From a virus (Duplodnaviria > Caudoviricetes): a stretch of DNA of 39,281 nt. This document shows, piece after piece, positions 1 through 39,281 of the stretch. Each line of letters opens with the position of its first letter. Positions within the stretch are counted from its first letter, which is position 1. The position numbers were made by a program, and so were the translations under genes. The notes beneath the pieces were generated by a model. That model was not told where the DNA came from and did not search any database. It was given only the letters and a program-made list of their open reading frames with translations. The stretch lies in the IMG/VR virus record IMGVR_UViG_3300034091_000183, positions 1-39,281 of that record; one strand, written 5' to 3'.

Positions 1-184
1 AGGCTACCAGGGACCTGATGACGGGCCGTTTCGCTGTTCCAACTGCGAGTACTTCAATCCCACCACTGACGGATGTCGCGGCGAAAGCATGAAGAAGTTG
101 TCGGAACGAAGACGTCTGCCGAGCGGTGACGTCCTGGTCGCCCCGCAGGGTTGCTGCGTCTACTTTGAATCGAAGGAGAGTTGA
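1..184 (+). CDS. 3' part of a small Cys-rich protein, HiPIP-like (partial)
   Basis: Frame 2 reads GYQGPDDGPFRCSNCEYF...GC...VAPQGCCVYFESKES*. The CxxC..F...C...VxPxG(W/C)CxxF spacing resembles high-potential iron-sulfur proteins. Not in the ORF track. Confidence 0.55.
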   Translation, partial: GYQGPDDGPFRCSNCEYFNPTTDGCRGESMKKLSERRRLPSGDVLVAPQGCCVYFESKES

Positions 185-185
185 A

Positions 186-383
186 ATGGCAGAGAGATGG
201 ATGCAAGGCGTCAAGAGCGGCATGAAGCGCCGCGGGACCGAAGGCGTGTTCAGCTCCGCGGCACATCGCGCCGGTGAGAGCACGCACCAGTTCGCGGAAG
301 AGCACAAACATTCGAGCGGGAAAATCGGCAAGCGTGCGCGCCTGGCTCTGGCGTTCGCAAGCGCTCGCCATCACAAGGGCTAG
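186..383 (+). CDS. Small basic hypothetical phage protein (65 aa)
   Basis: ATG at 186 with AAGGAG SD upstream; MAERWMQGVKSGMKRRG...KRARLALAF. Confidence 0.7.
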   Translation: MAERWMQGVKSGMKRRGTEGVFSSAAHRAGESTHQFAEEHKHSSGKIGKRARLALAFASARHHKG

Positions 384-602
384 TTGAAGGGCTTCGTCAA
401 ACTCGCGGAGGTCCCGTTCGTTTGGGACAAGCATCTACATCCGAACGTCTGCCAGATTGACTATAACGGCGTCTGGCACATTGGCGTCGGTACGGATCTG
501 GATGAGTTCTTGTTCTACGTGAACCTCACCGACGCTGACAGAGAATTTTTGAAAGCATTGGGAGTTGGAGTCTACGATGGCGTTCGAGACCGAGAGGCAT
601 AA
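384..602 (+). CDS. Hypothetical protein
   Basis: TTG-start ORF filling the gap before the portal with plausible composition; no clear SD; overlaps the portal start. Confidence 0.4.
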   Translation: MKGFVKLAEVPFVWDKHLHPNVCQIDYNGVWHIGVGTDLDEFLFYVNLTDADREFLKALGVGVYDGVRDREA

Positions 603-3231
603 CCTCACAGGCACCGACGAACTCGATCCTGAAACAGAAGAGACCGAGAAGGACGAGGACGAGAACGAGCAAGACGAACCGAAGTACGGCATTGGTGTCC
701 TCGCCGGGCTCGAGTGGTCGCCTGTTCCCAACGCGAAGTTAACTGACCGCCAGAAAAACCTCATCAAGGATCTCATCAAGAAAGCGGCGAAGCGCGACTA
801 TCCTGCGCGTCTGATCGAAGTCATTCAGACCTGGGAAGCTGCGCTGTTCTACCGCGGCTTTCAATTCCTGCTCCCGCAACGTGGTGGCGGCTGGATCATC
901 CCCGGTGAATCCACCGGCTACGGTCCAAGCATGCAGATGGATCTAGCGCTGTTGCCGACGAACATCTACTCGGCCAGGGCGCAGATGATCATCGCAGCAC
1001 TCACGCGCACCGTTCCCAATGCTCGATTTGGTCCAATGCGCGGAGACTCGGACGCGCAGATCACCGCGGCTGAATCGGCAGAGAAGTTCACGAAGGTCAT
1101 CGGCAAGAACAATGACCTGATCCAGATCCAGACAGACGCGGCGCGCTACCTCTGGACTGACGGACGATTCGCTTACTGGTCGCGCTACGTGAAAGACGGT
1201 CAGAGATTTGGTTGGGAAGAGGACGACGAGCCCGATGACTTGGTTCCCGAAAACGAGCCAGTGGATCAGCAACAGACGCCAATCGAAGGCGCTGCTGCTG
1301 CGGCTACGCCGGAATCTGCTGAGACCGCTGCAGAAGAGGAAGCTGCATCGGGAGAAACGGAAATAGAAAAGGAAGCGGCCGCGGAGAACGAGCAGGAATC
1401 TCCGGCCGAGGAAAAAGCGGAAGAAGAAGAGCCGGTCAAGCGCACTCCGCGCGGACAGGAAGTTCGCACCGCACACGGCAAGCTCGAGATCAAGCTCACG
1501 CCGATGATGGCCAACGAACTGAGCGAAGTCGATGTGCTGCAGTACGAGACCGAGGTCGACGTCAGCCGCGCTCGCGGTATGTGTCCATGGATCGCCGACG
1601 ACATCAAGGCTTCGACGAACGCGCCAGCGGCCGCCGGAGAGATCGCGCGCCTGGCGCGCCAGAACGCCAAGCTGGGCATGCAATCGACGTACATCACGAG
1701 CGACTCTGTTGCCGCTGACGTCACGATCCAACGGAGCTGGATCCGTCCGTCGTACTTCATGGAGATGCAAGGATCGAACGAAGCCGAACGCGACGAGCTG
1801 ATCGAGATGTTCCCGAACGGCTGCTACGTGATGATGATCGGCGAAGAGTTTGCGTTCGCGCGCAACGAGTCGATGGACGACTGCTGGGCTCTTGGCCAGG
1901 CGTATTCGGGTGACGGCCAGAACCGCAACGCGATGGGGACGTCGACGCTGCCGGTGCAGAAGCGGCTGAACAACTGGCTCGACCTGATGAACGACATCTT
2001 CGTTCGCACCGTCCCGAAGAAGTGGATGGACTCGAAGGCGTTCGCTGTCGATGCCATCAAGCAGCAGACCAACGTGCCGGGCGATATCGGCAGCTTTAAG
2101 CGCCAGCCAGGCACGCCAGTCGCAGAGCTGATCTTCGTCGAACCGGCCGTAAATCCACCGGCGAATCTCGCAGACTTCATCAAGGAATATTCGGGACCGC
2201 TTGCCGAGTTGCTGTCTGGAGCATACCCGGCGCTTGCTGGCGGTGACGTTGGGACGGCCGACTCTGGAGTCGCGATTGCTACTCAGCGCGATTCCGCTCT
2301 TGGCCGCCTCGCGCCAACCTGGCACAGCATGAAGAACGCTGAATGCACTTCGATGAAGCAGCTCGTGCGCTGGGCTGCGAAGTGCCGCGACAAGTCGATC
2401 AACGAACGCGTTCCCGGTGGGCAGACTATCACTCTCGAGATCAATGATCTCAAGGCCAACATCACGGTGTTTGCCGAGAGCGATGAGAACTTCCCGGAGA
2501 CGTACACGCAACGGAAGAACGCGTTCATGCAGATCTTCAACGAGAGCGCGAAGAATCCGCAGCTCCAGGAAGTGCTCTACAATCCCGCGAACCTCGAGCT
2601 CGCGCAGAACATGACCGGCCTTTCGGATCTGATCATTCCGCAAGTGATCAGCTACAAGAAGCAGCTCGGCGAAATCGAAGTCCTGGTGAAATCTACGCCG
2701 GTGCCGAACCCGCAACTTGTCCAGGGCATGAAGAAACTCGCGCAGATGAAAGAAGCGCTCACGGCTGCTGGCGGCGATCTCTCGCAACTCGATGCGGCCG
2801 TCCAGGAATTGCAAGCGCTGCCGCCGGAAGTCTGCTCGATGCCCATCGACGCGAAGCGCGAGGACAACGACACAGAAGCGATGACCTGCTGGCTGTGGAT
2901 CAACGGCGAAGAAGGTCGGCGCGCGAAGCGCTCGAACAAAGAAGGCTACGACAACGTATGCCTGCACTTCGACGAACATACTGCCGCGGCGCAAGCGAAA
3001 GCCGCTGCTGCCGGTGGACCGGCGAAGCCGCCGTCGACCAGCATCAACTACAAGGACGTGGCCATGGCCGACAAAGGCGCGTCCGATCAGATCTTGCAGA
3101 AGGCCGGGATCACTCCCTCCCCAGGCGCGGAAGCGCCTGCGCCGGTCCCGCCAGGCCCAGGAGCGAAACCTCCTGCGGCACCGATCCCTGCGAGCACGCC
3201 GCAAGGCGCGGGTGGTGTCCCTAAGCGCTGA
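577..3231 (+). CDS. Portal protein (podovirus/P22-like, large)
   Basis: ATG 577 with GGAG SD; about 884 aa; first large gene of the morphogenesis block. Motifs PTNIYSARAQMIIAALT and ADSGVAIATQRDSALGRL resemble portal segments. It has an acidic insertion and a Pro-rich tail. Confidence 0.75.
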   Translation: MAFETERHNLTGTDELDPETEETEKDEDENEQDEPKYGIGVLAGLEWSPVPNAKLTDRQKNLIKDLIKKAAKRDYPARLIEVIQTWEAALFYRGFQFLLPQRGGGWIIPGESTGYGPSMQMDLALLPTNIYSARAQMIIAALTRTVPNARFGPMRGDSDAQITAAESAEKFTKVIGKNNDLIQIQTDAARYLWTDGRFAYWSRYVKDGQRFGWEEDDEPDDLVPENEPVDQQQTPIEGAAAAATPESAETAAEEEAASGETEIEKEAAAENEQESPAEEKAEEEEPVKRTPRGQEVRTAHGKLEIKLTPMMANELSEVDVLQYETEVDVSRARGMCPWIADDIKASTNAPAAAGEIARLARQNAKLGMQSTYITSDSVAADVTIQRSWIRPSYFMEMQGSNEAERDELIEMFPNGCYVMMIGEEFAFARNESMDDCWALGQAYSGDGQNRNAMGTSTLPVQKRLNNWLDLMNDIFVRTVPKKWMDSKAFAVDAIKQQTNVPGDIGSFKRQPGTPVAELIFVEPAVNPPANLADFIKEYSGPLAELLSGAYPALAGGDVGTADSGVAIATQRDSALGRLAPTWHSMKNAECTSMKQLVRWAAKCRDKSINERVPGGQTITLEINDLKANITVFAESDENFPETYTQRKNAFMQIFNESAKNPQLQEVLYNPANLELAQNMTGLSDLIIPQVISYKKQLGEIEVLVKSTPVPNPQLVQGMKKLAQMKEALTAAGGDLSQLDAAVQELQALPPEVCSMPIDAKREDNDTEAMTCWLWINGEEGRRAKRSNKEGYDNVCLHFDEHTAAAQAKAAAAGGPAKPPSTSINYKDVAMADKGASDQILQKAGITPSPGAEAPAPVPPGPGAKPPAAPIPASTPQGAGGVPKR

Positions 3232-3254
3232 AAGAAAAATCGGGAGGATGACAG

Positions 3255-4712
3255 ATGGCAAGTTTCGTTCCAGGAGCTGGCGCAGGCTCCGCTGTTGCGG
3301 ATGCGCCCGGTAACGTAGGTGGTGGTGGGGCTGGAGGCGCTGGTGGTGAAGGCGGCGGCGAAGGCGGCGGTGGAGGAGCTCCGGCAGGAATTGGTGAAGG
3401 AGCTGGAGATGGCGGCGCTGCAGGCGAGGGCGCTGGCGAAGGTGCTGGCGAGGGTGAAGCTGCCGGTGAACTCGAGATCGAAGAGCAGCCGGAAGCGGAC
3501 GTCGACGCGGATCTTGAAGGCGTGGACACCGACGGCCGCAAGCTTGATCTGAAGACTCGCGAAGCGCTCGCAAAACTCAAGAAGACCGATCCTGAAGCCG
3601 CGAAGCGAATGGCTGGCACGTACTTCCGCGCCAACACCATCGTGAAAGAACTCGGCGCGACAAATCTCAGCGAAGCGATTGTCAAAGTCCGCGACATGAC
3701 CGCGACACTCGAAGCGCTCGGCGGCGAAGAAGGGATCCAGGAGCTCCAGGGCGAAGTCGGCGACTATCGCAAGGAGATCGAGCAGTTCGCAAAAGGAGAT
3801 CCGGCGCTTCTCGAAGAGCTCAACACCTCGAACCCGGAAGCGTTCGGCACTGCGATCACTAACGGTCTCGAGATCCTGAGCAAGAATCCCGAGATCTTCA
3901 ACAAGACACTTTTCCCGTACATGATTCCGGCGCTCGAGAAAGCCGGAGTGACGGGATCCATCAAGAGCCTGCTCGCGTTGATCAAAGACGGGAAGGGCCA
4001 GGAAGCCTTCGATCTCACGGCGCAGATCGACAAGTGGCTCGCGGACGGAAAAGCGTTCGCGGACAAACAGAAGATCACGCGCACCGAACGCGATCCGGCG
4101 AGAGAAGAACTCGACAGGCGCAGGCAAGAACTCGATCAGCGCGAGAAGACCAACTTCGAGCAGGGCGTCGGCGCGGATGTGAACAAGTTCAACAATACCG
4201 CGACTGCGAAAGTGGTCGAGCCATTCTTCAAGCAACTGAACCTCAAGCCGGAGGGCCGTCGCGAGTTCGTCAACGCGCTGAACTCCCGCGTGTGGGCGGC
4301 GATGAAGAAAGACGCAGCGTTCCAGCGGAATGCGAATGCGTTGATGGACAAAGGCGATGCGGCCAGGGCCGCGCGGTTCATTCACTCAAAGTTTGCCGAA
4401 CTCATGCCCGGCGAATTTCGCAAGCTTCGCGATGCCATGTATCCGAACTTCGGAAAGATGGCAGTCAAGAAGGCACCGGCCGCGGCAAACGGCGGTGCTG
4501 GAGCAGCAAGCGGCGGCGGGAAAGGCGCTGCCGCGGGTGGTGCTGCTGCAGGCGGCGGAACCGGCGACTTCAAGATGGTCACTGCAAAACCAACTCCCGA
4601 TCTCATCGATTGGTCGAAGACCAGCGAAGAGATGTTCCACATCGGCCGCGGGATCGGCAAAGCGATCCTGAAAGACGGCCGCAAAGTTCAGTGGGATTGG
4701 GCGAAGATCTGA
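3255..4712 (+). CDS. Putative capsid scaffolding protein
   Basis: GGAGG SD; Gly/Glu-rich low-complexity N-terminus and helical charged core; lies between portal and capsid. Confidence 0.55.
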   Translation: MASFVPGAGAGSAVADAPGNVGGGGAGGAGGEGGGEGGGGGAPAGIGEGAGDGGAAGEGAGEGAGEGEAAGELEIEEQPEADVDADLEGVDTDGRKLDLKTREALAKLKKTDPEAAKRMAGTYFRANTIVKELGATNLSEAIVKVRDMTATLEALGGEEGIQELQGEVGDYRKEIEQFAKGDPALLEELNTSNPEAFGTAITNGLEILSKNPEIFNKTLFPYMIPALEKAGVTGSIKSLLALIKDGKGQEAFDLTAQIDKWLADGKAFADKQKITRTERDPAREELDRRRQELDQREKTNFEQGVGADVNKFNNTATAKVVEPFFKQLNLKPEGRREFVNALNSRVWAAMKKDAAFQRNANALMDKGDAARAARFIHSKFAELMPGEFRKLRDAMYPNFGKMAVKKAPAAANGGAGAASGGGKGAAAGGAAAGGGTGDFKMVTAKPTPDLIDWSKTSEEMFHIGRGIGKAILKDGRKVQWDWAKI

Positions 4713-4872
4713 AGTAGAATCGCATCGACGTCGGCCAAGAGGTCACGTCGCGGTGTCACACACAGAGTGGGGTCCTGCAGATTTGCGCCATAGGTGGTTC
4801 GACCATCGCGTGATCGAGGGTGGGCCCCACTTTTTTATTGTTTCCGTAACATCCGCAGAGTAGGATCACTTC

Positions 4873-5337
4873 GTGTTCGACCACGAGGACCGCAAAACTC
4901 TCCACAAGATCTTGCACGAGGTGGAGTGCATCCACGAGGATGTGAAGCGGCTTCTTCGGTATATCGCCCTTCACAAGATCGACTTCATTCAAGTCGGGGG
5001 GAACCCAATGAACTATTCGATTCAAGCTGGAAGCAGCGGGACGTTCCAGGCGGTGTTCACGCCTCCGAACGGAACGCAGGCCCCAGGAACTTCGCCGAGC
5101 TGGAGCTGCAGCGATCCGTCAATCGGGCTGACTCCATCGGCCGATGGCACGTCTGTCGTCGCCGCGGTGCCTGCGAGTAACACCGCAAGCTTCACGCTGA
5201 CGTTGAGCGCGACATCTTCGGATCCGACTCAGGGAGTTTCGGGAGTTCTGACTGCTGTTCACACGATCACCGTGACACAGCCGCCTCCTCCTCCGACGCC
5301 CCTGACCGGCGTGGACTTCGTCCAGACGGCCGGTTAA
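4873..5337 (+). CDS. Ig-like domain protein (possible capsid decoration protein); possible internal start at 5008
   Basis: Beta-rich Ser/Thr domain (PSWSCSDPS...FTLTLSATS) preceded by a short helical segment; second ATG at 5008 with a purine-rich SD. Confidence 0.55.
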   Translation: MFDHEDRKTLHKILHEVECIHEDVKRLLRYIALHKIDFIQVGGNPMNYSIQAGSSGTFQAVFTPPNGTQAPGTSPSWSCSDPSIGLTPSADGTSVVAAVPASNTASFTLTLSATSSDPTQGVSGVLTAVHTITVTQPPPPPTPLTGVDFVQTAG

Positions 5338-5363
5338 CGAATTGTCGTCAGGGCGGCGACAAT

Positions 5364-5410
5364 AGTCCTGGGAGCATGGTGCCTCCGCATTTGCTCCCGG
5401 GACTCCTTTT
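5364..5410 (+). terminator. Probable intrinsic terminator
   Basis: AGTCCTGGGAGC / GCTCCCGGGACT stem followed by CCTTTT. Confidence 0.45.
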
Positions 5411-5578
5411 ATGCTTTTTCTAAAGAACAACGGGCCGCGGCCGCCGTGGTCTGATGGTCAGATCCTTTGGGCGATCCTCGTCGCGTGGCTCTTCCTGGGC
5501 TTCACGAAAATCGTGGCGTGGGCGATCTACGGAGGCTACGAAGCCATCGAGACGTTCACGAGTCCGCTCCATCACTGA
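5411..5578 (+). CDS. Small membrane protein (55 aa)
   Basis: MLFLKNNGPRPPWSDGQILWAILVAWLFLGFTKIVAWAIYGGYEAIETFTSPLHH*; one hydrophobic helix; below the ORF-track length cutoff; weak SD. Confidence 0.5.
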   Translation: MLFLKNNGPRPPWSDGQILWAILVAWLFLGFTKIVAWAIYGGYEAIETFTSPLHH

Positions 5579-5586
5579 AATTCTTG

Positions 5587-5615
5587 TTGCGCGCCGCAGT
5601 CGTTCGTCGTACGCT
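5587..5615 (+). promoter_or_regulatory. Candidate sigma70-type promoter for the capsid gene
   Basis: TTGCGC (5587-5592), 17-bp spacer, TACGCT (5610-5615). Confidence 0.35.
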
Positions 5616-5668
5616 CTCATTCGTAACAGGGGCGTCGTGGGATCAGATCCACGTTAAAAACGGAAATC

Positions 5669-5784
5669 ACCTCTGCATTGATCCAAAGAACATCGGGTCG
5701 CTCGAAAGTTCGCGTGCTTGACTGCGCGTGAATCGCCAACGTGTAGCGCTCGGGTCGCACACACAGTTGAGCTAATGCAGAGGT
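5669..5784 (+). promoter_or_regulatory. Structured 5' leader sequestering the capsid SD
   Basis: ACCTCTGCATT (5669-5679) is the exact reverse complement of AATGCAGAGGT (5774-5784), which contains the SD. Confidence 0.5.
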
Positions 5785-5791
5785 TCCCGAA

Positions 5792-7129
5792 ATGGCCAAT
5801 CCTTTGGCAGAAGCGGCCGTAGAGGCCGTTGAGCTAGAAAACTTCGCAAAAGGGATCCAAGACCTGGTTTTTAAGGGTCACACCGTCTACAACTTCATCA
5901 AGAAAAAGAGCAAGACGTTCCCGACCTCCGTCACCACCCAGGCTGGCGGCGTGTCGCGTCCGTCGTTCCGTATTCCCGTCCGCATGCAGTCTGGTGCGGC
6001 GATCTTCCAGGCCACCGGCAACGGTGATGCCCTGGGGCGCGGGACCGGTTCGCTCTGGATCTCTGGTGATATCTCTCCAATTGGACTCTTTGCCGGATGC
6101 GAGATCACGTATCTCGCCCGAATCGCAACCCAAGGCCCGAAGCGCAGCTTGATCACGCTTCGCGCCGAAGAGCTGAAGAACTCGTTCAACTCTTTCATGC
6201 AGGGGCTCGACGCTCAGTTCCTGAGTGACGGCTCCGGCGCAATCCTGCAGATCCCCTCGACGGCAACCGTGACTAACAACACTCTGGGCGGCTCGAACCC
6301 GTCCTCGATTGTTGGACTCGGCGGCCAGGCCAACCAGTTCCAGGAACAGCAAGTGATCCAGATCTTCCCGACGGAGGGCGGCTCCGCGAGGACCACTCCT
6401 TCGACGGCGACGGTCTCGTACGTGGACGGCGCGAACGACACGGTCTATTTTTCGACGGCATTGCCGACGAATACTGCGGCCGGTGACTTCGTGATGATCC
6501 AGGGATCCACTGGCGCTGCGAACTCCGGCCTCGCTGGGATCTACACCTATCAGATCGCCGGAAACACCGGCACGATCCTGAATCTTTCGCGCTCGACTTA
6601 TCCTGGGCAACTGTCGACGCCGAACATCAACAAGAACACCCAGGCGATCACGACCACCGATGCGTACAAAGCGGAGATCTTGATCGGCCGCGGCCTCGGT
6701 CCCGATCACGAAGCTGTCGCGGACTTCGAGTGGATCTGCGGTCCTGACCAGGAACTGGCAGTGACCCAGCTCTACACGAACGTGCTGCAACAGAACTACG
6801 TGCCACCCGGCGACAAGGCCCTGGATATGACCAAGCGGCACATGAGCCCGACTTACGGTGGACGCGCACTGAACGTGAGCTACACCGCGAAGCAGGGGCG
6901 CATGGATGCAATCTGTCCCGAAACGTGGGGCATAGTGGAAACGGTCGAGCCGTCCCTGTATGACTTCGGAGATGGCGTTACTACAATGCCAATCCCCGAT
7001 TTCGTTGGCCAGGGCTCCTATTTGACCTCTTCGATCTTTTTCTACAATGCATTTTTGAACCTGTACAACAGCAACATGAAGGCTGCTGTGTACATCAGCA
7101 ACGCTGCGGTTCCGAGCGTCACTTCTTAA
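5792..7129 (+). CDS. Major capsid protein
   Basis: 445 aa; position after scaffold; EELKNSFNSFMQGLDAQFLSDGSG resembles the HK97-fold spine helix; followed by a terminator and GroES. Confidence 0.8.
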   Translation: MANPLAEAAVEAVELENFAKGIQDLVFKGHTVYNFIKKKSKTFPTSVTTQAGGVSRPSFRIPVRMQSGAAIFQATGNGDALGRGTGSLWISGDISPIGLFAGCEITYLARIATQGPKRSLITLRAEELKNSFNSFMQGLDAQFLSDGSGAILQIPSTATVTNNTLGGSNPSSIVGLGGQANQFQEQQVIQIFPTEGGSARTTPSTATVSYVDGANDTVYFSTALPTNTAAGDFVMIQGSTGAANSGLAGIYTYQIAGNTGTILNLSRSTYPGQLSTPNINKNTQAITTTDAYKAEILIGRGLGPDHEAVADFEWICGPDQELAVTQLYTNVLQQNYVPPGDKALDMTKRHMSPTYGGRALNVSYTAKQGRMDAICPETWGIVETVEPSLYDFGDGVTTMPIPDFVGQGSYLTSSIFFYNAFLNLYNSNMKAAVYISNAAVPSVTS

Positions 7130-7163
7130 AACTCAAAAACGGTGAGGTGCTCTGTCCAGAGCG

Positions 7164-7198
7164 GGGGAGCGGGGTCAAAAGCTCTGCTCCCCTTTTTT
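7164..7198 (+). terminator. Rho-independent terminator after capsid gene
   Basis: GGGGAGCGGGGT-caaaa-GCTCTGCTCCCC hairpin followed by TTTTTT. Confidence 0.8.
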
Positions 7199-7213
7199 AA
7201 AATCAGGTGATCG

Positions 7214-7582
7214 ATGATCGACAAACGAAGAGTGGATGAAGATGGGCGAACTGCGCTGGCTGAACAGGAAGCCCCGAAGTACAAAATCGAACCGCGCAAC
7301 GAGTGGGTTTTGATTCGTCAGCACAAGCCACAGGAAGTGAAGACCGAAGCCGGTGTGGTCATTCCTGCTTCTGACTTTTTCCTGATGGGTGGAACGAAAC
7401 ACAAGCAGCGCGGATTGGTAGTGGCGGCAGGACCGAAGAGCGATCTGAAACCAGGCGACATGGTTCTGTTCACCAACTACTCGATTGATATCGAGGATCT
7501 CGAAGAGCTGACCGGGGATCCCGAGCTCAAGCTGGTTCGCGATGAGGAAGTGTACACGCGAGTCAGAGCATGCCAAGAGTAG
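7214..7582 (+). CDS. groES: Co-chaperonin GroES/Cpn10-like protein
   Basis: IEPRNEWVLIR...KTEAGVVIP...RGLVVAAGP...LKPGDMVLF...LVRDEEV matches the Cpn10 pattern. Confidence 0.85.
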   Translation: MIDKRRVDEDGRTALAEQEAPKYKIEPRNEWVLIRQHKPQEVKTEAGVVIPASDFFLMGGTKHKQRGLVVAAGPKSDLKPGDMVLFTNYSIDIEDLEELTGDPELKLVRDEEVYTRVRACQE

Positions 7583-8289
7583 CTCCAGAAACGCGCAAGT
7601 GTCCCGCGGAATTTCAGGCTCGCATCACGCGGATGTTCGGGCGCAACGAGTTTGGAGATCCCCACTTCAAAATCGTCTGGGGCCAGTCAGAGTTCATCCG
7701 ACTCGGCACTACCTGGCGCGACAAGTTCGGAAACGAACGTCGCGGTTACAAAGATCGTTACCAGGTCGGCGGCGGTCCAGCGTGTTGGGTGATCATGCGC
7801 TGGCACTCACCATTCGAGTACGGATCTCCCGCGGCGTACTACTACAACAGCCTGCTTGAGGGCATGTCCGTCGTCGAGTACCCGTGGAAAGGCCGTTACG
7901 AACCCGTTCATCCGCTCCAGAGCAAGGAGTACATCAACGGGCAGCTCGTGATCGAGCACTTCCCGCTCTCGCATCTTTTGATCGACGCCATCATTCCGAT
8001 GATCCAGATCTACGCGGCGCTGTCCATTGAAGAAAGACAGATGGCGCGCGAAGCAACCAGGCTCGCGGAAGAGAAAGCGCAGACCGAGTTCATTGCCGAT
8101 TTGCTGGAGGAACACGCACCGAGGTTCTGGGGCCCCACGGTGTCCTACACGCGAAACGGATTCAAGAGTTCGGTGCTGCAAAAAAAGATGGATCAGATCC
8201 AGGCGGTATGGGACCGCTGGTGTAAAGGTGGCCGCGCACCGGTGTTCGCTCGCGGAATGCAGCAGGGTCGAGCTCCAAGGCCCATCTAA
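7570..8289 (+). CDS. Hypothetical phage protein
   Basis: 239-aa ORF overlapping the groES stop; codon style like neighbours. Confidence 0.7.
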   Translation: MPRVAPETRKCPAEFQARITRMFGRNEFGDPHFKIVWGQSEFIRLGTTWRDKFGNERRGYKDRYQVGGGPACWVIMRWHSPFEYGSPAAYYYNSLLEGMSVVEYPWKGRYEPVHPLQSKEYINGQLVIEHFPLSHLLIDAIIPMIQIYAALSIEERQMAREATRLAEEKAQTEFIADLLEEHAPRFWGPTVSYTRNGFKSSVLQKKMDQIQAVWDRWCKGGRAPVFARGMQQGRAPRPI

Positions 8290-8310
8290 AAATCGGGGAG
8301 GAAGAACGAA

Positions 8311-9246
8311 ATGGCAACACCGAATCTACCACTCACCGCAGCGATGGCGCGCGATCAGCGCGAAGCGAAGCGGCAGGGATATGCGATGCAGGAACGCGCC
8401 AATCATGGAGAAGTGCTGCTCGAGACGCAGGACATGCTGCGCGAGCCAGGCTACGTGATTTACGTCTACAACCTGCTCGAGCGCGATCATTGGGTTCACC
8501 AGACCGGATTCCATCTGCACATTCCGGCGTGTCCGCGCGGTCAGAAGTTCGCGTACACGACTCTTCCGGCATTCAATCGCGAAGTCTATCTGAAGCCGGG
8601 CTCGACGGAGTATCAGTACAAGCTCGTCGACGGACGGCGCGCCGCGATGTCGCTTTTGAATCCCGCATCTTTTCCCGGCACGAACTGGGACAGCCAGCTC
8701 GGCAGTTGGACGGCCGAAGATCAGCAGGGAAATAACCTGAACAACTACGGCTGCTTCTGGTCGCTGACCAGGCCGGATGAAACCGAAAAGCTCGACAGAG
8801 AGATCAAGATCTTCCGCGAACGTGCCAACAAAACCATGCAGGCTCTCGTCGCGGCCGCTGAACAGTTTGCCGCGGCCAACGACCTGAAGAGCATTTCTCC
8901 GCTGATGCACTTCGCGATGGATTACTTGGGGAAGGCCGCACCGTGGCACATGGCCGCGTACCACATGGTCAACTGCCCGAACTGCGGCGAGATGGTCCGC
9001 GAGGGAATCGCTTACCACCGCAATGCGTTTGGCGAGAAGTGCATCATCGATCCCGAACGCTACAGCAAGATCGTGGTGGCCTCGACTCCATCCGCACCAA
9101 CTCCCGCACCGGCACCGGTGGCAGAAGCACCGGCACCGGCTCCCGTTGCTGCTGCTCCAGCGCCAGTGGTCGAAGAGACCGCTGTCGAGGAAGAGCAGCC
9201 CGTGGAAGTTTCCGCGGATCCCGCTCCGAAAGGGCGGCGCAAGTAA
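8311..9246 (+). CDS. Hypothetical protein with Zn-ribbon-like motif and Pro/Ala-rich tail
   Basis: GGAGG SD; CPNCG...H...C motif; low-complexity PAPA C-terminus. Confidence 0.7.
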   Translation: MATPNLPLTAAMARDQREAKRQGYAMQERANHGEVLLETQDMLREPGYVIYVYNLLERDHWVHQTGFHLHIPACPRGQKFAYTTLPAFNREVYLKPGSTEYQYKLVDGRRAAMSLLNPASFPGTNWDSQLGSWTAEDQQGNNLNNYGCFWSLTRPDETEKLDREIKIFRERANKTMQALVAAAEQFAAANDLKSISPLMHFAMDYLGKAAPWHMAAYHMVNCPNCGEMVREGIAYHRNAFGEKCIIDPERYSKIVVASTPSAPTPAPAPVAEAPAPAPVAAAPAPVVEETAVEEEQPVEVSADPAPKGRRK

Positions 9247-9361
9247 CGATCTTCCTGGTGGCGGCTCCGTATCCTCGTGTTTTAGCCGCTCCCAATGCGC
9301 GGTTTATTGACCCGATTCACGTCGGCGCAACCGTCACCAGGTCGCAAGTTTGTGAGGGATC

Positions 9362-10183
9362 ATGCCCAACGTACAACCGATAGTTTTCCCGGTTCTCGAG
9401 GACGTCATGAACCTCGCGCGCTCGATGGTCAACGACATGTTCCCGGGCGTTGGTGGAGTGAACGGCCGGGTGCTGACCGACACCGCGCCTTTCACGCTGC
9501 CGTATCTCAACTCGGGGATCAGCTACATCACGCGCAAGCTTCGCAACGAAGGCGTGACCTTTCCGATCATCGACGGGTGGGTGCTGCACGCGATCCCGCC
9601 GGTGGTGCAGGCCGATCCGTCCGTCTTCGTGAACATCAGCTACAACGGCTATAACAACGGCACTCAGAACTTCGCGACTCCGAAGCTGCCCGGCGACTGC
9701 TACCACATTTACGAAGTGCGCCAGCGGGTCACCGGATCGAATCTTCCGTTCACGCTCGTCACGCAACCGAACTCCGGTCTGTGCTCGAGCTATCAGAACC
9801 AGTGGTTCGCGCAGTGGGAGACCCGCGGCTTCGCGCTGTGGCTGAACGGATCTCTGCAGACCATGGACCTGATGCTTCGCTATCAGCAGCTCCAGCCGCC
9901 GATCAACACTCCGGCCGCGGACTTCCCAAACACGCCGGTGTACATCATCGATTGCACTGACGCGCTCGCCGCGCACGTCGCGGTCATGTACGGCAGCGCT
10001 CGCGGCGCGAATCCGCAGGCGATCAAAGACAAGCAGGACTACCGCGACGACTGCATTTCGGACATGGCGAACGAGTACATCCGCCGCGGCCAGACGGTCA
10101 GTCACCAGCGGCAGTCTTACCAGGGCGGTGGATCTGAGAACACCGGCAACACGAATCTCGGCACGACAGGGACGGTGGGCTAA
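9362..10183 (+). CDS. Putative head-tail adaptor / tail tubular protein A-like
   Basis: 273 aa; N-terminal helix LEDVMNLARSMVND, beta middle and C-terminal helices; position fits. Confidence 0.55.
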   Translation: MPNVQPIVFPVLEDVMNLARSMVNDMFPGVGGVNGRVLTDTAPFTLPYLNSGISYITRKLRNEGVTFPIIDGWVLHAIPPVVQADPSVFVNISYNGYNNGTQNFATPKLPGDCYHIYEVRQRVTGSNLPFTLVTQPNSGLCSSYQNQWFAQWETRGFALWLNGSLQTMDLMLRYQQLQPPINTPAADFPNTPVYIIDCTDALAAHVAVMYGSARGANPQAIKDKQDYRDDCISDMANEYIRRGQTVSHQRQSYQGGGSENTGNTNLGTTGTVG

Positions 10184-11187
10184 TGTCTGTCTTCTATCGC
10201 ACGCAGGGATCGATCAACTCGGCGCAAGGACCGGCGCTCGACGGCGTGTACATCTACATCTGCTCGCAGCCAGCGAGCACCGGATCGATTCCTCCTTCGC
10301 CGCTGATTTCGTTGTACACCGATTCAACCGGCGCAACTCCGCTGACGAATCCTGTGGTCACTGACGGCCTGGGCAATTGGTTCGCGTACGCGGCGCTCGG
10401 CACCTACACCTTCGTGATCTACGATCCCATCGGCCGGATCCCCACGACGATCTTTCCCGATCAGCCGGTGGTCACCCAGGGCGGCGGATCTCTCACGAGT
10501 GTCGCGCTGTCGATGCCGGTGGAGTTCAGTGTCAGCGGATCTCCGATCACTTCGGCCGGAACGATCACGGTCAGCAAGGCAAACGAAAACGCGAACACCG
10601 TCTATGCCGGTCCTTCGACAGGAAGCCCGGCCGCGCCGACTTTCCGCGCGTTGACGAGTTCGGATCTTCCTTCCGGTGTGGTCTCGAGCGTAGCGATCAG
10701 CACGACTGGATCGAGTCCGGTTCTGTCGATCACCGTGACCGGATCTCCGATCACCAGCTCAGGCACGATAACTATCCCGGTGACCTTCGTGAATTTCTCG
10801 GCGAATACTTTTCTCGCCGGGCCAGCTTCGGGAGCATCGGCCGCACCGACGGCACGCTCGATGGTTGCCGCGGATATCTTCGGCCTGGTGCCGACAAGCT
10901 TCACTCCCACGCCGACGTTCAACGCGGCGACTTATCCGATTCCGACTTTCACCATGACGCTGACCGGCAACGTGACCGCAAGTACGATCACGAATCCGAC
11001 GAACGGCCAGATGATCATGTTCATCCTGACTCAGGACGGCACCGGCGGCCGCACGTTCGCCTGGCCATCCAACTCGAAGGGATCTGTCAACGTCGACTAC
11101 AACGCGAACGCTGTGACAGTGGAGACTTTCGTTTACGACGGCACGTACTGGCGTGGAACTGATCCAGGCAATACGAACGCGACGTAA
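10183..11187 (+). CDS. Tail fibre / virion appendage protein with internal repeat
   Basis: Two copies of SV..S...GSPIT.SGTIT...N..AN.V/F.AGP..G..AAPT.R; C-terminal LTQDGTGGRTFAWP segment; Ser/Thr-rich. Confidence 0.65.
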   Translation: MSVFYRTQGSINSAQGPALDGVYIYICSQPASTGSIPPSPLISLYTDSTGATPLTNPVVTDGLGNWFAYAALGTYTFVIYDPIGRIPTTIFPDQPVVTQGGGSLTSVALSMPVEFSVSGSPITSAGTITVSKANENANTVYAGPSTGSPAAPTFRALTSSDLPSGVVSSVAISTTGSSPVLSITVTGSPITSSGTITIPVTFVNFSANTFLAGPASGASAAPTARSMVAADIFGLVPTSFTPTPTFNAATYPIPTFTMTLTGNVTASTITNPTNGQMIMFILTQDGTGGRTFAWPSNSKGSVNVDYNANAVTVETFVYDGTYWRGTDPGNTNAT

Positions 11188-11278
11188 ACGATGCAAGCGG
11201 CGTGACTCAGCACACGATTCTACACAACAAAGCTGGGGCGGCGTTCTCGAATGCGCTGGCAAGTTCTGAGGAGAAGAA

Positions 11279-11659
11279 ATGGCTCTTTGCACACTCACGA
11301 TCTCGAACGTGCAGTACGACAACACCCAGAAGCGGCAGCACATCTACGGGCAGATCACCGTGACCCCGGCCACCGGAGTCTATCCGGCTGGCGGGATCCC
11401 GTTTGATTCCGTGTTGCTGGCGCTGCCGGGCGTGACCACGAACTCTGGTGTGAAGTTCACGCTGATTCAATCGGCTCTCGGAAGCGGCTTCATCTATCAG
11501 CGCATTCCGTCCACCGGTGCCATGATGATTTTGATGGTGCCACCGAACGGATCGCTGACCACCGCGTCTCCGTTGCAGCAGATTCCCTCGAACTACAACA
11601 TGCAGGGCATCTGCAACGACACCATCGAGTTCCACGCGACGGTCTTCCGCAATTCCTAA
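11279..11659 (+). CDS. Small virion-associated hypothetical protein
   Basis: GAGGAG SD; beta-rich 126 aa with YPAGGIP motif. Confidence 0.65.
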   Translation: MALCTLTISNVQYDNTQKRQHIYGQITVTPATGVYPAGGIPFDSVLLALPGVTTNSGVKFTLIQSALGSGFIYQRIPSTGAMMILMVPPNGSLTTASPLQQIPSNYNMQGICNDTIEFHATVFRNS

Positions 11660-11728
11660 CGGACTAGGGGGGGAACTGCGGAGAGGGTCTGGGCCGTTAA
11701 CCGGCGGCCCAGATTTCCTTGGTGACTC

Positions 11729-14700
11729 GTGAACAATGTCGAACAACCATTTGTTGCAGTTCCGCTCGAGCTGATCGGCGGCCTGTACACCGAAGCCACG
11801 CCGGAGACTCTGCCTCTTGGCGCGAGCCCTCGTGTGATCAATTGCGATTTCATCCTGGGCTCGAATCTGCAGCGCCCAGGAAAGCAGAGCGCGTTTCAGT
11901 ACTACGGTTCGTATCTCACGAAGGCCACGAAGCACGCGTCGACGCAGCCAGGAGCATTCGCGCCGAACGAAGATCCCTGGACGACACCGTCGAACGCGAC
12001 ACTCAACACTCCTGGAACGTACGCGACAGCCACGCTGAACTTTGCCGGTGGTGGTGCGAGCGCGCTCGATCAGCAAACCACAGCCGCATCGGCCGGAGCT
12101 CCGTTCAATGTCGGACCACTCACGCCGACATTCCCAGACGAGTGGGCATTCTTCGTCGAGGTCTCGGAGCAAACCAGCTTCAACACCGGTCCATTCCCGG
12201 GAACCTGGACGAATATTTTCGGTCCCACCGGCGCGGAGCTGGCGTACGTCCAGGGACTCACTTCCACCGCACCGTTCACGGCGACAGGCACCTGGTCCGC
12301 GGGTGCGCCGAACTGGTGCGCGATCCTTGCTCTCTTCTTCACCAACGGAAGTTCACCGGCGCTCGCGCAGACGAATCACGTCAGCATCGCCGGTGCCGAC
12401 AGCATCGGTGTCACGCTGCCTGGCAACACCACACCAGGAAACACGCTGATCATTTTCGCCGGTGGCTATATGTCGACGGGCCAGACGACACCGACAAGCC
12501 CGACAATCACCGACAGCCAGGGCAACACGTTCACGCACATCAACCAGGCTTTCTATCCCGGCCGGTCATTGCATTTCTGCACGCAGGTCGACGCGTGGGT
12601 CGTGGGCGTTACGCAGAACGCTGGCGAGACGGTGACGATTCACGGGCTCGGAACACTCTTCGAGAGCGGTGTGCTGTACGTCGGCGAGGTCACCAACCTG
12701 GTCGCGCCTGCTCCGACTCCTGATGTGACGCAGCAACTGCAGTGCATCAACTACGGATACTCGATCAATCCCGCGGTCATTCCGCTCGGATTCACCGTGT
12801 CGGTCTTCGGCAACCAGACCACGCAGACTGATTCACAGGTGTACATCCAGGTCGGCGTGCTGAACGGCACGAGCGCTTCTCCGACGTTCACCGGCATGCT
12901 GCCTGCGAGTGACGGCAACGCGCTGACGCTCGGAACTCCGCTCCAGAACTGGGGGCTGCAGCTCACTCCGGCGCTGGTGAACAGTCCGAACTTCGGAGTT
13001 TACGTGGTGGCGTACGCGACGGACGGAACGGTCCAGACCTTCAACATTTATTCGGTGGAGATCAATCTCTACCTGTCGCCGGATCCGCCGCCCAGCTTCA
13101 ACTACCTGAAGACTTTCGCGGAGACCGGCGGCGAAGTGCTGAACATGGCGCTCGGAAGCGACGGCGTGTTCTACCAGGAAGACGCCATCAACAATCCCAC
13201 CGTGTTGAGCACGGTATATACCGAGATCCAGCCGAACTCGTTCGCGCAGTCGGCCACCGTCGATGATCGCGAGTTCATCGCCATCTCGAATCTGCAGAAC
13301 GGCACAGACATCCCGCTGACGTACACGCCGCCGAACTTTGACCGGCTGACGCAAGTCGGACCAGGCGCGCCGCCGAGCTGCACGGCGACCACCAGCGGCA
13401 GCGCCATCGCGACCATCGAGCAGCAAGCACCTTTCACGATTCCGTCGCACGCGAGTGGACCGTACAGCAGCTTCATCGATGTCAGCGCCGGAACCACTGC
13501 GATTGGAACCTTCGGCGCGGCGTCGACGCCCGGCAACGTGTGCTTCATTGTTCTCAACAAGAACGTCGCGCTGCCCACGTACACGCTGAACGGCAAGACC
13601 ATGCAGGTCTTCGAGGTCGGCACGAATTTCGTTATCACCGGATGCCCGACAATCAACGGCAACGTCGTGAACAACGATCCCACCGGCGTGAACGCGCCGC
13701 CCTACTACACGGTCACCGCTGTCGGCCAGCCGATCACCGGCCAGACGTACTACGATGCCATTCAGTTCACAGTGACCTTCACGACTTTCGGAGGCGCGAA
13801 TACCCTCGGAAACAATGGCGTTCCAGCGGGTATCAAGATTCAGTCGACGCTTGCGACCATGGTCACCGCGGTGCAGGTCCCGAATCTCGAGGTCGGCGAT
13901 CAGTTCGAGGACAGCGGCACCGGCGGCGCGCCACCGGCCGGTTACGACGGCAGTTGGCAAGTCACCGCGACACCGAACGCGTCGAACCTGACGATCACCT
14001 CCACGCAACTTCTCAATAACGTGGCGACCTACGGGTTCGCCATCGAGACCGGATCGAATCCGGCAGTCGGCCAGGCGGTCACGGTCCAGCAGACCTTGAA
14101 CGGCAACGGGATCTTCAACGTCGCCCAGGCGATCATCACCGCTGTCGTCGGCGGGACCTTCTCGATCAGTCTGCCTGGTCCAAACATTTCGGCCGTTGGC
14201 GAAAGCGGCACCGGCCTGATCTTCGGCACGATCTTCCAGTTCGATCCGCTGCAGATCGTTGGAAACGTCCTCGGCGGCACCATCGCTTCGACAGGAACCA
14301 TCGCCACCGGCCAGCGCATGTGCTGCTATTCGTTCTTGACGCGCAATGGATTCGTGACCAAGCCTTCGCCGGTCTTCACGTTCGATATCGTCGGCGGCGT
14401 GTCACAGCTTGCCGTGGCCAACCTGCTCACCGGCCCGTCGAACGTGATCGCGCGAATCATTCACTTCACTCCGGCGAACGGCGGCCAGTTCTACAACATC
14501 GAGAATCCGGTCACGGTCCTGGTCAACGGAGTGTCGACGACTTTCAGTTCGACCTACGTCAACGACAACGTGTCGACGAACGTGCTGCTCAACTTCACCG
14601 ACTCGATCCTGACCGCTGGCCAGGAGATCGACATCGAGGGTTACAACCTCTTCGAGAACTACGAACTCGGGAGCTGCACCGCGATCATTCCCTACGCGCA

Positions 14701-16429
14701 GCGGATCTTTGTCGTCGGCGAACAGAACAAAGTCTTCAACCTGCTGAACTATTCGTTCGACGGCGGCGTGCAGGTCACGCAGTCGCAAGGAGGATCGCAG
14801 TCGACTTATCCGGCCGGATGGACTCTCGATCCGACCTATGGCGGCGGCATCGCTGTCGTGAACTCTCCGATCTTCGGCAGCGCTCTGCAGATCTACAACC
14901 AGACGGGATCCACGCAGGCGGCTTACGGCCGGATCGCGCAGAACGCGTATCAAGACGAAGACATGGTCCCGATCATCAACGCGTCGACGACCTACAGCAT
15001 TCGTGTCACTGCGTCCAATCCAACGGCGAACAATACCGGCGCGCTGATCGTGGATCTCTGGAGCACTTCGCTCAATCGTACGGTGGGGATCTTCTCGGTC
15101 CAGCTCGTGAACATGACCACCTCGATGGCCATCTACACCGGAACGCTGCTGACCACTGTGCTCGCGCCAGTGCCGAACGATCTGCAGATTCGTATCTGGG
15201 TTGAAGCGATGGCCAATGGCGCTGAGATTCAGATTGATCGAATCGAACCGTTCCCGACAGAAGCGCCGAATCTGAACACGCAAGTCATCGGCAGCTATCA
15301 GAACGAGTACGAACAGTTTGATCGAATCACCGGTGTCATTCTGGGTACGCAGCAGAACCAGCAACCGATCACTTCTGGATTCACGTTTGGATCCGGCTCG
15401 CTCTATCTGCTGAAGACCGGATCTCTGCTCGCGGTGAACGACAATCCTGCGACAGAACCGTCGTACTGGAATGTTCCGCGCGTGGTGTCGCCGTCTGTCG
15501 GCGGCCCTGGTCCGTACTGCGTGACGTCGTCCATCGATGAAGCAAACTCCGGCGAACAGTGGTCAGTGATCGTCGGCCAGGCCGGTGCGTTCCTGTTCCA
15601 GGGCCAGCAGCCGATCAAGCTATCGGAAGAAATCCAGTCGGTGATTTCACAGATCAACTGGGCCTACGGCTACACCATGTGGGTGAAGAACGACATCAAG
15701 AACCGGCGGATCCTCTGGGGCGTCCCGCTCAACGAACTCAACGCCCTCGGACAATCTCCGTTCTGGCTTCCGTCCGGTGTGATCGCGAACGGAACAAATC
15801 CGACCACGCCGAACGTGATCATCGAGATGAACTACAAGCAGTTGAACACTGCCGGTGCCGTCGAAGAAAGCGTGCAGATCCATCGCAGCTATTCGGGCAA
15901 GCTGATCGCTTCGGACATCGTCCGCAAGTGGAGCATCTGGACGATCAAGGCTCCCTGCGCCGCGTTCCTGCAGCGCGCTGACACCACGAGTCCACTGTTC
16001 GTCGGAAACTCGGATCACAACGCGAAGATCTTCCAGCTCGTCGACGGCCTGCTCCAGGACGACGGCGCGGCCATCGATCAGATCTACTTCACTGCGGGAT
16101 TCGTGCCGAGTGAGACCGGCCAGGGCTTGCAGATCGGCCTGGTGCGTTACACGTTCGAGTACATGACCATGATCTTGAACGGCACCGGCCCGATTGCCAT
16201 CACCGCGTATCCGAACTCGCTCGCGACTCCGTACGCGTTGCCGCTGTTGCCGAATCTCACGCAGCCGATCTCCACGAACGGTGACGTTGAGATCCCGATC
16301 AACGAAGTGGGCAGCCGCTGCTTCCTGGGATTCGAGTGCAATGCCGTCGGCGCAGGTTTCCAACTTGCGCGTGTGGTTATGTCCATGGTCAAAGATCCCT
16401 GGTCGCCGGTGCGCGGCTGGAACGGATAA
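11729..16429 (+). CDS. Large tail/nozzle (packaged-DNA stabilisation / tail tubular B-like) protein with inserted beta domains
   Basis: 1566 aa; N-terminal GGLYTEATPETLPLGASPRVINCDF and C-terminal propeller-like region (QPIKLSEEI, DIKNRRILWGVP); Thr/Ser/Gly-rich inserts. Confidence 0.65.
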   Translation: MNNVEQPFVAVPLELIGGLYTEATPETLPLGASPRVINCDFILGSNLQRPGKQSAFQYYGSYLTKATKHASTQPGAFAPNEDPWTTPSNATLNTPGTYATATLNFAGGGASALDQQTTAASAGAPFNVGPLTPTFPDEWAFFVEVSEQTSFNTGPFPGTWTNIFGPTGAELAYVQGLTSTAPFTATGTWSAGAPNWCAILALFFTNGSSPALAQTNHVSIAGADSIGVTLPGNTTPGNTLIIFAGGYMSTGQTTPTSPTITDSQGNTFTHINQAFYPGRSLHFCTQVDAWVVGVTQNAGETVTIHGLGTLFESGVLYVGEVTNLVAPAPTPDVTQQLQCINYGYSINPAVIPLGFTVSVFGNQTTQTDSQVYIQVGVLNGTSASPTFTGMLPASDGNALTLGTPLQNWGLQLTPALVNSPNFGVYVVAYATDGTVQTFNIYSVEINLYLSPDPPPSFNYLKTFAETGGEVLNMALGSDGVFYQEDAINNPTVLSTVYTEIQPNSFAQSATVDDREFIAISNLQNGTDIPLTYTPPNFDRLTQVGPGAPPSCTATTSGSAIATIEQQAPFTIPSHASGPYSSFIDVSAGTTAIGTFGAASTPGNVCFIVLNKNVALPTYTLNGKTMQVFEVGTNFVITGCPTINGNVVNNDPTGVNAPPYYTVTAVGQPITGQTYYDAIQFTVTFTTFGGANTLGNNGVPAGIKIQSTLATMVTAVQVPNLEVGDQFEDSGTGGAPPAGYDGSWQVTATPNASNLTITSTQLLNNVATYGFAIETGSNPAVGQAVTVQQTLNGNGIFNVAQAIITAVVGGTFSISLPGPNISAVGESGTGLIFGTIFQFDPLQIVGNVLGGTIASTGTIATGQRMCCYSFLTRNGFVTKPSPVFTFDIVGGVSQLAVANLLTGPSNVIARIIHFTPANGGQFYNIENPVTVLVNGVSTTFSSTYVNDNVSTNVLLNFTDSILTAGQEIDIEGYNLFENYELGSCTAIIPYAQRIFVVGEQNKVFNLLNYSFDGGVQVTQSQGGSQSTYPAGWTLDPTYGGGIAVVNSPIFGSALQIYNQTGSTQAAYGRIAQNAYQDEDMVPIINASTTYSIRVTASNPTANNTGALIVDLWSTSLNRTVGIFSVQLVNMTTSMAIYTGTLLTTVLAPVPNDLQIRIWVEAMANGAEIQIDRIEPFPTEAPNLNTQVIGSYQNEYEQFDRITGVILGTQQNQQPITSGFTFGSGSLYLLKTGSLLAVNDNPATEPSYWNVPRVVSPSVGGPGPYCVTSSIDEANSGEQWSVIVGQAGAFLFQGQQPIKLSEEIQSVISQINWAYGYTMWVKNDIKNRRILWGVPLNELNALGQSPFWLPSGVIANGTNPTTPNVIIEMNYKQLNTAGAVEESVQIHRSYSGKLIASDIVRKWSIWTIKAPCAAFLQRADTTSPLFVGNSDHNAKIFQLVDGLLQDDGAAIDQIYFTAGFVPSETGQGLQIGLVRYTFEYMTMILNGTGPIAITAYPNSLATPYALPLLPNLTQPISTNGDVEIPINEVGSRCFLGFECNAVGAGFQLARVVMSMVKDPWSPVRGWNG

Positions 16430-16442
16430 GTACAGGATAATT

Positions 16443-17024
16443 ATGGCCCTCAGTTTTGAGACCGAAATCACGTTCCTCGAGAACATCCCGACTATCGGCC
16501 GATATCTCGGCACGGTGCTCCGCGGGATCCAGAACGGCGTGAACAATCTCGGCCAGAACCTCGGCGCGGAACCGGCCGGAACGATTCCCGCAGCTCCGCA
16601 GATCCAGGGTCTCACGGTGAAAGCCAACAATGGTGCGGTCCATGCGGTGATCAGCGATAACAACGCGATCTCGAAACACGTGAACTATTTTCTGGAGTAC
16701 GACACGAACCCAGCGTTCACACGGCCGCATGTCGAGCCTCTCCAGGCTTCTCGCAGCAAGATGATCACTCTCCCGGGTAAGGACGACAACGGAAAGACGC
16801 AGCAGTTCTACTTCCGCGCGTACTCGCAGTACCTGGGCGGCAATCCGGGAACGCCGGTGCATTTCGGTGGCACGACGCCGACGCCGGTCTCGCCTGGCGG
16901 CAATGTGCAGATGACGCTGATCCCGTCGACGGGATCCGGCACCGCGCAGCCGAACGGCCAGCAAGGCGGATCAGGTTTCGGAAAAGTTCTCTTCCGGCCG
17001 AGCCAGGTGAGGCAAGCTCCGTGA
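16443..17024 (+). CDS. Hypothetical virion protein
   Basis: ATG at 16443 within the listed 16194..17024 ORF, directly after the tail gene; short helix then FN3-like beta region. Confidence 0.65.
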   Translation: MALSFETEITFLENIPTIGRYLGTVLRGIQNGVNNLGQNLGAEPAGTIPAAPQIQGLTVKANNGAVHAVISDNNAISKHVNYFLEYDTNPAFTRPHVEPLQASRSKMITLPGKDDNGKTQQFYFRAYSQYLGGNPGTPVHFGGTTPTPVSPGGNVQMTLIPSTGSGTAQPNGQQGGSGFGKVLFRPSQVRQAP

Positions 17025-17464
17025 TTCGTGAGTTCGATTTTGCTCCCACGATGTTCCAGTCGGATCTTGAGAAGGCGCGCGAGATCCACAGGGCCAACGG
17101 ACTCGATGAGCGTTGCTTTCCAAATCTGACCATCAAGAACGCGCAGGGAGAAGAGGTTCCGAACCCGCTCTTCGTGGCCAAGGAAATCTTCGAGGCCGAA
17201 GGCAAGCCGGTGATGATGTGTTTTTTGAAGATGACCAGCGAGCTGTACTTGCTGATCGACCACAACGTGGGAACGCCGGAAGAACGCTGGGAGTGGTTGC
17301 AAGAGTTCAAGGAGTTCATGAAGCGGCGCGCGTGGCAGCTCGGGCTCGAGCAGATGACCGCGTTTGTGCCGACAGAGATCGAAGAAAGTTTCTCGAAGCG
17401 CCTGCTGGATCTTGGCTTCGTGAAGAGTCCCTGGCAGAGCTACACGCTGAACGTGGAAGACTAG
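17021..17464 (+). CDS. GNAT-like protein (positional analogue of P22 gp14 / T7 gp13)
   Basis: GTGA overlap; C-terminal AWQLGLEQMTAFV...SKRLLDLGF fits a GNAT motif; sits just before the ejection genes. Confidence 0.5.
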   Translation: MIREFDFAPTMFQSDLEKAREIHRANGLDERCFPNLTIKNAQGEEVPNPLFVAKEIFEAEGKPVMMCFLKMTSELYLLIDHNVGTPEERWEWLQEFKEFMKRRAWQLGLEQMTAFVPTEIEESFSKRLLDLGFVKSPWQSYTLNVED

Positions 17465-17528
17465 GTCACAAAAGATCCCGATTTGATGTACACTCTTCTC
17501 GAATCGGGTCGTACGCCAAGGTGGTGCT

Positions 17529-18194
17529 ATGGCTCGATTTCTCCTCAACCCGACGTTTGACATCGAAACGGGCAAACTCCTTTTTCACGACGGCGAATTT
17601 TTTGAAGAGCCTCGCATGCTCTTTGATCGCGGTGCAGTGAACCAGGCGAAAAGCCAGGGGCAGCAGGCTGGTGGTGTTGCGGCCAATTCACAGTCGCAAG
17701 CCAATACCGAGTATTCCTCCATCGTTCCAGGGCTGATCCGCCAGGCGAACAATCCCTATGGCTTTACCGCGCAGCAGAAGAACAACATGCTGACGCAAGG
17801 GGCTGAAGCGGCTGGCGGTGCGAACGCGACGGCCACGGGCGAAGGGCGTCTCGCCGCTCTTCGCTCGAGGACCGCCGGAGGATTTGCACCGGCACTCGAC
17901 GAAGCGGCGCGTGAAAAGGGCCGCCAACTCTCCGGCATCAATCTCGATGTTCAGAACCGCGATGCGATGCTCGCGAACCAGCGGCAACTGCAGGCGCAGC
18001 AGATGTTGCAAGGCCTGTACGGCACTGACACCTCGAACATGCTGCACGCCATGGGCATCCAGAGTCAGGATCTGCAGAACCAACTTGCGGCAGGCCGTCA
18101 GGGCTGGCTGCAGAACACCGAAGGAGTGATCGACACTATCGCCAATGCTGGGAAGGCAGGCGCTGGCGCTTACTCTGATGTGAAGAACGCGTAA
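17529..18194 (+). CDS. Putative ejection/internal virion protein 1
   Basis: Gln/Ala/Gly-rich helical 221 aa in the position of podovirus DNA-transfer proteins. Confidence 0.55.
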   Translation: MARFLLNPTFDIETGKLLFHDGEFFEEPRMLFDRGAVNQAKSQGQQAGGVAANSQSQANTEYSSIVPGLIRQANNPYGFTAQQKNNMLTQGAEAAGGANATATGEGRLAALRSRTAGGFAPALDEAAREKGRQLSGINLDVQNRDAMLANQRQLQAQQMLQGLYGTDTSNMLHAMGIQSQDLQNQLAAGRQGWLQNTEGVIDTIANAGKAGAGAYSDVKNA

Positions 18195-18200
18195 AAAACT

Positions 18201-20060
18201 ATGGCTCTCACACTTCAAGACATTCTCGGCTCGCCGGATGATCCGCAAGAGCTGAACGCGCACCTGACGGAACGTGGTTTGATCCCACCTCCGGTGGCAC
18301 CGCCGTCGACTATCGCGCCTGCACCGATCACACCGGCCGTGCCGGGCGGTCCAGTCGCGCCGATGACGCCGCCGGAACGGCCTGTATCGAGCGCACGAGA
18401 TCGCGAATTGATGCTTGGCGCTACGTCATCGCCGATTCAGCCGATGGCGAAGCCCACAAATCTCGAAGCAGCGCCAAATCTTTCGGCCGCACCTGCTCTC
18501 GGAGCTCCGATGGGTGGTGAATCACTCGTAAAACCGATGACACCGCCCTCGGATCTCTCGCACGCAGAAAAAATGGCGTTGCCGATCCAATCTGCCGGTG
18601 TTCCTGATATCGGAAGCTCCGCATACACGCGAAACGAGCTCGAACGACTCGCGGAACAGAAGGCGCATCCATGGGGAACCGCTGAAAATCATCCTGGGGC
18701 GCTGGGAAAGATCGGTCACGTGCTCGGACGCGTCGGAAATATCGCCGCGGACATCCTCGCGCCAGGAATTGCGCTGAATATTCCCGGATCTGACCTCAAC
18801 AAGCTCGCCGAGGAGAATCGTTTGAAGCGGGAGCTCGGTACACGCACCGCCGCGGAGGGCCAGGCGAAGAATTTGGCGTCAGAAGAGGCCGCGCGTGATG
18901 TTCAGACCGAAGAAGGACGCCAGCGGCTGATGAAACAGCAGACGGAAGAGAATCTCGTCACCGATTCGCAGGGTTACGTCACTGGGTACAAGGATCCACT
19001 CGGAAAATTGCACTCCATCGACGAAGCTGGCACTCCGCAAGCGATCAAGGACATCGCTGCGAACACAGAAGCGAGGACGGTCAAGCCCAGCATCGAAAAA
19101 ATGGACAACGGAGACATCGTCGCGATCACACCAGGACGTGGCGGCGCAGCTCCGACGTCGCAAGTCGTCTATCACGGCGATCCGAAGCTTGAAACCGAGC
19201 TCACGCAGCGCACCGTGAACGGCCAGGAGCACAAGATCCTGGTGAACAAGAAAACCGGCGAAGACATCAAGGATCTTGGCGCGTTCAAGACGGAAACTTC
19301 TCCGGCGGCCGCGCTCCAGAAGATGAAGAGCAACGAGGAGATGGTTCTCGGCTACGACAAGGACAATAAGGCGCATTTGATGTCCCGTGAGGACGCTGAA
19401 GCCGCCGGTTTGCAGCACATCTCGAAGGCGGAAGCTGGCGCACTCGATAAAGCGAGCACACACCACGTGGTTCTGAACACGCTGCAGACGCAGCTCAACA
19501 ATGTGGTCGATGCGGCCGATGCGCTCGATCAGAACGTGTTCCAGCGCGGAATTATCGCCCAGGCGCTCTCGCATCCGTCGAACACGACTGTCGACAATCT
19601 CTGGCGCGCCGGAGTGATGCAAGGCGCGAGCGAAAAAACGCAGCGGTACGTCCAGGCGGTGATCGCGCTTCGTGAAGCCGGTCTCGCGTTGCCGAAGGAG
19701 ATCACTGGAGGCTCGCGTGTGTCGGAAGTCCAGGCTTCTGCGTTGTGGCAGGGCATGCCGAGCGCAACTTCGATGAACAGCAAGTACGCGATCAATCAAT
19801 CGAAGAAATTCCAGAGTGATATCGACAGGTTGCGTCAGCGCGCTCCGCAAGTTCGCGGAATCGACATGACTGAGCCTGACAAGAGGCTCGCTGAACACAA
19901 AGCCGCCGGTGGTGGAGCGGCTGCTGCTCCTCCGGCCGGAAAAACAACCGTCTACGATCCGAAAGGTGAACCACACTTCGTGAACTCGGATAAAGTCGAC
20001 AAGTTTTTGAACGATCCCAACTACAAAGGTTGGACAAAGAATGCCCCCAAGGGAGGATGA
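18201..20060 (+). CDS. Putative ejection/internal virion protein 2
   Basis: 619 aa; Pro-rich N-terminus, coiled segments; position fits. Confidence 0.55.
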   Translation: MALTLQDILGSPDDPQELNAHLTERGLIPPPVAPPSTIAPAPITPAVPGGPVAPMTPPERPVSSARDRELMLGATSSPIQPMAKPTNLEAAPNLSAAPALGAPMGGESLVKPMTPPSDLSHAEKMALPIQSAGVPDIGSSAYTRNELERLAEQKAHPWGTAENHPGALGKIGHVLGRVGNIAADILAPGIALNIPGSDLNKLAEENRLKRELGTRTAAEGQAKNLASEEAARDVQTEEGRQRLMKQQTEENLVTDSQGYVTGYKDPLGKLHSIDEAGTPQAIKDIAANTEARTVKPSIEKMDNGDIVAITPGRGGAAPTSQVVYHGDPKLETELTQRTVNGQEHKILVNKKTGEDIKDLGAFKTETSPAAALQKMKSNEEMVLGYDKDNKAHLMSREDAEAAGLQHISKAEAGALDKASTHHVVLNTLQTQLNNVVDAADALDQNVFQRGIIAQALSHPSNTTVDNLWRAGVMQGASEKTQRYVQAVIALREAGLALPKEITGGSRVSEVQASALWQGMPSATSMNSKYAINQSKKFQSDIDRLRQRAPQVRGIDMTEPDKRLAEHKAAGGGAAAAPPAGKTTVYDPKGEPHFVNSDKVDKFLNDPNYKGWTKNAPKGG

Positions 20061-22431
20061 CGAGTACGGCCTCGAGCCAGCAAAGAAAGCTGGCACGGCC
20101 GTAGCAGACGACGACTACGGCCTCGAAAAGGCCGGAGACGCTGAAGCTGCGTCCGAAGAAGAAGCCACCGAAAAAAATCTTCCCGGATCCACGCCACAGC
20201 TCCGCGAAGCGCTGAAACGGGGCGTTGCGAAGATGCAGCCGCCCACACAGTTCGAGCAAGACCGGCCACAGGAAAATGCCGGAGTCCTCTCGCAAGGTCT
20301 CGGAACAGTTGGCAGGCAGATCAAGGGATTTGCAGCGAGCAGCGTGGCTCCGTACAAGAAAGGCTACGAGACGTACGAGCAGCTCCGCGAAGGTGGAGTT
20401 TCAGCTCCGCTGGCCATCGGAGCCGGAGTCGCACGCGGTCTAACCAACCTGGTCGGCGAAGATCCTATCGAAGCAGCGCAGAACGCGATCAATGCTCCGA
20501 AGGAATACAAGGAACGCCGCGAAGCTGGCTACAATCCCGTGTACTCGCTTCTTGCTCCTCACATTGCTCCACTGGCTCAGGTCGATCTGCCGACGATGGA
20601 GAGAGCGGCCGCTGCGGGAAACACTCCAGGTGTTCTCGCGGAAGCTGCTGTTCCGGCCGCGGAAATCGGTCTCGGTGAAGCCGCACACACGCCGCTCGGA
20701 CAGAAAATCGCGCGCGCTCCTCTCGATCTTGCTCGAGGTGTCCCGCTGACAGAAGAAGGACGAATCGCGGCGGCCAGGGAACAAGCTCTTGCAGTGAAGA
20801 AACCGGCGATGAGTGAAACCGAATACGCTGGCAAGGTCACTGCCGCGATGCCGGATCTGCAGAGAGTCGCGCAAGACAACCAGGGCAAGATCAAAACTCC
20901 GCGTGACGCAGTGAAAGCGATCAGCAACCGGATCTCTCAGATGGAAGAGCCGATCAGCGCGCATCTCGAGAATGTTCCGAGTGAAGTCGTCAATCCTACG
21001 GACTACGTTGACGACCTGCATGCGTCGGTTGACAGCGCGCTGCGTAACTCTCCGACGAAGCTGACCGAAAAAGAAATTGCGGCTGCCAAAGCAAAAGTCG
21101 ACGAGCTCTTCGATGAGCATGGCGAGCATCCGCTGAGTGAGCTCGAACGAATCCGCCGCCGGTTGAACACCGACGCCGAGGATTATTTCAATTCGCGTCC
21201 CGCGGACAAACGCGTGATGGATGCATCCGACGCCACAGCCATCGCGCAGAGAGCGGCCGCGGATTATCTGCGGGAACGACTCTATGGCACCGACGCCGCA
21301 CCCGGCTGGCTCGAGCGCGCCGGTGTGACTGCCGTCGACGCAGAAGGCAAGCGAGTCCCGATGGCAGAGTTCCGTCGACGTGTCGGAAACCTGATCGAGG
21401 TTCGCAATCATTTCGAGGATGCCATCACTCGAGCGGAAGCCGCCGGTGACTGGTCCGCATTCCAGAAGTGGCGCAGCGGTCCATCGCTCGCCGCCGGTGG
21501 GCTTGGTGCGCTGACCGGCCTGGCTGCCGGTGGTCCGTTCGGAGCGATCCTCGGCACTCTCGCAGGAGAAGGTTTCAAGGCCTGGGCCGATTATCTGCAC
21601 TCGAAGAACATCAATCTGAACGTGCAGAAGATGTTCGGAAATCTCGAGAGGACCGGCAAACCAAATACTGTCGACATCCAGACGCGCCAGCCGATTGTGC
21701 AAGCTCCCACCGGCCAGGGCGCTATGCCACCGACCACTGCGCCGGTGCAGGGTCCTCAACCGCTCGGCAATTTCGAGATGGAGAACCTGCGGCCGAACCA
21801 GACCGCCATGTGGCAGCAGCAGGTCGGCGCGCCGCCTCCGCTCGAGACCGGAGCGCCCACTCCACCCTATCGCGAGCCTATCGGCCCACAGCCAGCTCCT
21901 GAGGCCCCGCCAGCACCCATCCAGGGCGAGCAGCAGCGCTTTCATCTGCCGGAGACGCCGGAGGAGGCACCACTGTGGAATCTCCGGCCGATCAACGTGC
22001 CGAAGAACGTCGGCGAAGCACCGGCACCGGCCGCGCCAGAACCGGCCGCCGCGCCTCCAGCTCCGATCCGCGAGGGACCGCTACGTCCAGTCGGCGCGCA
22101 AGGAGAAGGAGGAGGGCTCAAGCTCGGCGAAGGCGAGGATCTCGGACCTGGTCTTGGAACAGAGCACGTGATCACACGCGAAGGAAAGCGCGTCGGCAGC
22201 GTGACCGTTGAACCGCGGCCGGATGGAGTTCTGCACGTTCACTGGCTCGGTGGCGAGTTCACTCCGGCAGATCGTGGTCCGCTGACTTCGATGCTGAAGG
22301 AAGAATATCCAGGCACCGAGAAGATCACCTATGACCGCAGGCGTCTCGCGAAAGAAGCGACGGCGGCCACGACTGAGCCGCGCGAGATGAATGTGGGCGG
22401 GGCCAAGCTCGCAAAGACCGGAGGCCCGTAA
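20041..22431 (+). CDS. Putative ejection/internal virion protein 3
   Basis: 796 aa; DDxYGLE repeat at N-terminus, glycine-zipper hydrophobic stretch GGLGALTGLAAGGPFGAILG, Pro-rich linker; ends GGAKLAKTGGP. Confidence 0.6.
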   Translation: MPPREDDEYGLEPAKKAGTAVADDDYGLEKAGDAEAASEEEATEKNLPGSTPQLREALKRGVAKMQPPTQFEQDRPQENAGVLSQGLGTVGRQIKGFAASSVAPYKKGYETYEQLREGGVSAPLAIGAGVARGLTNLVGEDPIEAAQNAINAPKEYKERREAGYNPVYSLLAPHIAPLAQVDLPTMERAAAAGNTPGVLAEAAVPAAEIGLGEAAHTPLGQKIARAPLDLARGVPLTEEGRIAAAREQALAVKKPAMSETEYAGKVTAAMPDLQRVAQDNQGKIKTPRDAVKAISNRISQMEEPISAHLENVPSEVVNPTDYVDDLHASVDSALRNSPTKLTEKEIAAAKAKVDELFDEHGEHPLSELERIRRRLNTDAEDYFNSRPADKRVMDASDATAIAQRAAADYLRERLYGTDAAPGWLERAGVTAVDAEGKRVPMAEFRRRVGNLIEVRNHFEDAITRAEAAGDWSAFQKWRSGPSLAAGGLGALTGLAAGGPFGAILGTLAGEGFKAWADYLHSKNINLNVQKMFGNLERTGKPNTVDIQTRQPIVQAPTGQGAMPPTTAPVQGPQPLGNFEMENLRPNQTAMWQQQVGAPPPLETGAPTPPYREPIGPQPAPEAPPAPIQGEQQRFHLPETPEEAPLWNLRPINVPKNVGEAPAPAAPEPAAAPPAPIREGPLRPVGAQGEGGGLKLGEGEDLGPGLGTEHVITREGKRVGSVTVEPRPDGVLHVHWLGGEFTPADRGPLTSMLKEEYPGTEKITYDRRRLAKEATAATTEPREMNVGGAKLAKTGGP

Positions 22432-23026
22432 GGCTAAAACGAAATGGATGGTCAAGGATCCCGAATCATTCAAGGCGCAGCTCGGTAAGGACATCGAAGC
22501 ACTCGTTCGCAAGAGTGAGCGTCTGGGCATGACCCCGGCGGTGCGTATAAACGGGACGTCCGACCTGCCGAAGTTGGCGTGGGAGATGGCAGAAAAATAT
22601 CCTGACGTTCAGTTTTACGATTACACGAAGCACCCGCGTCCCTGGGAGCACACGCGTCCCAACTATCATTTGACGTTCAGCTTGAGTGAAACGAACGAGG
22701 CTGCTGCCAAGGCAGCACTGGATCACGGTGTCAACGTCGCGGTGCCGTTCTTCGTGAAAAAAGGCGCGCCACTTCCGAAAGAATTTCTTGGTAGGCCTGT
22801 AATCGATGGGGATTTAACTGACCTGCGCTTCCTCGACAAGGGCGATGGTGTGGTGGTGGGTCTGCGCGCCAAAGGCCGCGCCAAGAAAGACGTGACAGGG
22901 TTCGTGAAGCACAATCCTGATTTGGTTCAGATCAAACCCGCGACAGGCAAACCAGCTACACCGGAAGAGAAGGCAACTGCTCCGCAAACACGACACGAAG
23001 AATATCTGGGAGAGGCGTGGCGCTAA
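22391..23026 (+). pseudogene. GP88-like (radical-SAM-related) domain lacking its N-terminal Cys cluster, out of frame with the upstream gene
   Basis: PAVRINGTSDL, QFYDYTK, NYHLTFSLSE, NVAVPF, IDGDLTDLRFLD and VVGLRAKG are recognisable GP88-family motifs. No Cys present and no convincing start. Confidence 0.6.
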
Positions 23027-23349
23027 GAACCGCTGACGCCGGGATCGTCAGGCCAGTCTTCACTTTTCTGGGACTTCAGTTCTTCCGGCATGTGCTTGTA
23101 GATGTCGGCCCACATATTTCCGACGATCCCTTCCTTGGGTGGTTTGCCGCCGAAATAGAAGTTGATGAAGTTGTCCTTGGTTGGCTCGATGTGCAGTGAC
23201 TTCATTTCCCTCAGGGATGCTTCTCCCGTCAGCAGCGGATGTCCTGTGATCGACGCTTTGCCGTCGACCATCTGGTGGCCAGGGCAGTTGGGGATTCCGC
23301 ATTTGCAATCAGTGGATCCTGGACGCTTCATGGGCTTGACGGCGGTCAT
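23023..23349 (-). CDS. Hypothetical protein with CxCxxxxCxxH motif
   Basis: GAGGT SD on the minus strand; 108 aa. Confidence 0.6.
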   Translation of the reverse strand: MTAVKPMKRPGSTDCKCGIPNCPGHQMVDGKASITGHPLLTGEASLREMKSLHIEPTKDNFINFYFGGKPPKEGIVGNMWADIYKHMPEELKSQKSEDWPDDPGVSGS

Positions 23350-23376
23350 GTGGCACCTCGAACACGATTGTACTCC

Positions 23377-23619
23377 TTAAACGTGTGAGCGGTGCGGCCC
23401 GGTACATCCTGGAATGCTGCAACGGTGGGAATTTCTCGAGAGCAAGTGAGCGATCCACTTCGCGGTGACGAACACAACGCGCCCGGCGAAAACGACAATC
23501 GCGAAGGCTACGAATAGAGTAATCGAGATCACGACATCATCGGCGGTCACGAGCGGCCCCGGCCGGGAAACGCAGTACGCGACAAATGCGGAGATCAAAA
23601 CCACGTCCCAAAATTTCAT
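23377..23619 (-). CDS. Small membrane protein
   Basis: GGAGGT SD; two hydrophobic segments; C-terminal CSIPGCTGPH resembles the motif in the neighbouring gene. Confidence 0.6.
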   Translation of the reverse strand: MKFWDVVLISAFVAYCVSRPGPLVTADDVVISITLFVAFAIVVFAGRVVFVTAKWIAHLLSRNSHRCSIPGCTGPHRSHV

Positions 23620-23622
23620 GGC

Positions 23623-23769
23623 TTACCTCCCCGCGATCCAGCGCTCGCGGAACTTAGCGCAATAATCGGAGAAGGTTTCCGGTGCGGAGATCAGAACGAC
23701 CTGGTAGCTGGCGACAAATTCGCGCCACAGCTCCTTGCGGAACTCGATCTGGGCTGGTGTCTGGTTCAT
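23623..23769 (-). CDS. Small hypothetical protein (48 aa)
   Basis: AAGGAG SD; MNQTPAQIEFRKELWREFVASYQVVLISAPETFSDYCAKFRERWIAGR*; abuts the next gene. Confidence 0.55.
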   Translation of the reverse strand: MNQTPAQIEFRKELWREFVASYQVVLISAPETFSDYCAKFRERWIAGR

Positions 23770-23984
23770 GGTGGGCTCCTTTATGATTGCGCCGATTCCC
23801 AGGCGATCCGTCGATCTCCAGGACTTTGTCCCGCGAAGCGCCCCACCGCGCTCGGACTTACGTGGGTGCTGTTCGCTTCAGCAAGGAACCGACGCAGCTC
23901 AATTCTCGTCGACTGGGCGTACTGTGGAAATAGTACGAGTACCTGGTACTTCAGTCCTATGCGTGGTATATACCACGGTGTCCC

Positions 23985-24164
23985 ATGCGCGGCCCCCTGG
24001 AAATCACCCTTGAAAAGCTGCGTGACGAGCATCGTGTCCCGCTCGGGATCCTCTCGTTCGATATGGAGAAAGAGGAGATCTTCCTGACGCTGTTCCCCGG
24101 GTTGAGCACCGAGGAAGTCAACGCGCTACTTATCAAGATCGGCATCAAAGGAATCTTTGAATGA
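23985..24164 (+). CDS. Small hypothetical protein (59 aa)
   Basis: MRGPLEITLEKLRDEHRVPLGILSFD...GIFE*; ATGA overlap with the first glycosyltransferase. Confidence 0.5.
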   Translation: MRGPLEITLEKLRDEHRVPLGILSFDMEKEEIFLTLFPGLSTEEVNALLIKIGIKGIFE

Positions 24165-26053
24165 ACATCGTGATCATTACGAACTGGAACGGAATAGGAC
24201 TTCAGAGAGACGGGGAACTGCTTCACGACTTCTTGCTCGAGCAAGGCCACCAGGTGATCAGGTATCAGTGGGACGAACCGATAACGCAACCGATCACCGG
24301 CAACAAGCTTCCGAACGATCTCGCGATCTTCCTCGAAGTTGTGCCGCGGGAGTTTCTGAAAATCGCGCCGGTGCGCTGGGCGTTCCTCAATCCCGAATGG
24401 ATGACGCCGGATCGCGTGCAGACGGTCTCGCTCGGAATCGACAAGATCTTTGCGAAGACGCGCGAGGCCGAACGGATCTTCTCACCGCTATTTCCCGGCC
24501 GCGTGAAGTACACCGGTTTCCTCACGCGTGATCAGTGTCTGCCGGAGATCGAACGCAAGCCCTGGTTCTTGCACATCGGCGGAAACAGTTCCCTGCGTGG
24601 AACGCAAACAGTCGTCGACGCGTGGAAGTGGACGTATGAAGGAAAGCGCCTGGACCGTCATCTGATCGTTGTGAGCACAGCTCTGCAGGATCGTCCTGAG
24701 ATCCCGATGGTCACGTATCACGAAAAGCTGAGTGAGGAAGAGTTGAAGTCTTACCAGAACGAATGCATGTTCCATATCTATCCGAGTGGCACCGAAGGAT
24801 GGGGCCACGCGATTCACGAAGCGCAAAGTTGTGGCGCAGTTCTTCTAGTCACTGGCCAGCCGCCAATGAACGAGATCCCGCACATCTACCCGATCTTCGG
24901 GAAGAAGGCGTCCAAGTACAATCTCGCGGACGTTTACGAGGTGAGCGCGATTGACATCTTCGACAGAGTGACAACGTGCAGTGAGATCTATCGAGTGCGG
25001 CCGGAACAGGAATGGAAAGAAGAGCAGCGCCAGATCCGCGCGCACTTCCTCACCGCCAACGAGGAGTTCAAGAAAATTTTCAACGACGAGCTAAACTTTG
25101 GAGTCAAGATAGCGTCGGTAAAGAAATTCGTGCGGCCGGTGAGAACCGGCGACAAAAAGATCGTGGCGTTCCTCGGAAACTTCGCTTCGCCGGAGAGCAC
25201 CGAGAACATGATCAAGTGGGGACTCGAGGAGCTCGGCCACCAGGTTATCGAGATCCAGGAGAACGAAGCAACTGTCGATTGGCTCGAAGAGACGTTTAAC
25301 TATGCGGACGTTTTTTTCTGGGTGAAGACGCCCGGGTTCCTGAAGGTGAATGACGGACGCATGCAGAGGATCCTCGACAGTGCGTTGATTCCAACAGCAT
25401 CGATCCATCTCGACAAGTTCTGGGGAATCCCTGAGCGCGAACCGGCCATAGGCAAGACGCCGTTCTGGAAGACAGACTTCGTATTCACGGCCGACGGTTC
25501 ACAACCCGAAAAATTTATTTCGCGCGGTGTGAACCATTTCTGGATGAAGCCAGCGGTGAGCCAGGTGTACTGCCACCCGGGAGTTCCTCGCGCACATTTT
25601 CTCTGTGACGTCGGCTTCGTCGGCGCTCGCGAGTACCACCGAGAATATCCGTTCCGCGCCGATCTCGTCGAGTTCCTCGAGAAGACCTACGGAGACCGCT
25701 TCAAGCTGATCCAGGGAGTGCGCGGCCACGATCTCAACGACTTCTATGCCTCGTGCAAGGTTGCCGTCGGGGACTGCATCTTTGCCGGGACTCCGAACTA
25801 CTGGTCAGATCGCGTGCCGGAGACCTGCGGCCGGTGGGGATTCCTGCTCCATCCCGACGTCGCCGGGCTGGACATTCCGGTGGCCAAGTACACCGCGCAG
25901 AACCTCGAGAACTTGCGCGCCCAGATCGAATACTGGCTCAGTCACGACGATCACCGGCTGCGCGTTCGCACTGTGGCCACGTTCGAGACGTTGCAGAACA
26001 ACACCTGGGCGACACGATTGCGCTGGATCTTGGAGACAATGGGAAAGAAGTGA
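24161..26053 (+). CDS. Two-domain GT-B glycosyltransferase (GT4-like plus CgeB/Glyco_trans_1_2-like)
   Basis: YPSGTEGWGHAIHEAQSCGA (GT4-type ExxxxxxxEA) and DVGFVG...DLNDFYASCK...YWSDRVPETCGRWGFLL...NNTWATR. Confidence 0.85.
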   Translation: MNIVIITNWNGIGLQRDGELLHDFLLEQGHQVIRYQWDEPITQPITGNKLPNDLAIFLEVVPREFLKIAPVRWAFLNPEWMTPDRVQTVSLGIDKIFAKTREAERIFSPLFPGRVKYTGFLTRDQCLPEIERKPWFLHIGGNSSLRGTQTVVDAWKWTYEGKRLDRHLIVVSTALQDRPEIPMVTYHEKLSEEELKSYQNECMFHIYPSGTEGWGHAIHEAQSCGAVLLVTGQPPMNEIPHIYPIFGKKASKYNLADVYEVSAIDIFDRVTTCSEIYRVRPEQEWKEEQRQIRAHFLTANEEFKKIFNDELNFGVKIASVKKFVRPVRTGDKKIVAFLGNFASPESTENMIKWGLEELGHQVIEIQENEATVDWLEETFNYADVFFWVKTPGFLKVNDGRMQRILDSALIPTASIHLDKFWGIPEREPAIGKTPFWKTDFVFTADGSQPEKFISRGVNHFWMKPAVSQVYCHPGVPRAHFLCDVGFVGAREYHREYPFRADLVEFLEKTYGDRFKLIQGVRGHDLNDFYASCKVAVGDCIFAGTPNYWSDRVPETCGRWGFLLHPDVAGLDIPVAKYTAQNLENLRAQIEYWLSHDDHRLRVRTVATFETLQNNTWATRLRWILETMGKK

Positions 26054-26055
26054 AT

Positions 26056-26071
26056 TGTTCCACGTGAAACA
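26056..26071. promoter_or_regulatory. parS: parS site (ParB/Spo0J binding)
   Basis: TGTTCCACGTGAAACA, an exact match to the bacterial parS consensus TGTTNCACGTGAAACA; intergenic. Confidence 0.85.
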
Positions 26072-26095
26072 TACAAGGTCCCAGTACTCATTACC

Positions 26096-26169
26096 GACAC
26101 TTCGGGACCTAAAAAAGAACCTGAAGTGTCGGGACACTTCGGGACCTAAAAAAGAACCTGAAGTGTCGG
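26096..26169. repeat. Perfect tandem duplication of a 37-bp internally palindromic unit
   Basis: GACACTTCGGGACCTAAAAAAGAACCTGAAGTGTCGG at 26096-26132 and 26133-26169; arms GACACTTC/GAAGTGTC. Confidence 0.9.
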
Positions 26170-26192
26170 AGAACGTAAAGGGGGGTGTTTAA

Positions 26193-27089
26193 GTGAGCTT
26201 TGACCAAACGAAGATCGACGTGATCTGGCACTCGCAGGAGGACGGCCGCGGCCGGTACAACTGCACGACCATGCTGAACGACGTATTTGACCGCTACAAC
26301 TGCGTGCATCACGCCGGGCGGAAATATATGCCGAAAGGCATCGAGGGAGGGGTAGTGATCGTTCACGGCGGCCGCCAGATGGGCGAGATCGACAGGGTGA
26401 ACATGGACCTCGATGAACTAAAATGGGCGCTGGTGATCTTCCTGGGCGACGAGGAGTGCAGTTTTCCCATTGAGAAGGTCGAGGTGCCGGAAAACCGCAT
26501 CACGTGGATCCAGGAGCCCATGGTGCCGGGAAAGCACGCCACGATCCCCCACCGGCCGATCCTGGACGGTTATACGCCGCACTGCCGCAATTTCGCGGTG
26601 CCACAGACGCCCAAGGACCTCGATTGGTTCTTCGCTGGCCAGGTGACGCACGAGAGGCGGCGCGAGTGTGTCGCAGCGTTGCAGTCGATTGACTGGGGCG
26701 GCGTGATCATCGAGACGAAGGGTTACTGCCAGGGGATCCCCGAGCAGGCGTACTTTCAAATGATGAACCGTGCGCGCCTGGTGCCGTGTCCGTCTGGTCC
26801 GTTGTCGCCGGATGCCGCGCGTCCCTGGGAAGCGCTCGAGTGCGGCGCGATTCCGATCCTCGATGATCTCTCGCCGGTGCGGAAGAAAGGTGGCTTCTGG
26901 GCTCACGTACTCGGCGATCATCCGATGCCCTGGGTCACCAGGTGGGAGAGCTTGCCGGATCTGATCGACACGCTAAAGAAAACCGGGAACCTGGACATGA
27001 TCCAGAAAGAGTGTTTGACCTGGTGGGCCGACTATAAATTCAAATTCGCGAAAGCGCTCGGTGACGATCTGAAAAAACTGCGAGGCTGA
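26193..27089 (+). CDS. Exostosin/GT47-like glycosyltransferase
   Basis: KDLDWFFAGQ...YFQMMNRARLVPCPSG...RPWEALECGAIPI. Confidence 0.75.
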   Translation: MSFDQTKIDVIWHSQEDGRGRYNCTTMLNDVFDRYNCVHHAGRKYMPKGIEGGVVIVHGGRQMGEIDRVNMDLDELKWALVIFLGDEECSFPIEKVEVPENRITWIQEPMVPGKHATIPHRPILDGYTPHCRNFAVPQTPKDLDWFFAGQVTHERRRECVAALQSIDWGGVIIETKGYCQGIPEQAYFQMMNRARLVPCPSGPLSPDAARPWEALECGAIPILDDLSPVRKKGGFWAHVLGDHPMPWVTRWESLPDLIDTLKKTGNLDMIQKECLTWWADYKFKFAKALGDDLKKLRG

Positions 27090-27091
27090 AC

Positions 27092-27817
27092 GTGGAAACC
27101 GAAATCACCGTGCTCGTTTCGTCGTCTCCGATCCCGAGCCATCCGTCTCTCGCGATCATCCAGGAAACGCTCGACAGCATCCGCTACCATTTGCCCGACG
27201 CGAAGATCATCATCATGCTCGACGGCGTGCGCGAGGAGCAGAAAGATCGCGAGAAGGCCTACCACCAGCACATCATGCAGCTCGCGACGAAGTTGCTGGC
27301 GTCGAAGGACCGGCAGGTCAGGCTCTACCCGTTCAACGATTTCACGCACCAGGCGTGGATGACGATGAAGACACTCGAGACAATCTACTCGCCGCTGATT
27401 CTATTTGTGGAGCACGACACGCCGCTGGTCGACAAGCCCATTGACTGGCCGCTGCTGAAGCGAATGATCCGCGAGGGTTACACGAACCACATCCGCTTGC
27501 ATTACGACGAGCAGATCCATCCCGAGCACCAGCACCTCATGCGCGGAAAGCTGACGGAGAACTTGATCAAGACCGTGCAGTGGCACCAGCGGCCGCATCT
27601 GGCGCACGCTACCTGGTACGAGCAGATCCTCGCGAACAACTTCACCGAGAAGTCGCGCACCTGGATCGAAGACAAAGTATATTCGCCGGTGACTTGCGCG
27701 CCGTGGGAGGAGTACAAGCTCACGGTGTATGATCCAGAAGGCACGGGCCAGAATATGAAGCGCTCGCGAGATCTTAACGGCCGCGCGGGAGACAAGAAGT
27801 ACGATCCACAATTCTGA
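27092..27817 (+). CDS. GT-A fold glycosyltransferase (EHD motif)
   Basis: ITVLVSSSPIPSHPS...IIIMLDGV...PLILFVEHD. Confidence 0.7.
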   Translation: METEITVLVSSSPIPSHPSLAIIQETLDSIRYHLPDAKIIIMLDGVREEQKDREKAYHQHIMQLATKLLASKDRQVRLYPFNDFTHQAWMTMKTLETIYSPLILFVEHDTPLVDKPIDWPLLKRMIREGYTNHIRLHYDEQIHPEHQHLMRGKLTENLIKTVQWHQRPHLAHATWYEQILANNFTEKSRTWIEDKVYSPVTCAPWEEYKLTVYDPEGTGQNMKRSRDLNGRAGDKKYDPQF

Positions 27818-28542
27818 TGACTCCAGACGAAGCGATCACGATTGTCACCACCGTCTGCGCGATCCCCTCGCAGCCGAGCACGTGGATCATCGACAAAGTC
27901 TACGCGAGCGCCAGGCACTATCTGCCGCAGGCGCGCTGGCTCTTTCTCTTCGACGGCGTCCACCAGATCCAGGAAGACATGCGGCCGGGCTACGAGGAGT
28001 ACAAGAAGATCCTGAAAGAACGGATCAACACCAGCGAGTGGAACAACTCGGAGTACATGGAGTTCGAGGAATGGGGCCACCAGGCCAGCATGATCCGCGA
28101 AGCGGTTCGCCGCAGTCGCATCGGTACACCGCTGATCCTTTTTCTCGAGCACGACTTCGCGTTCAACTATCTGCCGATTGATTTCCAGGGAATCGTCAAC
28201 AGCCTGCTCGAGAGAGAGATGTGCTACGTGCGGTTCGCACTGCCGGAAGAAACTCGCGAGAGCATCAAGAACTTGAACGTACCGCGGACGAGCCGGTTCA
28301 TCCCGGTGATGGAAACGAAAAACTATTCTTCGCTTCCGCACGTCTGCACGCTCGAGTTCATGCAGCGGTTAGTGCTCGAGTTCATCCACGGCCGGGACCA
28401 CATCGAATGCCTGGTGACCGAAGGGATCGCGTTCAAGGAACCGCAGTGGCGGCTGTCGCTGTACGTTCCCGAAGGACATCTGGATCGCGTCTATTCGCTC
28501 GACGGACGCCAAGGACGAAAAAAACCGGAGGTGACGTTTTGA
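27817..28542 (+). CDS. GT-A fold glycosyltransferase, paralogue of the previous gene
   Basis: ITIVTTVCAIPSQPS...LFLFDGV...PLILFLEHD...LDGR; also 241 aa. Confidence 0.7.
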   Translation: MTPDEAITIVTTVCAIPSQPSTWIIDKVYASARHYLPQARWLFLFDGVHQIQEDMRPGYEEYKKILKERINTSEWNNSEYMEFEEWGHQASMIREAVRRSRIGTPLILFLEHDFAFNYLPIDFQGIVNSLLEREMCYVRFALPEETRESIKNLNVPRTSRFIPVMETKNYSSLPHVCTLEFMQRLVLEFIHGRDHIECLVTEGIAFKEPQWRLSLYVPEGHLDRVYSLDGRQGRKKPEVTF

Positions 28543-29327
28543 TTCTGATCACTGGGGGAACAGGATTCATCGGTTCGCACTTCATGCAAATCGCGAGAAG
28601 TAGACACGAAGAGGTTGCGAATCTTGGTCGAGAGACCTGGGATTTCCGAGAGCCGCAGCCGCCTTACCTGGCGAGCTGGACGTCGCCGAAAATTTTCATC
28701 CACTTCGGTGCGAACGTGAAAGCGCGCCAGAGCGTCGATAACCCATGGCCTTTTGTTCAGGACAATATTCTCGGCACGTACAATGTGCTGGAACTCGCGC
28801 GCCGTTTGCATCCCAGCCTTTTCGTGTTCATCTCCTCGGCCGAAGCGCTCGGCGGATGCGACAAAGGCTACCTGGGTCTCGAGTCGCCGATGAAGCCATC
28901 GAATCCTTACGCGGCGACGAAAGCGGCCGGAGAGCTACTGACCTACACCTACTACCGCTCGTATCGATTGCCAGCGATCATCGTGCGGACGCAGTGCGTG
29001 TGGGACATACTCCAGAAAGATCCAACAAAAGCGGTGCCGATCATCAGGGACACGATCATGGCCGGTAAGCCGGTGAAGATCTATCACAGGCGCGGCCGGA
29101 TCGGTTCGCGCCAGTGGATTCACGTCGACGAGTTCTGCAACCGGCTTCTGAATCTTCTGCCGAAGGCCATCCCAGGCGAGACCTACCACATCGTCGGCGA
29201 GGAGTTGACCAATTTACAGTTGGCCGAACTTGTCGCCAAACAACTGGATATGCCGCTACTCACCGAACCAGAAGAGATCTCGCCGACTCACGAACTTCGT
29301 TACGCGTTGACGGGGACAAAAGAATGA
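28539..29327 (+). CDS. NAD-dependent epimerase/dehydratase (RmlB-like extended SDR)
   Basis: TTG start with GGAGG SD (TTGA overlap); ITGGTGFIG, NILGTYNVLE, PSNPYAATK. Confidence 0.85.
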   Translation: MILITGGTGFIGSHFMQIARSRHEEVANLGRETWDFREPQPPYLASWTSPKIFIHFGANVKARQSVDNPWPFVQDNILGTYNVLELARRLHPSLFVFISSAEALGGCDKGYLGLESPMKPSNPYAATKAAGELLTYTYYRSYRLPAIIVRTQCVWDILQKDPTKAVPIIRDTIMAGKPVKIYHRRGRIGSRQWIHVDEFCNRLLNLLPKAIPGETYHIVGEELTNLQLAELVAKQLDMPLLTEPEEISPTHELRYALTGTKE

Positions 29328-30079
29328 CGCCAGAAGAGATCAGAGATCGCGATTGTGTGTGGGCCGAAGTGGCCGCGAGATTTCCGCAGTTCACCCACGC
29401 GCATGATCCGGCCGACAACTATCACGCGGTGCGGGAGATCGTGCTGAGTGGTTCGGTGACCTGGGCTGCGGCTAACGGCTATTTCAAACCGTGGCCGGGA
29501 AAGTGGGTCCTGGACATCGGCGCGAACGCTGGGATCTATTCGGCATTCTGCGCGATTCACGGTGCCAGGGTGGTGGCGTACGAACCGTTCCAGCAGGTCT
29601 ATTCTCTGCTGGTGAAAATGGTCGACGAGATCCCGAACGGAGATCTGATCACGCCGATCAACGCCGCGGTGTGGACCTTCACTGGAAACATTCCGTACAT
29701 CGGCCACAAGGTGATCAACACCGACGTTACCTGCTACAACGGCGGCGTGCCGACAAACGGAGTGCGCTGGACCGACGATGATTTTAACAACGCCGTGGAA
29801 GTGCGCTGCGTTTCTCTCGACGATGCCATCGGCGACCGGACCTGGGACTGCGTGAAGATCGACATCGAAGGCGCGGAGTACGAAATGCTCCTCGCCGCTT
29901 CACCGGAAAAATTGAAGCAGATCAAATTCTGCTATCTCGAGTTCCACCATTGGACCGGATCTGATCCGAGTCTGTACGCCAGGACCATCGAAAAACTCGA
30001 AAGCATTTTCAAGTGCAGCTATTACCTGGCCCGTGGATCGGAAGGTCCGTACGAAGCCGCGTACCTGTGGAGAAAGTGA
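29324..30079 (+). CDS. FkbM-family SAM-dependent methyltransferase
   Basis: ATGA overlap; VLDIGANAG, VVAYEP, KIDIEGAE. Confidence 0.9.
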   Translation: MTPEEIRDRDCVWAEVAARFPQFTHAHDPADNYHAVREIVLSGSVTWAAANGYFKPWPGKWVLDIGANAGIYSAFCAIHGARVVAYEPFQQVYSLLVKMVDEIPNGDLITPINAAVWTFTGNIPYIGHKVINTDVTCYNGGVPTNGVRWTDDDFNNAVEVRCVSLDDAIGDRTWDCVKIDIEGAEYEMLLAASPEKLKQIKFCYLEFHHWTGSDPSLYARTIEKLESIFKCSYYLARGSEGPYEAAYLWRK

Positions 30080-31050
30080 TGAGCGAGCACTTGCTGAAAG
30101 AGATCTGTGTGGTCACGACCTACAAGCGGCCGGAGCATCTGCGCTGCTGTCTGAAGCGCATTCGCCTGGCAGATCCGCTGATGCCTATCTTGGTGTTTCC
30201 TGATCGCGGCACCTGGAAAGATCCCGAGCTGCTCCTGGCGGTCAATGGAATGGGTCTCTGCGAAGTGAACTTCGTGCCGGATCACGACTACATCGGCAAC
30301 ACGTACAACGCCATGGAAGCGTTTCGCACGGTGTACAACGAAGGCTGGCCGGTGATCTATTACGTCGAAGACGACGTGATGGTTCACCAGGATTTCTTTA
30401 GCTGGCACCGGCAGATCAACGAGGATTGTCCAGAGCTGTTCGCATCGATGGCCTGGGTCTTCAACCGCTACGCGCCGCTCGTCGACGACGTGATGTTCCA
30501 GCCCTGGTATTACGCCGTGGGGACCTGCTTCAAACGCGAGAAGCTCGAGCTCGTCGTCCAGCACGCTTCGCCGCGGTACTACGCGAACATGCAGAAGTAC
30601 ATCGAGGAAAATTTCAAGGGCAGCAAGTTGAACCAGCCTGCGGCCATCGCGCACTACGAGCAGGACGGACTGATCCAGCGCGTTCTCGATCTGGACCGCA
30701 CGCAGACCGCTTCGCCGGGAATCACCAAGTGTTCGCACTTGGGCTTCTACGGATACAACCGCGGGTGGCAATCGAGTCCAGACATCTTCGAGGGCATCGA
30801 AAATTTTGAGGAGCGCGTGGAACGTCTCGAAGAGTTCATCGCCGATCCGGTCTGGCGCGCCAGCATCTTCACGCGCGAAGTTGTCGAGCGGGAGATCGGC
30901 CACAAGATCCCGAAGCGCATCTTCAACTACCGCGTGCAGGTCGGCAAGTTCGAGAGCACCTTCACGAGCGAACTCGACAGGAAGCGACTTCCCAAGCGCA
31001 TCAACTCAGTGACTTTGCCGCCCGAGGCGATCATCGAAAAAATCAGTTGA
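30079..31050 (+). CDS. GT-A (GT2-like) glycosyltransferase
   Basis: VVTTYKRPEHLRCCL...LVFPD...YYVEDD...CSHLG. Confidence 0.75.
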   Translation: MSEHLLKEICVVTTYKRPEHLRCCLKRIRLADPLMPILVFPDRGTWKDPELLLAVNGMGLCEVNFVPDHDYIGNTYNAMEAFRTVYNEGWPVIYYVEDDVMVHQDFFSWHRQINEDCPELFASMAWVFNRYAPLVDDVMFQPWYYAVGTCFKREKLELVVQHASPRYYANMQKYIEENFKGSKLNQPAAIAHYEQDGLIQRVLDLDRTQTASPGITKCSHLGFYGYNRGWQSSPDIFEGIENFEERVERLEEFIADPVWRASIFTREVVEREIGHKIPKRIFNYRVQVGKFESTFTSELDRKRLPKRINSVTLPPEAIIEKIS

Positions 31051-31076
31051 CGAAGAGGTAGATAAACCCCTATTTT
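31047..31076 (+). promoter_or_regulatory. Candidate sigma70 promoter of the ncRNA array
   Basis: TTGACG (31047-31052), 18-bp spacer, TATTTT (31071-31076); predicted start falls near the first RNA stem at 31081. Confidence 0.5.
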
Positions 31077-31080
31077 TCGA

Positions 31081-31212
31081 TTGATCTCGATACTGCTTCG
31101 GCTTTACATGTAGCTCATTGGTAGAGCATCTGATTCGTAATCAGAATGTGGTGGGTTCGACTCCCATCATGTGTCACCCCGCAAGGGGAGCCGATACGAC
31201 GCTCGAGATCAA
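31081..31212 (+). ncRNA. Y-RNA-like RNA 1 (carries a whole tRNA)
   Basis: TTGATCTCGA/TCGAGATCAA closing stem; TACTG/CGACGC loop; TCGGCT/AGCCGA stem; CCCC-GCAA-GGGG hairpin. Confidence 0.75.
31104..31175 (+). tRNA. tRNA-Thr(CGT)-like cloverleaf embedded in RNA 1
   Basis: D arm GCTC-ATTGGTA-GAGC; anticodon arm TCTGA-TTCGTAA-TCAGA; T arm GTGGG-TTCGACT-CCCAT; acceptor TACATG/CATGTG with weak end and no encoded CCA. Confidence 0.8.
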
Positions 31213-31216
31213 AAGT

Positions 31217-31393
31217 TTGGCTGCTACTGAAAGTGATTTCAAGACCCGGATCCATTGGGGGGCTCGCGAGTAATCGTTGGCCACCTTCCCGCGCAGCGGG
31301 GGACTCCGGGGGCCGCTGCCGACGAATGATCCTCGCCGCTCACATCGTAAGGTGTGAGGCACCCAAAACAAATCACCTTCGACGCGCGGCCAA
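31217..31393 (+). ncRNA. Y-RNA-like RNA 2 (multi-hairpin cargo)
   Basis: TTGGCTGC/GCGGCCAA; TACTG/CGACGC; GTGATTT/AAATCAC; internal hairpins GCAGCGG/CCGCTGC and CTCACATC-GTAA-GGTGTGAG. Confidence 0.75.
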
Positions 31394-31399
31394 TTGAAG

Positions 31400-31553
31400 C
31401 TGGCCCTTACCGCAAGTGGATACATGCGAATGGCCGAAAGGCCTTTCATCTAGGTTCGAGTCCTAGGTCCCCCCCCCAACTACGGGGGACTAGCCTAACT
31501 GGAAAAGGCACATGATTTCCGAAAGGGAATCTCCACACGCAACGCAGGGCCAG
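31400..31553 (+). ncRNA. Y-RNA-like RNA 3, YrlA-type circularly permuted tRNA mimic
   Basis: CTGGCCCT/AGGGCCAG; TACCG/CAACGC; GTGGA/TCCAC. T arm CTAGG-TTCGAGT-CCTAG precedes a loop-closed acceptor stem GTCCCCC/GGGGGAC and then a D arm GCCT-AACTGGAAA-AGGC. Confidence 0.8.
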
Positions 31554-31561
31554 GTGAAAAA

Positions 31562-31636
31562 GGCCTTTACTGAACTCGAGTACATGACACTTTGAATGCC
31601 ATGGAGGGAAACCTCCCTCGAGATCGACGCAAGGCC
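31562..31636 (+). ncRNA. Y-RNA-like RNA 4 (minimal; anticodon-like stem-loop)
   Basis: GGCCTT/AAGGCC; TACTG/CGACGC; CTCGAG/CTCGAG; CATGACA-CTTTGAA-TGCCATG; GAGG-GAAA-CCTC. Confidence 0.7.
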
Positions 31637-31697
31637 CCTAGACATTTTTTCCTTAACTGATGGAAAAAATGTGCGGCGCACGTTAAAACGTCCAAGG

Positions 31698-31735
31698 GGC
31701 CGGGAGAGAAGATCCTCCCGGCCCTCTTTTTTTTT
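31698..31735 (+). terminator. Rho-independent terminator closing the ncRNA array
   Basis: GGCCGGGAG-agaagatc-CTCCCGGCC stem followed by a 9-T tract. Confidence 0.85.
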
Positions 31736-31745
31736 GGAGGATCGC

Positions 31746-32375
31746 ATGGCTGCTGGAGACCGTTTCTACCTGTTGGAGTTCAAGCACCGCCACGCATTCT
31801 GGGGCGATGTCGGATCGAACCTGCGGATCAACGGGATCTGCGTCGGCGGCGCGGACGTCAGCGCGCTGCTGCTGCTGCCAACGCTGCGCGACGATTATCT
31901 GAAGCACAACATCGTGGTGCTCGAGCCCACGGTTCAGGAGTGGTCGGACTTCATCCGCTACAGCGACGATCCGCAGATCTACGTCCAGGAGGGCGAAGGC
32001 AAGGTCTTCCACCGGAAGATGCGCTACGCAATCTCTGGCGAGATCCAACAGAAGATCTGGGCGGCCGACAATTTCGCCTGCGTCTACTGCGGCGCAAAGA
32101 TGGGACAAACACTGATGACCGTCGATCATCTTGTCCCGCTCGAGCAAGGCGGAAAGAACGATCACACGAATTTCCTGACGGCGTGCAGGCGCTGCAACAA
32201 ACGGAAAGGCAGCGGAGATCCGCTAATCTTCCTCGAACAGGTCCACCGCTGGCTCGGGAGCCCGGCGGAAAAGTTCGAGACCCTCAAGAAGTACATCGTC
32301 GACAGGAACAAAGTGTGCTTCCCTGAAGAAGCATTGGAGAAAGGAAAGGTGAGTCATGGCGGAAACGGGGCTTAG
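31746..32375 (+). CDS. HNH endonuclease (McrA/HNH_5-like) with N-terminal extension
   Basis: ATG 31746 with GGAGG SD; CVYCG...TVDHLVPLEQGG.N...NFLTACRRCNKRKG. Confidence 0.85.
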   Translation: MAAGDRFYLLEFKHRHAFWGDVGSNLRINGICVGGADVSALLLLPTLRDDYLKHNIVVLEPTVQEWSDFIRYSDDPQIYVQEGEGKVFHRKMRYAISGEIQQKIWAADNFACVYCGAKMGQTLMTVDHLVPLEQGGKNDHTNFLTACRRCNKRKGSGDPLIFLEQVHRWLGSPAEKFETLKKYIVDRNKVCFPEEALEKGKVSHGGNGA

Positions 32376-33879
32376 TAGGAACCAGATCTTTGTGGAGCTC
32401 GCGAAGAGCGAACATGGAGATCTCAAACAGTACGTGCCGGTGGGTTACGCGGCCGCGCGCGAACATCCAGATTTCCTGGCGCACTTGCTGGTGTGGAACA
32501 AGGACAAGGGCCAGGTGCGTGACACGAAAGCCGCGTTGCCGGTGATCGCGCTCATGAACCAGAACCTCGACGAAGAGTTTGTCGAGAACGCGCTCGCGTG
32601 CCTCACGCTTCTGAATCCGCGCGACATGCTGAAGGCTTACCGGTTCGTGCTCGAGACCCGGCCGATGAACCGCATGACCATGATCAAGCGGACACTCGTC
32701 GCCAGGTTCCACCTCCAGGAGAAGAACTGGCCGAAGTGGGAACGCACCATGCTGCAGCATCGCGAGACGCTCCGCGAACTCTTCGCGCTGCTCAGTTATC
32801 CGCCGGTGGACAAGCGTACTGACGCGTGCCTGTTCCGCCGGAAGGGCCAGGAGAAGCTCGCGTATCCGCCTGGTGGGCTCTTCGAGCTCGTCGCCGGGCT
32901 CAAGAACATGTCGCCGAAGGAAGCGGCGGGAATGATCCTCACCTACAAGCTGCCGTTCTTGCCGGTGACCGGCGCGCTCGGCGACAAGGCGAAGGATCCC
33001 GACGTGGTCCTGGCGATGATCAAGAGCATGACCGCGACGGAGCTCGTCACCAGCATGAAGAAGCTCGAGCGCCTGGGCGTGAAAACGAATCCGGCGCTTC
33101 GCGGCGCGCTCGAGGAAGCGCTCGGCAAATCCGCCAGCAGCACCGCGAACGTGCTGAAGGCCACTACCGCGGCCGAGAACATCGGCGACGAAGATCTCGC
33201 CGCGGATCTCAACAAGCTGCAGGCCAAGCAGACGAAGAAGTTCTCGAACGTCGACGGCAACTGGGCGGTGCTCGGTGATCGCTCGCCGAGTATGTCCAGG
33301 GCTGTCCAGATCGCCAAGGAAGTCGCCGCGGTTCTGACTTCAATGGTGAAGGGCAAGGTGCATCTGGTCTTCTTCGATTCGCTCCCGCAGGTGATCGACG
33401 TGACCGGCTGCGATCTGAGCATGATCAAGAAAGCAACCAGGCACATCGAGGCCGGTGGAAGCGGGACCTCCATCGGATGCGGCTTGAAATCGCTCCAGGA
33501 GCGCAAGTACGTGGTCGACGGGATCGCCATTGTTTCTGACGGCGGCCACAACACCGCGCCGTCGTTTCCTGACGTCTACAAGAGCTACTCGAAGCTGGTC
33601 GACAAGGAAGTGCCGGTGTACTTGTTCCTCACCGAGGGCGACGATCCGAGGAAGTTGACCGATCCGATGGAAGCGGCAGGCATCGACATGCACATTTTTG
33701 ATTTACGGAGAGTGAAACTCGACGCCTATTCAATTCCCAATCTTGTTCAGACCATGAGAACGAACAGGTACTCGCTTGTCGATGAGATAATGGAGACCAA
33801 ACTCCTCAAGCTATCGGATGAGTACAAAGGAAAGCGATGCGAACGCACGGCGAGAGCAAGTGGACGGGCGACACAGTAG
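32356..33879 (+). CDS. TROVE + vWA domain protein (Ro60/Rsr-like RNA-binding protein)
   Basis: About 290-aa helical N-terminal region followed by vWA MIDAS motifs (VLGDRSPSM, GGSGTS, IAIVSDG); size and layout of Ro60 orthologues; adjacent to a YrlA-like RNA. Confidence 0.75.
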   Translation: MAETGLSRNQIFVELAKSEHGDLKQYVPVGYAAAREHPDFLAHLLVWNKDKGQVRDTKAALPVIALMNQNLDEEFVENALACLTLLNPRDMLKAYRFVLETRPMNRMTMIKRTLVARFHLQEKNWPKWERTMLQHRETLRELFALLSYPPVDKRTDACLFRRKGQEKLAYPPGGLFELVAGLKNMSPKEAAGMILTYKLPFLPVTGALGDKAKDPDVVLAMIKSMTATELVTSMKKLERLGVKTNPALRGALEEALGKSASSTANVLKATTAAENIGDEDLAADLNKLQAKQTKKFSNVDGNWAVLGDRSPSMSRAVQIAKEVAAVLTSMVKGKVHLVFFDSLPQVIDVTGCDLSMIKKATRHIEAGGSGTSIGCGLKSLQERKYVVDGIAIVSDGGHNTAPSFPDVYKSYSKLVDKEVPVYLFLTEGDDPRKLTDPMEAAGIDMHIFDLRRVKLDAYSIPNLVQTMRTNRYSLVDEIMETKLLKLSDEYKGKRCERTARASGRATQ

Positions 33880-34304
33880 AGTATCGAATCTGGGCAGGGA
33901 TGAAGACTCGGTGCTTGAATCCGAAGCATCCATGGTTCCATCGATACGGTGGCCGGGGGATAAAAATATGCCAGCGATGGCTGGATTCCTACGAGAATTT
34001 TCTGGCAGACATGGGGCGCAGACCAAGCCCACGACATACCCTAGAGAGAAAAGATAACGACGGTCCTTACTCTCCTGAGAACGTGATCTGGGCCACGCGC
34101 AAGACAAACAGTCGAAATAGATCGAACACTCACTGGCTCACGTTTCAAGGCGTCACTCTTTCGGTGACGACTTGGGCTGAGAGAACCGGAATTTCGAGAG
34201 TGGTCCTGTTTCGCAGGCTTTACAAAGATTGGTCGGTTGAGCGAACGCTCACCCAACCAGTGAGGGAAATCTCGAAAAGAAAGGAGAAGCGAGCCAATGC
34301 TTGA
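33837..34304 (+). CDS. Phage HNH-like homing endonuclease (YGGRGI family)
   Basis: EYRIWAGMKTRC.NP....YGGRGIKIC.RW...FLADMG.RP...TLERKDNDGPYSPEN..WAT...NR. Confidence 0.8.
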   Translation: MRTHGESKWTGDTVEYRIWAGMKTRCLNPKHPWFHRYGGRGIKICQRWLDSYENFLADMGRRPSPRHTLERKDNDGPYSPENVIWATRKTNSRNRSNTHWLTFQGVTLSVTTWAERTGISRVVLFRRLYKDWSVERTLTQPVREISKRKEKRANA

Positions 34305-34599
34305 CCTGAAGAATTTCGATGCCAAGCGTGCGACTCTCGAGGAGCTGGTGACAGCATCCGCGGATGCGCGCATGTATTTGGGCGAGTTCCTAGAGTTGGG
34401 CGTCGACACACCCGAGTGGCTGGAGATTCTGTCTAAGTCCATCCGTAGGGAAGTGAGGGCGAAAAACGCTGACCGCATTGCGAGCAAGATCCGCGATGCC
34501 GAGGCACGCCTAGAGGCGCTCAAGACACCCAGTGAAAAGCGAACAGCTCTCGAGGCAGAACTCAAAACCCTCAAGCGCAAGGCCATCGACGCGGAGTGA
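34297..34599 (+). CDS. Hypothetical coiled-coil protein
   Basis: AAGGAG SD; 100 aa helical, charged. Confidence 0.7.
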   Translation: MLDLKNFDAKRATLEELVTASADARMYLGEFLELGVDTPEWLEILSKSIRREVRAKNADRIASKIRDAEARLEALKTPSEKRTALEAELKTLKRKAIDAE

Positions 34600-34774
34600 A
34601 GTCTGCGTCTGCGGGTGCGGCGAACGTGTCATACAAAATGACCGCGGCACCCGCGTTTATTTTTCGGAGGCATGCAAGAACCGCGCGGCGCAGCGTCGGC
34701 TGCGCGCCAGGGCCAAACACTTCCGTTGCGAAAAGCTGACGGCTGAACTACACTCGTACCCGAATCGCCAGTAA
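34532..34774 (+). CDS. Possible small Zn-finger (CGNR-like) protein or remnant; start uncertain
   Basis: CVCGCG...RVYFSEACKNRAAQRRLRAR; no good start near the motif. Confidence 0.35.
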   Translation: MKSEQLSRQNSKPSSARPSTRSEVCVCGCGERVIQNDRGTRVYFSEACKNRAAQRRLRARAKHFRCEKLTAELHSYPNRQ

Positions 34775-34814
34775 ATCGGGACTGGCTCCCAATTTTGTTT
34801 GGAGGCGCATCCCG

Positions 34815-35501
34815 ATGCCAGCTTACGACGGATCTCCCAACGCAATTACTCAGATGTTGATCCCGGGCCGCCCGGCCTACGCACTTGGATCGCTGCCGAA
34901 CCAGCCACCCTGCAAGATGCTGATCACTTCGGACTCGGTGTCCTCGAACGTGGTCACGCTGACAGTTGCGATCATGGAAGGATTTATCCCCGCCGTCGGC
35001 GACAAGATCTACACGTACGCGACGTCGAACAGCGCTGGCGGATTGAATCAGACCACCGGCATCGCCATCGCTTCGGTCTCGATCACTGCGGCCACGGGAA
35101 TCGGCACGATCACCTTCCCGCTCACAACTGGAAATCAGGGAACCACTGCGGACACCGGCTATGCGATCAGCGTGCCTGCGGAAGTTGTCGAAACTCCGTC
35201 TCCATCGGGCGCGTACAAGAGCGCAGCGTTCGCGATTCAGAACACCATTGGCCGAGGCTATGGGATCTCCTGGTCGTACACTTGCCCATCTGCTCCGAAC
35301 TCCATCTCGATCCAGCTCGAAGGCGCGATCTCGAACCAGGACTCTGAATACACGCTCATCGGTTCGGCCGCGACCACCACGAGCGGCTACAACGAAACAT
35401 TCGCGCAGCTTCCGAACCTGGTGAACTTCGTGCGCTTGCACTTGACCACGTTCAGCGGCGGAAGCTCGCCGTCGATCATTGGAAAGATTCTGCTGAGTTA
35501 G
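34815..35501 (+). CDS. Hypothetical beta-rich virion-type protein
   Basis: GGAGG SD; Ser/Thr-rich 228 aa ending NFVRLHLTTFSGG. Confidence 0.65.
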   Translation: MPAYDGSPNAITQMLIPGRPAYALGSLPNQPPCKMLITSDSVSSNVVTLTVAIMEGFIPAVGDKIYTYATSNSAGGLNQTTGIAIASVSITAATGIGTITFPLTTGNQGTTADTGYAISVPAEVVETPSPSGAYKSAAFAIQNTIGRGYGISWSYTCPSAPNSISIQLEGAISNQDSEYTLIGSAATTTSGYNETFAQLPNLVNFVRLHLTTFSGGSSPSIIGKILLS

Positions 35502-35509
35502 CCGATGAC

Positions 35510-37249
35510 ATGGGTTACACGCTGCCAAACGAACCCGGTAGCTGGGGCTACCGGATTCCAGTCACGTACTCCAATGCTGGAGGCGCGACGAAGGGATTGC
35601 AGGTCAACATCCTGCTAGACAGCACATTCAACTACAATGCGTGCCTGGCCGGTGGCGTCGACGTTCGCATCACCGATGCGGACAAGCAGACGATCCTTCC
35701 GTACTTCATCGAGTCCTGGACCTCCGGCACCTCGGCGAGCATCTGGTTCAAAGTCGATCTGGCCGACACGTCGAACCACGTGGCCTATCTGTATTACGGC
35801 AACAATCTAGGCACGCCCATCGCGCCAGCCGCCACTCCTGTTCCGCCCATCGGCCCGTTCAGTCACTCGGACAACTACATCACCACTTCCGGCACGGCCG
35901 TTACGGCCATCACTCCCGAGAACCTCATCCTCGTCGGCAGCACCTACTACTGCGTCTTCGAGAACCGCACGTCGGGCGAAGCTATCGGACTCATGCACAC
36001 GAGCGATCCGACAGTCACCACCGGCTGGACCTTCGACTCGAATGTCACCGCGGTCTTTGAACCGTGTCTGATTCCGAACTACGACGGCCACGGCAACTTC
36101 GCGATGTTCTACACCGGGAGCTCCGGCGCTGGTCCAAGCGGAGGGAACGAGCAGGTTGGTTTCGCTACTGCTCCGGCGATCACCGGCCCGTGGACGAAAT
36201 CCAGCGGAAATCCGGTCATCCCTTGCGGTTCAATCGGCTCCATCGATTACCAGTACGCCGCGGACAGTTGGTACGGTGGGAAATTCGGCAACACGTACTA
36301 CATCGGATACACCGCCGGGCCTGCGACTCAGAACCTCGGCGAACCGTGGGGCCAGAGCTACGTCACCACGACAGACTGGGTGACCTTCACCAAATCGAAC
36401 AAGATGACTTTTGCCGCCGGTGCAGCCTCGCGCTGGGACGCGTGGGACGCTCACCGCGGTCACCCGATTCAGGTCGGATCGCAATGGGTCCAACTCTATT
36501 GCGGATGCGCTTTCGGAAACACCGCGACGTTTCAGGCCGGAGTCATGCTGGCTCCATCGTCCGTCGTCCAGGACATCCGCAACAATGCCGACTACGTGTT
36601 TGATTTCTGGGACGGCTTCGACGGCAGCTCTCTGAATTTGCAGAAGTGGTCGGTTGGCTCGAACCTCACCATCACCGTGTCGGGAAGTATCGCGGATATC
36701 TCAGGGACGGGTTTGTCGAACAACAGCACGACAGGTGTGGCTGGTTCCACCGGCTTCCCGAAGAACATCGTGTGCGAAGGCTATGTGCGATTTAAGAGCG
36801 CTTGCACCAGCGGGTCGACGAACACAACAGACTTCGGCATGGGAGAAGGAAACGTCCTCGACAATTCTTTTCTGATCTCGGCCGAGAACAGCGTGATGCA
36901 GCAAAGCTATTTCGATGGTGGGACTTTCGTAGGCTGGAACACGATCAGCGGCGCGCCGTTCGACACCACCAACTACCACAAGGCGCAAACATTCTGGGAC
37001 GGCACCACGGTGACTTTCGCTGTCGACGGACACACGGCGTCGGCCACGCCTGCGAACATCACCTACAACACAGCATTCTCGGCGGTCTTTTTCATTTACA
37101 AGAACACGGTGCTTCCAGAAATCCTGGTCGACTGGGTTCGCATTCGTAACTGGCCGGGTCACGAGTCGTCGGTTTCGCTGGGGCCGGTTCAGCCTGCGCC
37201 AAGCGGCACCGGAGACGGGCTCAACTACGGTTATCGGTTTCGGTTCTAA
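35510..37249 (+). CDS. DUF2341-like + glycosidase-type beta-propeller + lectin-like protein
   Basis: WGYRIPVT...DVRITDAD...LPYFIE.W...IWFKV...YLYYGN (DUF2341-like); VGFATA...GPWTK...NPVI (GH43/GH130-like propeller); VDWVRIR at the end. Confidence 0.7.
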   Translation: MGYTLPNEPGSWGYRIPVTYSNAGGATKGLQVNILLDSTFNYNACLAGGVDVRITDADKQTILPYFIESWTSGTSASIWFKVDLADTSNHVAYLYYGNNLGTPIAPAATPVPPIGPFSHSDNYITTSGTAVTAITPENLILVGSTYYCVFENRTSGEAIGLMHTSDPTVTTGWTFDSNVTAVFEPCLIPNYDGHGNFAMFYTGSSGAGPSGGNEQVGFATAPAITGPWTKSSGNPVIPCGSIGSIDYQYAADSWYGGKFGNTYYIGYTAGPATQNLGEPWGQSYVTTTDWVTFTKSNKMTFAAGAASRWDAWDAHRGHPIQVGSQWVQLYCGCAFGNTATFQAGVMLAPSSVVQDIRNNADYVFDFWDGFDGSSLNLQKWSVGSNLTITVSGSIADISGTGLSNNSTTGVAGSTGFPKNIVCEGYVRFKSACTSGSTNTTDFGMGEGNVLDNSFLISAENSVMQQSYFDGGTFVGWNTISGAPFDTTNYHKAQTFWDGTTVTFAVDGHTASATPANITYNTAFSAVFFIYKNTVLPEILVDWVRIRNWPGHESSVSLGPVQPAPSGTGDGLNYGYRFRF

Positions 37250-37261
37250 GGTGGGGGAACC

Positions 37262-39031
37262 ATGATTCAATATTTTTCGTACAACTTCAGCACCGTCGAG
37301 AATCCACTGAGCGATGGCGGAAACTTCACCACCATCCCCGGCTACTCTGCGCTGAAAGCAGTCGCGGGAAATCTTTGCGAGGGATCTTCCGCGAGCACGA
37401 ACTGCCTGATGTACTACAGCGGCCAAATTCTTCCGGCCGATCAGTACGCGGAAGTCACGATTCCTTCGCTCGCGATTCCCGGCACTGACTACGTCTACCT
37501 CGTGGTTCGCCAGGTGCCAGGCGCTCAGACCAGTTACTTCCTGGTTCTGCAAGGAACCACGAGTTCGCCCAGCTCACAGACCGCGACTCTCTATGCTCGC
37601 GTCAGCGGTGGCTTGCACAGTCTCGGAACGCAAGCCATCACCATCGCTGCGAACGACGTGATTCGCCTGTCGATCAGCGGAAACACTTTAAGCATTTCGC
37701 AGAACGGATCGGTGCTCACTTCCATCGTAGATGGGCAGTACTACATCAACAATGGTGGGTATGCCGGTTTTGGAATTTTCTCGAGCGTTCTGACAGCCAC
37801 CACCGTGTCGTTGTTTGCCGGAGGCGGTCCTGCGAACCCCGCGGTGGTGCAATACAGTTCCGGCTGGCAGATCGGCGCGTTCGGAACCTCGCTTCCGGCA
37901 TTCGCGAATCCTGTCGGCGCAGGCGATCAGATCGTCGTGTGGGTCGCGTCCATCGATAACCATGGAACCTGCACGGGATGCACAGACAACGCGAGTGGCG
38001 GGAGCAACACCTACACCCAGGTGTTCACGTCGAATCCAAGCAGCGGCATCTACCTGTACTGCTTCCTGGCCACGAACACCTCGGCGCAAACTAGCTTGAC
38101 GATCACGCCGACAAAGAGCGCCAGCGGCACCTATCTCGTGTCCTGCGCTCTCGACTACCAATCGGCCATCGCTTTCACGCTCGACCAGGCCAACTCGCAA
38201 TACGCTGGCAGCGGCACTCGCAACCTGTACGCGCAGACCACTTCGACGCTCGCGCAGGCAATTGAAGTTGCCGTTACCTTCTACAGTGAAACCTCGAACG
38301 ACAACGAGCAAGCCGTTCCGAACAACGGATTCACCATCCGCGCGTTTGAAAACGGAGATCCTGTTCTTGGCGAGTGGTTCGGGTCCGCGGACAAGATCAC
38401 CGCGGCCATCACGGCGATCAGCAATCCTGGATACAACGTCGGCACGAATCTTTCCGGCAACTGCCCCGTCGGAATCGTTTTGCTGTATGCGGCAACTTAC
38501 TCGATCAGCGGCAGTGCCGGTGTCGCCGGTGCCACGGTCTCTTACACCGGAACGTCTTCAGGCAGCACCACGGCCGACGGATCCGGCAACTACACGATCT
38601 CCGGTCTCTCGAACGGCAGCTACACCATCACGCCTTCTCTGACCGGCTACAGCTTCTCGCCGACGAACGCGAGCGAGACCATCAGCGGATCGAGCATCAC
38701 CGGCGTGAACTTCACGGCCACGCATCTCACGGTGGCGACGGCAACCTTCAGTCCGGTTGCTGGCACGTACCAAAAAACTCAGACGGTCACGGTGTCGAAC
38801 TCGAACTCCGGCCTCGCCGGGTTTGCGATGTACTACACCACGGACGGATCCACGCCGACCACGGGATCGACGCCGATCTCGAACGGCGGCACCGTCTCGA
38901 TCAGCCACAACACGACACTCAAGGTGCTCTCGGTGGCCACCGGCTACATCAACTCGATTGCCACCGGGCAGTTCAACATTGTCCAGGGAACCGGCGACGG
39001 GCTTAATTACGGTTACCGCTTTAGGTTCTAG
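37262..39031 (+). CDS. Multi-domain lectin/Ig-like adhesin (B30.2/ConA-like, carboxypeptidase-regulatory-like, chitobiase/FN3-associated)
   Basis: ADQYAEVT; TTADGSGNYTISGLSNGSYTITPS; ATFSPVAGTY...YYTTDGSTPT...TTLKV. Confidence 0.7.
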   Translation: MIQYFSYNFSTVENPLSDGGNFTTIPGYSALKAVAGNLCEGSSASTNCLMYYSGQILPADQYAEVTIPSLAIPGTDYVYLVVRQVPGAQTSYFLVLQGTTSSPSSQTATLYARVSGGLHSLGTQAITIAANDVIRLSISGNTLSISQNGSVLTSIVDGQYYINNGGYAGFGIFSSVLTATTVSLFAGGGPANPAVVQYSSGWQIGAFGTSLPAFANPVGAGDQIVVWVASIDNHGTCTGCTDNASGGSNTYTQVFTSNPSSGIYLYCFLATNTSAQTSLTITPTKSASGTYLVSCALDYQSAIAFTLDQANSQYAGSGTRNLYAQTTSTLAQAIEVAVTFYSETSNDNEQAVPNNGFTIRAFENGDPVLGEWFGSADKITAAITAISNPGYNVGTNLSGNCPVGIVLLYAATYSISGSAGVAGATVSYTGTSSGSTTADGSGNYTISGLSNGSYTITPSLTGYSFSPTNASETISGSSITGVNFTATHLTVATATFSPVAGTYQKTQTVTVSNSNSGLAGFAMYYTTDGSTPTTGSTPISNGGTVSISHNTTLKVLSVATGYINSIATGQFNIVQGTGDGLNYGYRFRF

Positions 39032-39153
39032 CCGGTCTGGCGTACGATCCCCGGGTGGGTAGGGTGATTACGGCAGGGAAGGCTAGATCCCCTCCCTGGC
39101 GGCCCCTGGTAAGGTTTGGCGCTATAAAGGCGCTGATCAAGAAAGGAAAGAGC

Positions 39154-39281
39154 ATGAAAGCACTCCTGAAAGTCCTCGGTCTAGTACTACTGTTAGCCAC
39201 CGGCGCAAGCGCTCAATGCATCAACACTGTCCAGGGAACCTGGTGGAGCGCCGCGCTCGGATCCTCGCAGACTGGAAACTT
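39154..39281 (+). CDS. Secreted protein with Sec signal peptide (partial)
   Basis: AAGGA SD; MKALLKVLGLVLLLATGASA/QCINT...; runs off the window. Confidence 0.6.
   Translation, partial: MKALLKVLGLVLLLATGASAQCINTVQGTWWSAALGSSQTGN

What the first reader, a model, noticed from the sequence alone, without database searches (positions are those of the whole stretch)
31217..31393. RNA 2 carries a non-tRNA cargo with a possible long-range pseudoknot
Inside the handle are TTGGG/CCCAA, a GCGA-GTAA-TCGT hairpin, GCAGCGG/CCGCTGC, and CTCACATC-GTAA-GGTGTGAG. The single strand CCCGGA (31245-31250) is complementary to TCCGGG (31305-31310) in the apical loop and can extend via TCC/GGA. The segments AAGACCCGG, GGACTCCGGG and GACGAATGAT loosely echo the P4 and J18/2-P2 conserved sequences of bacterial RNase P RNA in permuted order. 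That resemblance is speculative and alternative folds exist.
Basis: partly seen in the sequence, partly recalled or inferred. Interest (0 to 1): 0.7.

Follow-up and report, generated by a model that had tools for sequence, protein, structure and literature searches.

The report
Knotted cargo on phage Y-like RNA
A peat phage carries a row of small RNA cassettes beside a gene predicted to encode a Ro60-type RNA-binding ring, and this cassette holds a conserved RNA knot, not a piece of RNase P, shaped like the nuclease-blocking knots of animal and plant viruses, so it likely serves to resist or stall a host RNA-degrading enzyme.

Summary
The pairing is real; the RNase P idea is not supported. RNA 2 (31217-31393) is one of four handle-closed cassettes upstream of an HNH gene and a protein predicted to fold like Ro60. 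This scan has noted such arrays before on other DNA; I found no note of this cargo.

Seven distinct versions of the cargo were found in 111 Ro60-like clusters. Nine of 12 tested pairs change on both sides; 0 of 500 shuffles reached the covariation score. TTGGG/CCCAA is not supported. RNase P's invariant motifs (28 of 28 host RNAs) are absent from all seven.

The strand between the pseudoknot halves is 13-15 nt in 7 of 7, close to the 15-16-nt ring of exoribonuclease-resistant RNAs (xrRNAs). A close relative lacks the whole cassette.

Best reading: an exchangeable Y-RNA effector module folded as an xrRNA-like ring that resists or stalls a host exonuclease (confidence 0.4). Fold topology is supported by covariation; ring, Ro60 binding, expression and function are inferred.

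The parts
31047..31076 (+). sigma70-like promoter candidate (TTGACG-18-TATTTT), weak
   Evidence: 1 found, 0.4 expected in shuffles
31086..31207 (+). RNA 1: handle cassette with tRNA-Thr(CGT)-like cargo (31104-31175)
31217..31393 (+). RNA 2: whole cassette (the finding)
31217..31239 (+). RNA 2 handle, 5' strand: outer stem, ACTG (31226-29), inner stem; followed by TTCAAG, a variant of the usual TACA(T/C)G
31245..31250 (+). P1 5' strand CCCGGA (pairs 31305-10); followed by TCCA, whose CC is kept in 7 of 7 members
31258..31286 (+). inserted hairpin with bulged A (contains GCGA-GTAA-TCGT); only in the window and L047 versions, making a three-way junction
31287..31303 (+). P2 (TCCC 31287-90 / GGGA 31300-03) closing a loop of GC plus the pseudoknot strand GCAGCGG (31293-99)
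31305..31319 (+). P1 3' strand TCCGGG, 2-nt link, pseudoknot partner CCGCTGC (31313-19)
31320..31360 (+). two 3' hairpins (31320-38 weak, 31339-58) followed by GC
31370..31393 (+). RNA 2 handle, 3' strand: inner stem, CGAC (31380-83), outer stem
31401..31552 (+). RNA 3: handle cassette with permuted tRNA-like, YrlA-like cargo
   Evidence: YrlA 24.3 bits, E 0.013, far below the gathering score of 69
31562..31636 (+). RNA 4: short handle cassette
31696..31735 (+). intrinsic terminator candidate
   Evidence: 1 found, 1.0 expected in shuffles
31746..32375 (+). HNH-domain protein, a frequent neighbour of the arrays
32356..33879 (+). 507-aa helical-repeat plus vWA protein predicted to have the Ro60 fold
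   Evidence: 11 best listed Foldseek hits plus rank 13 are Ro60/Rsr structures, best E 3.7e-10, TM 0.57, 15% identity; no TROVE Pfam hit

Best explanation
RNA 2 is an exchangeable cassette in a phage array of Y-RNA-like genes: a shared handle, likely bound by the neighbouring protein predicted to be a Ro60 ring, carries a conserved pseudoknot that likely folds into a ring around its own 5' strand and so would resist or stall a host exoribonuclease. Shown: array, handle, three covarying helices, 13-15-nt spacing, gain or loss of the whole cassette. Inferred: transcription and cutting into units; Ro60 binding to the handle; that the 3' strand of the 9-12 bp of P1+P2 wraps about one turn and is latched by the 7-bp pseudoknot; that the target is a host nuclease (RNase J from the 5' side, or PNPase brought in by Ro60). 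The tRNA-shaped cassettes would present other host RNA shapes on the same carrier.
For: Covariation of P2 and the pseudoknot on a MAFFT alignment of 7 members: 91.7% of 84 cells paired, 9 of 12 pairs with changes on both sides, 0 of 500 shuffles reach the score, slid partners give 31-63%. P1 also varies while pairing. Three-helix descriptor reached by 1 of 300 shuffles for the window and 0 of 300 for each of 6 others. Strand between pseudoknot halves 13-15 nt in 7 of 7 although the descriptor allowed about 9-21; xrRNA rings have 15-16 nt (PMC8374639, passages). An apical loop pairing with a downstream strand builds the ring in both flavivirus and dianthovirus xrRNAs, and these block RNase J1 (10.1101/262683, passages). 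Short members match the stem-internal loop-stem outline of dianthovirus xrRNA, window and L047 the three-way junction outline with a hairpin after the pseudoknot (PMC7749634, passages). Y RNAs are a Ro60-binding module plus an effector module (10.1101/312249, passages); phage phiLo Ro60 with its Y-like RNAs dampens host PNPase (PMC12135203, passages). 4 of 7 cellular-collection loci lie in Acidobacteria bins and 4 of 4 such genomes carry TIGR00649 above cut-off (that this family is RNase J is recalled). Modularity: a close relative joins RNA 1 to RNA 3, another has different letters in this slot; the cargo needs 6 changes on a 74-row tree and is not clustered (74 of 500 shuffles).
Against: No sequence likeness to any Rfam family, xrRNA models included if held, at E<=10. 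A stem-loop whose loop pairs downstream is a common topology: a relaxed descriptor fits 18 of 29 tmRNAs, and unanchored descriptors hit rRNA by chance. The knot sits inside a handle that pairs the 5' end, so a 5'-to-3' nuclease would first have to eat the handle; the cassette is not consistently first in its array. Nested energy models prefer a non-knotted fold for window and L047. A model built from four short members does not find the window or L047 versions, so their kinship rests on the one-way search and the descriptor. The Ro60-binding motif of known Y RNAs is not at the 5' end. No 3D model of the RNA could be made.
Confidence: 0.4

Rival explanations
1. Same handle and same pseudoknot, but the cargo is a shape decoy or tether for another host RNA-binding protein (for example an RNA-targeting defence nuclease or an S1-domain protein), with no nuclease-blocking ring.
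For: 177 of 259 handle units are tRNA-like by a rough pattern, which fits a panel of baits; few unpaired bases are conserved (CC 7 of 7, loop GC 6 of 7); patchy distribution.
Against: No host RNA to be mimicked was found: no match in E. coli 16S/23S/5S or partial acidobacterial rRNA, and only coding-region chance hits in 141 Acidobacteria genomes.
Confidence: 0.3
2. The cargo mimics a tmRNA pseudoknot (pk2-pk4 type) and binds what these bind, alongside cassettes that resemble the tRNA-like end of tmRNA.
For: E. coli tmRNA has an element of the same strand order with GGA-AGCC...GGTT, like the short members' GGAAGCCC...GGGCTT; weak permuted-tmRNA hit on a neighbouring cassette (E 1.6).
Against: Spacing 16-25 nt in 18 tmRNA elements against 13-15 here; no nhmmer or covariance-model hit inside 29 tmRNAs; strict descriptor fits 4 of 30 entries.
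Confidence: 0.12
3. The cargo is a small-molecule aptamer that soaks up a host signal or metabolite.
For: Compact knot with conserved junction bases (CC, GGA in 5 of 7, GC), as riboswitch pockets have (general knowledge).
Against: The GGA part is replaced by a hairpin in 2 of 7 members; no riboswitch hit.
Confidence: 0.07
4. The cargo is a self-cleaving or trans-acting ribozyme that processes the array.
For: Nested pseudoknot outline; 7-bp helix starting with G in 7 of 7.
Against: Present in only 7 of 111 clusters, so not needed for processing; strand order does not map on HDV, twister, pistol or hatchet (recalled folds); no Rfam hit.
Confidence: 0.05
5. One reading: a circularly permuted, minimal RNase P RNA.
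For: Order of the three echoing segments is circularly compatible; GACGAATGATC matches one acidobacterial RNase P over 11 nt.
Against: Invariant P4-region motifs absent in 7 of 7; GAATG in 2 of 7 and inside a variable hairpin; score reached by 28 of 200 shuffles; P1 sequence varies freely across members (AAGGG, GGTCT, GTCGC).
Confidence: 0.01

Closest known systems
Bacterial and phage Y RNAs with Ro60/Rsr (YrlA, Rfam RF02553; YrlB; Yrn1; phiLo Yrl1/Yrl2). PMC4201824, PMC12135203, 10.1101/312249: passages read
   Same: Small RNA genes upstream of a Ro60-fold gene on the same strand; ends paired into a stem-bulge-stem handle; variable effector module; sister cassette RNA 3 scores weakly as YrlA.
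   Different: Handle motif is ACTG...TACA(T/C)G...CGAC rather than a 5' GNCGAAN0-1G; arrays of up to 7 detected units; protein has 12-15% identity to solved Ro60s and no TROVE Pfam hit; RNA 2's module is a pseudoknot, not a tRNA shape. I found no pseudoknotted Y RNA module.
Exoribonuclease-resistant RNAs (flavivirus class 1; dianthovirus). PMC8374639, PMC7749634, 10.1101/262683: passages read
   Same: Apical loop pairs with a strand just downstream of the basal stem; about 15 nt between; three-way junction form and simple internal-loop form both occur; hairpin directly after the pseudoknot.
   Different: No sequence likeness; 7-bp pseudoknot; no evidence for the 5'-end/junction pairing or base triple; embedded in a closed handle rather than in a 3' UTR; resistance untested. 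No phage xrRNA appeared in the 12 listed papers.
tmRNA pseudoknots pk2-pk4 (RF00023)
   Same: Same strand order: interrupted hairpin whose loop pairs downstream.
   Different: Longer linkers (6-13 nt against 1-5), no profile match.
Bacterial RNase P RNA type A (RF00010)
   Same: A CCCGG/CCGGG helix in two of seven members.
   Different: All invariant core motifs and the P2, P3, P5, P15 framework are missing.

Membership tests
Bacterial Y RNA (YrlA type) | Ro60 orthologue within 4 kb on the same strand | tested here: met
   Gene starts 963 nt downstream; Ro60 fold by prediction only; no sequence-level hit to TROVE or PDB Ro60
Bacterial Y RNA (YrlA type) | 5' and 3' ends paired in a stem with a conserved bulge | tested here: met
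   8-bp outer and 7-bp inner stems, pair probability 0.92-0.95; same handle in 259 units
Bacterial Y RNA (YrlA type) | GNCGAAN0-1G motif near the 5' end | tested here: not met
   Only an internal match at 31321-28, found in 139 of 1000 shuffles and 0 of 6 homologues
Bacterial Y RNA (YrlA type) | tRNA-like effector module | tested here: not met
   No tRNA or YrlA hit on RNA 2; met by RNA 1 and weakly RNA 3
Bacterial Y RNA (YrlA type) | Bound and stabilised by Ro60 | not testable with these tools
   needs binding assay
xrRNA | Apical loop pairs with downstream strand | tested here: met
xrRNA | Ring of 15-16 nt around the 5' strand | tested here: inconclusive
   13-15 nt between the pseudoknot strands, 15-17 with the closing pair; threading needs a 3D structure
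xrRNA | 5'-end pairing with the junction and base triple (flavivirus class 1) | not tested
   no covarying candidate looked for systematically; junction between P2 and P1 3' strands is 0-2 nt
xrRNA | Blocks 5'-to-3' exoribonucleases | not testable with these tools
   needs enzyme assay
RNase P RNA | GAGGAAAGUC block with the P4 bulged U | tested here: not met
   28 of 28 host RNAs, 0 of 7 members
RNase P RNA | ACARAAYYCGGCUUA block | tested here: not met
   23 of 28 host RNAs, 0 of 7 members
RNase P RNA | J18/2 GAAUG followed by a P2 strand with a partner | tested here: not met
   GAATG in 2 of 7, no conserved partner
tmRNA (incl. permuted) | tRNA-like domain and tag reading frame | tested here: not met
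   ARAGORN and Rfam find none in the window

The most novel reading that the evidence does not exclude
Phages of soil and peat bacteria evolved their own exoribonuclease-resistant ring RNA and mount it on a Ro60-carried handle as a trap for host RNA-decay enzymes: a prokaryotic counterpart of flavivirus xrRNA, occurring in both the three-way-junction and the simple stem-loop form, inside a swappable library of Y-like RNAs.
Probability: 0.27. Interest if true: 0.85.

Novelty: new variant of a known kind. Interest (0 to 1): 0.63.

Why it matters
Known Y RNA effector modules are tRNA mimics or plain hairpins, and the effector that binds YrlA is unknown (10.1101/312249). A covariation-backed pseudoknot on the same carrier as tRNA mimics shows that the effector slot accepts unrelated folds and can be swapped between close phages, which makes the tether model directly testable with one protein and several natural cargos. 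If the knot blocks RNase J or PNPase it would extend ring-type nuclease resistance from eukaryotic viruses to phages and give a compact (about 50 nt in the short members) RNA stabiliser for bacteria.

Tried and rejected
Rfam: no hit on RNA 2, L047 or L093 cargos at E<=10 beyond two minus-strand CRISPR-repeat chance hits. RNase P, rRNA and tmRNA comparisons: negative; a descriptor hit in E. coli 23S at 774 does not follow the accepted pairing there (recalled) and is taken as background. I first read the competing hairpin CCCGC-GCA-GCGGG as a conserved switch (119 of 500 shuffles); the wider family shows it is a shifted view of P2, so the switch was dropped. Pattern scans of viral contigs gave no member beyond those already held (10 hits, none with a handle; 41: 2 hits, L047 and one coding; 49: 121 loci, 3 real units of known arrays; 56: 3 hits, L047 only; 99: 14 hits, 3 copies of L050). 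Whole-record searches of 50 phage records with both models gave no new member. Four weak hits in 141 Acidobacteria genomes look coding and lack the handle. No match in cultured-phage records. L106 (E 0.055) starts like the family but lacks the rest and was left out. L016:3290 passes the descriptor but is a tRNA-acceptor-type cassette and was left out, as were 4 hits outside handle arrays. No RNA holder listed, so expression is open. No RNA 3D prediction tool was available. The tree is the quick version only.

Full report
Context. The window is a 39-kb virus record held in peat metagenomes (the two best holders may be its source). Between a glycosyl-transferase cluster and an HNH gene lies a non-coding stretch with four cassettes, a weak promoter candidate and a terminator candidate. 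The 507-aa gene behind the HNH gene has 699 relatives, no TROVE or PDB sequence hit, but its AlphaFold model (pLDDT 84.6) matches Ro60/Rsr structures best (E 3.7e-10 to phage phiLo Ro60).

The array. Loci of relatives (70 viral, 80 metagenome, 7 cellular) collapse to 111 protein clusters; 67 of the 83 with at least 1.5 kb upstream have two or more handle units; of 259 units 177 are tRNA-like, 52 short and 30 other by a rough pattern (the pattern was tuned by eye and misses some units). The handle is outer stem, ACTG, inner stem, TACA(T/C)G, cargo, inner stem, CGAC, outer stem. Earlier notes of this scan describe such arrays on other DNA. RNA 2 has an intact handle with TTCAAG in place of TACATG. 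A close relative joins RNA 1 directly to RNA 3 (one contig, depth 8) and another carries other letters in the slot, so the cassette is gained or lost whole.

The observation. All motifs are where stated. The crossing pair of helices alone is seen in 25 of 1000 shuffles. Nested folding gives CCCGGA/TCCGGG probability 0.99 but GCAGCGG/CCGCTGC and TTGGG/CCCAA 0.00. The P1+P2 scaffold is -64.2 and the 7-bp duplex -12.6 kcal/mol against -75.6 for the nested optimum, so energy alone does not decide.

Homologues. A sequence-only search ranked L047 first (E 0.025); it keeps both helices with 4 of 13 pairs changed on both sides (36 of 500 shuffles, weak with two rows). A model from these two found L093 at 32.5 bits, E 2.3e-7, next hit 15.3 bits. 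L093 belongs to a shorter class I had already seen by eye in unit lists (L050, L127, L014). A sequence-blind three-helix descriptor over 2449 motif starts returned 11 distinct hits: six members (window, L047, L050, L093, L101, L127), one tRNA-acceptor cassette and four outside arrays; L014 was missed for a variant handle and added by hand. Shuffles reach the members' scores in 1 of 300 (window) and 0 of 300 (others) (pairing in that table is by construction, the variation is not). On a MAFFT alignment of the seven cores, whose limits I chose, 91.7% of 84 cells pair, 9 of 12 pairs change on both sides, 0 of 500 shuffles reach the covariation score, and slid partners fall to 31-63%; L101 is one column off and supplies most misses. 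Against this, the reciprocal model from four short members does not recover the window or L047, probably because of their 23-36-nt insertion. The seven are scattered on the Ro60 tree (6 changes, 74 of 500 shuffles as low; quick tree), L093 and L101 being sisters.

Corrected fold. P1 (5-6 bp), junction beginning with a conserved CC (7 of 7) and either a short A/G-rich strand or an inserted hairpin, P2 (4-6 bp), loop GC (6 of 7) plus a 7-nt strand that starts with G and pairs with a strand 1-5 nt behind P1, then one or two hairpins and usually GC. The strand between the pseudoknot halves is 13-15 nt in 7 of 7 and P1+P2 total 9-12 bp. The GC after the hairpins could pair with the loop GC to close a four-way junction; it never varies, so this is unsupported.

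What it is not. RNase P core motifs are invariant in 28 host RNAs and absent from all seven; alignment scores are at chance; no Rfam family matches; no rRNA, tmRNA or host copy was found. tmRNA pseudoknots share the strand order but have 16-25 nt between the halves (18 of 29).

How it likely works. Y RNAs join a Ro60-binding stem to an effector module (10.1101/312249, passages; PMC4201824, passages), and phage phiLo Ro60 with Y-like RNAs dampens PNPase (PMC12135203, passages). In xrRNAs an apical loop pairs downstream so that 15-16 nt encircle the 5' strand, and these block RNase J1 as well as Xrn1 (PMC8374639, PMC7749634, 10.1101/262683, passages). The fixed short spacing after about one helical turn is what such a ring would need, and likely hosts (4 of 7 cellular loci in Acidobacteria bins) carry the RNase J family (name recalled). 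I therefore commit to a nuclease-resistant ring presented on Ro60 (0.4), ahead of a decoy for another protein (0.3), tmRNA-pseudoknot mimicry (0.12), aptamer (0.07), ribozyme (0.05) and RNase P (0.01). The main weakness is that the handle shields the 5' end and that this topology is common.

Novelty. Phage Ro60 with tRNA-like partners is known (PMC7824862, passage; PMC4201824). Searches (listings only, except the papers named) showed no pseudoknotted Y RNA module, no phage xrRNA and no permuted phage RNase P. Supplements were not read; those of PMC4201824 list phage Y RNAs and may bear on the array. It works like a Y RNA but fails two YrlA membership features, so I file it as a new variant.

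Noticed in passing
window 31086-31207; L012, L032, L013, L056 and others: The cassette whose cargo starts with a D arm carries a different anticodon-like loop in each phage (CGT here), so ARAGORN calls it a tRNA of varying identity; its acceptor stem is imperfect.
   Followed up: partly
L162:2770, L010:3275, L012:3277, L040:3149: Cassettes with CCCCCTCCACCA...GGGGGG, resembling an alanine/tmRNA-type acceptor end held internally.
   Followed up: no
L093:165-181: The hairpin after the pseudoknot is CCGG-CTCATAC-CCGG, like an anticodon arm with CAT, so knot and tRNA piece can share one cassette.
   Followed up: no
window 31746-32375: HNH protein with a conserved N-terminal region lies next to or inside many arrays (hits in 66 of 157 loci at E<=1e-8, some to unrelated HNH genes); possible effector of the Ro60 complex.
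   Followed up: partly
window 31642-31672: Perfect 11-bp A/T-rich hairpin between RNA 4 and the terminator candidate.
   Followed up: no
window 31213-31216 and 31404-31414: Units often start with AAG plus a short stem; Dictyostelium Class I RNAs also start with AAG and have a short stem and an 11-nt motif (PMC7919456, passages).
   Followed up: partly
L106:158-330: A handle start and P1-like strand followed by a G/T-rich insertion and no matching handle end: possibly a decayed member.
   Followed up: partly
window 24161-31050: Phage cluster of glycosyltransferases, an epimerase and an FkbM methyltransferase directly upstream of the array.
   Followed up: no
L305 (LR756511.1, 595-kb phage): A 26%-identical relative of the Ro60-like protein in a huge phage, without an obvious handle array next to it.
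   Followed up: partly
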